Source: an uncultured virus (IMG/VR IMGVR_UViG_3300042367_000583)
Taxonomy: Duplodnaviria; Heunggongvirae; Uroviricota; Caudoviricetes
Direction: 5' to 3' (one strand)
Virus record (IMG/VR): IMGVR_UViG_3300042367_000583
Coordinates: 1 to 64,000 of that record
DNA: 64,000 nt
Part shown: in pieces, positions 1-64,000 of the stretch
Numbering within the stretch: the first letter of the stretch is position 1
Layout: every line of letters begins with the position of its first letter
Notes under the pieces: model-generated
Told to the model about the DNA's origin: nothing
What the model saw: only the letters and a program-made list of their open reading frames with translations
Database searches by the model: none
Translations under genes and position numbers: made by a program

Positions 1-3000
1 TTTTTTCAATATCGCCAAGTGATAAACCTGATTCAAATCCTTTAACAACTTCATTAGCTAAACTCCGAAAATCAAAAGAAGAAATTCCTTTTTCTATTCC
101 AATTGCCACGCCTTTAATAAAATTTTCCCCCGCTTCTTTCCCTTTCCAAGATGGTGAAGCATTTCCCAGCCCTTTATCAATTTGATCTACTATTTTAAGA
201 GCGTTTTGATAGGCGATGTCGCTTGCGCTAGTATCCTTTAATCCTTTTTCTAAACCTTCATTAAGATTTTTACCTGACTCCAAACCACCTTTAGTAAGAA
301 TTTGTGTCTGTAAATTATCAACTGACTGTAAAAAGCCACTTAATGATTTATTAATACTTGTTGTGTTAAATTCAGGATTAGCTCTTAACGCTGTAATTCC
401 CTTTTTAACTTTTTCTAATTGAAAATAAAGACGTTCTAAAGATTGGATATCTTTAGTAGTATTAATTTCTTGACCAATGTTTTTTATGCCAATGCCAATT
501 CTCTTGGTAAAATCAGCAGGAATTTCTGTAGTTTCAACTTGGAATCCACTAAGTTCTTTTTTCCCTAATTTTGTTCTATCGCTTGCTTTTGTTGTTAGTA
601 AAAGTCGAGTTAGTTGGTCAGGGTTAAATTTTTCAGTTAACGATTTCCATATTTCCTCTTTTCTGGCTCCTGCTCCTGATGCTGGTACATCAATTCCTTG
701 ATCCCTGGCTAATCCTCGTAATTGTTTTACCGTGTAATATTCTGGGTTAATTGCCTTGATGTTAGCTGGAATAGGGTTACTTGCTGGGAAGACCCTCTCA
801 TCGAAATATGGAGTTATTTCAGTGGTAATCAGAGAATCAGCTTTATTCTTTGCCGCTTTTAATACTTTCTGGGTTTTACCCTCAATTTTTTGCTGTTCTT
901 CTTTGCTAATTAATTTAGGGACATTACTGGTAGCCGCTCCCAAGAGCTTCTTAACACCTTCACCGGCCATTAACGCCGATCCAGCAACTGCTCCCCCCTG
1001 CGATAGGACGCTGATAGTGCCGTTAGTTATTTCGGTTACAAGCTGCACTACTGCTTCCGTTAGCTGTTGCCCCACTCCAAACGGCAAGCCGCTAAAAGCT
1101 TGAGTCATTTGTGTGGCTACAGATTGGATCATTTCCCGACCGCCAGCACTCATCGCCCCTGCAAGAATATCTCGCATAGTATTGACAACCGTGGTATCTA
1201 GCCCCATCGGGAGAGCGTGGAGAGCGGCGGCTCCCATAGCAGCCGTTCCCCCTACCTGAATAGCTTTTTTACCTATTGCAGCACCAGGTAAAGCCATTAC
1301 TGGACGCTCTAAAGCTTGCATTACCGCATAAACGACTTGACCAAATTTAACAACGTCAAGAGATGTGTCTCGGAAAGCTTTTGAAAGTAGAAGGCTTGCT
1401 GTTTTTAATTCTCTTACAAGAGTTAATTGTAGTAATTCTGCAAAATCTTCATTCCCGCTAAGGTGCTGAATTTCTCCCGATTTATCAGGAGTACCAAGTC
1501 GTGAAGCTAAAACATCTTCTAATTTTGATTTAGCTGCTACAGCTAAATCATTAAGTTTTTGTGGTTGATTATCTAGAATTGGTTGTTCTTTTTTTTGTTC
1601 GGGAGTATCTATTTTTGCGAAAACAGTTTCTTTAGCAGGCAAAGAAAAATCACCAACAATTTGCTTTAATAAAGTTGGTGTATATGAACCTAATGGAATT
1701 GCTTCTCCTGTTACTACAGGGGAAAGAAGAGTCTCGTTAATTTCTCTCTTCTGAGGGATAATGGCTGATTTTTGTCTGGCATTAGAATCAGAAACTTGAG
1801 TAGCAAAAGGTTTTGAGTAGCCAGATTGAATTGCGCCTATTATTTTAAGAGGATCTATCAATCCGTAATAGTTAGAATCAATGATTGCTCGCTGAATAGT
1901 AGTAATTCTATCGTTAAATTTATCACTGCTAGTCGGATCAACTTTTGCATTTCCGAGATCAATTGAAGTAATTCCACCTTGTGCAAAAAATACATTCGCT
2001 GCAGCTAAATCATTATGAACAACACCCATTTCCTGTAAGGATGCTCCAAGTTGTCCTACTTGTTGATATAGAATAGATGCGGCCTTATTAAAACGATTGT
2101 GTTCTTTTTTAGCAGATGATTGTAATTCTTTGGTTAATACTTTTAGCTCTTCGATTTTAGTCGCATCTTTGTTGTCTATAGCTAACTCTAATGCTTTATT
2201 AGCTTCCTGTATTTTTTGCTGAATTTCTTTGTAAGGACGTGCAATTCGATCAAGTATTTCTTTTAAAGGACGACCTTGTGTTCTTTCAGTAATTAAAGCC
2301 TGACCTGGAACTGCTTTGTACAATAAAGGAGACAAACGACCTTGTAATTTCTCATAAGCCTTAATTTCATCTTCTGACGCAATTTTTGTCGCTCCTATTG
2401 GGTCAAGATCAGTTTTATAAACAAGATTATCTGAAAGAAGAGCAACGGCTCCAAGAAATCCTGTACCAATTTTTTTGATTTCAGAAATACCAGGAAGAAT
2501 TTCTTTACCTACGGCATCAAGAAGTTTGTTGTAAGCTAAAATAGCTGATTGCTTTTTTAGAAAAATTTCAGGAACAGCAACCTGTAATTGTCTTATTTCT
2601 TCTTCTTTTGGTAGTGTTAATGTGTCAAGGCGTGTATTTAGAAAACTTGTTAATTCTCCAGAAAACTCATCAACTTCAAAAGTTTTTATAGTGTCTTTGG
2701 TTTTTTGCGATAATTTTCCTCCTGTTTTAATAAATTCATCAGCAACATCAGCTATTTTTTTGTATGCTTCAACAATTTTTTTTGTATAAGTTGCACCGAA
2801 CGTACTTTCTTCAGAAGTAAACCACGGTATTGTTTCGGTTCTAATCTTTTCTGTCCGTCTTTTAACTTCATTAGGCTCTAAATTTCCAGCATACCAGCTA
2901 GGAGTATCAGCAAGTTTTCCTGATTTAAATTCTAATAATGCGCTGTTTATACTTTTTGCTTCTTGTTGATACTTTTGATACCCAGCAAAATCTTGAGGAT

Positions 3001-5104
3001 TTTCTGGTAAATTTGCACCCCCTTGTCTAAATTTTTCAGCTATAAATGGAACTAAAGGTTCCATTAAACTTTTTAAAGCTTGTGACACAGGCTGTAATTC
3101 TTTTGTATCAAAAGAAGATATAAGACGAAGCCCTTCGAAAAACTTTGCAATAAATCCTTCTACGCTTACGTTAGGACTGCCACTGCTGTATCCTTGCAAG
3201 AATCTATGATAAGGTAGAGTCTTATCAAATTCCCCTGTTTCTTTAAGTGACTTTAATTGTAGAGTCGATCCCAATACTTCATATAGCTTATCGCCTGCAT
3301 GAACAACTTTTGATTGTTGACCTGGGGTCATATCTGGCTGTTCAGCATTAATAGTCTTATAAAATAAATCTAGAAAAGGTTGTTTTTTAAATAAATGTTT
3401 TTGGTGGTGATTTGATAGCCCAAAAGGAGTATCACTTTCAATTGAGTGGAATTGGTTAGTATTGACTCCAATTCCTAATAACTTGGCAAACCCGAGAGGG
3501 TCTCCACTTAGCAACGCTGCATTAAATCCTTTAGGTGTATTTTGAGTAAAATTAAGAAAGGGATAAGCCATGGCTAATGCGCGTGGCTGCATTCCCAAAT
3601 ATGCTGCTGTTTGACTATACTGAAGGTTATCTGCTCCTCCTAAAGAATAGCTAACAACGCTGCCTTTTTTACCCTGTTCTTCAGCTAATCTGGTATTGGC
3701 TATTGCTTGCGCTGCGGCTGTAGAATAACCAAACGGGTTAATAGCGTTTACTACCTGCCGAAAAGCGTTAATTGCTGTATCTATGGTTTCTCCAGCAGCA
3801 AAATCAGGGGCAATCTCAGCTATTTTATCCCTAATCATTTTTTCTAAAAGATTAGGGTTTTGTTTATCAGTATCAGTTTCAGGATTTTCTACAGGAATAA
3901 ATCGTTTATTAGGAGCTAATAATTCAATTGATTGAATAACTTGTCTGCCACCCTGACCTCCCTTAAATTGCGCTCCTCCAATGACACTAACTACATCTTC
4001 CCCCTCTCTTAGTAATGGAAAACCTGCTTTTCTTTCGTTGTAATATTTTTGGCTTTCTACTGATGTTCTATAAGACCTCATCCCTTGTATAAATTTTAAT
4101 AAAGGAGCCATTTCTTGAATAAAAGAATTAACAAATCCTTTTAATACTTGTGTTTGTGGCTGTGCGTCAACTAAAAACTGAGCTATGGCTTTTTTCCCCG
4201 CTTCTCGCGGCTTGATACCAGGATTTTCCGATTCTATTTTTTGTAATACTTGTTGATAAATTTTATTTAACTCAGAATTTTCTTTAATTAATCTCAGACG
4301 CTCCAGTGGTTTATTTGCAGGCACTAATGCGATTTCTTGTAATTTTTGAAGCCTTTCTGTAGTTTTACCTACTTCGGTGCGAGGAAAAGAAGCTTGTGTA
4401 GCTTTTTTTATACTTCCTGACCTGAAAAATTCTGATAAAAACGTTTCATATACTTGGTTTTTACCAATTAATTGTTCATCAATTTTTGTTATTGCGGATT
4501 TAATTTTTTTAGCTGTATTTTTAGCTGATGTTACGCCTATCTCTTCTGCAAAGGATTGACCTAGTTTCTCGAAATAACCAGTAACCATGTCATCAAGAAC
4601 TCGTCCCGCAAGTTTAAAAGGAGACATTAAAATACGGCCAATTGCGCCTGCAACGCCTCCTTTGCTAGAGGATATTCTAATTTCTGACGATATTCGAGAA
4701 GTAGATCGATCAATCGCTTTCTCTACCCGATCTTGATACCCAGAAAACCGATGCTCAACAACAATTTTAGAGGGTGTTCTTATCTCTACTGATGTTTTTT
4801 TTAATTCACGCAACTCTTGGTTAAGAGAAACTAATGCGTCATCTTCAGCAAATACTTTAATAGGATTTGCTTTATAAAAATCAACTGTCTTTTTAAGGTC
4901 AACTCTTTTTAAAAGTAAATGACTATTTAGCCCATAAAGCTGACGGTCATCGACGCTAACTTTAATTTTTAGTGGAGTCGTGCCAAGTTTAGTAACACGA
5001 CGCTCTAGGGAAGAAAGCTGGTCTTTAGCCGATTTAATACCGCTATCATATTGGGCTGTATTTAGCCCTAGACCGATTTCTAAAGTACCAAGTGATAAAG
5101 GCAT
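1..5104 (-). CDS. Tape measure protein (>1700 aa, continues off the left edge) with embedded kinase, alpha/beta-hydrolase and HeH domains
   Basis: Manual translation: ATG at 5104 gives MPLSLGTLEIGLGLNTAQYDSGIKSAK (typical TMP N-terminus). The same frame is open at every segment checked down to base 1 and has an LGNASPS motif near 170. It lies directly after the G/GT chaperones; the ORF track presumably omits it because no stop falls inside the window. Confidence 0.88.
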   Translation of the reverse strand, partial: MPLSLGTLEIGLGLNTAQYDSGIKSAKDQLSSLERRVTKLGTTPLKIKVSVDDRQLYGLNSHLLLKRVDLKKTVDFYKANPIKVFAEDDALVSLNQELRELKKTSVEIRTPSKIVVEHRFSGYQDRVEKAIDRSTSRISSEIRISSSKGGVAGAIGRILMSPFKLAGRVLDDMVTGYFEKLGQSFAEEIGVTSAKNTAKKIKSAITKIDEQLIGKNQVYETFLSEFFRSGSIKKATQASFPRTEVGKTTERLQKLQEIALVPANKPLERLRLIKENSELNKIYQQVLQKIESENPGIKPREAGKKAIAQFLVDAQPQTQVLKGFVNSFIQEMAPLLKFIQGMRSYRTSVESQKYYNERKAGFPLLREGEDVVSVIGGAQFKGGQGGRQVIQSIELLAPNKRFIPVENPETDTDKQNPNLLEKMIRDKIAEIAPDFAAGETIDTAINAFRQVVNAINPFGYSTAAAQAIANTRLAEEQGKKGSVVSYSLGGADNLQYSQTAAYLGMQPRALAMAYPFLNFTQNTPKGFNAALLSGDPLGFAKLLGIGVNTNQFHSIESDTPFGLSNHHQKHLFKKQPFLDLFYKTINAEQPDMTPGQQSKVVHAGDKLYEVLGSTLQLKSLKETGEFDKTLPYHRFLQGYSSGSPNVSVEGFIAKFFEGLRLISSFDTKELQPVSQALKSLMEPLVPFIAEKFRQGGANLPENPQDFAGYQKYQQEAKSINSALLEFKSGKLADTPSWYAGNLEPNEVKRRTEKIRTETIPWFTSEESTFGATYTKKIVEAYKKIADVADEFIKTGGKLSQKTKDTIKTFEVDEFSGELTSFLNTRLDTLTLPKEEEIRQLQVAVPEIFLKKQSAILAYNKLLDAVGKEILPGISEIKKIGTGFLGAVALLSDNLVYKTDLDPIGATKIASEDEIKAYEKLQGRLSPLLYKAVPGQALITERTQGRPLKEILDRIARPYKEIQQKIQEANKALELAIDNKDATKIEELKVLTKELQSSAKKEHNRFNKAASILYQQVGQLGASLQEMGVVHNDLAAANVFFAQGGITSIDLGNAKVDPTSSDKFNDRITTIQRAIIDSNYYGLIDPLKIIGAIQSGYSKPFATQVSDSNARQKSAIIPQKREINETLLSPVVTGEAIPLGSYTPTLLKQIVGDFSLPAKETVFAKIDTPEQKKEQPILDNQPQKLNDLAVAAKSKLEDVLASRLGTPDKSGEIQHLSGNEDFAELLQLTLVRELKTASLLLSKAFRDTSLDVVKFGQVVYAVMQALERPVMALPGAAIGKKAIQVGGTAAMGAAALHALPMGLDTTVVNTMRDILAGAMSAGGREMIQSVATQMTQAFSGLPFGVGQQLTEAVVQLVTEITNGTISVLSQGGAVAGSALMAGEGVKKLLGAATSNVPKLISKEEQQKIEGKTQKVLKAAKNKADSLITTEITPYFDERVFPASNPIPANIKAINPEYYTVKQLRGLARDQGIDVPASGAGARKEEIWKSLTEKFNPDQLTRLLLTTKASDRTKLGKKELSGFQVETTEIPADFTKRIGIGIKNIGQEINTTKDIQSLERLYFQLEKVKKGITALRANPEFNTTSINKSLSGFLQSVDNLQTQILTKGGLESGKNLNEGLEKGLKDTSASDIAYQNALKIVDQIDKGLGNASPSWKGKEAGENFIKGVAIGIEKGISSFDFRSLANEVVKGFESGLSLGDIEK

Positions 5105-5562
5105 TAGCTTTTCTCCCCTACTAATTGAATTATTTCGTCGTATAGTCCGCAATCGACTATTATCTGAGTGGCGAAGACTGGCACTTGGCCAGCTTGCATA
5201 GCTTTTAACAGAATTTGAGCGGTTTCTTGATCAAGAAAATATTTTTTATTTTCTTTAAACCGGAAAGGAAGAAAATCACTGGGTTTTGGAGGTTGAGACT
5301 GTGATTTTTCTTTTGATTGAGCCATTAAGTAAATGTTAACCATGGCGGCAATCTGACTGACTGTGTCTGATAGTGAATTAATCTCTTCACATTTGACTTT
5401 TTGAATCCCTGAATATTTTTTCAGGATTAACCAGTCTGGCCACTCTTCCCACTCTTCGATAGGCAATCCCCATGCACACCATTTGTAATAGATTTCTTCC
5501 CAATTAATGGGGTTAGCGATTGCCTCTAACCGCGCATTAATTGCGTCATCTATTCGTTTTTT
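5104..5562 (-). CDS. Tail assembly chaperone GT extension (-1 frameshift product)
   Basis: Slippery A AAA AAC at 5562-5556. The -1 frame reads KRIDDAINARLEAIANPINWEEIYYKWCAWGLPIEEW and joins ORF 5104..5466. Confidence 0.8.
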   Translation of the reverse strand, partial: KKRIDDAINARLEAIANPINWEEIYYKWCAWGLPIEEWEEWPDWLILKKYSGIQKVKCEEINSLSDTVSQIAAMVNIYLMAQSKEKSQSQPPKPSDFLPFRFKENKKYFLDQETAQILLKAMQAGQVPVFATQIIVDCGLYDEIIQLVGEKS

Positions 5563-6335
5563 TCGTCATCCTCCGTTGATTCTGATTCTGATTTTTCAGT
5601 CCCTGGTTTCTCCGTTTCTGGGTTCTGCCACTGGGTTATGTCTTGCCAGAGATAGTCTTGATAAAGTTTTACTACCATAAATTGAGACAGATCATTAATG
5701 TCTTGTATGGTGAAATCAACAGAAGACTTATCCTTGAGCTTAACTACGCGGCGAGGACTACCTAGAAAGTTAGCTAACAAGGCTTTATTGTAAGTTTCAT
5801 AGGTTGTTTCCCGATCCTTAAATAAAGCATTTAATTCATCAAGATAAGGCTCTACAAGTTCTATAGATTCTCTTGTTAGTTCTCTTGTTTTTTTGCGATT
5901 ATTTAAAATTGATTGCTGCACGATAGCGGCGGTTTCTACTTTTTGTTCTACGCTGTCAGATTTTACCCCGTCGAGAGCATCAACCATGACCTGTTCAATT
6001 CGTTCTCGGATCGAACCGTCGTTAACTACTACTCCTTCAATTTCAGCAGTGGATAGTCCTGTTTTTTGCCCGATAGCTTTAATTTTCTCAAGATAAGCTT
6101 TGTCAGCTTTTTCCCGTGCCTCTAAGTATTCCTTGACTGTTTCATTTTCCTTTGGATTAATTCCGTATCGTTTTAAAAACTTGATTCCAATCTCTCCATT
6201 TTCTTCTGTAGCAATTGTATCTATCTTTTCCAGTAAAGTATCGTTGTCTTGGATGTAATAAAGCCACTCTTTTTTTAAAGGGAAAAAGAATGTTTCATTA
6301 AATTTCAATTTGCCTAATACGCTTAACTTCGCCAT
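5550..6335 (-). CDS. Tail assembly chaperone G
   Basis: Lies between tail tube and TMP; acidic C-terminus ends at the slippery site. Confidence 0.72.
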   Translation of the reverse strand: MAKLSVLGKLKFNETFFFPLKKEWLYYIQDNDTLLEKIDTIATEENGEIGIKFLKRYGINPKENETVKEYLEAREKADKAYLEKIKAIGQKTGLSTAEIEGVVVNDGSIRERIEQVMVDALDGVKSDSVEQKVETAAIVQQSILNNRKKTRELTRESIELVEPYLDELNALFKDRETTYETYNKALLANFLGSPRRVVKLKDKSSVDFTIQDINDLSQFMVVKLYQDYLWQDITQWQNPETEKPGTEKSESESTEDDEKNE

Positions 6336-6591
6336 TTATTTTTACCTTTTGATTTCTTTTTGCACTTTGTTCAGTATTGAGCCACAGAGGATCAATGATC
6401 ACAGATACCTGTATTCTTTCTTGGTTTTTTGTTCCGTCTGGTGGTTCGATTAATATCTTTTCTTGTTGACTTATTTCTCGATCAAACGCACCGAAAGAAA
6501 ACCAGAGGTAATTATTGATTATTCTAGAATTGACTAACATTACCTCTTGGTCTTTATCAACAAGGAGTTTAACTATTTTAATTGAGGTCAT
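6298..6591 (-). CDS. Hypothetical tail-region protein
   Basis: 97-aa ORF overlapping both neighbours in the tail operon. Confidence 0.55.
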   Translation of the reverse strand: MTSIKIVKLLVDKDQEVMLVNSRIINNYLWFSFGAFDREISQQEKILIEPPDGTKNQERIQVSVIIDPLWLNTEQSAKRNQKVKINGEVKRIRQIEI

Positions 6592-7318
6592 CGGCTACAT
6601 TAGGAGAGAATGGCGACGTTGCCATCGGTTTAATGTCAAACACATTGCCACTAATAGTTAGAGTTACGTTTCCTTGTAGGAAATTGCCTTTTTCACCACT
6701 AACATTTTGGCTAACATTTGTCTGAAAACCTAAGCCGCCGCGCTGTCCCATATAGACAATTTCGAGATAAATTCGATCACCTCTTTGCTCTGCAGCTTTT
6801 ACAATTTCATATCCAGGATCACCAAATACAAGCGGACCCGATACCGACCCATTACTCATGATTTCGGAGATAAATTTCTCCACCGCCATTTCACTAAAGA
6901 CGGAATCAGTAACCTCAGTAGAGGAGGTGTCAACGTTAAAGGTCTTGGCGCTCAAAAAAGGAACCCAAGATTTAATCGTGCATTTTTGAGCGGGAGTAGC
7001 AAGGGTAGCAGCAATTTTGGAAGGTTCGATCTGGATTGCTGTCTGGGTTACTGTCGTCGTTTTTGTTCGGACGACCACATAATCACCGGCAGTCCCCACA
7101 TAAATTAAAGTGCCAGCATATAAAATTCGGCCAAAACCCCCAGTCGCCACGGTAAGAGTGGAATCACCTAAGACGATTGCACCACCTAAATCGGCTACTC
7201 GTGTGGAAGGTTCCTCTCCAAAACCATAAGTACCAGAGATAAAAAATTGCGTATCACGGCTAGGGGTGAGGTTGTCACTCCGATTTAACTCTAAAATCTG
7301 ATTGGACATTCTAATCAC
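6578..7318 (-). CDS. Major tail tube protein
   Basis: Position; beta-rich Thr/Gly/Ser composition with C-terminal VTLTISG strand. Confidence 0.65.
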   Translation of the reverse strand: MIRMSNQILELNRSDNLTPSRDTQFFISGTYGFGEEPSTRVADLGGAIVLGDSTLTVATGGFGRILYAGTLIYVGTAGDYVVVRTKTTTVTQTAIQIEPSKIAATLATPAQKCTIKSWVPFLSAKTFNVDTSSTEVTDSVFSEMAVEKFISEIMSNGSVSGPLVFGDPGYEIVKAAEQRGDRIYLEIVYMGQRGGLGFQTNVSQNVSGEKGNFLQGNVTLTISGNVFDIKPMATSPFSPNVADDLN

Positions 7319-7371
7319 TGACTAAACTTTTCTAGTTATATTGTACTATAAAAGATTAGTAAATGTGTACT

Positions 7372-7821
7372 CTAGAAGCCTAAAAGTCTAGCAGTGGTAA
7401 TTTTAAAGGTCGCTTTTGGTCTGATAATCCCTTCGGGGGTTTTGGTATAGGGGGTTAGGCGAGGCTGATCTAGAAAATTCCAGTAGCGAGAAGATTTAAG
7501 TCTCTCGATCACCGGTGTTAGGGATTTCTCTAGATTGTACTGTTTTAGGGTAATGCAATAGTTATTTATACCTACGGTGTAACCCAATAAGTTTTCGTGA
7601 TAGGGGTCGGGTTCTCTCTGAATAATTGCTTCGATCCCACTATTAGGTTTTACTTTATAGTTAGGGGGTAATTCAGGAGGCTCTACCCAAATAGCATCTA
7701 TTTCATTTAATTTTTGCCCTGTAGGGCTTGTTATTTCGTACTTGCCTAAGTCAATACCAATAAGTATCTTTAAATTGTTTCTAATACTTAATAAAATATC
7801 TTTTAGTTCTAATTCAGTCAT
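7372..7821 (-). CDS. Putative tail terminator / completion protein
   Basis: Size and position between gp10-like and tail tube genes. Confidence 0.5.
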   Translation of the reverse strand: MTELELKDILLSIRNNLKILIGIDLGKYEITSPTGQKLNEIDAIWVEPPELPPNYKVKPNSGIEAIIQREPDPYHENLLGYTVGINNYCITLKQYNLEKSLTPVIERLKSSRYWNFLDQPRLTPYTKTPEGIIRPKATFKITTARLLGF

Positions 7822-8212
7822 TTAATTTTTCCTTTAAGATTTCACTATAAGCCTCAATTGGATTATAGTCTTCTATAGCCGTGTCGATAAATGGGCGAGC
7901 GGGAACATCTGTCACCGTCCCATCGTTACGCTCTATTTGATACCCTTCATGGACAAGAGCGGCATGATCAGCCGTGTAACCGATTACTTTATAGACATCG
8001 GATGCATCTTCAATAAATTGGCTATTTTTTAGCTCACCTGTATCCACAATGTCCCGGGGTGAGCCAACTACACTACCGTTTTGACGCACGGTTTCCCGCG
8101 GCCAAGGCCATTTATTATCTTTTATCTGAAAGTTAATTTCTTGGGCAAATTCGCCCACCATTTCATCAAAAGACTCAATGGCTAATTGTTTTCCTAGATT
8201 CCAGTTAATCAT
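7814..8212 (-). CDS. HK97 gp10-like neck/tail completion protein
   Basis: VDTGELKNS, HAALVHEG and PARPF motifs. Confidence 0.75.
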   Translation of the reverse strand: MINWNLGKQLAIESFDEMVGEFAQEINFQIKDNKWPWPRETVRQNGSVVGSPRDIVDTGELKNSQFIEDASDVYKVIGYTADHAALVHEGYQIERNDGTVTDVPARPFIDTAIEDYNPIEAYSEILKEKLND

Positions 8213-8392
8213 TAAAAAATAGCTGTAAGTTATCCTTACAGCTATTATAGCAACTTTAGACTAACCGATTACGGATAGTCAACTCTTATGTCTCGTGGTG
8301 AGATATTAATTTATCATTAAAGACTCAAACAATTCTTTAAATTTAACGTTTCTCCACCCTTTTTGAGTTCTGAAAAAAGTTGTAACTCATCG

Positions 8393-8713
8393 TTAATACA
8401 TTTTAAGTTCTGAAAAAAGTTGTAACTCAGCGTTAATAGAATCTGTGGTTTGTTTACCAATAGTTTCTATGCCTTGAGTTAAAGAATCCGAAAAAGTCTT
8501 ACAGTCTTGCGTGTAAGTTTTTTGAATAAACCACTGCCCGCAATTGCAGTCTTTCTCGTCTATTATGTATTTGACCTGAAAAGATATATATTTTAAGCCA
8601 TGATAATTAATATCTGCCGAAAAACTTGAGTAACTTTTCCAAAACTTACACTCTCTTTTACTTGGACTAAGAACGTTTAAAACTTGTTCTTGAAACTCTT
8701 GAAATGATAGCAT
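8393..8713 (-). CDS. Hypothetical protein
   Basis: GGAG RBS after heptamer repeats. Confidence 0.6.
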   Translation of the reverse strand: MLSFQEFQEQVLNVLSPSKRECKFWKSYSSFSADINYHGLKYISFQVKYIIDEKDCNCGQWFIQKTYTQDCKTFSDSLTQGIETIGKQTTDSINAELQLFSELKMY

Positions 8714-8767
8714 AATTACTCCCGTTGATTCGTTGCTGACAACTGATAACTGATAACTGATTAGTAG

Positions 8768-9370
8768 CTAATTGTCGCAGACTACCCGAAAACCGCTATT
8801 GAAGTAGCGGATGTCGCGGCGGTATCTGAAGTAGCGAACCGCGGAACGGCAGCGAAGAGGATAGTTGCCCCAGGAACCGCCCCGCAGACATTTTTCAGAC
8901 TGGGAACAATTATCATTATCAATCCACGCCGTGCTATCGTCTTCGCACCACTCCCAAACATTACCACTCATGTCATACAGTCCCCAACCATTGGGCTTTT
9001 TCTGTCCTACGGGATGAGTTTTACCACCAGAATTTTTGGCATACCAAGCGTAATTTCCTAACTGATTATCATCATCACCAAAATAATAGCGAGTAGTAGT
9101 ACCTGCTCGACAGGCATACTCCCATTCCGATTCTGTGGGTAGGCGATAGGTTTTCCCTGTTATTTGACTCAATTTCTGACAAAAGGCTTGAGCATCGTCC
9201 CAACTAACCTGTTCTACGGGATTTTGTGGATTATTTTGAAAGTAAGAGGGATTAGTTCCCATTACTTTTTGATATTGTTCCTGAGTCACTGGATATTTCC
9301 CAATCTTAAAACTACCAATTTCTTGATCTTGACTTGCTGGTATTTCTACTATTTCAATTTTAATCGTCAT
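8768..9370 (-). CDS. FGE-sulfatase / CLec-fold protein with DGR-type variable C-terminus
   Basis: YPVTQ, RLPTESEWEYACRAG, PNGWGLYDMSGNVWEW and LRGGSW...CRSA.R...GFRVV motifs. Confidence 0.9.
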   Translation of the reverse strand: MTIKIEIVEIPASQDQEIGSFKIGKYPVTQEQYQKVMGTNPSYFQNNPQNPVEQVSWDDAQAFCQKLSQITGKTYRLPTESEWEYACRAGTTTRYYFGDDDNQLGNYAWYAKNSGGKTHPVGQKKPNGWGLYDMSGNVWEWCEDDSTAWIDNDNCSQSEKCLRGGSWGNYPLRCRSAVRYFRYRRDIRYFNSGFRVVCDN

Positions 9371-9438
9371 TTCTTACTCCTAAGTGTTTTGTTTTTGACG
9401 GATGATAACTGATAACTGATAACTAAACTATCACTTTA

Positions 9439-9645
9439 TTAACTGTTAACAAACTGTTTATCTAGAAACTGTTTATCTAGATCGGCAAGCTGTTTATCTA
9501 GCTTTGCCCGCTTGTCGAGCAAATACTCATAGACTAATGAACATTCTTCGATATGTCCCGCTTTCCGTAAATCAATTAACTGGCACTGAATGCAGAATAG
9601 CTGAGTTAAAACATTATAGTATGCAATCCGCTCTTGATCGGTCAT
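9439..9645 (-). CDS. Hypothetical protein
   Basis: AGGAG RBS; follows the promoter at 9655-9708. Confidence 0.6.
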   Translation of the reverse strand: MTDQERIAYYNVLTQLFCIQCQLIDLRKAGHIEECSLVYEYLLDKRAKLDKQLADLDKQFLDKQFVNS

Positions 9646-9654
9646 TGTGAACTC

Positions 9655-9708
9655 CTTTGGTGTTTTGGCATATACCCAATATAACAGGTATATGTTTTCG
9701 TGTCAAGT
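9655..9708 (-). promoter_or_regulatory. Sigma70-type promoter cassette B, copy 1
   Basis: TTGACA-17 nt-TATATT; 54 bp near-identical to 10160..10213. Confidence 0.8.
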
Positions 9709-9906
9709 GTTTTTTTGTTTTTTTTTCAACCGATAACGACGACATCTTTCGGCGTTATCGGTTGAATCAGAGTGGGAGGGTTTTCCTGCTGGATTACCAG
9801 TAAAGTGGTAATTGCAGTCTTTACAGCGATAACGCTGTTTTCCTGACACAGAGAACCCTTTTTTAGAGATTCTCTGTGATTGACATTTAGGACATTGCAT
9901 TGTCAT
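9703..9906 (-). CDS. InsA-like zinc-ribbon protein
   Basis: CPKCQS...KKG...GKQRYRCKDC; no InsB/DDE partner nearby. Confidence 0.75.
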   Translation of the reverse strand: MTMQCPKCQSQRISKKGFSVSGKQRYRCKDCNYHFTGNPAGKPSHSDSTDNAERCRRYRLKKKQKNT

Positions 9907-10150
9907 TTAATGATAGATGAGAATACTGTAACAGTAGATCAATCCATTGATCTTTGGTGTAACCTAACGTTTTCCCGTTAATGGTTGTTGTGGTGAGTCC
10001 TATTTTGCTTGCAAGTGCTACTAATTCAGTAGACTTTAGCCTTTTAAGACTTCTTTCTGTTTTAACATAGAGTTGAAGGTGTTCGTCAGAACCAATAGGG
10101 ACATTTTTGAATTTTTGAGCAAATTCCTTTAATGTGTTTAACCCGTTCAT
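9887..10150 (-). CDS. Small protein with Rho-N/HeH-like motif
   Basis: LKRLKSTELVALASKIGL...TKDQWIDLL. Confidence 0.5.
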   Translation of the reverse strand: MNGLNTLKEFAQKFKNVPIGSDEHLQLYVKTERSLKRLKSTELVALASKIGLTTTTINGKTLGYTKDQWIDLLLQYSHLSLNDNAMS

Positions 10151-10159
10151 GTTTAACTT

Positions 10160-10213
10160 CTTTGGTGTTTTGGTATATACCCAATATAACAGGTATATGT
10201 TTTCGTGTCAAGT
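10160..10213 (-). promoter_or_regulatory. Sigma70-type promoter cassette B, copy 2
   Basis: TTGACA-17-TATATT. Confidence 0.8.
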
Positions 10214-10519
10214 AGTTTGTCAAACTTTTTTATTATCTTTTTGTAGTTCGTAGATTTACCTATGGTTACACTGATCGCAGAACTGCCAAAAATCTCGGAA
10301 AATCAAGCCAATAAAGTAATCACACACTTTTTGACGGATGACAACTGATAACTGATAACTGATTACAGCGTCGGATATTTATCTAGCACTGTTTGTGCTT
10401 TCTGGTTTAAAGATTGAGTAAATAACTCAATCTCTTTGTAGAAAATTTGGGCCTTTTTAATTTCAGGAATTTGTGTTGTTTCGATTGGTTGTTTATCGTT
10501 AGACATGACTTAGTACCTC

Positions 10520-10593
10520 GTGTGTTTTGTTTACTTTTTATTGTGGATCATTCTCCCAGAAATGTCAACTATCTGGGAGAATCTTTTTTGAAC
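10520..10593 (-). promoter_or_regulatory. Promoter/operator cassette A (variant)
   Basis: TTGACA-17-CACAAT; inverted repeat TTCTCCCAG...CTGGGAGAA spans the -35. Confidence 0.75.
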
Positions 10594-10624
10594 AAGTGTA
10601 CTACTGATAACTGATAACTAGAAG

Positions 10625-11242
10625 CTAACTAATCTCTAAGTCGTTAGCGTCAGCAAAGTCATAGATGTCCATGTACCAGTCTGACCATTCATCAGGGTCA
10701 GACAAATTGACTTTATCGACTGCCCACCGTCTCGAAAAATATAGTCCTGCTTTCCACTTGTCAGGATATGGATGCTTTGCTTTTTCGGTATCGTTGGGAG
10801 TAAGAATAAACTGGAGAATGTCTTTTCCCCATTTACCTTTTTTGATATTGTAAAAGCAAGACAATGCGTTAATTAAGTCGTCGCACTCTTGTTGGTAGTC
10901 AGCAAAGTTTTCTGGCAGTTTAAACTTAGGCTTTTTAGCCATCGGTTTTTTATCTGATTTAGGTTCTGGTTTGGCTTCTAATTGACTGCTTTTTAGTCGC
11001 TTATTTTCCTGTTCCAGTTGATAAATACGAGTATGTAATTGAGTAATACGAGTCGTCAAGTTGTTAATAATCTCATATCCTTCTTTAATAGATTGAGTCA
11101 ATTTAAAATTTTCCCGTTCTAAGTTTTCGGCTTTATCGAACTCTTGGTATTCTAAGTCAGGTTCACTTAGCAACCAATCAACGAGCGCGACCTGCCTTTT
11201 TTCAGAGAAAGTTAACTCATTTTCAGATTCGATAGAAGTCAT
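10625..11242 (-). CDS. Hypothetical coiled-coil protein
   Basis: 205-aa ORF with GAGG RBS, directly under cassette A. Confidence 0.7.
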   Translation of the reverse strand: MTSIESENELTFSEKRQVALVDWLLSEPDLEYQEFDKAENLERENFKLTQSIKEGYEIINNLTTRITQLHTRIYQLEQENKRLKSSQLEAKPEPKSDKKPMAKKPKFKLPENFADYQQECDDLINALSCFYNIKKGKWGKDILQFILTPNDTEKAKHPYPDKWKAGLYFSRRWAVDKVNLSDPDEWSDWYMDIYDFADANDLEIS

Positions 11243-11255
11243 TTTTTTTGTCCTC

Positions 11256-11332
11256 GTGTGTTTTGTTTGTCTATACTTATCTTATGATATTCTCCCAGTA
11301 ATGTCAACTATCTGGGAGAATCTTTTTTCTGA
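11256..11332 (-). promoter_or_regulatory. Promoter/operator cassette A
   Basis: TTGACA-17-TAAGAT with the TTCTCCCAG/CTGGGAGAA inverted repeat; near-identical to 21844..21920. Confidence 0.82.
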
Positions 11333-11676
11333 GCAGATGTACTACGTCTTTGTTTGTAGCGCTGATGCTGAGATTGTTTTCGCTTGGGATCAAGTTCTCG
11401 ATGTTCTAAACAGTATCCAGAATTATTACGGGTATTAAGTGCCGTAAATTTACCCAAAATTAAGCAGGCAGCACAATACTTAGTTTCAGAGATAATTATC
11501 TCTACAGAGAAATTAATCCCTTTTATTTCAGGCTGTTTATCACAGATTAAAGCTACTCTTGTTAGGGCTATGCCCGACAAAAAGTAATCTTGTAACTCAA
11601 CAAGAGTATACAATTTTTGGAGAGAAGATTTTAAAATTTCAAAATCTTCTGATTTAAGAGACAAGATTAGAATCAT
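11308..11676 (-). CDS. Hypothetical protein with C-terminal HNH-like Cys/His cluster
   Basis: CAAC...CLEH motif. Confidence 0.5.
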   Translation of the reverse strand: MILILSLKSEDFEILKSSLQKLYTLVELQDYFLSGIALTRVALICDKQPEIKGINFSVEIIISETKYCAACLILGKFTALNTRNNSGYCLEHRELDPKRKQSQHQRYKQRRSTSAQKKDSPR

Positions 11677-11850
11677 AGCAAATACGCTGTTAATAGATTA
11701 AATTAAGCAGTTTACTGACTTGCTTAGGTCACTGAATTTTAGACAATATAAACAAGCTTTTGGACTTTTTTGGTTCACCTTCTCTATTAAAAATAGATAC
11801 GGTCTGCTGCTTGGTAAATTTTGTGTTATCAATTACTTCTTGAGGTTTAT

Positions 11851-12492
11851 TCACGCAAGCATCTCACAAAAGAGATTTAATTCTAATTGTTTGGTTCTGA
11901 GTTCAATTACTTGAGTTTTGGTTATATTAGTTTGAGACTTAGATTCATTAATTGCCTTTTCTGGTTTCCGATGAAACTCGTCTTTAAATGCTTGTTTTTT
12001 CTCGATCCATAGACAGTATTTTTCTGTTAACCCCCTTTCATCCATTTCTTGTTGGTATTGATCAACCCAGTAAACTACCTGTAGAAGGAGATGGCGATCT
12101 CCCCATTGAATATCATCTTGTGTTCTAAAGTCTCTTTGCATTGATTGGGCAGCTAAAGAATATTTCCACCCGTCAATAATTTCTTTGTCTGTCAGTTCAG
12201 GAGATGGTACGTTGCAGCAGTGTTTTTTAAGGGTAGAAACACTAACAGGGATTTTAACAGTTATATTTTTTACCTTTATTTCTTTTTCTTCTACTGGTTT
12301 CTCTTGAATCAATGCGTTTAATGACTTTTGTTGTTCCCATGTTAGGGTAATTTCTTTTTGCTTTAGATTGAATTGTTCAATTGAAGCTTCTACTTTTAAG
12401 ATTTTTTCAATTAGTTTACGTTGATTTTGTCTTCCTTTAGTAATCTTAAGTTGAGCTTCCAATCGAGCTAATTTAGTTTGCAATGTGTTCAT
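11851..12492 (-). CDS. Hypothetical protein
   Basis: 213-aa ORF with GGAG RBS under a cassette A copy. Confidence 0.7.
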   Translation of the reverse strand: MNTLQTKLARLEAQLKITKGRQNQRKLIEKILKVEASIEQFNLKQKEITLTWEQQKSLNALIQEKPVEEKEIKVKNITVKIPVSVSTLKKHCCNVPSPELTDKEIIDGWKYSLAAQSMQRDFRTQDDIQWGDRHLLLQVVYWVDQYQQEMDERGLTEKYCLWIEKKQAFKDEFHRKPEKAINESKSQTNITKTQVIELRTKQLELNLFCEMLA

Positions 12493-12507
12493 GATTGTTA
12501 CTTCTCC

Positions 12508-12593
12508 GTGTTTTGTTTGTCTATACTTATCCTATGACATTCTCCCAATAAAGTCAAGTATATGGGTCAATCTTTTTTCTGAACGTTTGTACT
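12508..12593 (-). promoter_or_regulatory. Promoter cassette A (variant)
   Basis: TTGACT-17-TAGGAT; one operator half-site degraded. Confidence 0.7.
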
Positions 12594-12612
12594 AAGTATA
12601 TTTACTTGTTAT

Positions 12613-13055
12613 CATTGTAGATACATTGTAGATAGGGTGATCTACAACCGAAACCGTTACCCTGTAAAGGTTCTAGACTTTGTTGATAATGTTGATGTCT
12701 TATAAAGGAAAAAGATAAAAGAATAAACCAGACTGGACAATAAAAAACTGTAGAGTAAAAAAAGCAAACAAAGTCAACAGCAAGGCTGTTGGATTGTGAT
12801 TCGATTGTAGATAACCTTATCTACAATCGAAAGCCTTGCAGAGTATAGGTTTCAAGGTTTGTTTATCTTGTTGGCACTCTATACAGAGAGAGAAAAGATA
12901 GGGAGAAATAAACGAACTGGACAATAAGAGAAGGATAAAAAATCCTGACACAGGGAAATAGAGTGACAATATAAACAAAGTCTAGAACCTATATATATCA
13001 ATGCTTTTTATTGTTGATCAACTTATCTACAATCTATTTACAAACCAACAAACTA
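12613..13055. repeat. Non-coding array 1 of ~90-bp composite palindromic units
   Basis: Three units (two direct, one inverted) of TTGTAGATA-N4-TATCTACAA + GAAA..N..TAGGTTT core + TTTGTTGAT repeats. Confidence 0.8.
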
Positions 13056-13086
13056 TAAACCCCCTATGAGTCCATAGGGGGTTTAT
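13056..13086. terminator. Bidirectional hairpin terminator
   Basis: aaaccccctatg-agtc-catagggggttt. Confidence 0.75.
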
Positions 13087-13159
13087 CTTGAATGTCGGGG
13101 TGAAAACCCTTGCTTTTAGCGATGGGAGTGTCAAATGGGTTTAGGTATTTTTACCGTTT

Positions 13160-13864
13160 TTATCGTTTCTCATCGTTTCTCATAAGCATTCGACCGCCTC
13201 GCCATCCCCGTGCTTTTTCTCGTTCGGTTTCAAGTAGGTTAAATTTAGCTATATCGCGCTCTTTTTCAGCGTGTAATTCTTCGATCACTAGCCGCTTATA
13301 GTCAAGCATCGAGTTTTTACTGCTAAAGTCAGCGATCATAGTCTTTTGAGTTTTGATCAATTCCTCTAGTATTTGCTTCTCTTCGCTTAGTTTGACGATT
13401 TGGCTCTCAAGTTGCCTTACCTCTGTAATTGCCTCGCTCTTGACGCGAAAACCAGCTAATGTGTGAAGGAATAATCGGACTCCTAGCTTAAGCACTTGAG
13501 AGGCTAACTCAGGATTATCCTTTGGCAACCACTTACAGATTAGGTCTTCTGGGATTAGATAAACCCCTTGCAACCCGCCCTCTGTTTGAATTTGAGCCTG
13601 TTTTAGCAATCCTAATCCTAACCCCATTGTGTTACCCCCTTGTAACCCGCTCCCTGTTTGAATTTGAGGGTGATTTGGAGATTCAGAAGTTACCCCCTTG
13701 CTATCTTCTTTAGATAGCCGGTTTAATCGCATAGTGATAGCGTTGTGGCTTTTCCCAGACATACGAGCATATCCTTTGATTGAGGCAAAGCTTTCACCGG
13801 TCTGAGTGTCGATAATTAGCTCGATGCCGTCGTGATCAAAACGTTGTAAAATTAGATCAGCCAT
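13160..13864 (-). CDS. Antirepressor-like DNA-binding protein (KilA-N/Bro-like)
   Basis: GESFASIKGYARMSG helix-turn-helix, duplicated QIQT.GGLQG motif, C-terminal coiled coil. Confidence 0.65.
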   Translation of the reverse strand: MADLILQRFDHDGIELIIDTQTGESFASIKGYARMSGKSHNAITMRLNRLSKEDSKGVTSESPNHPQIQTGSGLQGGNTMGLGLGLLKQAQIQTEGGLQGVYLIPEDLICKWLPKDNPELASQVLKLGVRLFLHTLAGFRVKSEAITEVRQLESQIVKLSEEKQILEELIKTQKTMIADFSSKNSMLDYKRLVIEELHAEKERDIAKFNLLETEREKARGWRGGRMLMRNDEKR

Positions 13865-13947
13865 ATTAGCCTCTACAGTAGGTTGACTTGGTTAGTCCCT
13901 CGCGTCAACGAGGGCATATTAATATTGTACTACATTAAATAATCAAT

Positions 13948-13983
13948 GATTCCCCAATATAGAAAATTCTATATTGGGGAATC
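13948..13983. repeat. 36-bp palindrome (17-bp arms)
   Basis: gattccccaatatagaa-aa-ttctatattggggaatc. Confidence 0.9.
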
Positions 13984-14108
13984 TGGACACAGAAAAAACA
14001 AAAATCAGGGAACCTGCTAACAAAAACAACAAACTAATAAAACCTATATACATCAATACTTTCTACTGTTAATACACTGTTAACAGATTGTTAGCAGTGT
14101 ATTAACTA

Positions 14109-14136
14109 AAAACCCGTCAATCAATTGACGGGTTTT
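14109..14136. terminator. Bidirectional terminator
   Basis: aaaacccgtcaat-ca-attgacgggtttt just after the stop of 14139..14420. Confidence 0.8.
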
Positions 14137-14138
14137 GA

Positions 14139-14420
14139 TTAATTAAATTTTTTGTACTCTTGTAGTATTAGGTCGGTTGCCTCCTCAATTTGGTTTCCTT
14201 TTGATAGCAGTTTAAGGACTTTAGCCAGAACTTGCCTGACTCGTTCTTTACCTATTCCTAATTCTGCTGTAGTTGCTGCCACTCTAAAGCGATAGTTCCG
14301 ATGCCGGGAAGTTACAGGCACTGGGTCAAGATTATTGTTTTTTGCCCACACCAGATAGATGTAGGCTTGTCTAGGTGTTATCACTTTTGTTTTTCTAGTC
14401 TTAATTTTTGAAAACATCAA
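14139..14420 (-). CDS. Sigma70 region-4-like HTH protein
   Basis: TTAELGIGKERVRQV resembles the r4 signature (IG...SRERVRQI). Confidence 0.6.
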   Translation of the reverse strand: MMFSKIKTRKTKVITPRQAYIYLVWAKNNNLDPVPVTSRHRNYRFRVAATTAELGIGKERVRQVLAKVLKLLSKGNQIEEATDLILQEYKKFN

Positions 14421-14952
14421 TCATCTGGTATTCTTTGATTAAATCAAGGGAATATACACTCCAAATATGAGCGTCTAAAAAGTTAATTCCCGCATTTTTT
14501 GCCGCTAGTTTATCTTCTTCTCGATCTCCTACCATTAAAATATCGATAGGGTCTTTGTCAAAGGCTCTTAAAGCGGCAAAAATCATCCCAGGATTAGGCT
14601 TTCTGAATTGCTCAATAAGATCGGGGTACAGTTCATCAATTTGCACGCAGGAACATTTTCTCACGCGAAAACATTCTCGTCCTTTAAAATCAGGGCAAAA
14701 ATAAATGCAAGAAAGCCGTGGAAATATTTCTAAAGTTTTTTGCTGTTCTTCGATTGCACTTTTTAAGGATTTATGTCCGGCGGCTACTCCGCCCTGATTA
14801 GTGATTCCTATCATCGTCCATCCCTCTTGATGGTAAATTTCCATAGCTTTTATCGCCCCTTCGATTGGTTCCTGATCGTTTGGATCTTCGATGAATTTTC
14901 CGTTGGTAGATTGGCGGATCGTGCCATCAAGATCGAGCAATAAAGCTTTCAT
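14401..14952 (-). CDS. HAD-IIIA phosphatase (GmhB / PNK 3'-phosphatase-like)
   Basis: DLDGT, TNQGG, RKPNPGM and GDREED motifs. Confidence 0.9.
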   Translation of the reverse strand: MKALLLDLDGTIRQSTNGKFIEDPNDQEPIEGAIKAMEIYHQEGWTMIGITNQGGVAAGHKSLKSAIEEQQKTLEIFPRLSCIYFCPDFKGRECFRVRKCSCVQIDELYPDLIEQFRKPNPGMIFAALRAFDKDPIDILMVGDREEDKLAAKNAGINFLDAHIWSVYSLDLIKEYQMIDVFKN

Positions 14953-14979
14953 TTTTTCAAATTTTCCCCTACTTAAGCT

Positions 14980-15073
14980 TCAGGGCATCCCTAGTAGGGA
15001 TTAGATAAAGCGCACGCGACTACGACTATAGTACATAGTTTCAATTCCTAATAGGAGTTCTTTGTGCAGCTAC
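14980..15073 (-). CRISPR. Cas-less mini CRISPR-like unit (degenerate repeat / 22-nt spacer / degenerate repeat)
   Basis: Minus strand: GTAGCTGCACAAAGAACTCCTATTAGGAATTGAAAC + TATGTACTATAGTCGTAGTCGC + GTGCGCTTTATCTAATCCCTACTAGGGATGCCCTGA. Resembles cyanobacterial I-D repeats ending CCCTATTAGGGATTGAAAC (recalled, not searched). Confidence 0.6.
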
Positions 15074-15357
15074 CTTAAGTAAATCACTTAATTCTTGATA
15101 GGTGTTGGCGAAGTGTGACAGTTTATCGGGTGTCACTGTGGATACTTTTGTACTGGACTGATTGAATATCCGATTTATTGCCGATTTTCAGCATATTTGG
15201 TTGCTATACGCCCGTTCTTATTGATTATCACCGTTGAGAATATCAGTAAGCATTTTTAGTTACTATAAAAGGTTCTTCCTTTAGATCAACTTAATTTTAT
15301 CGGTTTATTTTTTGGTTACACGGCACAAAATTTGTTATTTTGGCATAATATTGATTA

Positions 15358-16068
15358 ATGGAGATTACATTTAATTTAATGCCAAGACGAAAAAAAGTAC
15401 CACCAAATAACTCAACCCCAACCCCTAAAAGCCCTGTATCAGGCAAGGCTAGTCGGTTTGATAATCTAATACCAAACGTACCTATCGAGTTTGGTCATTA
15501 TCCTATTTGGGAAAGACAACCCTACGAAATGTCTCAATGGTTTGAAAAATTTCAAGCTTTTTATATCCATCTTCCCGCGGGGTACAGAACATTAAATCGT
15601 GCTTTTAATGATTGCGCTATGTCGGCAGGTGAGGAAATTCCAAAGACCGAAAATAAACGCAGTATCACCGTTCCTGAACAATGGCAATTAGCTTATAAAA
15701 TTTATCGATGGGAGGATCGAGCTAAAGCATATTGGCTTAAAAAGATACAAGATCAAGAGGCTTATAGAGATGGAATTTTAAGCCAAATAATAGATAAAAG
15801 CATAAAGAATGCTTTTAGAACACTCGAAAAAAGCGAAGAGATAAACAATCGTTCGCTAGACGATCCTAACGGTAATTGGAGTCATAAAGACGCTGTGATC
15901 ATGGCTAAAGCTGTCACGGAAATAGTAGAAAAAGCATTAGGGCTTGACACTGTAGAATATGCTATTAGTATTTTACAAAAAAATGGGTTGGCCGCAATCG
16001 ACCCCGACGGGAACCTAATAGGACAGCCAACAGATAAAGGTAATTTAGAAGATGAAACTATCTTATAG
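15358..16068 (+). CDS. terS: Terminase small subunit
   Basis: Overlaps the terL start; W.RQP.E...F..F...W..RA.A signature. Confidence 0.7.
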   Translation: MEITFNLMPRRKKVPPNNSTPTPKSPVSGKASRFDNLIPNVPIEFGHYPIWERQPYEMSQWFEKFQAFYIHLPAGYRTLNRAFNDCAMSAGEEIPKTENKRSITVPEQWQLAYKIYRWEDRAKAYWLKKIQDQEAYRDGILSQIIDKSIKNAFRTLEKSEEINNRSLDDPNGNWSHKDAVIMAKAVTEIVEKALGLDTVEYAISILQKNGLAAIDPDGNLIGQPTDKGNLEDETIL

Positions 16069-18928
16069 AAATCTATCTAAGATAAAAGCAGCGACCGAAA
16101 AATATAAACTTGTTAATACCAAAGAAGAAATTGTTTTCCCTCAATTACAAGAGGGAAAACAAGCTTTATTTGGGGAAATTGACGCTGATGTAATTTTCTA
16201 TGGCGGAGGCGCAGGAAGTGGAAAAGCAGGGCGTGCATCCAAGACAGGAAAAGCGATTGGAGATAAAATGCTTTCTATGGCGGATGCGCTTTTAGGGAAA
16301 AGACTATTATCATATAATAGTAGTTTTAATGAATCGCAAATGAAAGATTCAAAGGTCTTGGGATGGAGCGGTCAATGGATTGACTTCTCTGATCTTAAAG
16401 TCGGGGATAAGATTATGAATCCTGATGGTCAGTATCAAGAAATCATCCAAATTCACGAACAGGGATTTAAACAATTTTATCGGGTTTCTTTTGAAGACGG
16501 TACAAGTACAGAATGCTGTGGCGATCATTTATGGTCTTTTTGGGAATCTCGCCGTAATAGCCGCAGGAAGTCTAGTAACGGGATTAATCGAATTGAGTCG
16601 AATCTGACACCTAGAGGATGGAATACTAATTACATTACAAGAGCAAGGGTTAGGGATACTAATTGGTTGATTACTGAGATTAGCAAAGGAAGACGGTTTA
16701 TTGTTCCAGTTAACGCGCCATTGCAATTTACGGCACTTAACAGGTCTGATACTGGCAGAGCCTATTTTTACGGTTGTTTAATAGGCGATGGTTCTTATTG
16801 TAGTGATTCAATTATCGTAACAACTTCTGATAGATTTATTGCTGATAAACTCGTTGATATTTTAGGGAAAGAAGCTACCGTTAAAACACGAACACCAATA
16901 AAAGATGACCGTTTAGAAGTTTTATCCGTCAACGCGACAAAAGTTCAATGGGTTAAGTCTTGGATAAGCAACAATGAATATAAAGGAAAAAGAGCGTGGG
17001 AAAAAGTATTTCCCGACGGCTATTTATCAGCATCTCTTGATTTTCGTTATGCGTTTGCTCAAGGTCTTTTTGATACAGATGGAACTGTTGGAGACAAAAA
17101 AAGAGAAGTTTCCTATTGCACAACCAGTAAAAATTTGGCTATTCAGGTAGCTTCTTTGGTTCGTTCTTTGGGTTATATGGCTAAGATTACGAAAAGACAA
17201 CCAAAATATAGATACAAAGGGGAGCATTTAGATGGTCGTACAGCTTACGTCGTGGCTGTTGAGGGAAATCACCTTGAATTACTTTTTAGTTTGCCGCGTA
17301 AAGTTGAACGAGCGAAAATGCTTGGACAATTTAATGGGGGATCAAGTTGGCCGGGTAAAAGAATTGTTTCTATTGAACCGACTGAAATTGATTACGCTCG
17401 TTGTATTACTGTTAGTAATCCAAATCATCTTTATTTAACAGATGATTATATAGTTACGCATAATAGTGCCGGGCTATTAATTGATTTTGCCCGTCAAGAA
17501 TTTATTAGCAATCCTGACTATCGGGCTGTTATATTTCGTCGGACGTATCCTGAATTTACTCAAGCGGGCGGTTTGATAGATGAAAGCCAAAAAATCTATC
17601 AAGCAGTGAAAGGTAATTTCATTGAAAAGCCTCCAGGGTGGCGATTTCCGATTGGATCGAAAATATCTTTTAGGCATTTACAATACGAAAAAACTGTCTA
17701 TGTTTATCAAGGGGGGCAAATTGCAAGGATAGGTTTTGATGAATTAACCCACTTTACAGAAGAACAGTTTTTCTATCTTCTCTCTAGAAACCGGTCAGTA
17801 TCGGGGATTAAACCCGCAGTTAGAGCAACCTGTAACCCCGATGCTGACTCTTGGGTAGCTAATTTTATCTCTTGGTGGATCGACCCTAAGACTGGGTATG
17901 CTATCGAAGAAAGATCGGGAATAATTAAATATTTTATCAGACAAAACGGTGTGGTTCATTGGGCCGACAGTAAACAAGAATTAATTGATAAATTTAGTCT
18001 TAAGGATGAACTGCTTGACCTTATTCCTAAAGATAAAAGAGAAAAGTTTTTATCAAATACAGATACTAATATTACACCAGATAAACTGATTAAAAGCTTT
18101 ACTTTTATTCCTGCTACGATTTTTGATAATCCTGCTTTAATTAGGGTTAATCCTACCTATTTGGCCAACCTTTATGCTTTGCATCCTATCGAACGGGAAA
18201 GACTTCTTAGAGGCAACTGGAAGATTAAATACGAAGCTGGTACAGTATTTGATCGGACTTGGTTTGAGATTCTCGATAAAATCCCCGATAATTGGAAATT
18301 AATAGGTAAAGTGAGATTCTGGGATTTAGCGGCAACTGCCAAAGAGAATGCTGAGAATTATCATTGCTATACCAGTGGCACTCTTGTCTATAAATACCAA
18401 AGAATTAAGAACACACTGCCAGATTCAACTGAGATTAAGGAATTTGCTTATGTGATTGCCGATAATATCTGTGAGCAGAAAAAAGTCGGGGAAGTTGAGC
18501 TAATGCTCGAAAATACTGCTGAACTGGATGGGAAAACTGTAGCTGTAAGATGGGAACAGGAAGGGGGATCGAGCGGTAAATTTGTTGAAAATACCATTAC
18601 TAATGTAATTAGAGAAAATCATCCGAACCATGACGTTAAAGCGATCGTGCCTCAAGGGGATAAGCTAACGCGAGCTTTACCAGTAGCCACGGCAGCTAGT
18701 CGGGGACAAATCTTTATCTTAAGAGATGGAACATGGAACACTCGGTTTTTAAATGCCTGCCAGGGTTTTGATGGTAGTAAAAAAACACCCCCGACTAATG
18801 ACATTGTAGATAGTCTATCAGGGGCATTTTATTCTCTTGAAAATGAGTTTCAAGAACATGAGAGGATTATTGGCACGATTGTTACTTCTGCTCCTGTTAA
18901 TCGGTTTAGAAGCGGTTTTAGGGGTTAG
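16052..18928 (+). CDS. terL: Terminase large subunit containing an intein
   Basis: Walker A GGGAGSGK|S, Walker B FDELTHF, TCNP, nuclease WDLA and DIVDSLS motifs. Confidence 0.95.
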   Translation: MKLSYRNLSKIKAATEKYKLVNTKEEIVFPQLQEGKQALFGEIDADVIFYGGGAGSGKAGRASKTGKAIGDKMLSMADALLGKRLLSYNSSFNESQMKDSKVLGWSGQWIDFSDLKVGDKIMNPDGQYQEIIQIHEQGFKQFYRVSFEDGTSTECCGDHLWSFWESRRNSRRKSSNGINRIESNLTPRGWNTNYITRARVRDTNWLITEISKGRRFIVPVNAPLQFTALNRSDTGRAYFYGCLIGDGSYCSDSIIVTTSDRFIADKLVDILGKEATVKTRTPIKDDRLEVLSVNATKVQWVKSWISNNEYKGKRAWEKVFPDGYLSASLDFRYAFAQGLFDTDGTVGDKKREVSYCTTSKNLAIQVASLVRSLGYMAKITKRQPKYRYKGEHLDGRTAYVVAVEGNHLELLFSLPRKVERAKMLGQFNGGSSWPGKRIVSIEPTEIDYARCITVSNPNHLYLTDDYIVTHNSAGLLIDFARQEFISNPDYRAVIFRRTYPEFTQAGGLIDESQKIYQAVKGNFIEKPPGWRFPIGSKISFRHLQYEKTVYVYQGGQIARIGFDELTHFTEEQFFYLLSRNRSVSGIKPAVRATCNPDADSWVANFISWWIDPKTGYAIEERSGIIKYFIRQNGVVHWADSKQELIDKFSLKDELLDLIPKDKREKFLSNTDTNITPDKLIKSFTFIPATIFDNPALIRVNPTYLANLYALHPIERERLLRGNWKIKYEAGTVFDRTWFEILDKIPDNWKLIGKVRFWDLAATAKENAENYHCYTSGTLVYKYQRIKNTLPDSTEIKEFAYVIADNICEQKKVGEVELMLENTAELDGKTVAVRWEQEGGSSGKFVENTITNVIRENHPNHDVKAIVPQGDKLTRALPVATAASRGQIFILRDGTWNTRFLNACQGFDGSKKTPPTNDIVDSLSGAFYSLENEFQEHERIIGTIVTSAPVNRFRSGFRG
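16226..17464 (+). mobile_element. Class 3 intein with LAGLIDADG homing endonuclease in the TerL Walker A motif
   Basis: Starts with Ala after GSGK and ends VTHN|S. WCT triad present (DHLW, ARCITV, VTHN). LAGLIDADG motifs GCLIGDG and GLFDTDG. Confidence 0.9.
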
Positions 18929-19112
18929 TGGTAGCGCATCCACGTTCCCAAATGATACCAGAAGTATTAATGTTAATACGCTCTATTTCGATTGGATTGT
19001 CATTTTTGCCGCTAAAATATTTACACCAATGCCAGATAGCCTCTGGCTCTGATTTTGCTGCAATAAGAAGACCAAATGAAGTAACTGAATCTTTAATTAA
19101 GTACAGATCCAT
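18918..19112 (-). CDS. Hypothetical protein
   Basis: GAGG RBS; convergent with terL. Confidence 0.55.
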   Translation of the reverse strand: MDLYLIKDSVTSFGLLIAAKSEPEAIWHWCKYFSGKNDNPIEIERININTSGIIWERGCATTNP

Positions 19113-19141
19113 AAATCCTCGTTAATAGTTGTAAAAATATT

Positions 19142-19432
19142 CTAATAAATCAAATTGATTAGAGACTCTCGATAAAGTCTTTCGCGCTCTATCCAGAAAC
19201 GAGCAGAAGGTACGCCTAAAGCTAATTCCATTTTATAAGCAATACAAACAGTAATTTCTGCTTTACCTTTTATGAGTTGATCAATAGTCTTTTTCGGCAA
19301 CCCCATGCGACTAGCAAATTCAGTTCTAGTTATTTTTCTTTCTTTTAGGATGTCACTAAGGGTTTCTCCCGGTGGAGAAACCCAATCTGGTGTATATTTA
19401 TTTTCAATAGTATTAGTCATGGATTTGATCAA
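19142..19432 (-). CDS. HigA/VapI-family HTH antitoxin-like protein
   Basis: SPPGETL...FASRMG...LIKGKAEIT..IA.KMELALG.SARFW. Confidence 0.85.
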   Translation of the reverse strand: MIKSMTNTIENKYTPDWVSPPGETLSDILKERKITRTEFASRMGLPKKTIDQLIKGKAEITVCIAYKMELALGVPSARFWIERERLYRESLINLIY

Positions 19433-19970
19433 TAGTTACAAAATAATCATAAACAAAATAATTGACAACTTTAATAGCTTCCTTGACTTTTGGAATAAAG
19501 TCAATATCTAAGTTAATAAACATAAAAGGGTCTTCTGTTTTTTTTGTGTTTTTTAGTTTATGATAGCACGAAATATCTAGTAATAAAATATCTCCTGCTT
19601 TTAAAACCAATCTTTGTGTATCTTTTCTTTGGACTAATAAAGAGTTTATTTGATCATCCATACTTTTAAAGGGAGTATAATTTTTTAAGAGTTTTTCTAA
19701 AGTATTATTGTTTACTGTAGAAGAGTAGAGTTCATAGTTGTCACTCTGAACAACTAAAATAATTGAATATTTTCTACCCTTATAAATGTCGTCAGTGTGC
19801 CAATTTACTCCTATCGTTCCCCATGAAGCATAAGAGTCTTCGCACGTATCATAAAGAGGGTGTATATTGTTATGTGTTACAAAACACTTAGTGGTATAAC
19901 AAGAATCAGTTGCTATTTTGTTTAACCTGTCTAAATTGTGATATTTGCCTAATTTATACAGAGGTTTCAT
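19413..19970 (-). CDS. Putative 2OG-Fe(II) oxygenase / cupin
   Basis: WHTD (HxD) plus distal LKAGDILLL...YH. Confidence 0.6.
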   Translation of the reverse strand: MKPLYKLGKYHNLDRLNKIATDSCYTTKCFVTHNNIHPLYDTCEDSYASWGTIGVNWHTDDIYKGRKYSIILVVQSDNYELYSSTVNNNTLEKLLKNYTPFKSMDDQINSLLVQRKDTQRLVLKAGDILLLDISCYHKLKNTKKTEDPFMFINLDIDFIPKVKEAIKVVNYFVYDYFVTIDQIHD

Positions 19971-20021
19971 TTTTTATTTGGTTGATGACTGTTGACTGAT
20001 AACTGATAACTGATCGATAAA

Positions 20022-20489
20022 CTAAGTAAATAATCTTGATGCAATACTAAGTAAATACACCCATTCTTCTTCAAGCATCAACATCATTCCAGAAGGATCG
20101 GGATTAGTAAGTAAGCAAAAGCTTACTTCGTCTATGGGATTACCATCGTAGAATAACTCAATATCAGTATTTGGGAAAAATGCAAAAAAGGCAAACTTAA
20201 AGTCGGCATTTTGGCGATTTTCGCAGGTTAGTGTAGCAAAATGATCTGAATTTGAACTTATTTTTAGTTTCCAGTCAATAATTAAAGGAAAATCTTCTTT
20301 GCAATGTTCTCTTTCCTTTACCCATTTAGCAATTTCGTCGATTATCCATTTTTGATCCTTTTGGATAAAATAATGAACTCCTTCTGAGTATTTAAAAGGA
20401 TAAATTAACTTTGTTTCGTACCAGGTTAACTTGAACTCTTGCGGGGCTGAGTCAATCTTAGGGAATTGTCCTATATCCATCATTGTCAT
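20022..20489 (-). CDS. DUF6876-like hypothetical protein
   Basis: YSEGV.Y......WIIDEIA...WKL...ATLTCE...TD...LMLEEE pattern. Confidence 0.55.
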   Translation of the reverse strand: MTMMDIGQFPKIDSAPQEFKLTWYETKLIYPFKYSEGVHYFIQKDQKWIIDEIAKWVKEREHCKEDFPLIIDWKLKISSNSDHFATLTCENRQNADFKFAFFAFFPNTDIELFYDGNPIDEVSFCLLTNPDPSGMMLMLEEEWVYLLSIASRLFT

Positions 20490-20543
20490 TCTTTTACTCC
20501 TAAATAATTTGTTTACTGTTAGCTGATAACTGATAACTGATAA

Positions 20544-21830
20544 CTATTTTTTGAGAATGAGTTTAGGCTTTTTGCTAAACTCAACTGGTAGGTTTTTTTG
20601 CCGGCAGACAGTCCGGCAATCTGTCCATCTTTTACCGACCTTAGCAAGATAGGAGTCTTGGTTCCACTCCACCTTGTACCCTGCTTTTTCGCAGGCTGCC
20701 TTATAAGGAAGTTGGGATTCCTTCTGTTGAGCAGTAATCTGCTCTTCTTCAGCCTTTTTTAAGGCTTCTAGCTCGTTTTTCTGAGACTTGAAGGTTATGG
20801 CTTCAACTACTGCTCGATGCAGTTCGGTGGCATCCTTCGGAAAGGATTCATAGCCATTTCTTAAATCGCGGCTACGGACTACCACCCGTCTTTCCTCGCC
20901 ACTTGTAAGTCTTATTTGAATCCCTAGAGATAGGGATTCTTCGACAAGTTGGGGGAATCCCACCCCAAAATCTTCAATCAATTTTTGATTTGCTGAAATA
21001 GGAGCAGGTTCGGGTTCGGAAACCGCTTCTACTTTAGGATTTTCTATATCCCATTTTTTTCTGGTCCAGTAACCAGAATGATGATTCAAAGCCCAGTCTT
21101 TTTCCGATCTGGGTTTTGGAGGGTTTCTTAATGTTTTGGCTTCCCCACTGGGAAGCTGGTAGTTTACGACCCGAACGGTCACATAACCGCCATGGGATCT
21201 CGATCCCATTCCGTCAGATGAAGGGGTATCTGATCCTTCGGAATAGAACCTTTCGGTTCTTTCATTGATTATTGTGCCGTGTGTCACGACATAATAATCG
21301 CTATTTTCATAACGGTCCCATTTTTTTAACCTATCTTTGATTGACAGGTAACTACCCCATTCCTTTTCCCGCGCCTCTTCCCGCGCTTCTACGGCTCTTT
21401 TTTCCGCTTTTTCTCTTTCGGCTTGGCTGGCCAGCCAAGCCTCTTTCGCCTTCCTAGAAGCTTCTTTAGAAGCCTCTAAAGAGTCCAGATAATCATTAAT
21501 TATCTGGTTGATAATTTCATCTTCGAAACCTACTGAGTAGGTTAGGGAATTGAGATCAATTCCCCAAGCATCTGCCCACAGGTTTCCGTCTGTAGTCATT
21601 TCCTCCTCGCTCGGTAAATATAAACCAGCGTAATCGCCGGTTAGTTGAGCCATTTCTGTCGTAACAGAAATCTCAGCCCAACTGGCGGTGGGGAGAGGGA
21701 CGAGGCGGGGTTCAAACCCGTCATCGTACCAAAAACACCCCCCTTGTACCGCGATTACGCGGGTTTCAAACAAGAGACTTTCGTCTTCTTGGTCAAAGGG
21801 GATGTCTGCGAGAGTGATCTGAGATTTCAT
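20544..21830 (-). CDS. Hypothetical protein (visibly higher GC than flanks)
   Basis: 428-aa ORF between promoter cassette A and heptamer repeats. Confidence 0.75.
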   Translation of the reverse strand: MKSQITLADIPFDQEDESLLFETRVIAVQGGCFWYDDGFEPRLVPLPTASWAEISVTTEMAQLTGDYAGLYLPSEEEMTTDGNLWADAWGIDLNSLTYSVGFEDEIINQIINDYLDSLEASKEASRKAKEAWLASQAEREKAEKRAVEAREEAREKEWGSYLSIKDRLKKWDRYENSDYYVVTHGTIINERTERFYSEGSDTPSSDGMGSRSHGGYVTVRVVNYQLPSGEAKTLRNPPKPRSEKDWALNHHSGYWTRKKWDIENPKVEAVSEPEPAPISANQKLIEDFGVGFPQLVEESLSLGIQIRLTSGEERRVVVRSRDLRNGYESFPKDATELHRAVVEAITFKSQKNELEALKKAEEEQITAQQKESQLPYKAACEKAGYKVEWNQDSYLAKVGKRWTDCRTVCRQKNLPVEFSKKPKLILKK

Positions 21831-21843
21831 TGTTTTAATCCTT

Positions 21844-21930
21844 GTGTGTTTGTTTGTCTATACTTATCTTATGATATTCTCCCAGTAATGTCAACTATCT
21901 GGGAGAATCTTTTTTCTGAACGTTTGTACT
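21844..21930 (-). promoter_or_regulatory. Promoter/operator cassette A
   Basis: TTGACA-17-TAAGAT plus inverted repeat. Confidence 0.82.
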
Positions 21931-22000
21931 ACTTATTAATCCCAAATAGTTGATAATGATAACTGATAACCTTAATCTTCTATGCGCCAATCTGCATTTG

Positions 22001-22354
22001 CTACAGCATCATCTTATTAGGTTTCACTTCGTTGAGTACTGATTGGACAACCTCCCCCTTTATCTGTTTTGCACACAAATATCCTCTATTTCCGTCAGAA
22101 CGACGGTAGTTCAGCTCGGTAAATGTTCCACACCTTGTGGATGGAAGCAATAATACTTTTGGGTTTTCGTGTCCTTGTAACGTTAGGTAGCGATTAGCTT
22201 TATGGAGTGTTTGACCTACTCCAAACACTACCATCCCGATTAGGGTAGCAATCAAAAGATAATACGTGTTCTCTAGCATCGCAATTGTCCTAAGTATTTT
22301 CCTGGATTCCTCGTTCATATCCTCATCAGTGCCTAGAATTGAGCCGCTAGGCAT
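22001..22354 (-). CDS. Hypothetical membrane protein
   Basis: One hydrophobic segment (YYLLIATLIGMVVFGV). Confidence 0.5.
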   Translation of the reverse strand: MPSGSILGTDEDMNEESRKILRTIAMLENTYYLLIATLIGMVVFGVGQTLHKANRYLTLQGHENPKVLLLPSTRCGTFTELNYRRSDGNRGYLCAKQIKGEVVQSVLNEVKPNKMML

Positions 22355-22381
22355 ACGGGAAAAGTTCCCGTTTCGGATTGG

Positions 22382-22768
22382 CTAGGGCTTTTGTAAAAAC
22401 AAACAGCCTAAAACATTTGAGGGGTTAGACTCATCCCGGACGATTGCACCGGGGGCAAGGCAGTCCGTCCGTCCTTGTTTACTAGCGGCCGCCGCCACTA
22501 GCCCAGAGACAATGTAGAAAGTTTCCCCGTCTGCATCTGGTAGCCCCTCAATATCCCCGTAAATAACGGTTTCTACTGGGATACCGTCAATGGGTTCTGC
22601 GGGTTCGTTGGACATTTTAACTCGCGGGAGAATCCCCGATGCGGGAATTTCCTTAAGAATCACAATCTTCTCTTTGTTTCCCAGAAACTGTTTCTTTGCA
22701 TCTTGGGTGATGCCAGCTTCTTTGTTTAATATGGTGATAGTGTGAGGGGTTGCGTTGACAATAGCCAT
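22382..22768 (-). CDS. NxTPH-family small protein, candidate Crn4-like ring nuclease
   Basis: Likely start MAIVNATPH at 22768 (TTAGGAG RBS); P.SG..PR, EGLP, YIVS..VA, R.D...P...VRD...GC motifs. Confidence 0.55.
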   Translation of the reverse strand: MAIVNATPHTITILNKEAGITQDAKKQFLGNKEKIVILKEIPASGILPRVKMSNEPAEPIDGIPVETVIYGDIEGLPDADGETFYIVSGLVAAAASKQGRTDCLAPGAIVRDESNPSNVLGCLFLQKP

Positions 22769-22823
22769 GGTTTTTACTCCTAAATAATTGTTAGCTGACA
22801 ACTGATAACTGATAACTAATTCA

Positions 22824-23351
22824 TTAATCACAAACTACCCGAAAACCAGTATTGCAGCAAGATTCTTCAAAATAGAGGTAACTAAGTTGTGCCGCACAAC
22901 ATCTATAGGAGTCGGTGTCAAATCCGCCCCCACGGGGAACCTTTTGACACCATTCCCAGACGTTGCCGTGCATATCGTACAATCCCCAAGCATTGGGCTT
23001 TTTCTGACCCACAGGATGAGTTATTAATCCAGAGTTATCTTCGTACCAAGCGTAATCTTTTAGCTGATCGAAATCATTACCAAAGCTAAATAGGGTTTCT
23101 GTACCAGCGCGACAGGCATATTCCCATTCTGAATTTGTAGGTAGGCGATAGTTTTTCCCTGTTATTCGTCTCAATTTCTGGTAAAAAGCTACGGCATTAT
23201 CATAACTAACTTGTTCTACTGGATTTTGGGGTTTGTTTATGAAATAAGAGGGGTTGTTTCCCATTACCTCTTGATATTGTTCCTGAGTAATGGGATATTT
23301 GCCAATTTTAAAGGTTACATTCGGAATCTCTATCATTTCAATCTCAATCAT
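22824..23351 (-). CDS. FGE-sulfatase / CLec protein, paralog of 8768..9370
   Basis: RLPTNSEWEYACRAG, PNAWGLYDMHGNVWEW, GFRVVCD. Confidence 0.9.
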   Translation of the reverse strand: MIEIEMIEIPNVTFKIGKYPITQEQYQEVMGNNPSYFINKPQNPVEQVSYDNAVAFYQKLRRITGKNYRLPTNSEWEYACRAGTETLFSFGNDFDQLKDYAWYEDNSGLITHPVGQKKPNAWGLYDMHGNVWEWCQKVPRGGGFDTDSYRCCAAQLSYLYFEESCCNTGFRVVCD

Positions 23352-23395
23352 TTTTTTACTCCTAAATAATGGTTACTGATAACTGATAACTGGTA

Positions 23396-23848
23396 TTAAA
23401 ACTCTTGCCATGTCGTCGGGTCGGTCATTGGTTCGCTGTACCGACTTAAATCCGATGGTTCGTTATCATCGTAAATAAAATCGTCGTTCGGTTCGTTACT
23501 AGGAATCTCATAGTAGCGTCCGCCGCAATCCACAAAGCCCATCGTAACGGGTTGAAATTCGATTGCGGGTAATTCCTGGTTGGGAAGTTTTCCGTCGGGG
23601 CTGAAACCCCGACTTAACTTGCCATTAAAGGCATCAAACCACCACTCCTTCCCAGTTTGCTGGCAAGTGACTCGGAGGGTCGTTATTTGTCCCTCTCCCC
23701 ATACTTCAAGAGCGACACGGTGTTTTTGTCCTTTGGCGACCATGACAAAATTACCAGACATAACGGGGACAGAGTTAGATTTGACGGATACGCGATTGGA
23801 TGCTAACATCACTTTTGACCTAATAAGGGTTGACGGAAAGGCGATCAC
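23396..23848 (-). CDS. Hypothetical protein
   Basis: First gene after the promoter at 23891-23919. Confidence 0.6.
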   Translation of the reverse strand: MIAFPSTLIRSKVMLASNRVSVKSNSVPVMSGNFVMVAKGQKHRVALEVWGEGQITTLRVTCQQTGKEWWFDAFNGKLSRGFSPDGKLPNQELPAIEFQPVTMGFVDCGGRYYEIPSNEPNDDFIYDDNEPSDLSRYSEPMTDPTTWQEF

Positions 23849-23890
23849 ACTAATTTGCAGTTGGGAGTGGTCGTCTTTCTCTATATCTGT

Positions 23891-23919
23891 ATAGTAGCAT
23901 CATGTTAATAGTATGTCAA
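23891..23919 (-). promoter_or_regulatory. Sigma70 promoter divergent from the XRE gene
   Basis: TTGACA-17-TACTAT with extended TG. Confidence 0.7.
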
Positions 23920-23970
23920 GTATTATTCTAAAAAAAGTTATACTAAATATATTGAGTGTAAAACAATACA

Positions 23971-24174
23971 ATGGTACTACAAAACAGGGTCAAGGAATTT
24001 ACAGAATCTAGAGGGATCACGGTTTACCGATTTATCAAGGATACGGGTATCGCACCCAATACGGGTTATAAATTGGCAAGAGATGCCGATCACTTACCAT
24101 CTATCACTGTCTTACAGGCAATCTGTAACAGATACGAGATACAGCCTAACGAAATTGTCTATTGGATTGATTGA
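23971..24174 (+). CDS. XRE/Cro-family HTH regulator
   Basis: RGITVYRFIKDTGIAPNTGYKL...PSITVLQAIC. Confidence 0.85.
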   Translation: MVLQNRVKEFTESRGITVYRFIKDTGIAPNTGYKLARDADHLPSITVLQAICNRYEIQPNEIVYWID

Positions 24175-24193
24175 AAGTGTGATATACTGGCAA

Positions 24194-24266
24194 GCGGGGT
24201 GAGTGAAATGGTTTCCACATAGGCCTCATAAGCCTAAAACACTAGGTTCGACTCCTAGACCCCACA
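24194..24266 (+). tRNA. tRNA with CAT anticodon (Met or Ile2)
   Basis: Cloverleaf: acceptor GCGGGGT/ACCCCAC, anticodon stem TAGGC/GCCTA with loop CTCATAA, T-arm CTAGG-TTCGACT-CCTAG; CCA not encoded. Confidence 0.85.
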
Positions 24267-24270
24267 TTAA

Positions 24271-24564
24271 TCAAGTAAAATTCCAATTAAAAGAATTATC
24301 AAATCCTTGAATGTCAGTAAGGGGTTTTTCTCCTGATTGGGTAAGTCGATAGTATCTTTTTCTAGCACCGGCTCTATCGCTAGATCGCTCGGTTCCCCGT
24401 TGAGATTTAATGAGTCCTTTTTCCTCTAATTTCTGAAATACAGGATAAAATGAGCCAATATCAAGGCTTTTACCTTTAATGTCAGCTATAGATTCAATTA
24501 TCTGCAATCCTGACAATTCTTTATTGTAGAGAGTCCGCAAAACAAGGATTTCTTTAGGGGTCAT
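24271..24564 (-). CDS. PadR-family transcriptional regulator
   Basis: GSFYPVFQKLEEKGLI...RKRYYRLTQSG. Confidence 0.9.
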   Translation of the reverse strand: MTPKEILVLRTLYNKELSGLQIIESIADIKGKSLDIGSFYPVFQKLEEKGLIKSQRGTERSSDRAGARKRYYRLTQSGEKPLTDIQGFDNSFNWNFT

Positions 24565-24638
24565 TTAAATACGGTATAATATTGGTATGCCCCCGCATTA
24601 ACGGGGGACTAATCACAATTACTATTACAGAGTAAATC

Positions 24639-25158
24639 GTGACTGATATTAGTTTACAGCGTTTTGATCACGATGGTATTGATAATTAATTATCAATACC
24701 GAGACCGGTGAGATCTTTGCCTCAATTAGTGGATATGCCCGGATGTCAGGGAAAATGCCTTCGACTATTTCTCGCCTATGAGTGGTTTGCGCGAAAAGGG
24801 TCTTGAGCAGGCTCAAATCGAGACAACAGGCGGGTTACAAGGTGTTGCGTTGATACCAGAAGATTTGATCTGTCAGTGGTTAATCAAAGACAATCACGAA
24901 CTAGCCCTAAAAGTAATGCAGTTGGGCGTTCGCTTATTCCTTCACACCTTAGCCGGTTTTCAGGTCAAAAGTGAGGCAATTGAGACTAACAAGCAACTTG
25001 AGAACCAAATCGCTGAATTGACTGCCAAAATCGACAAATTAGATTATCGAGAAGTTGACTATATCGATGAAATCCTTGGCTTAAAAGACCGAATCAAAGA
25101 GATTGAGAGCAAAAACTCTACTCTAGAGGAACAAATCGAGTTAATGGGGGGATATTAG
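24639..25158 (+). pseudogene. Frameshifted paralog of the antirepressor-like gene 13160..13864
   Basis: VTDISLQRFDHDGI / LIINTETGEIFASISGYARMSG / QIETTGGLQGVALIPEDLIC lie in three frames (shifts near 24683 and 24777). Confidence 0.8.
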
Positions 25159-25245
25159 GTAAAAAGCAGTAAACAAGGTTGTTTACTGCTAAAATAAAAA
25201 GCAATTGAAATTGATACCATAACTGGTACATAACTGATAAAGCTA

Positions 25246-25273
25246 ACCCCTGTAGTCTCTACAGGGGTTTTTT
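25246..25273 (+). terminator. Rho-independent terminator
   Basis: aacccctgtag-tct-ctacaggggtt followed by a T run. Confidence 0.85.
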
Positions 25274-25366
25274 GTTGCCTAATGTTCGGAGCTTGTTGCC
25301 TAATGTTCGGAGCTTGTTGCCTAATGTTCGGAGCTTGACTGGTTAATGTTCGGAGCTTGACTGGTT
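25272..25366. repeat. 21-bp tandem repeat (3 exact + 1.5 variant copies)
   Basis: TTGTTGCCTAATGTTCGGAGC x3, then TTGACTGGTTAATGTTCGGAGC. Confidence 0.95.
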
Positions 25367-25380
25367 GTTATTATCGTTAA

Positions 25381-26046
25381 TAGATTGTAGATAAGGATAT
25401 CTACAATGGAAGTCTTGATATATATAGGTTTCAGACTTTGTTGATGTTGTTAACGCTATCCCCGATGTTATTTTTTTACACTCTTACTGCTGACCTCGAT
25501 TAATTAGATTGTTAGTTTGTAAATAAGTTGTAAATACCCTTATTAACAAAGATGAAAAGGATGAAAGTATTGATATATATAGCTTTCATTATTTCTGTAC
25601 TTCTTTGTTGATATTGTTGATGATTACCTCGTGTGTATTTTTTGCCTTATTGTTGAGTCTGTTTCTTTTTATTGTTGACCTTGTTTGTTTTCTTTATCTT
25701 TTTCTCCTCCTATAAGGCATCGACAATATCTACAAAGTCTGAAACCTAGTCATTGCAAAGGTTTCGATTGTTAATAACCTTATTAACAATCGAATTACAA
25801 AAAGAACAAATTAGCGATAAGACACTTCTCAACACTAAAATTCTCTGATTAGCCAAAAATACGGCATTTTGTCAATAGAGTCGGTTTTGCATTTAATAAC
25901 TTTTTATTGCTGACTTTGCTGTACATCTTCTTTTTTCTTTTTTCCCTATAAAACATCGACAATATCTACAAAGTCTAAAACCTATACCCTGTAAAGCTTT
26001 CGATTGTAGATAACCTTATCTACAATCTATTTACAATCTAACAATC
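25381..26046. repeat. Non-coding array 2 of composite palindromic units
   Basis: Four units (two direct, two inverted) homologous to 12613..13055. Confidence 0.8.
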
Positions 26047-26295
26047 GCTCTGTAGTATCTGTAATATATGTAATACAGATAAGCAAAAAAAATACCGCCC
26101 TTTGTTTAGACGGTATCTCCTGTCAATCTTTAAAAAAATTCTCTCATAGTCTTAATAGAATTGTCAAGACAAAAAAAATAACCGCGCTCCCGGGTGCGGT
26201 ATAAAAGAGCGCGGCGGTATAAATTATGTTTTCCTTTTAAGTATATCTCAAAAAAGAAAATTTAATATATAATACAATAAACAGTACAGAACTTA

Positions 26296-26757
26296 TTGAT
26301 GCCACAAAAAGTCCTCACAGGCAATCTCTATTTAATAGGGCAGTCGTATCCTACGATTGCCAGTGAAACTGTTATTGAGATTAAGCAGGGAGCGACTTGG
26401 GATGAGGAGTTTTATGTTCAAGGAGATATTACGGCATGGAACATTAACTTCTATATTGCCAAACAATCAGGCGAGACTAGAATAGCTACTGGCCGGATCG
26501 AGGGGTTGCAATTTGGAGATTTTACGGTAGAGGGAGCTGAATATGAAAATTACACTTATTTTAAGTTGATTGTCGATAGTAATATTACGGCTGAAATGGA
26601 TATTACTCCGATTGCAATTAAAGAAATTACACAGCCAAAACCAGGAAGAGACTACTGGCAAGCTGACTTAGAGGCTTCTAAAACAATTGCTACTAAATTG
26701 ATAGTTCAACCTTTAGCTTTTGATCTAACTCCTGTAGTGGTAAGGGGGCAAGTCTGA
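26296..26757 (+). CDS. Putative virion structural protein (BppU-like)
   Basis: IKQGATW motif; first gene of the plus-strand fibre operon. Confidence 0.5.
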   Translation: MMPQKVLTGNLYLIGQSYPTIASETVIEIKQGATWDEEFYVQGDITAWNINFYIAKQSGETRIATGRIEGLQFGDFTVEGAEYENYTYFKLIVDSNITAEMDITPIAIKEITQPKPGRDYWQADLEASKTIATKLIVQPLAFDLTPVVVRGQV

Positions 26758-27227
26758 TGGCGGTAATTATTCAGTCCTCTGGTGCGATAGCGGAAATAAT
26801 AAGTAGTTCTCAGAAGATAATTCTTTCAGCTACTTTAGGGAATGCCGGCTGGTCTCCTATTCTTTCTTTAATTTCTGACGGCAATCGTCGGGTACTGCAA
26901 GTATCTGATTGGGTAGGCGGTTCTGGTTCGCCACCGGCTATTGGTGGGTATATTGGGAATAATGGCATAGTTCTATCGATTACCGATGCGATTAATATTC
27001 GTGGCGAAAAAGGTGAGCAGGGAGAGCCAAGTCCTTCCTATCTACACACTCAATCCACTAATTCAGATAGTTGGCTAATTAACCATAATTTAAATGCCTA
27101 TCCTCAAATTCAATTATTTAGTTTAGGTTGGGTTAAAATTTATGCCGATGAACAGCATTTGTCTTTGAATACTACCCAAGTTTCTTTTTCTTATCCTGCC
27201 GTAGGATATGCAATTCTTTCTTTATAG
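26757..27227 (+). CDS. Putative tail fibre-associated protein
   Basis: Short collagen stretch GEKGEQGEP plus W.INHNL..YP domain. Confidence 0.6.
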   Translation: MAVIIQSSGAIAEIISSSQKIILSATLGNAGWSPILSLISDGNRRVLQVSDWVGGSGSPPAIGGYIGNNGIVLSITDAINIRGEKGEQGEPSPSYLHTQSTNSDSWLINHNLNAYPQIQLFSLGWVKIYADEQHLSLNTTQVSFSYPAVGYAILSL

Positions 27228-27236
27228 AGGTAAATT

Positions 27237-28031
27237 ATGCCCCGATTTGATAACAACGTTACTTTTGGGACTAACGCGACGGCAAAAGTCCCTAATCCAC
27301 AGAGTGCATACGACGCTGTAAACCTTGGATTTATAGAAGATTATTTTACTGGATTAAATGAGAAGGCGGCGGTTTTAGCTTCATCCTCTGGTAATATCAA
27401 TTTAGATGCTCCAGGATCGACTATTGGGGGAGTAACGATGTCCCTTAATGGCCGTTTTTTAGCACTTAGTCAAACAAATAACACTCAAAACGGGATTTAT
27501 ATTTGGAACGGGGCTTCTGTACCAGCAACGCGAAGTTCTGATGCAAATACTTCTACTGAGTTAAATAATGCCACTGTTTATGTTCCCGATTCTACGGGGA
27601 CAACTATCGGTGCGACTTATCGACAAATTACCCGAAATCCAATAATAGGAACCGATCCGATTATCTGGACTATTTACGGAAATTCTGTCCCTGATGCAAC
27701 GACAACTACTCCGGGAAGAGTAACTTTAGCAGCCTCGACAAATATTAATAACAATACCGATGTAGGTAAAGTTGTTACTGTGGAAGCTTTGCTAGGTTCA
27801 AATGTAATTAAACGACAAGCTAAAGCCACAATTGGCAATGGCACTGACAGCACTTTCCCTATCAGCCACACGTTTAATACTTTTGATGTTGATGTAAAAG
27901 TCCGCAGAACTGCTGGCGATCGAGCCGATGTATATCCAGATATTACAAGGCCAACTACCGGATCAATTACGGTTACTTTTAGCTATGTTCCGACTGCTGG
28001 AGAGTTTACTGTATTGTTAGAGGCTTATTGA
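27237..28031 (+). CDS. Putative tail fibre / decoration protein
   Basis: DAVN..F, QT..TQNGIY.W, DATTTTPG and C-terminal ISHTF domain. Confidence 0.65.
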   Translation: MPRFDNNVTFGTNATAKVPNPQSAYDAVNLGFIEDYFTGLNEKAAVLASSSGNINLDAPGSTIGGVTMSLNGRFLALSQTNNTQNGIYIWNGASVPATRSSDANTSTELNNATVYVPDSTGTTIGATYRQITRNPIIGTDPIIWTIYGNSVPDATTTTPGRVTLAASTNINNNTDVGKVVTVEALLGSNVIKRQAKATIGNGTDSTFPISHTFNTFDVDVKVRRTAGDRADVYPDITRPTTGSITVTFSYVPTAGEFTVLLEAY

Positions 28032-28032
28032 T

Positions 28033-28443
28033 GTGGCAGAAAATGCAGGGATAATTACTAAACTCCAGGATTTTGTTGACGTTAATTGGGTTGCTAGTCG
28101 GTTGCAAAGCGAGATAGTAACTATTACGAACATTTCTGCTGCACAGCAAATTCCTGTTGCTTCTTTTCTAAGAGAAATTACTCTTTTAGAAGTGCGAAAT
28201 TTGCGTACAACCGTGGGAAGTGCTACAATGACTTTTAGCTTTGGTAGTGGTGCTTCTTTTGGGGCAATACCAGGACTGTCTAACCTATCTCTTACTACTG
28301 CCCGGGCTAATTTTACAGTATCTGGACAAGGACAAATTATTACTACTGCTCAAGAAATTCGATTCGATATTACCAGTGTCACTGGCGGACCACTGAGTAT
28401 CCTCTTTTTGTTAATTTTTCGCGAAACACCTTCGCTAACTTAA
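28033..28443 (+). CDS. Putative fibre-associated beta-sandwich protein
   Basis: Similar to the C-terminal domain of 51411..52076 (IPGLSNLSLTTAR vs VPGLNNLSITSTR). Confidence 0.5.
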   Translation: MAENAGIITKLQDFVDVNWVASRLQSEIVTITNISAAQQIPVASFLREITLLEVRNLRTTVGSATMTFSFGSGASFGAIPGLSNLSLTTARANFTVSGQGQIITTAQEIRFDITSVTGGPLSILFLLIFRETPSLT

Positions 28444-28878
28444 ATGCCTAATAGTTTAATTGCTCAAAGTTTATTCCTAAATAGTCCCGAATATATTGAA
28501 AGATACCAAATTGCATTAACAAATGTTTCTGGGTCTTTTAATGAAATGTCAACTGATCCAGCTTTTTTCGATAATCAAATCAAGCCTAGTTTAATCGATG
28601 ATAAATCTGTCCGATTTTATGTTTACAAAAGGATTTTATCAGAAATGATCGTTTTTAATCCTTATGTTAAATTAAATGTGGCTAAATTGGGAATGACGGC
28701 AGCAGTCTTTGGAGAAACTACAAGGCTTACTATTTCTGTTAATAGCGAAGGGAAATTAAATCCGATTTCTGAATCGGATATTTTACAAGCAGTAATAGAA
28801 CAATTCAACGACGAGAATCTGTTAGCTCAATTGTTGAATCAAAATATTCTCAAAGTGTCTGCGGTTTTTAATAATTAG
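28444..28878 (+). CDS. Hypothetical protein
   Basis: Coupled ORF in the fibre operon. Confidence 0.6.
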   Translation: MPNSLIAQSLFLNSPEYIERYQIALTNVSGSFNEMSTDPAFFDNQIKPSLIDDKSVRFYVYKRILSEMIVFNPYVKLNVAKLGMTAAVFGETTRLTISVNSEGKLNPISESDILQAVIEQFNDENLLAQLLNQNILKVSAVFNN

Positions 28879-28897
28879 TTCTTGTAGGAGTTTTGTT

Positions 28898-29128
28898 ATG
28901 TTTGAATCTAAAAAATCACAAAAATCGCAATTGTGGACACCAGTAGAACTAAAATCTAAAAGACTTTATCTCTGGTTTGACGCTACTGATAATACTACTT
29001 TTGGTTGCGATAAAAATAATAGTATTTTTATCTTAAAAGGTGGAAGTAATCAGCATTTTCTACAAAAAGTATTTGCTTTCTTTAGAAAAGCAGTAATTAA
29101 TTTGATAGCGATTTTTAAAGGTCCGTAA
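28898..29128 (+). CDS. Truncated paralog of the 29135..29869 N-terminus
   Basis: LWTP.EL....LWFDATD vs LWTPANL...VWFDAAD. Confidence 0.55.
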   Translation: MFESKKSQKSQLWTPVELKSKRLYLWFDATDNTTFGCDKNNSIFILKGGSNQHFLQKVFAFFRKAVINLIAIFKGP

Positions 29129-29134
29129 TTTTAA

Positions 29135-29869
29135 TTGATGCTAATAATTGACGCTAGTCCCCGATTATGGACACCCGCAAATCTACCTGGGCTTTCAGTG
29201 TGGTTTGATGCAGCGGACCTGTCCACCATCACGGCGACCAGTGGCGGCGGTGTGACCGAGTGGCGCGACAAAAGCGGGTTTCAACGCAATGTGACCGTGC
29301 CGGACCTAGTAAATGCCCCTACGCTGCGACAAAATGTTCAAAACGGCTTGCCGGCCATCGACTGGGGGGCATCGATAAATAATTTGGTTCTGCGCAACCT
29401 CGCGGTTTCCAACTTCAATCCGACGCGTTACCTGATCGTCGCCCATTACGAAGGACCGAACCCTTTTAATGGGGTTTTCGGTTTGGTTGCACACAACGGT
29501 AGCCTAACCGAACTTATTGTTACGGGTGGCGGCGGTACTACTTGGATCACTGGCTCATTTTTTCATAACGGTGCCACCTCGGCGACCCAAACGGCTTTGC
29601 CGACAATTAGCCAGCCTTTCGTTGTAGCGTCAAATTTCGCGCATAGTGCCAACAGAACCAGTCTCTTTATCGGCAATGATCGGTTTTTTACGGGGTTTAC
29701 GCGCGGCTGGCGCGGCAAGATTTTCGAGGTCGTGGGGATAGATTTCGTCTGGTCGTTGGCGCTCCGCCAACGAGCGGAAGGATACGCAGCATGGAAATGG
29801 GGTCTAACCGCTAACCTACCCGCCGCGCATCCTTTCAAAAACCGTCCGCCTCTTGTGTCTGATATTTAA
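29135..29869 (+). CDS. LamG/ConA-like receptor-binding or fibre protein with a high-GC body
   Basis: WFDAAD, WRDKSG, NGLPAI, GKIFEV, EGYAAWKWG, LPAAHPFK motifs. Confidence 0.7.
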   Translation: MMLIIDASPRLWTPANLPGLSVWFDAADLSTITATSGGGVTEWRDKSGFQRNVTVPDLVNAPTLRQNVQNGLPAIDWGASINNLVLRNLAVSNFNPTRYLIVAHYEGPNPFNGVFGLVAHNGSLTELIVTGGGGTTWITGSFFHNGATSATQTALPTISQPFVVASNFAHSANRTSLFIGNDRFFTGFTRGWRGKIFEVVGIDFVWSLALRQRAEGYAAWKWGLTANLPAAHPFKNRPPLVSDI

Positions 29870-29906
29870 GGTAAAATAAAATCAGAAAATATTTGGAGAA
29901 TTTAAA

Positions 29907-30077
29907 TTGAATTACAGAAAATATTTAGCTGAAATTAGTATTCCACCAGCAGAAGTTATCACATGGCAAGATAAGAGTGGCAATAATAACCACCTTTTAG
30001 CACAACCGAAAAAAGGTGGCATCAACGGCTTTCTGTCTTATCGAGCGATGCTGTTAAATATCATCCCATCCCGTTAA
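29907..30077 (+). pseudogene. Second relic fragment of the same LamG-like family
   Basis: Manual translation EVITWQDKSGNNNHL matches GVTEWRDKSGFQRNV. Confidence 0.5.
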
Positions 30078-31121
30078 TCCAGAAGACATAACATAACTGG
30101 TAACAGTAGCTTCAAAAAAGTTCGACTTAGTGTGACCTTCTCCTTGAGTATCAGAGAATTTCTCTAAATGGGAATAGGGAGATTTTTTGTATTTATCTTC
30201 AGCAAAAATTGGATTTAAACCAATAGCTTTTAGCCGAATATTGGCAAGGTATTTGGTATAGTGATCTATACTTTCTTCAGTAATTCCTAGTATTTGATTA
30301 CCGATAATATGGTTAGACCAATTAATTTCTTGATTAACAGCCTCTAAAAATGAACTTGCTATACCTTTTTTAATTGACTCTTTTGGAAATAGACGCAATG
30401 CTTCTACAATTAATTTTTGATACAAACGGACGTGACTTAATTCGTCCCGGTTGATCATTTTGAAAACGTCAGCACTTCCAGCCATTAGCTGTCGAGAAGC
30501 TAAATTATAAAAATACTGGAACCCATTATAGAAATACAGTCCTTCTAGAATATAATTAGCAACAAGAGAACCAAAATAATTACTCTGTGTTGGACTATTA
30601 ATATATTGCTGATAAGAACTAGCAATAAATTCACAGCGATTTCTAAGAATTTTATCGGTGCGCCATAAATCATAAATTTCGCCTCTGCGATCCGAGGGAA
30701 TAATAGTCTCAATCAAGTATTGATAACTTTGATTGTGCATTGCCTCTTGAGAGATTTGTTCTGCCATACAAAGGCTGATCTCTGGGGCTGTGACGCAAGA
30801 TTTTAAGTGAGGAATATTACAGGTTTGTACAGAATCAAGAAAAGTCAAATAAGACAAAATACCATCATAGGCACGTTTTTCGTCAGGGGTTAGATTGTTA
30901 TAATCAGTCACGTCTTGGGTGACATCTATTTTTTGCGGGATCCAAAAATTCTCACGCATCTGTTGATACAAACTTACAGCCCAAGCATAGCGAACATCAT
31001 TTAATTGCATCAAGTTAGTAGTGTTACCAAACCAGATCGAACGGTTTATGATCGCATCATCCCCCGATGGATTGAAGATCGGGGAAATGGGCATTTTATT
31101 GTTAAGACTGATCAATGACAT
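30054..31121 (-). CDS. nrdB: Ribonucleotide reductase class I beta subunit
   Basis: FW.P, DSVQ, EAMHNQSY, LEG..FY.GF, RDELSH, NFFE. Confidence 0.95.
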   Translation of the reverse strand: MSLISLNNKMPISPIFNPSGDDAIINRSIWFGNTTNLMQLNDVRYAWAVSLYQQMRENFWIPQKIDVTQDVTDYNNLTPDEKRAYDGILSYLTFLDSVQTCNIPHLKSCVTAPEISLCMAEQISQEAMHNQSYQYLIETIIPSDRRGEIYDLWRTDKILRNRCEFIASSYQQYINSPTQSNYFGSLVANYILEGLYFYNGFQYFYNLASRQLMAGSADVFKMINRDELSHVRLYQKLIVEALRLFPKESIKKGIASSFLEAVNQEINWSNHIIGNQILGITEESIDHYTKYLANIRLKAIGLNPIFAEDKYKKSPYSHLEKFSDTQGEGHTKSNFFEATVTSYVMSSGLTGWDDI

Positions 31122-31130
31122 AGTTTTACT

Positions 31131-31412
31131 TTACTTTAGCTCCCAGTCTCTACATTGTACACAAGAAATAGAAGGATTTACACTACATTTCAGATTAAAA
31201 TCTTTATGGGTTTCAGGATTATAATATTTACAAGAACTAATCCGATTATATTCAGCTATTGAATAGCATTTAAATTGTTTAACTGTGTAGATTAAATTGG
31301 TCTTAAATCCAAAAAACACTCTACACAAGACAACAGCAAAAATTAAAGCAGTATAAAGTAAAAATATACTTAATACAATAGCTGCTAGAAAGTTAATAAT
31401 TATTATTGCCAT
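31131..31412 (-). CDS. Membrane protein with C-terminal Cys cluster (DUF6464-like)
   Basis: TM segment plus SCKY...LKCSVNP..SC..C.D. Confidence 0.55.
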   Translation of the reverse strand: MAIIIINFLAAIVLSIFLLYTALIFAVVLCRVFFGFKTNLIYTVKQFKCYSIAEYNRISSCKYYNPETHKDFNLKCSVNPSISCVQCRDWELK

Positions 31413-31578
31413 GATGATTATTTATTTTTTCGAGTATTGATAAAATCTTCAAAAGCTTCAATGAATCCAAGAATAAAACTAATTGTATAAAACATAATAA
31501 AAGCAACAATTAGTACAAGTATTGTGAATATTACAATAGCCACAATAAATAGAATGACAGAAAAAATGACATTCATGG

Positions 31579-33831
31579 TTAATTAGCGCAACTAGAGCAG
31601 CTATCTTTAAAGTTATCCTTTTGAACAGTCCGCACATAATACACTGCTTTACAGCCTGATTCCCACGCTAAGATTAAAGTCTCATAAATTTCTTTAGCTG
31701 TTAATGCGCGGTTAGGTTCATCAGGAAAATAAACTCCCTGATTAAGATTAAATAGTAATTCCATAGAAATCCCTGTATCAATCCATTTTTGCATTTCAGC
31801 AATTGCCTGAACGACAACCTTTTGATCAAGATTTTGATTCTCTTGGTAATACCAAAAAGAATATTTAATAAAAGGAGGACAATTAGGAATAGCGCCTTTT
31901 GAGTTCTTTTCTGTAAATACCCGCTTGAAGACGGGTAAAACACTGGCAGTACAGCCTTGAATTAGTGAGGATGTGGTATTGGGTGCTATGGCAGTAATAT
32001 GAGAGTTCCTAATGCCGTAGCGTTGCACATTAACAGCTAATTTATACCAATGATAAATATCTTCACAGTTTAACTTAAACCATTCTAATGCTTTACTCCC
32101 TAGTAATTTACCTTGACTCCATTCACTACCAGAAAAAGCTTGATAAGCACCGCGTTCTTTAGCCAATCTCATCGAAGCGTGAGTACAGTAATAGCTAATT
32201 CTTTCAAATAAATCACTGATAGATTTAAAGTCTTTATAAGATAATTTTTGTTTAGCTAACCAATCAGCTAATCCCATAACTCCGACTCCAATTGTTCGAT
32301 AGCGGTCATTGTGTTCTTTAGCCTCGCTAATTGGGGGATAGGTTAAGTCAATAGTATTATCAAGCATTCTGACAGCAAGGTGACACATTTCCGCTAAATT
32401 AGCACCAGTTTCAATATTAGCAAGATTAAGACTAACTAAATTACAGCAATGGGCTGTTTTACCCGGCGTGACATTAGAAAAGCTCTCACAGCATAAATTT
32501 ACACCAGGGATATATCCGTCATGTTTATTGGGATTAGCGCGATTGATAGTGTCTTTAAAGGCAAGATAAGGCATACCCGTCTCAATCTGAGAGCGCATAA
32601 TATCTTTAAATAACTCTCTAGCGTTAACTTTTCTGTAGAGAGTAATTTCTGTCCCTAGATTATCTTCAATTAATTTGTAGGCATCTTCAAATTTTTCACC
32701 CCATAGTTCTGCTAATTCTATGCCTAATTCCGTCCGAACTTGATAGGGATCGACTAATGTCCACTCAGATTTAGTTATCACCCGACGCATAAATTCATCG
32801 GTGATAACTAATTGGGGAAAAACATCATAAGCTTTGCGTCTTTGATCACCGTTTTCTGTCTGCATTTCTAGAAATTCTGGCACGTCTAAATGCCAAATAT
32901 CAACCCCGACGGTGACAGCCCCGGCGCGTCTTCCCCCTTGATTTACTGCGATAGCTGTATCGTTGAGTAATTTAATCCACGGTATAATCCCCCCAGAAGC
33001 ATTAGCTTTACCCATAACCGAGCTACCAGTGGCACGAATTCTACTCACATTCACCCCAACACCGCCGCCATTTTTAGAGATGCGAGCAGTATTAGTAATC
33101 TCGCTAAAAATACTCTCTAAATCGTCCTCCATTGCTACAATGAAGCAACTACTTAAAGAACCGTTAGGGGTTCTTAGATTGCCTAGAATTGGAGTAGCTA
33201 GAGAGATTTTTCTTTGAGCTATAGCTAGGTAGATTTGATGGGTAAGTTGTAATCTATCTTCTGGCTTTTTCTCTACACTGGCAAGTAATAGAGCGCAAGT
33301 CAGGAAAGCCTCTTGAGGTAATTCACAATCAAGCAAATACCTTTCTGATAGCATGATCCCACCAGCATAATCGAAATCTTTATCGTATTCTGGATATATC
33401 CACTCTCCTGCGATCTCTAAATCTTTTTCATCATAGATTTCCGTAATTTTTGAATCATAAACACCCCTCTCCACTTGCCATTGGACATATTTAGCGTAGT
33501 CGGTTCCTTCTAATCTCCTGAAAACCGTGCGAGATAAATAGCCGCCAAATTCTCTTTTAATCCTTGTATCTTTCCATAATCCCCAGATGTGAAGTCTTCC
33601 AGCTATATACTTCCAATCGGTTTCTTCTACACAAAACAATTGTGTGGCAACATTGATTAAATTTTCTTGAATTTCTCGCGTAGTAATGCCATCTCGTAAT
33701 CGAGAAGTTAATCCTGATTCTAAAGCGAGGGGATTGACATCTAACCCTTCACACGCCCATTCAACTACTCGTCGAATTTTAGTAATGTCTAAAGGACGAG
33801 TTTCTCCACTTCTTTGAATTACGTTAATCAT
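31579..33831 (-). CDS. nrdA: Ribonucleotide reductase alpha subunit with ATP cone
   Basis: VIQRSG ATP cone, ATP...N, SSCF, NLCCE, APNTTSS, C-terminal CSSC. Confidence 0.95.
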   Translation of the reverse strand: MINVIQRSGETRPLDITKIRRVVEWACEGLDVNPLALESGLTSRLRDGITTREIQENLINVATQLFCVEETDWKYIAGRLHIWGLWKDTRIKREFGGYLSRTVFRRLEGTDYAKYVQWQVERGVYDSKITEIYDEKDLEIAGEWIYPEYDKDFDYAGGIMLSERYLLDCELPQEAFLTCALLLASVEKKPEDRLQLTHQIYLAIAQRKISLATPILGNLRTPNGSLSSCFIVAMEDDLESIFSEITNTARISKNGGGVGVNVSRIRATGSSVMGKANASGGIIPWIKLLNDTAIAVNQGGRRAGAVTVGVDIWHLDVPEFLEMQTENGDQRRKAYDVFPQLVITDEFMRRVITKSEWTLVDPYQVRTELGIELAELWGEKFEDAYKLIEDNLGTEITLYRKVNARELFKDIMRSQIETGMPYLAFKDTINRANPNKHDGYIPGVNLCCESFSNVTPGKTAHCCNLVSLNLANIETGANLAEMCHLAVRMLDNTIDLTYPPISEAKEHNDRYRTIGVGVMGLADWLAKQKLSYKDFKSISDLFERISYYCTHASMRLAKERGAYQAFSGSEWSQGKLLGSKALEWFKLNCEDIYHWYKLAVNVQRYGIRNSHITAIAPNTTSSLIQGCTASVLPVFKRVFTEKNSKGAIPNCPPFIKYSFWYYQENQNLDQKVVVQAIAEMQKWIDTGISMELLFNLNQGVYFPDEPNRALTAKEIYETLILAWESGCKAVYYVRTVQKDNFKDSCSSCAN

Positions 33832-33868
33832 TTATTTACTCCTAATTTTTAATTTTACTTTAATAATC

Positions 33869-34102
33869 CTAGCGTTCATTCGATATTAGGACGGTCATTT
33901 TTTCTGATTTTTCGTAAGTCGCTTCTATAGCTTTATCAATCCAAGCATTGATTTGATCATGCCTAATTTTTCCATAGTCGGTTTCATCGTAAACTTTATT
34001 TTCACTCTTAATTCCTATATTTGAATAAAGTAATAAGAAATTGTATAAATCAATTTCGTTGACCGATTGTATTAACTCTGTAAGAACTTGTTTAGCGTCC
34101 AT
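33869..34102 (-). CDS. Hypothetical protein
   Basis: ORF within the operon. Confidence 0.55.
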   Translation of the reverse strand: MDAKQVLTELIQSVNEIDLYNFLLLYSNIGIKSENKVYDETDYGKIRHDQINAWIDKAIEATYEKSEKMTVLISNER

Positions 34103-34104
34103 TG

Positions 34105-35646
34105 TTATTTATCCTGAGTGTAATTCGTTTTTTGTTGAGATGCCCGTTCAATTTCTCTAGCTAGGTAGCCGATATGAAAAGATTGAATACTGGGACAATC
34201 GGCAATTATTTGACGGATTAGCTTCAAAGGATTCTTACCTTCCCATTTTCCCACAAATTCACCGTTAGGGGTTAGCTGACTGACTGTGATATTATTGCCA
34301 TCTGTTTCTACTAAGAAGTTACCAGCAGGGTCACTGTAGCCTCGAAACTCTTGACTAATAATTGATTGGTATTGATTGTTAATTAACTGTTCTACGGTTT
34401 CCCAACAGTCATCGTAAATATGGGCTGATTGACTAATAGTAATCAGTGGACCCATTGTTAAATCGTACTCAGATTCACTAGCAATTTCGTCTCTGATATG
34501 ATGCTGTAAAGCCCGTAATCCCATTGCATTAGCTGGCCAAGCGGAAAACATATCATTACTTCTAAAGGTAGCTGTCAGGGATAGTTCATTATCTACTACT
34601 CTTACCCAAATGTGATTAAGGCAAGGTGAACCGCCGTGATTATGATCTGAGTCACCCCCTTTTCTTTCTCCTCGCACGATTGTATGATAATCGTGTCCAC
34701 GCCAACTGTTATGTTCGGCAAGTATTTGATAGTTTCCACTCCCGCTATCCCAGAGGGACATAACGGCACTAGCTGAGTCAATTTCTTTGATTAATTTGCC
34801 GATAACTGCTTTAATCTGGTCTTGACCAAACCAAGAGCGTAATCGTTGACCGTAGGTATATTTAACTCCTTCCCGATAATTGGCATCATCAAGTATTTGT
34901 GGGATATAGTTCTTTAGATATTCTCTATCTAAAGGTAAGTAATTAGGTTCTGGAAAATAAAAGTCTTCTGGTTCATCGGTAACTATCGCCATTAAATCGA
35001 TTAATTCTTGCCATTTACCGTCATAGCCAGTAGGTCTGATAGTGCCAGTAGTTTTGATTCTTTGCAGTATTTTTATCCAAGTTTCAGCAATGGTTTTATC
35101 TTCAATCCGATGACCATATCGTGGTCCGGGTTTTACTTCTGATGTAGGTTCATTGTAGGGAAAAACCATCGGTTCTGCCCACAAACCAAGGTTTCCTACT
35201 TTTACTATTGATTTTATATCTATATCCCGTTCAAGATTTGGTATTAAAATCATAGAATATCGTAATTGATTTAAAACTTCTAAAGGAATATCTATATCGA
35301 TATATCCTTTTACTAAAGAATCAATTACCCAGCACTCTTTCCCTACATAATTCTTCCCTCTATAAACTCCATTCTCAAAAAAGTCTTTTAGACATTGAAC
35401 GCTACCAGAATTTTTGTCTTCTTGGGTTAAATCCATTACAACAAGATAACGAACGTGAGGATTGGCCAATAAATTACGGACTAAAAAGTTAATTCCCCTC
35501 GACGCGCTATAAAGATTGCCAATTACGGCATAATCAGAGGGATCGAGTTTTGCGGCTACTGACTTAGCAGGAGTCCATCCTGTACAGATAGCAGTATAGC
35601 CACTGCCTAAAATCAACTGATTGGGCTTGTAGATTGCATTAAACAT
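34105..35646 (-). CDS. thyA: Thymidylate synthase, cyanobacterial type (MtrA-like N-domain + ThyA + DUF4346)
   Basis: YTYGQR, SPCL, FRSND...AWPAN, SAHIY; C-terminal DPAGNF...H..YL.RE. Confidence 0.85.
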   Translation of the reverse strand: MFNAIYKPNQLILGSGYTAICTGWTPAKSVAAKLDPSDYAVIGNLYSASRGINFLVRNLLANPHVRYLVVMDLTQEDKNSGSVQCLKDFFENGVYRGKNYVGKECWVIDSLVKGYIDIDIPLEVLNQLRYSMILIPNLERDIDIKSIVKVGNLGLWAEPMVFPYNEPTSEVKPGPRYGHRIEDKTIAETWIKILQRIKTTGTIRPTGYDGKWQELIDLMAIVTDEPEDFYFPEPNYLPLDREYLKNYIPQILDDANYREGVKYTYGQRLRSWFGQDQIKAVIGKLIKEIDSASAVMSLWDSGSGNYQILAEHNSWRGHDYHTIVRGERKGGDSDHNHGGSPCLNHIWVRVVDNELSLTATFRSNDMFSAWPANAMGLRALQHHIRDEIASESEYDLTMGPLITISQSAHIYDDCWETVEQLINNQYQSIISQEFRGYSDPAGNFLVETDGNNITVSQLTPNGEFVGKWEGKNPLKLIRQIIADCPSIQSFHIGYLAREIERASQQKTNYTQDK

Positions 35647-35931
35647 TGGCTTTTCCTTTTTCTTTAATATTGGGTTGCTTCCAGGTTTCTATTTCTTTTA
35701 GAAATAAATCAGATTTAGGTTTCCAGTTTTCTATTTCTTCTAGAAGCAAGTCCAGTTTTGCGTTGATTTCTTCAAGAGTCATAATTGATTTTACCTCTAC
35801 TTTGTTCAAGAGATTTTATTTCTGCTAATGTTTTTTTGATTGATTCTTTTTCATCGGCAAGCAATTCTCTTACTTCTTGAAAAAGAATTGATATTCTTTT
35901 GTCAATTTCTGTGATAGTCATAAGTCCCTCT

Positions 35932-36192
35932 TTATTGAGGTCTAACAAATACATGATGTACCAATCCAGCTAGTTGATAAGTTCCAATGTATTGTCCTTT
36001 TTCATCTATCCAATAGCTACCAGTATAGTAAGTCAAAATATAAAAAATCCTCTTAGGTTCTTCTGTTTCTACTAATGCCCAAAGTGTAGGAATATTATTC
36101 TGCAACTGAACGCATAATATCTCTGCGTTTAAAGGCATTTCAATCTCGCGACAAGGAGTTGTATCTATAGGGTACTTCCAGATGGTTCTCAT
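35932..36192 (-). CDS. Conserved phage hypothetical protein
   Basis: TIWKY...P..AEILCVQ.Q...LWALV...YIGT...V.HVF pattern. Confidence 0.7.
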   Translation of the reverse strand: MRTIWKYPIDTTPCREIEMPLNAEILCVQLQNNIPTLWALVETEEPKRIFYILTYYTGSYWIDEKGQYIGTYQLAGLVHHVFVRPQ

Positions 36193-36247
36193 TGGTTTTT
36201 TGGGTTAGTGTACATTGATCCGATAACCGATAACCGGCACTGTAGTA

Positions 36248-36451
36248 TTACTCTGGTTTTTGCCACAGACTATCACCTAATCCCCATTGATGTTTAAGAA
36301 AAGCTTTGTACATATTTTCTCTGACCATCATTTGTTCGTAAAGCTTGATCAGGAAATCCTGCGCTTGCTCCTGACTCATTTTTTCTACCTGAGACTGAAA
36401 AGAACGAATATTGAACTGCTGTTCTAAAGAAAGTTCGATAGGTTGAGACAT
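36248..36451 (-). CDS. nblA: Phycobilisome degradation protein NblA
   Basis: LSLEQQFNIRSF..QV.KMS.EQAQDFL..LYEQMM.RE..Y...LKHQW; start at 36451 with TTAGGAG RBS. Confidence 0.95.
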   Translation of the reverse strand: MSQPIELSLEQQFNIRSFQSQVEKMSQEQAQDFLIKLYEQMMVRENMYKAFLKHQWGLGDSLWQKPE

Positions 36452-36464
36452 GATTACTCCTAAG

Positions 36465-36659
36465 TTAAAATTCAGACTCTTCTTTTTGAGGTTCAAATCT
36501 ATTATCAAAGTCTTCCAACGTTTGTTTTAGACAATGATAAAAGCCGTTAAATTCGTCAAAAGGTTCCCAGTCTTTTTCGTGATGTTTGAGTAGCTTTCTT
36601 GCTAACTCTGGTTCAATGGGAACATAGATGTAATCTTCTAGCGTGAATTTATCTTCCAC
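36465..36659 (-). CDS. Hypothetical protein
   Basis: GGAG RBS, within the operon. Confidence 0.6.
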   Translation of the reverse strand: MEDKFTLEDYIYVPIEPELARKLLKHHEKDWEPFDEFNGFYHCLKQTLEDFDNRFEPQKEESEF

Positions 36660-36945
36660 TGTCTAACTCCTCCCAAAAATTGTCAAAACAAGTGATTTTC
36701 ATCTCTAATCTTCTGTCAAATAAATCTTGAAAATTAGGATTATCAATTTCTTTTTTTATTCTATCAGAGTATTCATGTACAAAAGAAATAATGTTTTCAA
36801 GGCTGATAGCATTGTTAGCTTCATCTTGATAATATTGTTCTTTTTCAGCATCCGACATTTTATCCCAAATTTGACTTCTTAATTCTATTAAGTCTTTTTT
36901 GGTTTTTTCTACAAAAGCAAGTCTAGCTTTAATTCTATTTTCCAT
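36649..36945 (-). CDS. Hypothetical protein flanked by ~61-bp direct repeats
   Basis: 36663..36723 resembles 36949..37009. Confidence 0.65.
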   Translation of the reverse strand: MENRIKARLAFVEKTKKDLIELRSQIWDKMSDAEKEQYYQDEANNAISLENIISFVHEYSDRIKKEIDNPNFQDLFDRRLEMKITCFDNFWEELDSGR

Positions 36946-37017
36946 TGCCTAACTCCTTCCCAAAATTATCAAAACAGGTGATTTTCACCTCTAATCTTCT
37001 ATCGAATAAGACTCGTT

Positions 37018-37221
37018 TCACCGATACTTTTCCACTAAATAATCAATATACGATTCTTTGGGGTCTTCTGAGCCTAAATCAACAACCCCCACTAAGTTTC
37101 TTGTCCAAGAATCAAGATCGCTTATGTTAGGGAATGAGAGTAGGTGATTTTTTGCTTTGTCTTTTACTATCGCAATATTTAACATGAAAAATGTTAAATC
37201 TATCAGTAATTGTTTTGACAT
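37018..37221 (-). CDS. Hypothetical protein
   Basis: C-terminal Y.DYL.EKY, as in small cyanobacterial antitoxin-like proteins. Confidence 0.5.
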   Translation of the reverse strand: MSKQLLIDLTFFMLNIAIVKDKAKNHLLSFPNISDLDSWTRNLVGVVDLGSEDPKESYIDYLVEKYR

Positions 37222-37274
37222 AATTTTATCTTGTTTCTACAAATTTACCATAATTAAACTATACGCCTTCTTAC

Positions 37275-37766
37275 TTGAATTGTCAAGATAATTTTGATAC
37301 ACTAAGATTAGAAAAATTTATATTAATACAAATGTTCGACAGTGCTATTGGAGTTGCGGGGAAATTTCTAGAAAATCCCACAATTAAGGCTAATGCCTCT
37401 CTATCCTTTTCCGTGGCTACAGGCTCGACTATAACTACAGATAGCGTAGGCAATCCGATCATAAGCCCTGCAGCGATGGAATCCGTAGTAATTACCTGTT
37501 GGTTGCAGCAGTCAAAACCGCCTGTAGCAGAAGTACAAGAAGGTAGTTATCTCGATTGTGAATATTTTGAGGGAAGATTAGTAAAGCCTAAAGATTACCC
37601 GCTCCCAATCAGGACTACAGGGGAACTACAAGTAACAATTAATGGCAGAATCGGTCTTGTCAGGCAGTTAAATGTGTTTGAGTCTCCAACAAGTCAACAG
37701 TTAGGAATTGCCGCAAAACTAGGACGGAGAATTAAACTTTATGCAAGATTTGATCAGGGTAGTTAA
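37275..37766 (+). CDS. Putative head-closure / stopper protein
   Basis: TTDSVGNP motif; near the connector gene; true start probably at MFDS. Confidence 0.45.
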   Translation: MNCQDNFDTLRLEKFILIQMFDSAIGVAGKFLENPTIKANASLSFSVATGSTITTDSVGNPIISPAAMESVVITCWLQQSKPPVAEVQEGSYLDCEYFEGRLVKPKDYPLPIRTTGELQVTINGRIGLVRQLNVFESPTSQQLGIAAKLGRRIKLYARFDQGS

Positions 37767-37910
37767 GCACCGGAACCTTTTAAGTAGCCGAGGTATCCTG
37801 AAACAATTGCTACGATAACATTGCCGTAGGTGTCAGTAGTTTCAGGAGTAAAGAAAGAATGAATCAAGCAGGCGAAAACAATTAAAACACAGACAATAGA
37901 CGGGTCTAAC

Positions 37911-38321
37911 TTAAGATATGACATTGCTGTTATCATCCTCTATAAAAATTTTGTTTAGAATTGGTTTATCACTAATTGTTAACTTTAATTCGTCTTTCGT
38001 CCATTTTGTGAATATTGAATCGTATCCATAGATATATTTTAAGTTGTCATTAACGATAACCCCCGCTTTTTTTAGCCCATCATTGACATATTTTGCGCTA
38101 CCGCAAACATTATCAGGGTCACGTCCAAAGTTTTTAATTCGCCATTCGTAAAGCATCCATACTTTGTCAGGAAAACATGGAATTTCTTGTTCTATAATAA
38201 GTTTTTGTATATTAAAATCCCATTCTTTTTTAGTAGTTGCGCTTTTAAACTTGTTTGCGCGGGCTAATCTTATTTGATCATTAAGAGTCGGCGGAAGTGG
38301 ACAGATAAAAATTGCTCTCAT
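37911..38321 (-). CDS. rusA: RusA-like Holliday junction resolvase
   Basis: PPTLN...RDPDN...K...DGL..AGVI.ND. Confidence 0.8.
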   Translation of the reverse strand: MRAIFICPLPPTLNDQIRLARANKFKSATTKKEWDFNIQKLIIEQEIPCFPDKVWMLYEWRIKNFGRDPDNVCGSAKYVNDGLKKAGVIVNDNLKYIYGYDSIFTKWTKDELKLTISDKPILNKIFIEDDNSNVIS

Positions 38322-38989
38322 AATCTTATTGGGCGATACTTTTTAAATATCATTAACAAATCATCAGGAATTGTACCAAGTTGACCAGTCCCATAATTGA
38401 TTTTTACCTCTTCAAAAGGTAATTCAACTGACGAAACACCCTTAAAAGAACCCGTATTGCATACCCAATCTAAAACACGACCAAAAGCCGCTTTTATCTC
38501 TCTTGTTTGTCGGGTATCTTGAGAGAAATCGATGCCACTGGAATACTCCACGTCAGCCTCGGAAAACTCTGGATATGGTTCCCGACTGTAGCCATGATAG
38601 CCGCCATATCCCCACGATCTACCAATTGCTGTAGATAGGTGAATTTGCCCGTCTATATCGATTATATAATCGTTAGAACCTAAAGTCCGCCAACTGTCAG
38701 GAGCGATAGCTCGATTAAATCCATCGGTAACATTGCCTAATCTAGCTTTAATTATCGGAGCAGGATTGCTGATAATTGGAGTATTTATACTGACATAAGT
38801 TAATCTAAAATTTTGGAATTTTAGATTAACTCTTAGCCTTTCCCGGTGACGGGTAATCTCTAAAGGTCGATCTGCCCCTCTATCGCCTTCAATGATTGAT
38901 TGAACAAAGTAAATCGCACCAGTGACGGCATCTTCTAATAAAGATACTGATGGTGCGAAAATAGAGAGGTCATCAATGCTAAAAATCAT
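38318..38989 (-). CDS. Head-tail connector / adaptor
   Basis: Downstream of the capsid gene; V.Y.SG and IP......KY motifs. Confidence 0.65.
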   Translation of the reverse strand: MIFSIDDLSIFAPSVSLLEDAVTGAIYFVQSIIEGDRGADRPLEITRHRERLRVNLKFQNFRLTYVSINTPIISNPAPIIKARLGNVTDGFNRAIAPDSWRTLGSNDYIIDIDGQIHLSTAIGRSWGYGGYHGYSREPYPEFSEADVEYSSGIDFSQDTRQTREIKAAFGRVLDWVCNTGSFKGVSSVELPFEEVKINYGTGQLGTIPDDLLMIFKKYRPIRL

Positions 38990-39216
38990 TAGGAAATTTT
39001 ACTCAACAAAGGACAACTGGTGTCTTTAACTGGACAAAATGGACGATGATCGAGATCAGTTCTAAGTTGACCCTTACACCGATTGCAGACTGGATAACCC
39101 AATGCTTTCAGATTGTTATAAGTGACCTCATTGGTTCCATTTGTCGGGGGAAGATTTTTAGTTCCACTTGTTGCGATAGATGGAGTTTCTTCGATGGTGG
39201 TTTCTTTGCTTGCCAT
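38989..39216 (-). CDS. Small Cys-rich protein
   Basis: CNRC...CP.....CP. Confidence 0.6.
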   Translation of the reverse strand: MASKETTIEETPSIATSGTKNLPPTNGTNEVTYNNLKALGYPVCNRCKGQLRTDLDHRPFCPVKDTSCPLLSKIS

Positions 39217-39236
39217 AATTGTTAGAAAGATAGGGT

Positions 39237-41114
39237 TTATACAGCTACATCTAGGGTGCGTAATTCAGCTACTCGTAACTGCTGAGAAGCTTCCCCAGTA
39301 CCTACGGGATCAACGTCAAGAGTTTTGTAGCCGAGCCACGCTAACCAAGTTGCGCGAATCCGACGATCAAATTGAGTGACATTATCAAAAGTGATTTGAA
39401 ACGGCATCCCTACACCAACACCTAACGCACCCGCTCCAATTAAATAACCAGTACGGGTAGTTTTAGCACCTAAAGAACCGCCCAATGTTTCACTTTGAAC
39501 ACCGGGTTGACCAGCCGCTCCGACACCGACACTATTGCCAGTTTCAAAAATATGGAATTTTTCTACCAACCCTAAATACGAGCTAACCCTTCCAGTATCC
39601 CCAGGGGGAATATAAGACGGATTGAGAATATTTAGTAAAGCGTCAAGATCGCGAGTCGTATTTGCTTGCCAATCGTCATCATAACTCTCTTTTAATTGCA
39701 GAATTTGAGTCGAATTTAGGAATAGCAAATACGTCTGGTCAGGGTACATCTGGAACCTGTTATCGTGGGCGTATTGATATAATCGCCGCAAGAATCCTTT
39801 GGTAAAAGTTCCATCATCTCCTGTTGCCGATAGTCCAGTAGGAGAAGTAACAAGACTGCCTTTTTTGTTATACAAATGCAGTGACGTGGCATCAAGCATC
39901 GTTTTGATCATGGTATTATCAAAACTTGCATAGTCGTAATACAGCGTATTCTGCATCCAATCAATCATTCCCATCGCACTAAAATATTCAGTGAAAGTTG
40001 GGATAGAAACAGGTCGGATTGCAGTAGAAGCACCTACTTTACCGCGCCCATATTCAAAGATTTCTGCCGATACGCTAGACGCACTATTATTATCTGATTC
40101 AGAAGTCAGATCAGCATACTCACCCTTTCCTGATAGTTGATAATCGCTTACCGACGGGGAACTTGTTAGGTAATTTAATCGAGGAATTCGGATAACAGTT
40201 CCATTACGAGCCGTAAAGTCTAAGGCATAATTAGGAATCTGCCAAAAGGCAAACCCAGGGATTTGAGTTTGACGGAGAATTGCTGACAAAGTGTCAAGAA
40301 AAAACGGGGGAAGATCAGCCGCAGTCGTTGGGCTATTTTTTGAAACTTGACCGCCCATTACAGGAGCCGAACGAGTCCCTCTGAACCAGCCTTGTTTGCG
40401 ACCCCAATCATCTAAAGAGTTGACAATCTGTTGCCGGTTATTTTTAACATGGCGATCTAATCGTACTTTATCGTACAGGTTTACTGTCTGATTACCGCCC
40501 ATTACAGGAGCCGAATAGATTACACCAGAATTTTTCTGAATGTCTTCAATCAAATCAAAGGTTTCGTCAAGCGCACCTGTAATCTTATCAGCATCATGAG
40601 CGACGGTTTTATTGAAATTAGACAACTGCATTTTTTCTGGTGTTTGGCTACCGTAAAGCTTTCCTAAGTCAGCAAAATTATTAATCGTTTTTTCCGACTC
40701 AGTGACTTTAGTTTCTAGTTGAGCGATTTTTTCATTAGATTTTTGGATAGCTTCCGTGGCAGAATTGAGAGAAGCTTCTAGGGTGGCTTTTGTAGCTTCA
40801 AACTGATGCTTTTGGGTCTCTAATGCAGATTGTTTTTCCGATTCCATTGCTTGCCTTACCGAAGCTACGGTTTCTGCTACGGTGTTTTGTACAATCTCTT
40901 GAATCATTTTGGGATCAAAGACTGGGACGGGAGTGGGATCAGGGTCAGAATTTTTAACTGGTACACCACCCTCAGAAGACTTTAAATCACCTCGAAAAGT
41001 GGCTTTTTGAGTCAGGGTGTAGATTTCTTCTTGAGAAGGAGTATCACTTCCTTCTGCTGAATCTTTAACAACTACGGGAGTAACCCGCTTAATTTCTTTT
41101 AGGGTACTTTTCAT
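39237..41114 (-). CDS. Major capsid protein with N-terminal scaffold/coiled-coil domain
   Basis: Coiled-coil N-terminus; G.VIRIP, EYG and C-terminal W....G...L pattern; position in head module. Confidence 0.75.
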   Translation of the reverse strand: MKSTLKEIKRVTPVVVKDSAEGSDTPSQEEIYTLTQKATFRGDLKSSEGGVPVKNSDPDPTPVPVFDPKMIQEIVQNTVAETVASVRQAMESEKQSALETQKHQFEATKATLEASLNSATEAIQKSNEKIAQLETKVTESEKTINNFADLGKLYGSQTPEKMQLSNFNKTVAHDADKITGALDETFDLIEDIQKNSGVIYSAPVMGGNQTVNLYDKVRLDRHVKNNRQQIVNSLDDWGRKQGWFRGTRSAPVMGGQVSKNSPTTAADLPPFFLDTLSAILRQTQIPGFAFWQIPNYALDFTARNGTVIRIPRLNYLTSSPSVSDYQLSGKGEYADLTSESDNNSASSVSAEIFEYGRGKVGASTAIRPVSIPTFTEYFSAMGMIDWMQNTLYYDYASFDNTMIKTMLDATSLHLYNKKGSLVTSPTGLSATGDDGTFTKGFLRRLYQYAHDNRFQMYPDQTYLLFLNSTQILQLKESYDDDWQANTTRDLDALLNILNPSYIPPGDTGRVSSYLGLVEKFHIFETGNSVGVGAAGQPGVQSETLGGSLGAKTTRTGYLIGAGALGVGVGMPFQITFDNVTQFDRRIRATWLAWLGYKTLDVDPVGTGEASQQLRVAELRTLDVAV

Positions 41115-41169
41115 TACTGATTACTGATCACTAACTATTAGATATAATTGTACTACAGAACTTTCTGTT

Positions 41170-41889
41170 TTAGGTAAAAACAAAAGTATTGAGACGGGAA
41201 TCTATTAATCTTGCTTGGCAACAACTGCCACTGGCAACAAAACTGCATTCGACGGAGTCCATCTTTCCAGATCGGCGATAGTAAGGGGTTAGCGTTTCTT
41301 CATCTACTAGCCCTGCCATATACGGGGGGTAGTGTGGACATTTAGGATCACTGTAGGGAATATCACAGATAGGACAAATCGACTCGCCATAAAAAATTCC
41401 CCCCATTGAAACATCGGCTTTTCTGCCATAGGAAATTTCTGAAATAATCGGGTGAGTCGCTTCTACAAAACCGAAAACCAAGACCTGATGATAGCCGTTT
41501 TTTTGGATTATTCGATAATCTTCGCCTGGATTAGGAGATTTTTCGAGGATTCGTGCTATCCCTTCCTTGCTTACACGAGGCAAGGAATAAATAAAAGAAT
41601 CATAGATCATCCCAAAAGTTTTGGTCTGATCTTTCCATTCATGATCGATCATCAAAGCGCATCCAGGGTAACTAGCTACCATGGTTTCTAAGACATTTTC
41701 ATCCCATACCAGGCCGGAACTGTGGATTAAATTATTTGAGGCAATTAAAGCAAATCGCATCAGTTCCGATGGTTCCCACGGATCGAGTCCGTAGGGTTTG
41801 AATTGATTGATTAACGACATCTCCTCGTCGGTAGGATGACGGATCTGTAGCAATATCTCTAATTCAGCGCGGGTTAGTTTTAGTTCCAT
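41170..41889 (-). CDS. Putative prohead protease
   Basis: IDH.W, DVSMG, CPIC...CPH, ECSFV pattern; precedes the capsid gene. Confidence 0.7.
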   Translation of the reverse strand: MELKLTRAELEILLQIRHPTDEEMSLINQFKPYGLDPWEPSELMRFALIASNNLIHSSGLVWDENVLETMVASYPGCALMIDHEWKDQTKTFGMIYDSFIYSLPRVSKEGIARILEKSPNPGEDYRIIQKNGYHQVLVFGFVEATHPIISEISYGRKADVSMGGIFYGESICPICDIPYSDPKCPHYPPYMAGLVDEETLTPYYRRSGKMDSVECSFVASGSCCQARLIDSRLNTFVFT

Positions 41890-41930
41890 GTCAATAAAAA
41901 ATACTTATATAAATAATTCTATCTAAAGGC

Positions 41931-42075
41931 TTGACGTTTGTGGTTGGTTGATCTATATTAATAGTGTCGTCTCCAACCGAAACCTATAAATATAAAATTT
42001 CAATACAAAATATTTGTCTCCATAGAAAGTGTATAGCTGAGGAAACAACGCAGGGCATCAATCCTGCGTTTTTTA
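41931..42075 (+). ncRNA. Candidate ~105-nt small RNA with its own promoter and terminator
   Basis: TTGACG-17-TATATT at 41931-41959; terminator aacgcagg-gcatcaat-cctgcgtt plus T run at 42047-42074. Confidence 0.5.
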
Positions 42076-42717
42076 TTTCGTCCAGCCAAAGTTTAACGAA
42101 AGCATATTCTGGGTAGGTCGTGTCCTAGAGTTAGAAAAAATAAAGTAACAACCGCAATTGGCCCGACAAGTACATCTTTCAGTCGGTCGGGGGAGTGTTC
42201 CAATAGGCTGCCAACTGGCACTCTCATAAAAAAGGCACTCTTGGCAAGATTCTCTTTTGGTAATTATTCTCTTTTCCCACTTGTTGACTAGAGCGTGTCC
42301 TCTCCTGTTTCCCTCCTCAAAAGCTTCCCTAGACTTGGCAACGTACTGTCTAGAGCGATTGATTATTTGAGCCTCTGATTGAGTACCAAGAATAATATCA
42401 CGGGAAAACTTTCTTAGCCGTGCGTATTGACTGCGAAGCATCTGACCGATTCTACCGTAGTCAGAAGCGTTCATGTCGGGCTTACCAATTCGATAAAGTT
42501 GAATAGTTAAATCTTTAATTTCAAAAGAAATCTTCTCTTCCCACTCACTGACAGTAATCTTTTTCTGCAAAAGGTCACGGGTAAGTTTATCTGTTTTTTG
42601 AGTACGGGCATTAATAGTTTGTTGGGAGATTTGTCTAACTTTTTCAGTAGAGACAAATCTCCCCGTTCTATTGTCTCGATAGCGTCGAGTACCAGGGTTA
42701 AAAGAAAAATCACTCAT
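42073..42717 (-). CDS. Minor head protein (MuF-like)
   Basis: GRFVS, ESCQEC and C..NCGC motifs. Confidence 0.7.
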   Translation of the reverse strand: MSDFSFNPGTRRYRDNRTGRFVSTEKVRQISQQTINARTQKTDKLTRDLLQKKITVSEWEEKISFEIKDLTIQLYRIGKPDMNASDYGRIGQMLRSQYARLRKFSRDIILGTQSEAQIINRSRQYVAKSREAFEEGNRRGHALVNKWEKRIITKRESCQECLFYESASWQPIGTLPRPTERCTCRANCGCYFIFSNSRTRPTQNMLSLNFGWTK

Positions 42718-42881
42718 AACTTATTTCAGGTTCTAATAGGTTTTTAAATTCATCATCCGGAGGTTTCTTTTTCCAATCATCGATAGCTTTTTGAATGTCA
42801 TCGGCTGTTACTTCGGCTCTCTCTAGCAACTGACTAATTGGCTGTAAGTTTTTATCTTCTGGGTTAAATTTATCTGTCATG

Positions 42882-43256
42882 CTATTTGTACAGTAGTATT
42901 TTTCTGGTTTTAGCTTCTTTGATTAGCCGATCACAAACATTACGCGAAGTATGACCATCCCATTCAGGGGCTTTAGGAACCCACACGGAATTAGGAATTA
43001 AATCTGCAAATTTTATCGGTAAATGATAGGTAATTATTCCGCTATTTAATTTACATCCCGCAATAAACCATCCTTCCCAAACAGTCTCGTCGTCGTGACA
43101 GTAAGAGGCAAACGAAAAAGCTGGCAGTAATCCGATTAGCTGAATAAATAAAAGACATCGATGGTCATAAAGTTCCTCAAAAGTGTGGTATCCATCTGAG
43201 ACTTTGCTAGAGTCGCAAGGTATAAAGTTATCGTTGACTGTAATCCCTTCTGTCAT
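42882..43256 (-). CDS. Conserved phage protein (SDGYHTF / WDGH family)
   Basis: SDGYHTFEELY.HR, ITYH, WDGHT. Confidence 0.8.
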   Translation of the reverse strand: MTEGITVNDNFIPCDSSKVSDGYHTFEELYDHRCLLFIQLIGLLPAFSFASYCHDDETVWEGWFIAGCKLNSGIITYHLPIKFADLIPNSVWVPKAPEWDGHTSRNVCDRLIKEAKTRKILLYK

Positions 43257-43257
43257 A

Positions 43258-43482
43258 TTATTTGTCTCCTAGTCCGTCATAAACTAATTCTTGGGTTTTT
43301 TCTGATTTATTGAGTTTAGCTTTTAGGTTACGGTTTTTAATTTCTAACATTTTTACCTTTAATTTTAATGTTTCATAATCAAACATCAGGTTATCGTATG
43401 AGTCGGTTAATTCGGCGTATTCGGCTCTCAAGTCTTCGATACTCAAATCTTCGATAATAGCGTCAAAGTTATTGTTATTCAT
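43258..43482 (-). CDS. Small coiled-coil protein
   Basis: ORF with heptad pattern. Confidence 0.55.
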   Translation of the reverse strand: MNNNNFDAIIEDLSIEDLRAEYAELTDSYDNLMFDYETLKLKVKMLEIKNRNLKAKLNKSEKTQELVYDGLGDK

Positions 43483-43743
43483 GAATTTTCTCTTTAAATT
43501 AAATAATAACTCTTGACTGACAAGAGTTATTTCTTGTCAGTTTCCTAATCCACTTACGCTTCTGTTTCTGCTTTGTTAAGTTCGCCGATCTGAGCTTTTA
43601 GCTTAGACACCTCATCTTTTAAAGCTTCAATAACCTCCAGTTCGGTCATATTGGCGACTAGAACATTATTATTAGAATCGGAAACAACATAGGCTTTTAG
43701 ATTTGTCACAATTACCTCTTGGCTTTACTGTATTTTATCAAAT

Positions 43744-44668
43744 TTAAAACAGTTTTAACTGTAATGGAGAATTATCTATTATTTCCTCTATCGGTTCATC
43801 TGGAATAGGTTCTATAGGTTGGTCTAGTCTGTTACAAGCTATTTGATAATATTCTAACTCTTTCTCGATACAGATATAATTTCTACCTAATTCCTTACAG
43901 GCTAATGCAGTAGTGCCAGAACCACAAAAAGGGTCTAAGACTGTCCCACCTTCAGGGGTCAGCATTTCTACTAATCGCTTCATGATTTCTAGCGGCTTCT
44001 GTGGGGTGGTTGTAAATACCTTTCCCAGCCCTTCCCGTCTGCCGATAAGGTGGCAAAAAAGACCATACATTTGTAAAATTAACATCTCTGATTGCATACT
44101 CAAGGCGACTCATTTCAGGCTTTTTAAATTTTCTTGTTTTGTTAAATCTTGCTTTTTGAGTGTCTGCAAAATGACAGTCCTCCTTCCCAAAAGACCCTGT
44201 TTTGATTTTAGCTATTAATGCTGAAAAGTACCTTGAAAAAGATTCAATTGAATGGGTATCAAACATTATTCCTGGTATTTTTACATCTGTATAACAACCT
44301 TGTGTAATATAAAATTTATTTGTTTTTTTTGTTTTATATATAACTATTGATTCATGTGCTTTGTTTAAATTTTGTGGATGGGTAGCACAGCAATTCCTCT
44401 TCACCCATGAGATATGTTCACAATAATGCAACTTTTCATTATTAGCTGAATTAATCCAATTAACCATAGTGGGCATTTGTCCAAAAAACGCATAAAAGCC
44501 ATTGGTGACTCGTTTTACTTCTTTGGTAAAAAGTGGAATATCGACCACAGAATCCCATTCAGCTAATCCAATACCATAAGGCGGATCTGTGATTACAGCG
44601 TCAATAGAACCATCAGGAATAGTTTTTAAAACCTCAAAACAATCACCGTGAATAATTTGATTAATCAT
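43744..44668 (-). pseudogene. N6A/N4C DNA methyltransferase split by a frameshift near 44001
   Basis: TDPPY in the upstream frame, DPFCGSGTT in the downstream frame; the conserved HPTQKP is broken (CAC CCC ACA GAA GCC). Confidence 0.85.
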
Positions 44669-45935
44669 TTTGATTTATATTTAGTTTCTTAACAGGTTGT
44701 TTATTAGTTTCTTCATTGGTTAAATCAGAGTCAGTGTCTTCAACCTCTCCCCCTGATAGACCATCTATAGATTCACTCCATTCTGGCCACAATATCCGAT
44801 ATTTATTTCTAGCATTTTCAGTATAAAAATCTAATCCTTTTCTGAGAATGATTTCTGTATCAATTACCTGTTTGATAGCACCGCTAAGAAGCTGACACCA
44901 TCCGTATCGCATCCTAGAATACCGACGATCAGGCGACCGGGATAATTCTTTAGTTCCCCCTTTTGACTCTAATCCCGGGAAGAAATAGGTAGGGAACCCA
45001 GGGATAATTAGCTTGTACCGACATTGTAAAAGAGTGTCAATTAACCCTGTTAAATCAGAATTAAAATTAGCCATTTTGCGAATATCTTGACCGGGAAACT
45101 TGAGAACATGATCGGTTATGATACCACTTTTCCTACGGATTCCTAAGTCTCGTTCGTAACTCTCAGACTGTTCTCTAGATACTCCTGGCATGATATGAAG
45201 AGTCGGGGAAACTCCTAAGTCATTAGATGCCCTAATTAAATTATCAAAAGCCTGCTTAACATCAGCCCAAGCATCTAATGAAGCTAACCAAAGAGAGCGA
45301 CCGTAAAGGAAATCAGGTTCATGGCGAATATGGCAGATTTTATAAGGTTCAAAAAAATAATCAGGGTCAGACTCCGAAACGTATTTTCTTTGCTCAAATC
45401 CTATTAATTCCCCTTGATCTGTTTCTTTTCTAAACATCTCAAAGGTAGGTAGGTAAAGAGTCTTTGTTACACCAAAATCTTTAGACTTGTTAGCAGATAA
45501 ACCCTCTCTTTCAATACCTAACTCTAGAAAGCATTCTCCCTTTCCTAATGCCCATCTTAGGGCTTTCTTTAGTCTATCTCCACCAATGACATAGGTTGAA
45601 AAATTCTGTTTCCTTAACCTAATATCCTCAGCAATAGCAAACACTTCTGGGTTAATAGGAGTTTCTTCATCATCAAGGGTTTTGGCTATTATCCAACCCT
45701 GATCATCTCCATCGTCGGATGCAAAGGCATCAGAAGCGGCCATATCTAAGGCATGAATGACCTCATAACACCATTGATTAAGTTCAATCAATTCTCTCGA
45801 TATACGCGGATCACGGATAGGATTTTCCGTAATCTCTAGATCATACCGACGCGATACCGACACGATCCCCGGTGAGGTAAGGGAACGCTGAGAACCTCTT
45901 AATGTTTGATCATCCTTTTTCTTCTTTTTTGCCAT
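44661..45935 (-). CDS. Portal protein
   Basis: GECFLE, ICHIRH...YGRSL; size and position. Confidence 0.8.
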   Translation of the reverse strand: MAKKKKKDDQTLRGSQRSLTSPGIVSVSRRYDLEITENPIRDPRISRELIELNQWCYEVIHALDMAASDAFASDDGDDQGWIIAKTLDDEETPINPEVFAIAEDIRLRKQNFSTYVIGGDRLKKALRWALGKGECFLELGIEREGLSANKSKDFGVTKTLYLPTFEMFRKETDQGELIGFEQRKYVSESDPDYFFEPYKICHIRHEPDFLYGRSLWLASLDAWADVKQAFDNLIRASNDLGVSPTLHIMPGVSREQSESYERDLGIRRKSGIITDHVLKFPGQDIRKMANFNSDLTGLIDTLLQCRYKLIIPGFPTYFFPGLESKGGTKELSRSPDRRYSRMRYGWCQLLSGAIKQVIDTEIILRKGLDFYTENARNKYRILWPEWSESIDGLSGGEVEDTDSDLTNEETNKQPVKKLNINQND

Positions 45936-46026
45936 TGGAACTGCCGTGTACTACTTCTATGATATAAGAAAAAAAGACCATTTTGTTGATGGTCTTTTTT
46001 TAATCACCCAAGGAGAAATCTAAATA

Positions 46027-46293
46027 TTAAAAAAATCTATCGAACGTCCCGTCGCTCCGCAAAACTTTTCTTTCGTCAATATCGTAACTGGAAAAAAATA
46101 AATCGGTAACTATTGCTTGCATTAAGACCTTAGCTGCTTTATTGGATATTGTAATTCCCACTTTTGAAGTCGCATCCACTACATAATTATCCCCTACAGG
46201 ACAGTGAGTGACTGTAACAATTTCGTAACAGTTAATAAATTCACTATAACCTTCTACTGTCTCTAAAATTAACGGACGAAATTCTTTTTTCAT
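46027..46293 (-). CDS. Hypothetical protein
   Basis: GAGG RBS; own TTGACA promoter near 46345. Confidence 0.55.
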   Translation of the reverse strand: MKKEFRPLILETVEGYSEFINCYEIVTVTHCPVGDNYVVDATSKVGITISNKAAKVLMQAIVTDLFFSSYDIDERKVLRSDGTFDRFF

Positions 46294-46348
46294 GACAACC
46301 TCTGGCTTTAACTAAATATTACAGGTTACTTTTTGAATTGTCAAGATT

Positions 46349-47107
46349 CTAGATAAATCTTAAAGCCCTCTCATAATATCGTTTTCTTTCAGCTAGTCCA
46401 TTTGTACCACCGTTGACGCGACGGGTAATTTGTTCTACTGTTGCCCCACGGTCACACAGTTCGTTCATTTTGTTATTCATCCACCAAAATCCAGATGGTA
46501 AAAATAAATATCTTTCTCTAACATATCGCCACCCTTCCATAATACGCTGATCGCCTATATAGTTAGCAAATGCCTGATAATTGGCTCTGCCAGTCATCTG
46601 AAGGGCATCTACACCTCTGAACTTTTTGCCGTCACCAGGTCTGGTATTCCCTAAGTCTTTTCGTCCTTCATAATTTGAGCCGTCGTGGATTTCTATCATG
46701 TACCGTAATCCTGCCGATTCATGGGCTATTTGACTTAAAAAATGACGGACTCTTAGTAACGTAACAATGTCAAATCTTTTAAGACATTCATCTAATTTTT
46801 TAAACTGGAAATCAGTAATTTTATCGTTAAACCTATCAAACACGCCCTCAACTTGATCCTTGCGGACTACGATAGGATTAGGGTCGTCAAAGTGACTAAC
46901 AAAAGCATACCAATTAAATCTACCTTCAATTGGAGGTTTTATTTCTAGTAAATGATGGTTTTTTTCTGTTTTAATAATTTTATTATAAATCACTTTTTGT
47001 CCAGCTTTAATTGGAACTGATCTAAAATCTTGGGGAAGACTTTCAGAACTAGAGTCAATTAAGTGAGACTTTAAGATAGTGTTGTGATTTGCTGTTAGGG
47101 ATTTCAT
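46349..47107 (-). CDS. Endolysin, glycoside hydrolase family 19
   Basis: FLSQIAHES, YEGR.DLGN..PGDG, QMTGRANY, TRRVNGG.NGL..R. Confidence 0.92.
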   Translation of the reverse strand: MKSLTANHNTILKSHLIDSSSESLPQDFRSVPIKAGQKVIYNKIIKTEKNHHLLEIKPPIEGRFNWYAFVSHFDDPNPIVVRKDQVEGVFDRFNDKITDFQFKKLDECLKRFDIVTLLRVRHFLSQIAHESAGLRYMIEIHDGSNYEGRKDLGNTRPGDGKKFRGVDALQMTGRANYQAFANYIGDQRIMEGWRYVRERYLFLPSGFWWMNNKMNELCDRGATVEQITRRVNGGTNGLAERKRYYERALRFI

Positions 47108-47138
47108 GGTAGTTTAGTTAGTAAAGTTGACAATTCTG

Positions 47139-47543
47139 TTAAGATTTATGTTCAAGTATTCCAATTCGTTTATCAAATTCTTCCTGTTTCTTGCGAATTG
47201 TTTCTATTTGATCAGAAATAGATGAGAAAGTTTCTTGTTTGGCTTTAATTAGGCTCATCTCTTTGTCGAGTTGAGATGTTAATATGGTCAGTTTTTCTAT
47301 TCCTGTTGATAGTTTTTCGACCATTTTCTCTAGTTTCTGTTCAAGAGATTCCATCTTCCTTGATGTTTTCTCAAAGGTTTCGTGATCAAGTTCTTTAGCC
47401 TGTGATCTGGTATTTTTTGAAAGCATACTGAGTAATGCTATTGCAATAGCCAAAACAGTGCCAATGTCATTAAAACTTATTTTTAGACCATAATTCCCAG
47501 CATAGGGGGGATGGCTTTGGTTAGCAAGAGAAATATAATACAT
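47139..47543 (-). CDS. Putative holin-like TM + coiled-coil protein
   Basis: One TM helix; directly upstream of the endolysin. Confidence 0.45.
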   Translation of the reverse strand: MYYISLANQSHPPYAGNYGLKISFNDIGTVLAIAIALLSMLSKNTRSQAKELDHETFEKTSRKMESLEQKLEKMVEKLSTGIEKLTILTSQLDKEMSLIKAKQETFSSISDQIETIRKKQEEFDKRIGILEHKS

Positions 47544-47743
47544 AGTAAAAGGGGATGGCTTTGGTTAGCAAGAGCATAGTAAAAGGGGAACATAAAACCA
47601 TTCTAGTCTTTTTTCTTTACTGAATAAAATATTTAAAAAAACTTAATTTTGTCTTAAATGTGCAAGGTAAAAGTCGTTGCCTTTCATGAAGCTTCCAAAG
47701 CTGGGATGCCTCCAAAGTTTTGAAAGTTATCCCAGTGTCGTTG

Positions 47744-49453
47744 TTATTGCTGTTTTGGGGAACTTAATAAAAAGTCATTTCCAGGCATAAAGTTACCAAA
47801 ACTAGGGATATTGCCAAAATTGATAGTATTATTCCAAATGTCTTTACAAGTATTGTAGGTTTTGTCACAGCCGGCAGCAAGGATTACGCCGTCATGAGCA
47901 GCCACAGGACTAGACGCTTCGGTAAATAACTGAATTTGAGTTTTACCCCCAAATATTGAAACAGTTCGATAAATTGCGTAAGTAGCTGATTTATTTGCTC
48001 CGTCCGTAAAAGTGCATTTCCCCCAAGTAAGATTTTGATATTCTCCCCACACTTCAAAGTCTCTCCGGCTATTAACGCCAGCAACTTGAGTTTCGTAAAA
48101 TGGTACTTCTTTGCGGCATCCTGAGTTGTCGCCATTATCTTGCCCAAAAGCCCATTGGCAAAAGGGCGATGTTTTTTCGTCCCTACTTTGCCTTAAATTA
48201 ATACTAGAGGCGGTAAGATTTTCAAGTGTATAGCTTTCTCCCCCAAGTGATTTAATTTCTCCCACATAACCTATCTGGATTTGTTCATCTGGAAGGTCTA
48301 AAAGTGAGCTAGGCAAGTTTTTCCAGTTAACAATTGCTGTAATAATTCGGGCTTCTCTAAATCTATCAGAAAAAAGCAAATTTTCGTCAATATTATCGCT
48401 AAAAGCACCCTTATATTCTTGATTATCTGATTGTATTCCTAATTGCCTCTCTATTGCAGTCGGATCAAGGGCTTGCCCTGCCCGAAATATTACCCCACCA
48501 ATTTTTAAGTCTTGAGAGAAATTCGTATAACCGAGTTTTTCTCCGTTTGTAAGTTCGATTAAAACGCAATGGCACAGCGTTAAAACAGAATTTGCAAATA
48601 AATCTCCTAATCCCTCGTCTTGTTGTATTCCCTCGGTAAATCTTCTAATTTGTAATTCTCCAAGTGAATAGATTTGTAAGGAGGTTTGGTTTTGGTAACT
48701 TAAAGAAACAGAATTAAATCGAGATAAAATAGATAAATCATTAACTAAATCAGGATAACGAAATGTAGCTCCTGAGCCTTTGGTACACAACCATAAAGCA
48801 ATCAAATAGTCAATATCTTTTTGTGATAAAGTTGTTCTTTGCTGTAAAGAACTAATATCAGAAAGGATATTTTTTCGAGAAAATCTTCTTCTTTCTCCAC
48901 TAGATAAACTAATAATATTCGTCTCAAAGCTGGGAGAAATCGTACATCTTTTGGTTAGATTTAAATCAAAATCATGGTTTAAGCCAGGATAAAAAACATC
49001 ATTATATTCCAGTAAGGCAATGTCTGGTTGAATTCTTGATTCCCGTAAAATTAACTTTGGAATAGAAAAGATGGTTCTATTGCTGTCATCTTTCCTAATA
49101 GGCTGATAATCTAATTTATCTTCTTCAAAATGACACAATACCTTAAAAGTACCTGACCATGTTAATTTTTTGTTAGTGTCAGGAGGGCTATTAAATACTA
49201 TTCTATCAGGAGCTACTATATATTCTGATTGTGGTATTTCTGTATTTCCTATATAAATCTTTAGATTTTCAACATCTGGATAAAGAATAGGTCTGTAATG
49301 AATATTGATCCCAACTTCATTAGTATTGCCTACAGGATCGCCTATAAGATATTTTTTAAGCAAGATAAATTCTGTATTAATTCCATTATTCTCTGGAGAA
49401 AATATTCCTTCTGTCATGGGAGGAATATCTGCTGAAAGATTTATTAAAGACAT
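47744..49453 (-). CDS. Baseplate hub protein (DUF2460-like + DUF2163/BR0599-like)
   Basis: LTWSG.F...C.F, G..LGYT, C...FG, GCDKT...C...NF motifs. Confidence 0.8.
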   Translation of the reverse strand: MSLINLSADIPPMTEGIFSPENNGINTEFILLKKYLIGDPVGNTNEVGINIHYRPILYPDVENLKIYIGNTEIPQSEYIVAPDRIVFNSPPDTNKKLTWSGTFKVLCHFEEDKLDYQPIRKDDSNRTIFSIPKLILRESRIQPDIALLEYNDVFYPGLNHDFDLNLTKRCTISPSFETNIISLSSGERRRFSRKNILSDISSLQQRTTLSQKDIDYLIALWLCTKGSGATFRYPDLVNDLSILSRFNSVSLSYQNQTSLQIYSLGELQIRRFTEGIQQDEGLGDLFANSVLTLCHCVLIELTNGEKLGYTNFSQDLKIGGVIFRAGQALDPTAIERQLGIQSDNQEYKGAFSDNIDENLLFSDRFREARIITAIVNWKNLPSSLLDLPDEQIQIGYVGEIKSLGGESYTLENLTASSINLRQSRDEKTSPFCQWAFGQDNGDNSGCRKEVPFYETQVAGVNSRRDFEVWGEYQNLTWGKCTFTDGANKSATYAIYRTVSIFGGKTQIQLFTEASSPVAAHDGVILAAGCDKTYNTCKDIWNNTINFGNIPSFGNFMPGNDFLLSSPKQQ

Positions 49454-49461
49454 AGTAAATT

Positions 49462-50286
49462 TTATCTAACAATATTTTGGGGACAATAGATACCAGATTG
49501 ATAAGGGACGTTAATAGTTTTTTCTATTCTGGTAGGAAAAGTTGGTAGGCAATAGATTCCAGATTGATAAGGAACATTAATGATTTTTTCTGGTCTGATA
49601 GGAAAAGTTGGTGAACAATAAGTTAAAGGATAGTAAAGACTTCTTTTAACCTCATAATCAGAAAGATCACGGTAAAGAAAGTCTTCTTTTGATCCTTTCA
49701 TTTCTTCATGAAAATCAAGGATAGCGTTTAAATCATCGGGTTTTAATACAGTCCGAGAAAGATTGAATACCCTAACGGGACTAGCCCATTCTACTATCCT
49801 TTGTTCGGCTCCGCTTGTGTTCTCTAGCAAAGAGTTAGAAAATTGAATTTCTGTTTGATAATCCTTGTCTGGAATAATCGGAAATTCAGGAATATTTACT
49901 GGGTAAGGATTACTGGGAAAATCGTTCGCGTTAGTAACGCGAACGATGTCAATTATTGTGACATCATAGGCAAGTTTTTTGGGTTCAGTTACAGTACCAG
50001 AATAAGTGTAATTTTTACTGGTTCTTTCCAAAGGAATTGTGTCAGTAACCGAACCAGTGTAACGAGAACTGTACTGATTTTCTGGAATAGAGAAAATATT
50101 TACTTGCTGTCCAAATTTGCTGGCTATTTTCCAGAATTGACCAAACAAATTAATTCCACCAACAATCTTTAATACTGGGTTTTTATCCCAAGAAATGGGT
50201 GTACCCGTACGCCAAAATATAAAGGTTTCTTGGCTTCCATCCAAGCTTTTCTGTCTAGCAGTTCCAAAAATGTGATAGTAGATCAT
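49462..50286 (-). CDS. Distal tail-like protein (DUF2460 N-part) with C-terminal 22-aa repeats
   Basis: SGAEQR...W..P...F...FH....G....FLYRD..DY. Confidence 0.7.
   Translation of the reverse strand: MIYYHIFGTARQKSLDGSQETFIFWRTGTPISWDKNPVLKIVGGINLFGQFWKIASKFGQQVNIFSIPENQYSSRYTGSVTDTIPLERTSKNYTYSGTVTEPKKLAYDVTIIDIVRVTNANDFPSNPYPVNIPEFPIIPDKDYQTEIQFSNSLLENTSGAEQRIVEWASPVRVFNLSRTVLKPDDLNAILDFHEEMKGSKEDFLYRDLSDYEVKRSLYYPLTYCSPTFPIRPEKIINVPYQSGIYCLPTFPTRIEKTINVPYQSGIYCPQNIVR
49466..49575. repeat. 110-bp direct repeat, copy 1
   Basis: 2 mismatches to 51270..51379. Confidence 0.95.
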
Positions 50287-50289
50287 AGC

Positions 50290-51258
50290 TTAAGGATTCA
50301 TCGTAATACCATCGGTAATAATTGGCATCAACAAGCTGCCGCCCCCAGCCACCTTGCTAACTACTAGATGAAAGTGATCTTCTGGCGTTGGTTGGGCTGG
50401 TGGGACTGTTTCAACTCTGTGTAGACTATTTATCGGTAGGTCTTGAGTAGTAAATAATAAGAACGGCCTCGCTATTCCTATTGGATAATTAGTGCCGTAA
50501 TCGGTAGTGCCGTTGTCACGGAAAATAAGATTGGAAACACTAGCATTAGGTGTAGGGGTAGCACAGGCTATAGAAGTAATCGGTAATACAAATTGAGGAT
50601 TTGCACCGCCTGGCGGTGATACTCCAGGTATTGTCATTTCTTTGATTCTTCCCGCCCCCAAGTCGGGACCCGTTCCATTACCCAATCCATAAGCAGTAAT
50701 GTAATCCAGTGGATAGGAATTATTGTTCCCAAAATAAGCAACTGATGCTGGATTATCGCAGTATCCGAAGTAGTGGAAGGAATATATGTTGCCAAAAGTA
50801 TTTAATCCAGTATTATTAATCGCAAACATAGCGATACCTTTGTTATCTCCACAAGCGTAAAAATATCCTGACGCCGCGCCGTTATAGTTACCAACAATTG
50901 TAAATCTATTGTCGTTCAGTTGAGTTTTTGTTTGGTAAGTGTGTCCTGACCAGCCCCAAAAAAAAGGGTTTTGTCCAATAGTATTGCTAAAGAAGATTTG
51001 CGCCCGATGTCGGCCACTACTCCAGCCAAAGCTGCCATCGACATCCCCGAATTGTATTAAATCAGTATCAACTGCTGGAAACCGAATATTAATCTGGTTA
51101 TCTGGATCAGGTTTGACAAACCGATGAGTTGAGGTGATACCAATGGCATCTAAAAATAAAAGAAAATTAGCCAAATTGAAGTAAACTCCGCCAGCGTCAG
51201 CGGTACGCCAGCCATAAGTGGCAAATGTGTTTCTTGAACCAACAACAGGTAAGGTCAT
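50290..51258 (-). CDS. Putative receptor-binding / tail protein
   Basis: Gly/Asn/aromatic-rich; within the baseplate cluster; start MTLPVVG with AGGAG RBS. Confidence 0.55.
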   Translation of the reverse strand: MTLPVVGSRNTFATYGWRTADAGGVYFNLANFLLFLDAIGITSTHRFVKPDPDNQINIRFPAVDTDLIQFGDVDGSFGWSSGRHRAQIFFSNTIGQNPFFWGWSGHTYQTKTQLNDNRFTIVGNYNGAASGYFYACGDNKGIAMFAINNTGLNTFGNIYSFHYFGYCDNPASVAYFGNNNSYPLDYITAYGLGNGTGPDLGAGRIKEMTIPGVSPPGGANPQFVLPITSIACATPTPNASVSNLIFRDNGTTDYGTNYPIGIARPFLLFTTQDLPINSLHRVETVPPAQPTPEDHFHLVVSKVAGGGSLLMPIITDGITMNP

Positions 51259-51262
51259 AAGA

Positions 51263-51418
51263 TTAACTCCTAACAATATTTTGGGGACAATAGATACCAG
51301 ATTGATAAGGGACGTTAATAGTTTTTTCTATTCTAATAGGAAAAGTTGGTAGGCAATAGATTCCAGATTGATAAGGAACCACTAAAAGATTGCGTGGAAA
51401 AAACAGATACCTAGACAT
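51263..51418 (-). CDS. 51-aa repeat peptide (not in the ORF track)
   Basis: MSRYLFFPRNLLVVPYQSGIYCLPTFPIRIEKTINVPYQSGIYCPQNIVRS; overlaps the upstream stop. Confidence 0.6.
   Translation of the reverse strand: MSRYLFFPRNLLVVPYQSGIYCLPTFPIRIEKTINVPYQSGIYCPQNIVRS
51270..51379. repeat. 110-bp direct repeat, copy 2
   Basis: See 49466..49575. Confidence 0.95.
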
Positions 51419-52076
51419 ATTTCCTTCCTACAGTAAAAAACAAATGTTTGGGGGTACTGATAGCAGAAACAACAAGTTCTACTCTGCTTTCTACATTAAC
51501 AAAATTTCCTGTTGTTACGGGAACAGTTAATCGAGTAGAAGTAATAGATAAATTATTCAACCCAGGGACATCTACTCCATTAATTTTAACCGATATAGTA
51601 GCTGTACCCAATTCAGTTACTGCGCTAAAACTTAAAACATTATACCCTCTTAATAAAGCGAAATCAAGAGGATAAGTTTGAATGGTAGGAGCTTCTATAT
51701 CCCCAGAATATTGATCAAAATTAGAAACGAGTACCCAATTTGTACCATTGAAAAATATTGTTTCTCCAGAAACAAGAAAAACTGTTAGACCAGTAAAAGG
51801 CTGCCAAAAACTCCAAACTCCCGTAGGCAATCCGTTTAAACCAACTACAGGGTAGGCTATTTGATTGGTCTTTCCCGCCCATGCCCCAGTAGCTCCTGTA
51901 GGGACAATATAGTAGCTATCTATATTCTGGGGGTTTGGGGGTGAAGTAAGGGTACGGGAAAGAATAGGAGCGGAGCCTATAGAAATAAGTCTAAATAGCT
52001 CGTTTGCTATTTGTTCTTTATATTCCTGAGAAGATGCCAGTAATAATCCATTATTCCCGAATATTGTCCCAGTCAT
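51411..52076 (-). CDS. DUF2793-domain tail protein
   Basis: PP.P....YIV..GATGAWAG..NQIA...W.F..P..G. Confidence 0.85.
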   Translation of the reverse strand: MTGTIFGNNGLLLASSQEYKEQIANELFRLISIGSAPILSRTLTSPPNPQNIDSYYIVPTGATGAWAGKTNQIAYPVVGLNGLPTGVWSFWQPFTGLTVFLVSGETIFFNGTNWVLVSNFDQYSGDIEAPTIQTYPLDFALLRGYNVLSFSAVTELGTATISVKINGVDVPGLNNLSITSTRLTVPVTTGNFVNVESRVELVVSAISTPKHLFFTVGRKYV

Positions 52077-53874
52077 CCCCGAATTCCTCTCCCATCTTGG
52101 CTTTTACCCAGTTATCGTTTTCAATTTTACAAAGACTTTTCAAGTAAGCCTCGTAATTATTCAAGTCTTTTACAGTATAGTCTTTTTTAAAGATTGCGTG
52201 TAGCTTCCAGGGTTTAGGAGGCATCCAGTCCTTGCTTAATTTAGGATTTTTGAATGTTTTAATCATCCATCCCCTGACACTATCGATATGTTCACCTTTT
52301 TTGTAAGCTTCTCTGAGAGCGTACTTATAGGCTAGGTATAACTCTCTATCCTTGTCGTGAATTATAATTTCTAGCCTTTCGTTAGCTATTTGTTTTTTCT
52401 CTTTTGTTGGAAATTCATAGCCACAATGAGGGCAAATACGAGCGGAAGCGTAGGTTATTTTACCGCAGTTTTCGCACTCTTTAATCGGAGCTTGTCCTTT
52501 TTGAATATCGGAAGATGTAGAGAGCTTAGGATAATCTACATCTTCAATAAATCCGTGTTCGGTTACGTTCCCCGCTTGATCTAAAACAAGACAGTCAACT
52601 TTATCTAACCAAATACAGAGCCTTTGTCCCCGACCAGTCATCTGAATATAAAGGGTTCGGCTTTTGGTCGGTCTGGCGTGAATAATACAAGAAATTGCGG
52701 GTAGGTTAAATCCTATTCCACAAGTGTTAATATTTACAATCCCTCTCAATCTCAATTCAGATACTTTTCTAAATATTTCTCTTCTTTCCTGTTCTGGTGT
52801 TTCGGCTGTTATCACAGCCGTAGGGATACCCCTTTCGTTAAATTCTGTACAGAGGCTTTTGGCGTGTTCCACACCCGCAGCAAAACAAACAAATTGTCTT
52901 CCTTGACCGAGCCTACGATACTCGGAAACCGTCGATTTTACCGCTTCTAAACAACGAATTTCTAACTGACTAGCATCAAAGTCACCACCATTAATTTTTA
53001 CCCCTTTAGTATTTATTTTATTTTTAGTTCCGAAATAGACGCATCCTACAAGCGCACCGCGTTCAATCATTTCTTTTGGAGTAGGCCCAGTTACCTGAAC
53101 CTCAAAAATATCTCCTAGCTCTTCACGTTTCGATAACCGCCACGGGGTTGCGGTTAGACCAATTACGAGACGATTATCTACTGGTAAGGTTTTCCCCGAA
53201 AAAAGATGCTGTTGCTTACGAATCACTTCCCATGCTGAGTTTATCTCTTGTAAGATTTCTTTTGATTCAGCGTGAATTAAGCTGAGGTGTTTGTATTTTT
53301 CCTTAGCTTCATCAAAAGTTATTTTGTAAGTTTCTATATCTTCTCTTTCTACGGCAATACCTAATACTGCTAATTCATCACGAATGTCTTTGATTGAGGT
53401 TGTCTGTTTACCATTCTTAAGATTAGTAAAATTATCCTTAAACCATTGACAATAAGCTGATAAATGAACCTCATCGGCTAGTATTACTTCAGGGTTAAAC
53501 CAAGTAATATCACGTCCTCTAGACAAGGTTTGAGTCGTGGCAATCTGAACTAATTGACTTCTATCTTCTTTGTAGCTACCAGCAATTACTCCGGCAGTTA
53601 ATCCAAATTTCCCTAGAGTTTCTAGGGTTTGCTCGATAAGTACGGTAAACGGTACTACGATCAAAGTCCGTCGCTGTCTTTTTACGGCGGCATCGTAAAT
53701 TATCTGGCAGAAAAATACTGTTTTGCCCCATCCGCAAGGGGCAACTACTAAGGCTCTTTTATGAATTTTCAGGGCATCATATAGTTCTCTTTTAAGAGTT
53801 TTTTGGTCGTCTCTTAATTGAATTTGTGGTTTAGATGATACAAAAAGTGTTTGTGTTTGTAGTGTTAGTGTCAT
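52051..53874 (-). CDS. SF2 DEAH helicase with C-terminal Zn ribbon
   Basis: APCGWGKT, DEVH, GLTATP, QMTGRGQR, KEC..C...CPHCG. Confidence 0.92.
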   Translation of the reverse strand: MTLTLQTQTLFVSSKPQIQLRDDQKTLKRELYDALKIHKRALVVAPCGWGKTVFFCQIIYDAAVKRQRRTLIVVPFTVLIEQTLETLGKFGLTAGVIAGSYKEDRSQLVQIATTQTLSRGRDITWFNPEVILADEVHLSAYCQWFKDNFTNLKNGKQTTSIKDIRDELAVLGIAVEREDIETYKITFDEAKEKYKHLSLIHAESKEILQEINSAWEVIRKQQHLFSGKTLPVDNRLVIGLTATPWRLSKREELGDIFEVQVTGPTPKEMIERGALVGCVYFGTKNKINTKGVKINGGDFDASQLEIRCLEAVKSTVSEYRRLGQGRQFVCFAAGVEHAKSLCTEFNERGIPTAVITAETPEQERREIFRKVSELRLRGIVNINTCGIGFNLPAISCIIHARPTKSRTLYIQMTGRGQRLCIWLDKVDCLVLDQAGNVTEHGFIEDVDYPKLSTSSDIQKGQAPIKECENCGKITYASARICPHCGYEFPTKEKKQIANERLEIIIHDKDRELYLAYKYALREAYKKGEHIDSVRGWMIKTFKNPKLSKDWMPPKPWKLHAIFKKDYTVKDLNNYEAYLKSLCKIENDNWVKAKMGEEFGDDWDNIRE

Positions 53875-53878
53875 GATA

Positions 53879-55183
53879 TTAGGTGATTGTCTTCATAAAA
53901 CTTGATATAGTTTCTGCTATTTCCTCTGTTTTATCACGAATAAAGGTAATCTCTTCCTGTTTGTCAGAGATCCCAAAACCTGAGTAATACCCATTATCTG
54001 GATCACCATACTCTTTGCACATGGCTATTTCTTTTATTTTTCCTGTTCTTAAATCAAATATCGTACCAGTTACTCTAATTTCTGGTATCAAGCTAAAGCT
54101 TGGTATAAAACCACAAAAAACTCTGATATGGGCTATGGTCTGACTATCTAAAATAACCTTGGCATTACCTATTAGGTAAATTTGTTGATCGAACTTTATT
54201 TCCCATTCCGACCAAAGAAAATTTTTAAACGCCCAACTGTTCCAGTCAGAATTATCGTTATATTCTTTGTGACAAAAAGCCGCAATTTTTTTAAGTATAT
54301 CTATTTTATTCATTTCAAGAAACTCTTTTGCTGTTATTGTCATAGTGTCACCTCGGTTTATATTTTAGTTTCGATAAACTCAAAAATACTTGATAATATT
54401 TCTTTGGCTTTTATAAACAAATCTGTTGACATATCAAGTTCTCTTTTTGATTTAAAAGAAAATTGAGATTCTTTTTTGTCTAGCCAAATCTTAAAAGAAC
54501 CAGACCACCGGGCTTCGGAAATAAGCGCACTTACATCTCCTGACACAGCGTAGCTTTCTAATCGCGTCCCGATAATTTCTATGCTTATATCAATTCCATT
54601 TGTTTTACCCCAAATACGAATAGTTGACTTTATATATGTCGAGTCTTTTCTTGCAGATTTGATGTCCCAGTCTAAATCCGGGTATTTTTCTTTACAGAAA
54701 TTGAATATTTTTTCTGTTACTTGTTTTATGTCCATTTGTTACTCCTATTTAATCTTGGATTTCGTCTTCAATAAAATTAAAGATTTCTCTTACTATTTTT
54801 CTGGCTTTTTTTACTAAAAGCCAGCTATCATCATTCCACTCGTCATGAGTGGCAATCGTAAACTCTAACTCGCCATTCTTGTCATGGTTTAGACTTACTT
54901 GAAAGCTACCTGACCAGGGAAGTAAGGATTTTTCTTCTGATTGAGATATTTGAAGCAACCCTAGTATATAATCGTAAGTAGCTTCTTTTTCGTAAGAATA
55001 ACGCTCTTGTTTTTCTTCTGAGCGAATTTCTAGCTCCAGTTTAAACAAAGAGCAAGAGCCAAGAATAAGTGAAACATCCTTACAATTATCAATGCCACTA
55101 TGATAATCCCAAGACCATTTTAAATCTGGGTATCTTCCCTCACAAAAATTAAATAACTTTTCCGCTATTTGCCATGTGTCCAT
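53879..55183 (-). other. Three tandem paralogous hypothetical genes (53879..54343, 54358..54735, 54749..55183)
   Basis: Shared N-terminal KI(F/A).FC...Y(P)D..W and C-terminal EI...I..F. Confidence 0.7.
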
Positions 55184-55523
55184 TAGTATTACTCCTGTTG
55201 GGTGAAATTATTAGGAAATACCTACTGATTCCTCTACTACAGTACTATGATGACCATTGCGGCTTAAAGCGTCTAAATAAGCCATTAATCGGCTTTGGTG
55301 CATAGAGGTTTTAATCTTGCAAGGCTTATTTTTTCTATCTATTGTCCTAATTGTGTATCTCATTGTCTCCAATCCTTTAGGTGTCTTTTGCAGTGATCTA
55401 GATGCGCTTTAAGTCTTTTAGCAGACTCTTGCTCATCTGTTCCTCTGATAAGTCCTTTGTTCTTATCAATGTCATCCTGACTTGATAATTTAGCCCATGT
55501 TTTTTTAGTTTCTTCTGTCATGA

Positions 55524-55712
55524 TTACACCTTTACTTTTTTAAAACCTCGTTGTTCCAAAACTTTGTTATACTCCTGAATTTTAGAGTATAAAATGGCAC
55601 GTTTTTTTTGGACATTTTTCCCAGATTCTTGCTTAGAACTTCGATATTGTCCGGCATAGAAATTAGCGTAATAACTAATTTCAGCAGTGTTCATGTTTAC
55701 GATAAGCTTCAT
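55524..55712 (-). CDS. Hypothetical protein
   Basis: GAGG RBS; TTGACA promoter upstream. Confidence 0.55.
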   Translation of the reverse strand: MKLIVNMNTAEISYYANFYAGQYRSSKQESGKNVQKKRAILYSKIQEYNKVLEQRGFKKVKV

Positions 55713-55763
55713 GATTTCCTCTTCAATCTATTACTTAAATCCTACATCATTTTACTAGAATTG

Positions 55764-55994
55764 TCAAGAAATTTCTTGAAAATCTTCTTTGCGAAAACAG
55801 TAAAAATGTTCTCCTTTTGTGAGGCGATCAATTGATTCAAAGTGATAGTAGATTCCTATGGCAGTCTTAATAATCCCCAGTGGTTTACATTGGGGGAAAA
55901 TACGTCCATAGGAATTGACACGATAAACCTTTTCAGGGTATCGAGAGGGAATGTATTGTCCAATCATTAGGTACTTATATCCTCTAAATAACAA
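55764..55994 (-). CDS. Hypothetical protein
   Basis: Coupled to the primase stop. Confidence 0.5.
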   Translation of the reverse strand: MLFRGYKYLMIGQYIPSRYPEKVYRVNSYGRIFPQCKPLGIIKTAIGIYYHFESIDRLTKGEHFYCFRKEDFQEIS

Positions 55995-58867
55995 TTAGAA
56001 AACGGAATTGTAAAAGTGATCACAGACCCATTTAAGACAGTTTCTACCCTCAAAAGCCATTGATTGTCAAAAGTGTCAAAAGTTGCTTCTATAACTTTTC
56101 CGACCGCTCTTGGTGGGATAGTTCGCTCTCCTATCTCTACAGATGCAGCCGTTCGTATTAATACGGTTTCTTTTTTAAGATCAGGGAGGCTATCGATATA
56201 GACACCATCAGCTGAGAATTCATCGATTACTGGTTCTGATTCAATTTCTACTATGTCAGAATTAGAGATCGATTCATTTTTTGGGCGTGTAAAAGTGGGA
56301 CTGGCAACTTGAACAATTTCTTCTTTTATCTCTGATTGATATTCCAGAGAATCTTCTATCTCAAAAGTTTCTACTACTTTTGGCTCCTGATAGTGCAACA
56401 CCATACCCCTTGACTTAATTTCTAGTCGTCCATAACCAGCGTTTTCTAGCTGAGTAAGTAGGGTACGGGCGATAGAGGTATTTACTCTTTCTCCGTTAAT
56501 TTTACGTCCGCCAAATTTGCCGACAACTTCCCGGGGTGTCATTTTTCCAGCAGTTTTAACGATCTCCCAGATTTCGGATAAAATGCCCTGTACTGGATTT
56601 TCGTCCTGAGATGTAACTCCCTGAATTGTCAAGAATTGACTGATATAGAAGTCGGTCATCTTAGCAGCTTTAATGGCTGTTTGCACAGGAATACTGTAAA
56701 GATTGGTATTCTCTGGATCAAATATCCAATTGAGAAGATGGATGCTTAATGTAAGCCTTAAAAAGGTCTTCATTTGTTTGCCTAGGTAGGAAGCAAATGA
56801 TGGATTAATCGCTCGGTACTTCTTAATAAGTATCTCGTAATGGTATTTAATCCCGAAAGCGTAGTCTTCCCCGTTCGAGGTAAACCAACAATTATAAGGA
56901 TCGACAATCCCATTTTCATCAGCTTCTAGACTAATTCCACTGATTTGATTGATAATATTTTCGATACACTCGTCAATAGAGTTGGGATCTTCTGGCGGTC
57001 TGCCAGGACGAGGATCAAGAGGTTCATGAAGTAAAAAAAGATACCGAGAAACTGCCCCATCGACATCATTAGATAAATCAAGATATTTTCTGAGTTTCTC
57101 GACTTGTATCCCACCTAATTTATTAAGTGTTTGCCCATCTAAATAGTATCGATTGTCTTTGTTTACGCGGTCAAAAGTATTTCGGATAGGGCCATTCCAG
57201 TTACTTAAGTCTCGTTGCCGGTCATTCCCTTTACCACCTGATCGGTACTGATTTAATCCCTCGAAAAATCCCGATAATTCGTCATAGACGACTACCCCAC
57301 CTTGCCAAGAAGGTTGCGAGGACATCGTTTTTAAGATGCCATCAAGAGTACCTTCATCATAAAACCACCGACGCGCCTGACAGTGTTCTCTCTCGTAAAG
57401 ACGAGGGTTGATTTCAGCGTTTGTTTTGTTTGCCTTGCGATCTGACGCTGACATCTCTTGCCACGCAGCTTTTAGATCGTCTAGTGTAGATTGCTCTTTA
57501 GTAACTCTCTTCTGCTCGGCTAAATCTTTTCTTTTTAAAACCCGACAAACTTCATTTTGAGTGAGAGTTTTGCCAGTGGAAACCCCGCCCAGGTCTGCAC
57601 AATAGAATATCGGGTATTCCTTCCAGCATTCCCTTTCTCTTACAGTAGTTCGGAGGTTAATTGCAAACCGGCTACCTAAAATACTTCCTAGTATTGGCCA
57701 TAAAGAATGTAGTAATCTGATTGGGGGTTGATTTAATGTCTTGGCACGACTTATAATCGCTTCGGCTAAAGGTTTCGGAAGTATTTCAGAAAGATCAATC
57801 TCTTTTTTCTGGTAATGCTTACCTTTCAGGAACCCTTCTAATCCTGATTTAATAGCGTCCCCTTCTGCTATTTCTGTTTTACGGATTTCAATTAAATATC
57901 GTATTTCTGCTGGTTTCTTGCCAGTGGCTTTTGCCCACAGATCAACTTTTTCTTGCCACTGAGTTCGGGTGATTTCGTTCTGACCAATACAGCCGTCAAT
58001 AGCTGTTATTAGGTCTTGAAAAGTCATCGTTTCTGTTATTGTGACTTCCTTTTCTTTTTTCTCTTTTATTTCTTTTGGTTTATCAACTATTGAGGCTAAT
58101 AATTCCTTAAGATCGATTTTCTTTTCCTCAATCCAATTAAGAATATCTACCCCTTGAGAATCTGGTAAATGATCCCACAAAGGAGAATCTGGATAAGCAT
58201 AAAGCCATTTTGCATCGGGGAAATCTTGATAAATTTTCTGGCAGTGAGACACTCCCCCTTTGTCACGATCAGGGCATAAAATCAGATTTGCTCCCTTTAA
58301 AGCTTCTGTGTGGGACGATTGCCATTTCTTTGATCCGCCTATATTACAAGTGGCAACTAATCCTAGAGATTCAAGCTTTTCTACTTTAGTCTCACCCTCA
58401 ACTACAAATACCCGGTTTCCTTCTTTAATAGCCTTTTCTAGGCGGTCTTGACGATAAAGAGGTATATCTTTGTACTCAATATCGCCTATGCCCCACTTCC
58501 AAGTTTTACCATTGTCTGTAGAGTGTTGCTGTCTGATATCCTTTTTCCAGATACCATTCTCTTGATAGTCCTTCCGGTACACACGGACTCTTAACCCATT
58601 GGCAAGAGGGGGATAAAGGAAGTATTGGGCTTTTTCTTCTTTATAGGCAGAAAATTTGGGTTCTTTCTTGAGATAGTAGAGCGGTGTACCCTCACTATCT
58701 ACTTTGCTCGATTTTTCCCATCCTGGTGCGGGGTCGTAGTTTCGCTTGCATACCGAGAGTAGATTGCCGTCCTCGGCTGTGTACATATAGCACCAATCAG
58801 TCTTACCACAGTGGGGGCAAGGATTGTTTTCGTTGATCTTGACACGATTCGAGGATTGTGTTACCAT
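55967..58867 (-). CDS. Primase-helicase replication protein (Zn finger + TOPRIM + DUF3987)
   Basis: CPHCGK.DWC, VVEGE, PDRD..G, G..STGKT, DELSG, GGIQ. Confidence 0.88.
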   Translation of the reverse strand: MVTQSSNRVKINENNPCPHCGKTDWCYMYTAEDGNLLSVCKRNYDPAPGWEKSSKVDSEGTPLYYLKKEPKFSAYKEEKAQYFLYPPLANGLRVRVYRKDYQENGIWKKDIRQQHSTDNGKTWKWGIGDIEYKDIPLYRQDRLEKAIKEGNRVFVVEGETKVEKLESLGLVATCNIGGSKKWQSSHTEALKGANLILCPDRDKGGVSHCQKIYQDFPDAKWLYAYPDSPLWDHLPDSQGVDILNWIEEKKIDLKELLASIVDKPKEIKEKKEKEVTITETMTFQDLITAIDGCIGQNEITRTQWQEKVDLWAKATGKKPAEIRYLIEIRKTEIAEGDAIKSGLEGFLKGKHYQKKEIDLSEILPKPLAEAIISRAKTLNQPPIRLLHSLWPILGSILGSRFAINLRTTVRERECWKEYPIFYCADLGGVSTGKTLTQNEVCRVLKRKDLAEQKRVTKEQSTLDDLKAAWQEMSASDRKANKTNAEINPRLYEREHCQARRWFYDEGTLDGILKTMSSQPSWQGGVVVYDELSGFFEGLNQYRSGGKGNDRQRDLSNWNGPIRNTFDRVNKDNRYYLDGQTLNKLGGIQVEKLRKYLDLSNDVDGAVSRYLFLLHEPLDPRPGRPPEDPNSIDECIENIINQISGISLEADENGIVDPYNCWFTSNGEDYAFGIKYHYEILIKKYRAINPSFASYLGKQMKTFLRLTLSIHLLNWIFDPENTNLYSIPVQTAIKAAKMTDFYISQFLTIQGVTSQDENPVQGILSEIWEIVKTAGKMTPREVVGKFGGRKINGERVNTSIARTLLTQLENAGYGRLEIKSRGMVLHYQEPKVVETFEIEDSLEYQSEIKEEIVQVASPTFTRPKNESISNSDIVEIESEPVIDEFSADGVYIDSLPDLKKETVLIRTAASVEIGERTIPPRAVGKVIEATFDTFDNQWLLRVETVLNGSVITFTIPFSNCYLEDIST

Positions 58868-58931
58868 AAATGTTATCGAAATAAAAGAAAAGTGTTTTGT
58901 TTACACGACCCGCTTCCGAGCGGGTTTTTTG
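58839..58931 (+). ncRNA. Candidate antisense copy-control RNA (~57 nt) with promoter and terminator
   Basis: TTGACA(58839)-17-TACCAT(58862) with extended TG; hairpin acccgct-tccg-agcgggt plus T run ending ~58930; complementary to the primase leader. Confidence 0.65.
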
Positions 58932-59022
58932 TTGGGTAGTTGGGTAGATGGGTAGGAGGGAGCAAATCAAGGTATTTACTATCCTAGCAGAATTTTCTTG
59001 ATCGGTAAATACTACACTTGCA

Positions 59023-59271
59023 CTACACTTGTAAATCCTTGCTACGCTTAGATTTTAAGTTATACAAAGAGTTGTAAAACGCGGCTTCCCCATCTTTCCT
59101 TGCATTGAGTTCGGTATCGATGGGAATGGTAAGGTAGGATTTTAGTGCAATTTCAGTTGCCTCTTGGGTTTTTAGTCCTAAAATCTTTGATCTTTGGCAC
59201 ATCTCATCCCATAGTTCTTTCTTAACCCGGATTGACACAACTTTTATTGGAGCATCTTGATTGGCAGACAT
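59023..59271 (-). CDS. Ribbon-helix-helix (CopG/Arc-like) repressor
   Basis: VVSIRVKKELW......LG......EIALKSYL. Confidence 0.7.
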   Translation of the reverse strand: MSANQDAPIKVVSIRVKKELWDEMCQRSKILGLKTQEATEIALKSYLTIPIDTELNARKDGEAAFYNSLYNLKSKRSKDLQV

Positions 59272-59436
59272 AGTTCATACAGAATTTTCTGTATTATATC
59301 ATAAAAGTTGAGATTGCCTGTAAGTTTTTTGTAAGTTTTTTGTAGGGTAGTAAGCTTTTCTGTGTTCTGCCCCAAAAGATTTACAGAAAGAAGTTTACCA
59401 ATATTTACAGGAGAAACTGATCGGAGCATAACAGAG

Positions 59437-59464
59437 AAAACAGAGGGTTAACCCTCTGTTTTTT
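59437..59464. terminator. Bidirectional terminator
   Basis: aaaacagagggttaaccctctgtttt. Confidence 0.75.
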
Positions 59465-59473
59465 ATTTGAGAT

Positions 59474-59833
59474 TTATTGAAACATATCATTTGTTGCTTG
59501 ATATGTTCTAACTGGAGTAAATCCTTCTTTATCTTTTCGGTTAATTCCATAGTCACTTAAGTACGGACCGTAAAGGGGAATACATTCTAAATGTCTATAA
59601 TAATCCTTTAAGTTCCATCGGCTGCCATCAGAAAATACATAAACTGTATATCCGTAAACTATTTCAATTTTTTCTAGACTCCCAAGTATTCTTTTTGAAT
59701 GAATACTTCTAAAAATCTTTTTTTCTGCCTGTTTTTTTTCTTGTTCTATTTTTTCTGGACTCAGTTGTACGGGGTCAGGACAAGGCCACTCTGTTTCACG
59801 AGCAGGACAATCTGAAGAGACGAAAAAAGACAT
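59474..59833 (-). CDS. Hypothetical protein
   Basis: TTAGGAG RBS after heptamer repeats. Confidence 0.6.
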   Translation of the reverse strand: MSFFVSSDCPARETEWPCPDPVQLSPEKIEQEKKQAEKKIFRSIHSKRILGSLEKIEIVYGYTVYVFSDGSRWNLKDYYRHLECIPLYGPYLSDYGINRKDKEGFTPVRTYQATNDMFQ

Positions 59834-59885
59834 AATACTCCTAATTGTTTTGATTTTTAGTTGATAACTGATAGCTAATTTTAAA

Positions 59886-60338
59886 CTAATCTAACTTAGA
59901 TAGTAAAGCTTCAATTGTCTTTAGCCCATTCCCCGCCGCTACACATCCGTCTTGAGAAGCTAAAAGCGACAAATCTAAAAGCATTAGTTCAAAAAAGACT
60001 GTTTTTTCTTCTTTGCTAGAAAAAGGAAAAATATCGTGGACTTCATTTGCTAGTTTTGTGGCCATCAGTAGAATTTCGGGGTTGAGTGCATTTTTTTGGT
60101 TCATTGTTTTTTCCAGTTTAGATAGCAGGGTTTCAATGACATGAAATGTGGTTCCGCACCAACTTTTCATGTAGATATTAAGTCTATAGCAATTGTAGAG
60201 GTTTTTAAGCATTTGCTCAAAGATATCTTCTTGATCTCCTCTTTCTAAAGAAGCAAATATTTCTTTACCAACTGTATCTGCTAATTTTTGGGATAGCAGT
60301 CTAATTTGAGTTTTTGTACGTGCATGATTTTGGCTCAT
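59886..60338 (-). CDS. Hypothetical protein with internal duplication
   Basis: Two units ending IE.LLSKL. Confidence 0.6.
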   Translation of the reverse strand: MSQNHARTKTQIRLLSQKLADTVGKEIFASLERGDQEDIFEQMLKNLYNCYRLNIYMKSWCGTTFHVIETLLSKLEKTMNQKNALNPEILLMATKLANEVHDIFPFSSKEEKTVFFELMLLDLSLLASQDGCVAAGNGLKTIEALLSKLD

Positions 60339-60387
60339 CGTTTTTTAATTTATTTAGCAATTTCTAACCGATAACTGATAGCTGATT

Positions 60388-61440
60388 TTAACTTAATCTT
60401 TCTACAAAATCAATAACTTTTTCCCATAACTCTTTGGGAAAATCTACGGTCATTGTATCATCGTCTGTTTGCCTTGCGTTCCCCTCGTTTACTAAGGTCA
60501 TCAGCAGGTATTTAATATCTTTAGCTTTAGGAGTAAGTTTAATGGGTTTTGGTTCCGTTTCGTCGCTAGGTTTTACACTCTCATCGGAGTCAGTTGGATT
60601 TTTAGACTCTATAAAGTTGGCTGTTACCGATTCGACTAATTCCCCAGTGGCTTTTATCCCTTTTTCTTCTGCTATAGCTACAGTCTCTAAAAGCACATTT
60701 TCTTTTTCCGAGAGTGTTAGTTCATTGTTCCTTACAAGATTCTGTAAAGCCGTTTCCGATACTTTACCTTCGATTGCTTTTAATGTCGGACTAGACATCG
60801 AGGAAATCTCTAAAGTTCGGTTATATTCTGATTTTTTCCATCCAGTTTTTTCGCAAAACTGTTGGCAGGACTGTTCTTCAGTTAAACCAGCTAATCTATC
60901 CTCATGTAAATGTCTTTTGATCAGTTTCGCTTTGTCGTACACTGATAGTTTTTCGCTATCAGTGCCGTAAGAGAGCATTTGATACTCTAAGTCCCGGACG
61001 GTCAGACCTGATGCTAGAGGCTTGATAATTGCCAAAACATTAGGAACAATAATCTCTTGAGAGGCTAAAAGCAACCAAGCTAATACCCTTCGATGCCCGT
61101 CCATAGGAAACAGTCGATCACCATCGGCGACTAAATGTAAAGGTTGATAAATTGTTCCCGATGCTAGTATTTTATCGGCTAGTTCTTTAATTAACTCCAA
61201 GTCGTAGGTAACGCGAGTGTTCCATCCGTTTTCACCTGAGATGGACTCAATTAAGTCTTGACTAAAGGTTAAATGGGTTTCGCTAGGTAGGACGCGCATT
61301 TTGCCGTCGTCATGTATTCCTATTCTCGGCCCGATAAAATCACCATTAGCCATTCTAAAAGAAATTAGTCGGGGATCGATCACTATTAACTCCCGTGCAG
61401 AGCCATAGGCTCTGATTCTGTCTCTTGATTTTGCACTCAT
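60388..61440 (-). CDS. ParB/Srx-domain protein
   Basis: ELA..I...G.IYQP, DGHRR, followed by an HTH. Confidence 0.8.
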   Translation of the reverse strand: MSAKSRDRIRAYGSARELIVIDPRLISFRMANGDFIGPRIGIHDDGKMRVLPSETHLTFSQDLIESISGENGWNTRVTYDLELIKELADKILASGTIYQPLHLVADGDRLFPMDGHRRVLAWLLLASQEIIVPNVLAIIKPLASGLTVRDLEYQMLSYGTDSEKLSVYDKAKLIKRHLHEDRLAGLTEEQSCQQFCEKTGWKKSEYNRTLEISSMSSPTLKAIEGKVSETALQNLVRNNELTLSEKENVLLETVAIAEEKGIKATGELVESVTANFIESKNPTDSDESVKPSDETEPKPIKLTPKAKDIKYLLMTLVNEGNARQTDDDTMTVDFPKELWEKVIDFVERLS

Positions 61441-61444
61441 TTTG

Positions 61445-61855
61445 TTACTCCTCAGTTGTGCTTGGGTTGTAAGTTAGTCCCCAGATGCGAGACGTTCCGT
61501 ATGTTTCTTTATAATCACCCTCTACTACAAAATTAGAGGCTATAGCGATAGCTTTCATAAACAAGTTAGCATCCTTTTTTAACTGTTTAGGGATAGGAAC
61601 ATCTGTCTTACAAAAAACAAGAAATAACCACAGCCAAAATGTTATTTTCTTTGTAATAGATTGATTCCAGTTGTAATTACCAAGAACAAGACAATCCATT
61701 ATATTGTCCTTGATTGCGGATTTATAAAACAGTTCTAAATAGTCTAATTTAGGATTCTGTTTCACTTCTAATAGTAAAGCATCAACGCATTGTTTAGCTT
61801 CGGTAGGCAAGCTATTGTATTCTCTCCGAACTAGCATTGCGCGTTGAATGTCCAT
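61445..61855 (-). CDS. Hypothetical protein, paralog family X
   Basis: Y..LPTE.KQ.VD.L...V.IP..LKK...LF..A..IAS. Confidence 0.65.
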   Translation of the reverse strand: MDIQRAMLVRREYNSLPTEAKQCVDALLLEVKQNPKLDYLELFYKSAIKDNIMDCLVLGNYNWNQSITKKITFWLWLFLVFCKTDVPIPKQLKKDANLFMKAIAIASNFVVEGDYKETYGTSRIWGLTYNPSTTEE

Positions 61856-61897
61856 TGGCTTACTCCTTCTGTAGATTATTTTTAGTTGTTTCTTGCT

Positions 61898-62308
61898 TTA
61901 TTCGTAGTCCCAATCAATCAATGGGAGAATGACATAACCCTCCTCTGCAAGGTAACTAGCTATAACAAGAGATTGTAGAAAAAGACAATAGTTTTTCTTG
62001 AAAAGATTAGGTATTGCTACACCTGTTAAAATCGAAAAGATAAACTGGAATATAGCAGTTTTAAAACGCCAAAAACATCCTACTTTCCTGTCTGAATCAG
62101 CGTCAATAAATGCACTGCTTAAAAGACATTCTATATCATTGTCATCTGCTTTGATTACGCTTTCATAAACTCCTTCTAGTATTTTCGATGCAAAGGGTTT
62201 TTTTGATGTTTTAGTATTTTTAACTAAGCAATCGACATATTGCTTGACTTCTGTTGGCAACTCAGCGTAGCTTAAGTTGATTAGTACTCGATAGGTCAGG
62301 CTTTTCAT
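61898..62308 (-). CDS. Hypothetical protein, paralog family X
   Basis: Same motifs as 61445..61855. Confidence 0.65.
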   Translation of the reverse strand: MKSLTYRVLINLSYAELPTEVKQYVDCLVKNTKTSKKPFASKILEGVYESVIKADDNDIECLLSSAFIDADSDRKVGCFWRFKTAIFQFIFSILTGVAIPNLFKKNYCLFLQSLVIASYLAEEGYVILPLIDWDYE

Positions 62309-62312
62309 TTTT

Positions 62313-62714
62313 TTACTCCTCAGTTGTATTGTCGGTTATTTCTTTATACCAGCTTTTTTCTGCTAGAAAAATCGACGCTAGTGTTAAAGCTTCTCTGAAA
62401 AGATCAAAATCTTTTTTAAGAGGAGAAGGAATAGCAACTCCTGTACATATAGGCATAAGAATAGTTATAACCCAAAATTTAACCCGATTAATAAAAGAGA
62501 GATTCCATTTACCATCGAATAAGTACAGATAGACGTATCCTTTTTGTATATCTCCTTCCCACCACTAGATTAATATCTCGTTAGTTATTTGGCTAGTTTG
62601 AGATTTTTTTAATAAATCATCAATCCAATTTTTTGAGTCAAGAGATAATTCGAGATATTTATTTTTAATCATAAGCTTATATAGCTCCTCTTTGAGATGC
62701 GAGTTGATGTTCAC
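62313..62714 (-). pseudogene. Third family-X paralog with an in-frame TAG at 62565-62567
   Basis: Manual translation ...NEILI*WWEGD...CTGVAIPSPLKKDFDLFREALTLAS...TTEE. Confidence 0.75.
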
Positions 62715-62747
62715 TGTTTTACTCCCCAATTGTGCTAGTTTTTACTT

Positions 62748-63167
62748 TTAAGGCATTTTTAGGTCTTCATAGCGTTTTCCCCATTCGTTAACAAGAATCG
62801 TAATTTCTGGAAGATTAATCGCTTTACCTTTAATCCATATATACGGATTATTTGATTCTGATAAACTTGTTAATGTTTCAAATAGCAAGTTTGTAGATTT
62901 CAATTCTACAAATGTTAAATTAATCTTGATTACTTTTTTAGTTTTGCCAGAATCGCAAGTAATCTCAAAATCTGCCTTTAATTGCTGTACTTGATTAATG
63001 CCTACACTAAAAACTAGGTTAGCTACCAATCCATGCAAGCAAATATTTTCGACTTGCCCTGTACTTAAAACTTTCCATTGGTTTTTGCTGCTTTCAACTA
63101 AGATTTCTTGTATTTGCTGGGAAGTCAGTTCATCCCACCAATCACGACTTAAGAGATTCAGATTCAT
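62748..63167 (-). CDS. Hypothetical protein
   Basis: AAGGAG RBS. Confidence 0.6.
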   Translation of the reverse strand: MNLNLLSRDWWDELTSQQIQEILVESSKNQWKVLSTGQVENICLHGLVANLVFSVGINQVQQLKADFEITCDSGKTKKVIKINLTFVELKSTNLLFETLTSLSESNNPYIWIKGKAINLPEITILVNEWGKRYEDLKMP

Positions 63168-63246
63168 TTAATACTCCTTAATTCCCATTTTTAGATTTTT
63201 TAGCTTTTCAGGTCTTTATAGGTTGCTGATAACTGACAACTAACTA

Positions 63247-64000
63247 TTAAAAATCTTCACTGAGAAGTTCACCAGGATCAATATTTTCACTGCGAACTTC
63301 TATTACTGGCTTTAGCCTTGCGTCTATAGCTTTTTTTAGGAGGTCGGCTAATTCTTTTTCAGAGGTTGCTTGTTGGGCGACTTGTTCTGCTTCTGATTGA
63401 GGTAATCCTTGATTTACAGCCCAAATAATTCCAGCTTGTTTGCGCTCTTCTGATAGCGACGACTGTGGTTTGCTTGGCAAAGATACTTCCACATCTACTA
63501 CATTACCAGATTCGCCAATTTCAGCGCCTAGCTCGTCAGGATTATAAATAGGTGCGCCAAGTGCTAAGTCGGGGCAAAACTCACGGAACCCGTTAGAAAT
63601 CGCCCTTGCAAAAAGCATATTTTTGGGGTATTTTTTCCAGTTAGGATTCCCTGCGAGAAGTCCTGCTGCTTGGGCATCGTCTTTTGAAAAAGAACTAATC
63701 CCTAAAGATTCCCAGTTGTTTTGCCAAAGCTCAAAAAACTCTAATTCGCAGATTTCTGGCGTGTGTTTAATTTTTTTGTATCGGTATTTACCCGATCCTT
63801 TAATTAAAGCCGCCATTAAATTAGCACTTAATGCAGGTTTTCCTTGTATTAAATGAATACCAGTCATCGAAGCAAAGGCTGGAATACCTAACTCTTTTCC
63901 TGCTAAAACTTTGACAAAACATTTAGCAGCACTTTGTACATCCCCAAACATTCCTGATTTTGCCAAAATATCAGAAACTTTGTAAATATCATCGACTGTT
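63247..64000 (-). CDS. RecT/Bet-like ssDNA annealing protein (5' end probably off the right edge)
   Basis: G.ELG...SM..I..IQGKP...AGL.....W.KYP..ML.ARA. Confidence 0.8.
   Translation of the reverse strand, partial: TVDDIYKVSDILAKSGMFGDVQSAAKCFVKVLAGKELGIPAFASMTGIHLIQGKPALSANLMAALIKGSGKYRYKKIKHTPEICELEFFELWQNNWESLGISSFSKDDAQAAGLLAGNPNWKKYPKNMLFARAISNGFREFCPDLALGAPIYNPDELGAEIGESGNVVDVEVSLPSKPQSSLSEERKQAGIIWAVNQGLPQSEAEQVAQQATSEKELADLLKKAIDARLKPVIEVRSENIDPGELLSEDF

Follow-up and report, generated by a model that had tools for sequence, protein, structure and literature searches.

Why does a phage keep two repeat-like units of its host's CRISPR family around one short, almost unchanging spacer, immediately ahead of a gene? 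The host, Microcystis, forms toxic freshwater blooms and leans heavily on type I-D CRISPR against phages. The locus lies in the 84-kb genome of an uncultured virus of the Caudoviricetes (IMG/VR record IMGVR_UViG_3300042367_000583), the first 64,000 nucleotides of which form the stretch of DNA analysed here, referred to as the window. Direct reading of the minus strand between 15074 and 14966 gives a first repeat-like unit (PsiR1), a 22-nt 'spacer' (PsiS) and a second repeat-like unit (PsiR2). Two host-like repeat units in the same orientation thus surround one spacer, as in a CRISPR mini-array. On balance, the unit (PsiR1-PsiS-PsiR2) seems to be a phage-borne crRNA-like gene that mimics the Microcystis type I-D repeat and acts as an RNA anti-CRISPR.

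PsiR1 consists of the hairpin TCCTATTAGGA and an intact 8-nt handle, ATTGAAAC, while PsiR2 has the hairpin CCCTACTAGGG and has lost the handle, just as the original prediction had described the locus, hairpins and 22-nt spacer included. The 5' flank of PsiR1 (15057..15074; all features of the unit are on the minus strand) has diverged, with 5/18 positions identical to the host repeat, and among phages only GCACAAARAAC is conserved. The PsiR1 hairpin, TCCT-ATT-AGGA (15046..15056), corresponds to CCCT-ATT-AGGG in the host, and the 5' handle behind it (15038..15045) is the 3' end of the host repeat. The guide-like PsiS, TATGTACTATAGTCGTAGTCGC, occupies 15016..15037. It is followed by the PsiR2 5' flank, GTGCGCTTTATCTAAT (15000..15015), about 11/18 positions of which align to the 5' part of the host repeat with two gaps; this flank is conserved among phages apart from one AAT indel. 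The core CCCTAYTAGGG of the PsiR2 hairpin, ATCCCT-ACT-AGGGAT (14987..15001), is the host hairpin. Its loop reads ACT in the window, whereas most relatives have the host's ATT; the middle loop base is the sole core difference from the host. GCCCTG stands where the PsiR2 handle would be, within a tail, ATGCCCTGAAGCTTAAGTAGGGG (14966..14988), that replaces the handle and continues into a second possible stem, CCCY...RGGG.

The original prediction also had an inverted octamer bracketing the unit. Both copies, TACTTAAG (15081-15074) and CTTAAGTA (14977-14970), are indeed present in the window, but they do not define the element: the upstream copy is missing from 6 of 29 related units, and in a further subset the downstream one is replaced by the variant CTTTTAGTA. 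CTTAAG is itself palindromic.

The Microcystis type I-D repeat that the original prediction had named, GTTCCAATTAATCTTAAACCCTATTAGGGATTGAAAC, is found in identical form in Microcystis arrays. Its surroundings were examined in one genome, where this repeat family lies directly behind a type I-D operon of the order cas10d-csc2-csc1-cas3-cas6-cas4-cas1. The alignment that had been proposed gives 17/19 identical positions between PsiR1 and the hairpin plus handle of the host repeat, and both differences belong to a single compensatory outer pair, C-G to T-A. The likeness thus falls on the hairpin and handle, the parts that Cas6 processing and the 5' handle would be predicted to need. When the 3' 19-mer of the host repeat was searched with up to three mismatches, the only match in the 64-kb window was the unit itself, with two mismatches, and of 100 dinucleotide shuffles two produced any match at all. 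Likewise, the unit is the only place in the window to match the second hairpin pattern, AATCCCTAYTAGGGAT, a pattern that includes the window's own AAT prefix. The element is restricted to this site and to the phage's own array.

Host immunity bears on this phage directly. Among 353 host spacers sampled, 34 match it (at least 30 nt with no more than two mismatches), and 28 of the 34 have a 5' GTT or GTC, which shows strong type I-D pressure on the phage. Host spacers are mostly 33-39 nt long (up to 42) and those of the phage array 34-37 nt; PsiS has 22 nt.

Related phages conserve the unit, as had been anticipated. Counting the window, it is known in 32 instances, of which 29 are IMG/VR contigs with an exact PsiR1 and two have a U-G wobble variant. 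Throughout these, the handle is invariant, the stems are kept and variation falls mostly in loops; in the PsiR1 hairpin only the loop varies (ATT or AAT), except for the C to U change that produces the stem wobble in two contigs. PsiR2 is lost in just one of 31 related copies. PsiS has seven haplotypes, with variable positions 5, 12, 14, 20 and 22. One of positions 1-11 varies against four of positions 12-22, a pattern such as would be expected for a seed. A near-constant unit, with an identical 22-mer, is found in at least three unrelated upstream contexts and ahead of four different downstream genes. Since the 22-mer hardly changes although the neighbouring genes do on either side, the unit is a selected module rather than an ordinary variable spacer. 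The relatives are close, with 80-98% amino-acid identity in the neighbouring gene, so part of this conservation reflects shared ancestry. An IMG/VR search for other guides in the same frame (TTGAAAC-N16-30-GTGCGCTTTAT) returned the standard unit 30 times, along with 20 chance matches that are unrelated to it.

These features suggest how a crRNA-like gene of this kind might work. The parts that Cas6 processing would require are retained, namely a hairpin and 8-nt handle before the guide and a hairpin after it, with stems kept and the handle invariant in all 32 instances. The unit would form the 5' leader in the transcript of a variable gene cassette and, to judge from its anatomy, host Cas6d would cut at the base of both hairpins. 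The released RNA would start with the handle AUUGAAAC (at 15045), continue through the fixed 22-nt guide and end in the PsiR2 hairpin. It could then compete with host crRNAs for Cas6, Cas5 and Cas7, and a shortened I-D complex built on it would be unable to license cleavage. Such a complex would amount to an RNA anti-CRISPR, either through titration alone or also by being steered through the seed to a host promoter.

Of the alternatives, the one that survives best, though rather unlikely, regards the unit as an mRNA leader or cassette-boundary element, whose hairpins affect the downstream mRNA in cis, be it through processing (for which host Cas6 might be responsible), through stability or through control of translation, and whose 22-mer is not a guide. 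Small genes might also be exchanged by recombination with the hairpins as boundaries, a role for which the promoter-stem-loop cassettes of T4-type phages offer a comparison. The position of the unit suits a leader: a gene start comes directly after it in every case, and four different genes are found there. The first downstream gene in the window phage (14401..14952, minus strand) encodes a 183-aa HAD-IIIA hydrolase resembling polynucleotide 3'-phosphatase (PNK3P, 30.4 bits against a cut-off of 22, plus Hydrolase_like); relatives have other ORFan genes there. The genes after the unit in the four contexts, small ORFans, gave no informative PHROG or Pfam family and no match to a known Acr family. 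In 5 of 8 relatives the hairpin and tail recur on their own, lacking PsiR1 and PsiS, and stand between an inserted 78-aa ORF and the HAD gene. Other Microcystis phages (MaMV, genus Fukuivirus) have solitary repeat units that terminate in ATTGAAAC, which agree with the crRNA-like reading too; one of them in MaMV-CH01 stops 12 nt short of an ATG. Within the unit, the tail sequence TAGGGG can pair with the 5' arm of either hairpin in the minimum-free-energy structure. What a cis-acting leader leaves unexplained, however, is the letter-for-letter 8-nt handle in 32 instances and the preserved PsiR1-guide-PsiR2 order with crRNA geometry; nor is the element a general intergenic repeat of the phage.

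Sequences further upstream add context on expression and origin. A sigma-70-like promoter, TTGATC-16-TATAGT, is predicted at 15262..15289 (minus strand), about 190 nt upstream of the unit, and could be the start of its transcript. It is the only promoter-like site between 14800 and 15500, where shuffles give a mean of 2.1 and it therefore weighs little; the scan of this interval found no promoter directly at the unit. A hairpin at 15115..15136 (minus strand), GTGACA-N10-TGTCAC, becomes GTGCCA-N10-TGGCAC in relatives, a compensatory change seen in an alignment of 19 unique units. Because it is missing in the second upstream context, it falls outside the minimal module. Immediately 5' of PsiR1, 21 nt on the minus strand (15071..15091), TTAAGTGATTTACTTAAGGTA, equal a site within a conserved host gene. 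Of 17 Microcystis genomes, 10 match all 21 nt at 100% identity (E ~1e-3 each), and the gene encodes a nucleotidyltransferase of the MNT-type antitoxin-like kind. This stretch may be a recombination scar. Downstream, 1.1 kb from the unit and on the same strand, a 234-aa gene (13160..13864, minus strand) has an N-terminal HTH recognised by the CRISPR-associated HTH model PDLC01151 (2.7e-6) and no match in Pfam or PHROG; its product is a possible regulator of the locus.

Known families and RNA-level data were also consulted. An Rfam scan of 13000-17000 with E values up to 10 yielded weak chance matches, none at the unit, and cultured-phage DNA searched with 14400-16100 gave no match. The metatranscriptome check covered four runs from four studies, out of 19 that are each available in the form of contigs. 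In these, 14962-15117 is covered by RNA-library contigs with variant contexts, which indicates presence only, as such libraries may contain DNA. The uncovered bins, 15144-15277, are uninformative because relatives diverge there. The fold energy of 15110-14950 is not unusual (z = -1.0).

Mimicry and a leader function could also be combined, although the probability of this is small. Host-Cas6 sites would then stand before, or in some relatives between, swappable small counter-defence genes, and cleavage by host Cas6 would both free a crRNA that serves as decoy or silencer and activate the mRNA by trimming it. If this were true, the genes' expression would be coupled to an active type I-D or III CRISPR system in the infected cell.

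It is improbable that the unit is what is left of an old, decaying array and no longer serves any function. The degeneracy of the 5' half of PsiR1 and of the PsiR2 handle does resemble that of eroding terminal repeats, and the last repeat of the phage array is likewise degenerate, with an ACT loop. Decay would nevertheless be hard to reconcile with a unit that stays near-constant across contigs whose flanks cannot be aligned, that holds stems and handle invariant while loops vary, and that has lost PsiR2 in a single one of 31 copies.

The crRNA-like gene favoured here was originally proposed as 'Cas-less', which does not hold for the phage as a whole. Outside the window, at 70.5-73 kb of the record, lie c2c8, which encodes a type V-U2 effector, and a six-spacer array of the same repeat family, 56 kb from the unit along the record or about 28 kb if the genome is circular. 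C2c8 scores 465.6 bits against model NF038192 (cut-off 350) and has intact RuvC motifs. It is the sole cas-like gene detected: tests of all 104 ORFs with Pfam and of 95 (7 + 88) with PADLOC found no class 1 cas genes, and the viral repeat mimic is thus placed away from its cognate cas genes. The unit could accordingly be thought of as a delocalised short crRNA guiding the phage's own C2c8, similar to the homing guide of type V-K transposons. That the effector gene sits beside an array of this repeat family, on the same strand as the unit, and that a near-complete relative also has both c2c8 and array fit the idea, yet co-occurrence fails elsewhere. A 100%-complete relative of 64.5 kb carries the unit but has neither an array nor any c2c8 or TnpB-like match, and two further complete unit-bearing relatives have just a TnpB-like gene, 33% identical, and no C2c8 orthologue. 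The persistence of the unit without c2c8 or array shows it to be independent of the phage effector, and most likely reliant on host Cas6 and the host I-D machinery. Furthermore, the one protospacer found for the array, matched by its first spacer over 35/35 nt in a Microcystis contig with a primase 31% identical to the phage's, carries the I-D PAM GTT, so that even the array looks compatible with I-D. A C2c8 guide is therefore very improbable.

That no target was found for the guide in the phage, in 17 Microcystis genomes or in IMG/VR counts against the favoured reading. Within the 84-kb phage genome, the best match of the 22-mer has seven mismatches, and no exact stretch exceeds 9 nt; the six array spacers have no self-targets there either. 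In IMG/VR, all 31 exact or degenerate matches of the 22-mer are the unit itself. The notion that the 22-mer directs host Cas proteins to competing phages or plasmids, as mini-arrays of archaeal viruses do, is prompted by the first spacer of the full array and its primase-bearing target, but with a guide that is fixed rather than variable, too short beside I-D interference guides and matched by nothing else in IMG/VR, its chances are slight.

Host targets were sought in 17 species-representative Microcystis genomes. Full-length protospacers amounted to two matches (three mismatches) against 28 for the reversed control, and were rejected on that ground. GTN followed by 12 nt gave seven matches in 6 of the 17 genomes, all within one MITE of about 170 nt with terminal inverted repeats, copies of which are inserted at unrelated places and offer PAM plus seed as GTT + 11-12 nt. 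Since all seven are copies of one MITE, they represent one independent event and fall within chance. The original prediction suggested that the guide might steer host Cascade to a promoter such as the cas promoter. The cas-locus scan, which took in a type I-D locus and its flanks of 20 kb in one complete genome, as well as cas10d with flanks of 1.5 kb in seven genomes, found a single kind of PAM-bearing site, GTT + 9 nt (GTT-TATGTACTA), 1.25 kb upstream of cas10d in two genomes. It lies inside a 92-aa cargo ORF and, with a rough chance expectation of ~0.06, remains within chance. PsiS also has a 15/22 match at the start of the same cargo operon, which lacks a PAM and is not convincing. Neither the cas promoter nor any other GTN-PAM target thus rises above chance in the 17 Microcystis genomes or IMG/VR, and this part of the prediction found no support there. 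Handle plus seed has no exact match in 401 Cyanobacteriales genomes; with one or two mismatches it is found in 105 of them, and reversed controls, not summed, are of the same order.

Two Microcystis genomes of the 17 carry a host mini-array of similar architecture, approximately 1.45 kb upstream of cas10d. Its PsiR1 has an altered outer pair and an intact handle ATTGAAAC; its PsiR2 keeps the host hairpin but not the handle. A 15/18 match to the host guide, with a GTC PAM, lies at the promoter of the adjacent cargo operon. A resemblance of PsiS to this guide or to its target was considered and rejected, as 2157/5000 and 860/5000 shuffles, respectively, reach the same similarity.

Within the RNA anti-CRISPR interpretation, a guide steered by its seed, in the manner of Cracr or CreR RNAs, is tentatively and slightly favoured; a pure decoy that titrates Cas proteins, as Racr does, is also possible. 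If the mimic works, it would help explain how these phages persist under dense spacer coverage, and it would extend the principle of crRNA hijacking to the I-D effector. This effector is in use as a plant genome-editing tool. The unit in 32 Microcystis phage contigs, together with Ma-LMM01-like solitary repeats, provides concrete test cases.

Comparable elements are known from other phages. Racrs are viral solitary repeat units, and I-D examples from IMG/VR have already been catalogued (Camara-Wilpert et al., 2023, PMC10651486). Like them, the unit is a viral repeat mimic that has no class 1 cas genes linked to it and might capture Cas6 and Cas7; unlike the single repeat of a Racr, it has two repeat-like parts and a conserved guide. 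The text of supplementary file 3 of that study contains neither the unit-bearing contigs nor the unit strings. Cracrs are defined in the preprint of Liu et al. (bioRxiv 10.1101/2024.10.29.618823) by at least nine PAM-proximal bases in common with a host CreA or CreR guide. They are described there for types V-A, I-F, I-E, I-C and I-B in Pseudomonadota, Bacillota and Actinomycetota, with median guide lengths of 19 nt for viral I-F Cracrs against 25 nt for host CreA/R; the preprint's text reports no type I-D and no cyanobacterial case. Like Cracrs and the regulatory mini-arrays of phages (Shmakov et al., bioRxiv 10.1101/2023.03.03.530964), the unit is phage-encoded, located away from cas genes in a variable small-gene locus, and made with host-like repeats. 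It also shares with Cracr, CreA and CreR a PsiR-PsiS-PsiR layout and a short 22-nt guide, which had been expected to fit RNAs of the CreA/CreR type. It differs from Cracrs in having no matching host guide (401 Cyanobacteriales genomes) or target (17 Microcystis genomes), and it would be of type I-D, in a cyanophage.

The host I-D mini-array, which is of the CreA/CreR type (Shmakov et al., 2023), resembles the unit in its altered-pair PsiR1 with ATTGAAAC, its canonical PsiR2 hairpin and its lost handle. In the two Microcystis genomes, however, the guide is a different and longer one, the distance from handle to second hairpin being about 69 nt compared with 38 nt in the phage, and the GTC PAM and cargo-promoter target of the host guide have no counterpart for the phage guide. 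Among cyanophages, vB_AphaS-CL131 is described as having a type V-U2 locus in which an array adjoins a TnpB-like effector gene (Sulcius et al., 2018, PMC6293099), and N-1 carries a CRISPR array (Chenard et al., 2016, as described in Sulcius et al., 2018). The phage studied here is like CL131 in having a V-U2 effector beside an array. In contrast to the variable multi-spacer arrays of N-1 and CL131, the unit is a separate, fixed, one-guide element. In the accounts cited, experimental proof of RNA-based anti-CRISPRs (Racr and Cracr) comes from few types, in Pseudomonadota and Bacillota. The unit is most likely a type I-D, cyanophage member of a class of elements that other phages are already known to carry.

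The crRNA-like unit of the phage is a real, selected, CRISPR-derived element, and its best-supported reading, which we place slightly on the probable side, is that of a crRNA-like RNA anti-CRISPR. It occupies window 15074-14966 on the minus strand, and direct reading of that strand bears out all sequence features of the original prediction. The first repeat-like part, PsiR1, consists of a diverged 18-nt 5' flank, the hairpin TCCT-ATT-AGGA (15056-15046) and the handle ATTGAAAC (15045-15038), followed by the 22-nt guide-like part PsiS, TATGTACTATAGTCGTAGTCGC (15037-15016). In the second repeat-like part, PsiR2, the flank GTGCGCTTTATCTAAT separates PsiS from the hairpin ATCCCT-ACT-AGGGAT (15001-14987), and GCCCTG stands at the handle position 3' of that hairpin. 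The Microcystis repeat given in the original prediction is correct: GTTCCAATTAATCTTAAACCCTATTAGGGATTGAAAC is more frequent than any other repeat in the 17 Microcystis-named loci that a scan of species-representative genomes returned, the scan's 3 remaining loci being two contigs of a Crocinitomicaceae-labelled MAG and a Mastigocoleus contig. A complete M. ichthyoblabe genome has the array immediately after the type I-D operon cas10d-csc2-csc1-cas3-cas6-cas4-cas1. PsiR1 equals the last 19 nt of this host repeat save for the outer stem pair, changed from C-G to T-A, which is the compensatory exchange that had been proposed. With up to 3 mismatches allowed, the unit is the sole match to this 19-mer in the window, and any match arose in 2 of 100 shuffles; the PsiR2 hairpin likewise has no second occurrence in the window. 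The inverted octamer said to bracket the unit is present here but is not conserved among related units.

Upstream lies a hairpin, GTGACA-N10-TGTCAC (15115-15136, minus strand), which in relatives has the compensated form GTGCCA-N10-TGGCAC and there overlaps an upstream gene's stop codon; a terminator-like or operator role is possible. The 21 nt just upstream of PsiR1 (15071-15091, minus strand) are found unchanged in 10 of 17 Microcystis genomes, within a conserved host gene for a nucleotidyltransferase (MNT antitoxin-like). This stretch is variable among phages, is absent in one upstream context, and may be a recombination scar.

Conservation in related phages, whose absence the original prediction had named as a refuting result, is found in 32 instances of the unit, window included. 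A search with the HAD-IIIA hydrolase (HAD) gene, the first gene downstream of the unit, returned eight IMG/VR loci, with amino-acid identities from 80 to 98%, and the unit is present in each. The exact PsiR1 string occurs on 29 IMG/VR contigs, and a degenerate PsiS on 31, comprising the same 29 and two with a C to T wobble change in the PsiR1 stem. Across the 32 instances the handle is invariant and the stems are kept, with variable loops (ATT/AAT; ATT/ACT/AAT); PsiR2 is deleted in one copy (L069). Among the 29 contigs the 22-mer forms seven haplotypes (counts 11, 9, 5, 1, 1, 1 and 1), whose differences are confined to positions 5, 12, 14, 20 and 22, one within positions 1-11 and four within 12-22. 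When the sequence between the two repeats was left free at 16-30 nt, the scan gave the 30 standard units and, beyond these, only 20 matches unrelated to them; PsiS is therefore one guide family rather than a set of variable spacers. The exact unit is also carried by contig C205 of a Crocinitomicaceae-labelled MAG (G008, labelled Bacteroidota). The same MAG (also L017, L031) has contigs with phage-type and Microcystis-type arrays, and its unit- and array-bearing contigs in all likelihood come from phage and Microcystis and were mis-binned.

GCACAAARAAC and TAGGGG mark the two ends of the conserved block. Beyond these ends the upstream side takes at least three unrelated forms, and at least four different genes follow the unit: the HAD hydrolase and ORFs of 78, 127 and 120 aa. 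For these three ORFs profile scans gave no Pfam or PHROG family. In five of the eight relatives a second hairpin-plus-tail copy, devoid of PsiR1 and PsiS, sits between the inserted 78-aa ORF and the HAD gene. A promoter-like site is found about 190 nt upstream of the unit, and the unit is covered, in several variants of its surroundings, by contigs from four metatranscriptome studies, where DNA carry-over is possible and RNA ends are not readable from contigs. The main rival reading, which we consider doubtful, is a cis-acting leader or cassette-boundary element, which may use Cas6 itself and so form a Cas6-gated expression cassette.

The phage record is an IMG/VR virus record of 84,017 bp (92% complete, CheckV), of which the window covers the first 64 kb. 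Its genes include those for a LAGLIDADG-intein-bearing terminase, tail proteins, a 2,821-aa tape measure protein, NblA and ribonucleotide reductase, and it therefore belongs to a tailed cyanophage. Its host is Microcystis: among 353 spacers extracted from fetched Microcystis arrays, 34 match the record (at least 30 nt, at most 2 mismatches; for example window 2174-2208, 43812-43842 and 63215-63248). Immediately 5' of the protospacer stands GTT (17) or GTC (11) in 28 of these 34, which is the type I-D PAM, GTN in the original prediction. The other six flanks (ATT in three, GCC, CTT and ATA) may be PAM escape mutations. The 958-aa large terminase subunit (16052-18928, plus strand) carries its LAGLIDADG homing-endonuclease (intein-like) insert at residues ~327-407. 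A 148-aa protein (22382-22828, minus strand) matches the PADLOC model 'unknown small protein, sometimes fused to CARF' (8.6e-16) and, as a member of a CRISPR type III-associated family in a phage, is a candidate counter-defence gene.

The description of the element as Cas-less is wrong for this phage, since the same record holds a type V-U2 locus, a c2c8 effector gene with an array of the unit's repeat family, outside the window (record positions 70,560-72,992, minus strand; L007 6560-8992). The hairpin-plus-handle pattern has six matches in the whole record, all on the minus strand; the unit accounts for one of them, and repeats at 70.6-71.0 kb for the other five. The array comprises six repeats GAAGCAATTAACCTTAAGCCTTATTAGGGATTGAAAC, a degenerate terminal repeat and six spacers of 34-37 nt; its repeat differs from the host repeat at six positions, and all copies start GAAGC where the host has GTTCC. 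The 626-aa C2c8 gene, on the same strand, ends about 100 nt upstream of the array, scores 465.6 bits on NCBIfam NF038192 'type V CRISPR-associated protein C2c8' (cut-off 350), matches PADLOC Cas12u2 at 1e-166, and has its RuvC D-E-D motifs (GLDMG, ILEDL, HADQNAAANI) and zinc ribbon intact. A V-U2 locus in cyanophage vB_AphaS-CL131 is a precedent (PMC6293099). Class 1 cas genes were not found among 104 ORFs of at least 60 aa (Pfam) or 7 + 88 of those (PADLOC), the scans covering such ORFs apart from one that spans the end of the window. C2c8 is present in 3 of 17 Microcystis genomes, and in at least two of the three an array of this repeat family follows it closely. A near-complete relative (G001) has C2c8 at 94% identity and an array whose spacers all differ from those of the phage, so the array turns over. 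Spacer 1 (70,940-70,974) has a 35/35 nt match with 5' GTT in Microcystis contig L197 (1321-1355), which encodes a primase 31% identical to that of the phage and looks like another phage or prophage. By this match the array looks I-D-compatible, which suggests that, regardless of what C2c8 does, it is used against competitors through the I-D adaptation and interference of the host.

With this locus in the same record the unit could be taken for a guide for C2c8, which is unlikely: it is kept in relative G024 (64.5 kb, 100% complete), which has no C2c8 or TnpB-like match and no other repeat, and in G025 and G027 (both 100% complete), which have only a 33%-identical 569-aa TnpB-like gene. The unit is therefore independent of the phage effector, and because it resembles the host repeat so precisely, it most likely depends on host Cas6 and I-D, possibly also type III, machinery.

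All target searches for the guide are negative or within chance. No self-target of the 22-mer was found in the phage record, and at up to 3 mismatches 17 Microcystis genomes gave 2 matches versus 28 for the control. In these genomes GTN plus 12 nt of the guide occurs only inside a MITE of about 170 nt with terminal inverted repeats TAGGGTTTGCTGAA ... TTCAGCCAGCCCTA and unrelated insertion places (L054-L060, around position 1500); seven copies with the searched 15-nt site, in 6 of the 17 genomes, contain a GTT plus 12-nt look-alike of the guide. In two genomes GTT plus 9 nt of the guide occurs upstream of cas10d, inside an ORF for a 92-aa cargo protein, with a rough expectation of 0.06 in the scanned DNA; in the species-representative genomes searched, partial matches as short as 9-11 nt are not separable from chance without a prior location. 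No host element with the same handle and seed was found in 401 Cyanobacteriales genomes, and the GTN-flanked spacer seed proposed for host genomes has no match beyond chance. IMG/VR yielded no protospacer of the 22-mer, and an interviral mini-array is unlikely. The lost handle of PsiR2 might suggest a dead remnant, which is unlikely beside an invariant PsiR1 handle and preserved stems.

On the RNA anti-CRISPR reading, host Cas6d would cut both hairpins, and the product (handle, 22-nt guide and 3' hairpin) would be loaded into a shortened I-D complex, which could merely titrate Cas proteins or could silence a host promoter via the seed. Action as a guide is favoured because PsiS variation is seed-like and the crRNA anatomy complete, action as a decoy because the target is missing. 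The original prediction is partly right; the unit fits a published class, and no target for it was found.

Microcystis itself carries a mini-array about 1.45 kb upstream of cas10d, on the opposite strand, in 2 of 17 genomes (L198 of G021, ~2700-2800, minus strand; L130, 122-145). In its PsiR1, which combines GCCTATTAGGT and ATTGAAAC, the outer pair is altered but the handle is intact; its PsiR2 combines CCCTAATAGGG and ATAACAGT and no longer has the handle. The guide of this mini-array finds a 15/18 match, flanked by GTC, a short way upstream of the TATAAT that belongs to the neighbouring cargo operon for the 92-aa protein and a nucleotidyltransferase. The element fits a type I-D regulatory mini-array as described by Shmakov et al. 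(bioRxiv 10.1101/2023.03.03.530964). The phage unit is alike in design but different in guide, similarity between the two guides being at chance level.

Solitary repeat units of phages have been shown to act as RNA anti-CRISPRs for type I-F, and I-D units in IMG/VR3 are tabulated in supplementary file 3 of the same study (PMC10651486), where the table text searched contains neither three older IDs of unit-bearing contigs nor the 3' strings of the host repeat, the PsiR1 string or that of the phage array. Phage regulatory mini-arrays (bioRxiv 10.1101/2023.03.03.530964) and 'Cracr' RNAs (bioRxiv 10.1101/2024.10.29.618823) cover types V-A, I-F, I-E, I-C and I-B and three phyla, with guides shorter than host ones; among these, the text consulted makes no mention of an I-D or cyanobacterial case. 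Titles and abstracts from a literature search on Microcystis cyanophage anti-CRISPR make no mention of repeat mimics in Microcystis phages, and PMC9382816 has no relevant content. MaMV (Fukuivirus) genomes also carry repeat mimics, three repeat-like units within 500 bp, which in the Ma-LMM01-like Microcystis phage MaMV-CH01 (PP681321.1, L146) lie in unannotated gaps at 1041-1158 and 1507-1543. Two are paired, 81 nt apart, and the third, a full solitary repeat with ATTGAAAC at its end, stops 12 nt short of the ATG of CDS 184L; four further MaMV genomes have similar matches. The kind of element to which the unit belongs is already known, and this member is new in its CRISPR type (I-D) and host phylum.
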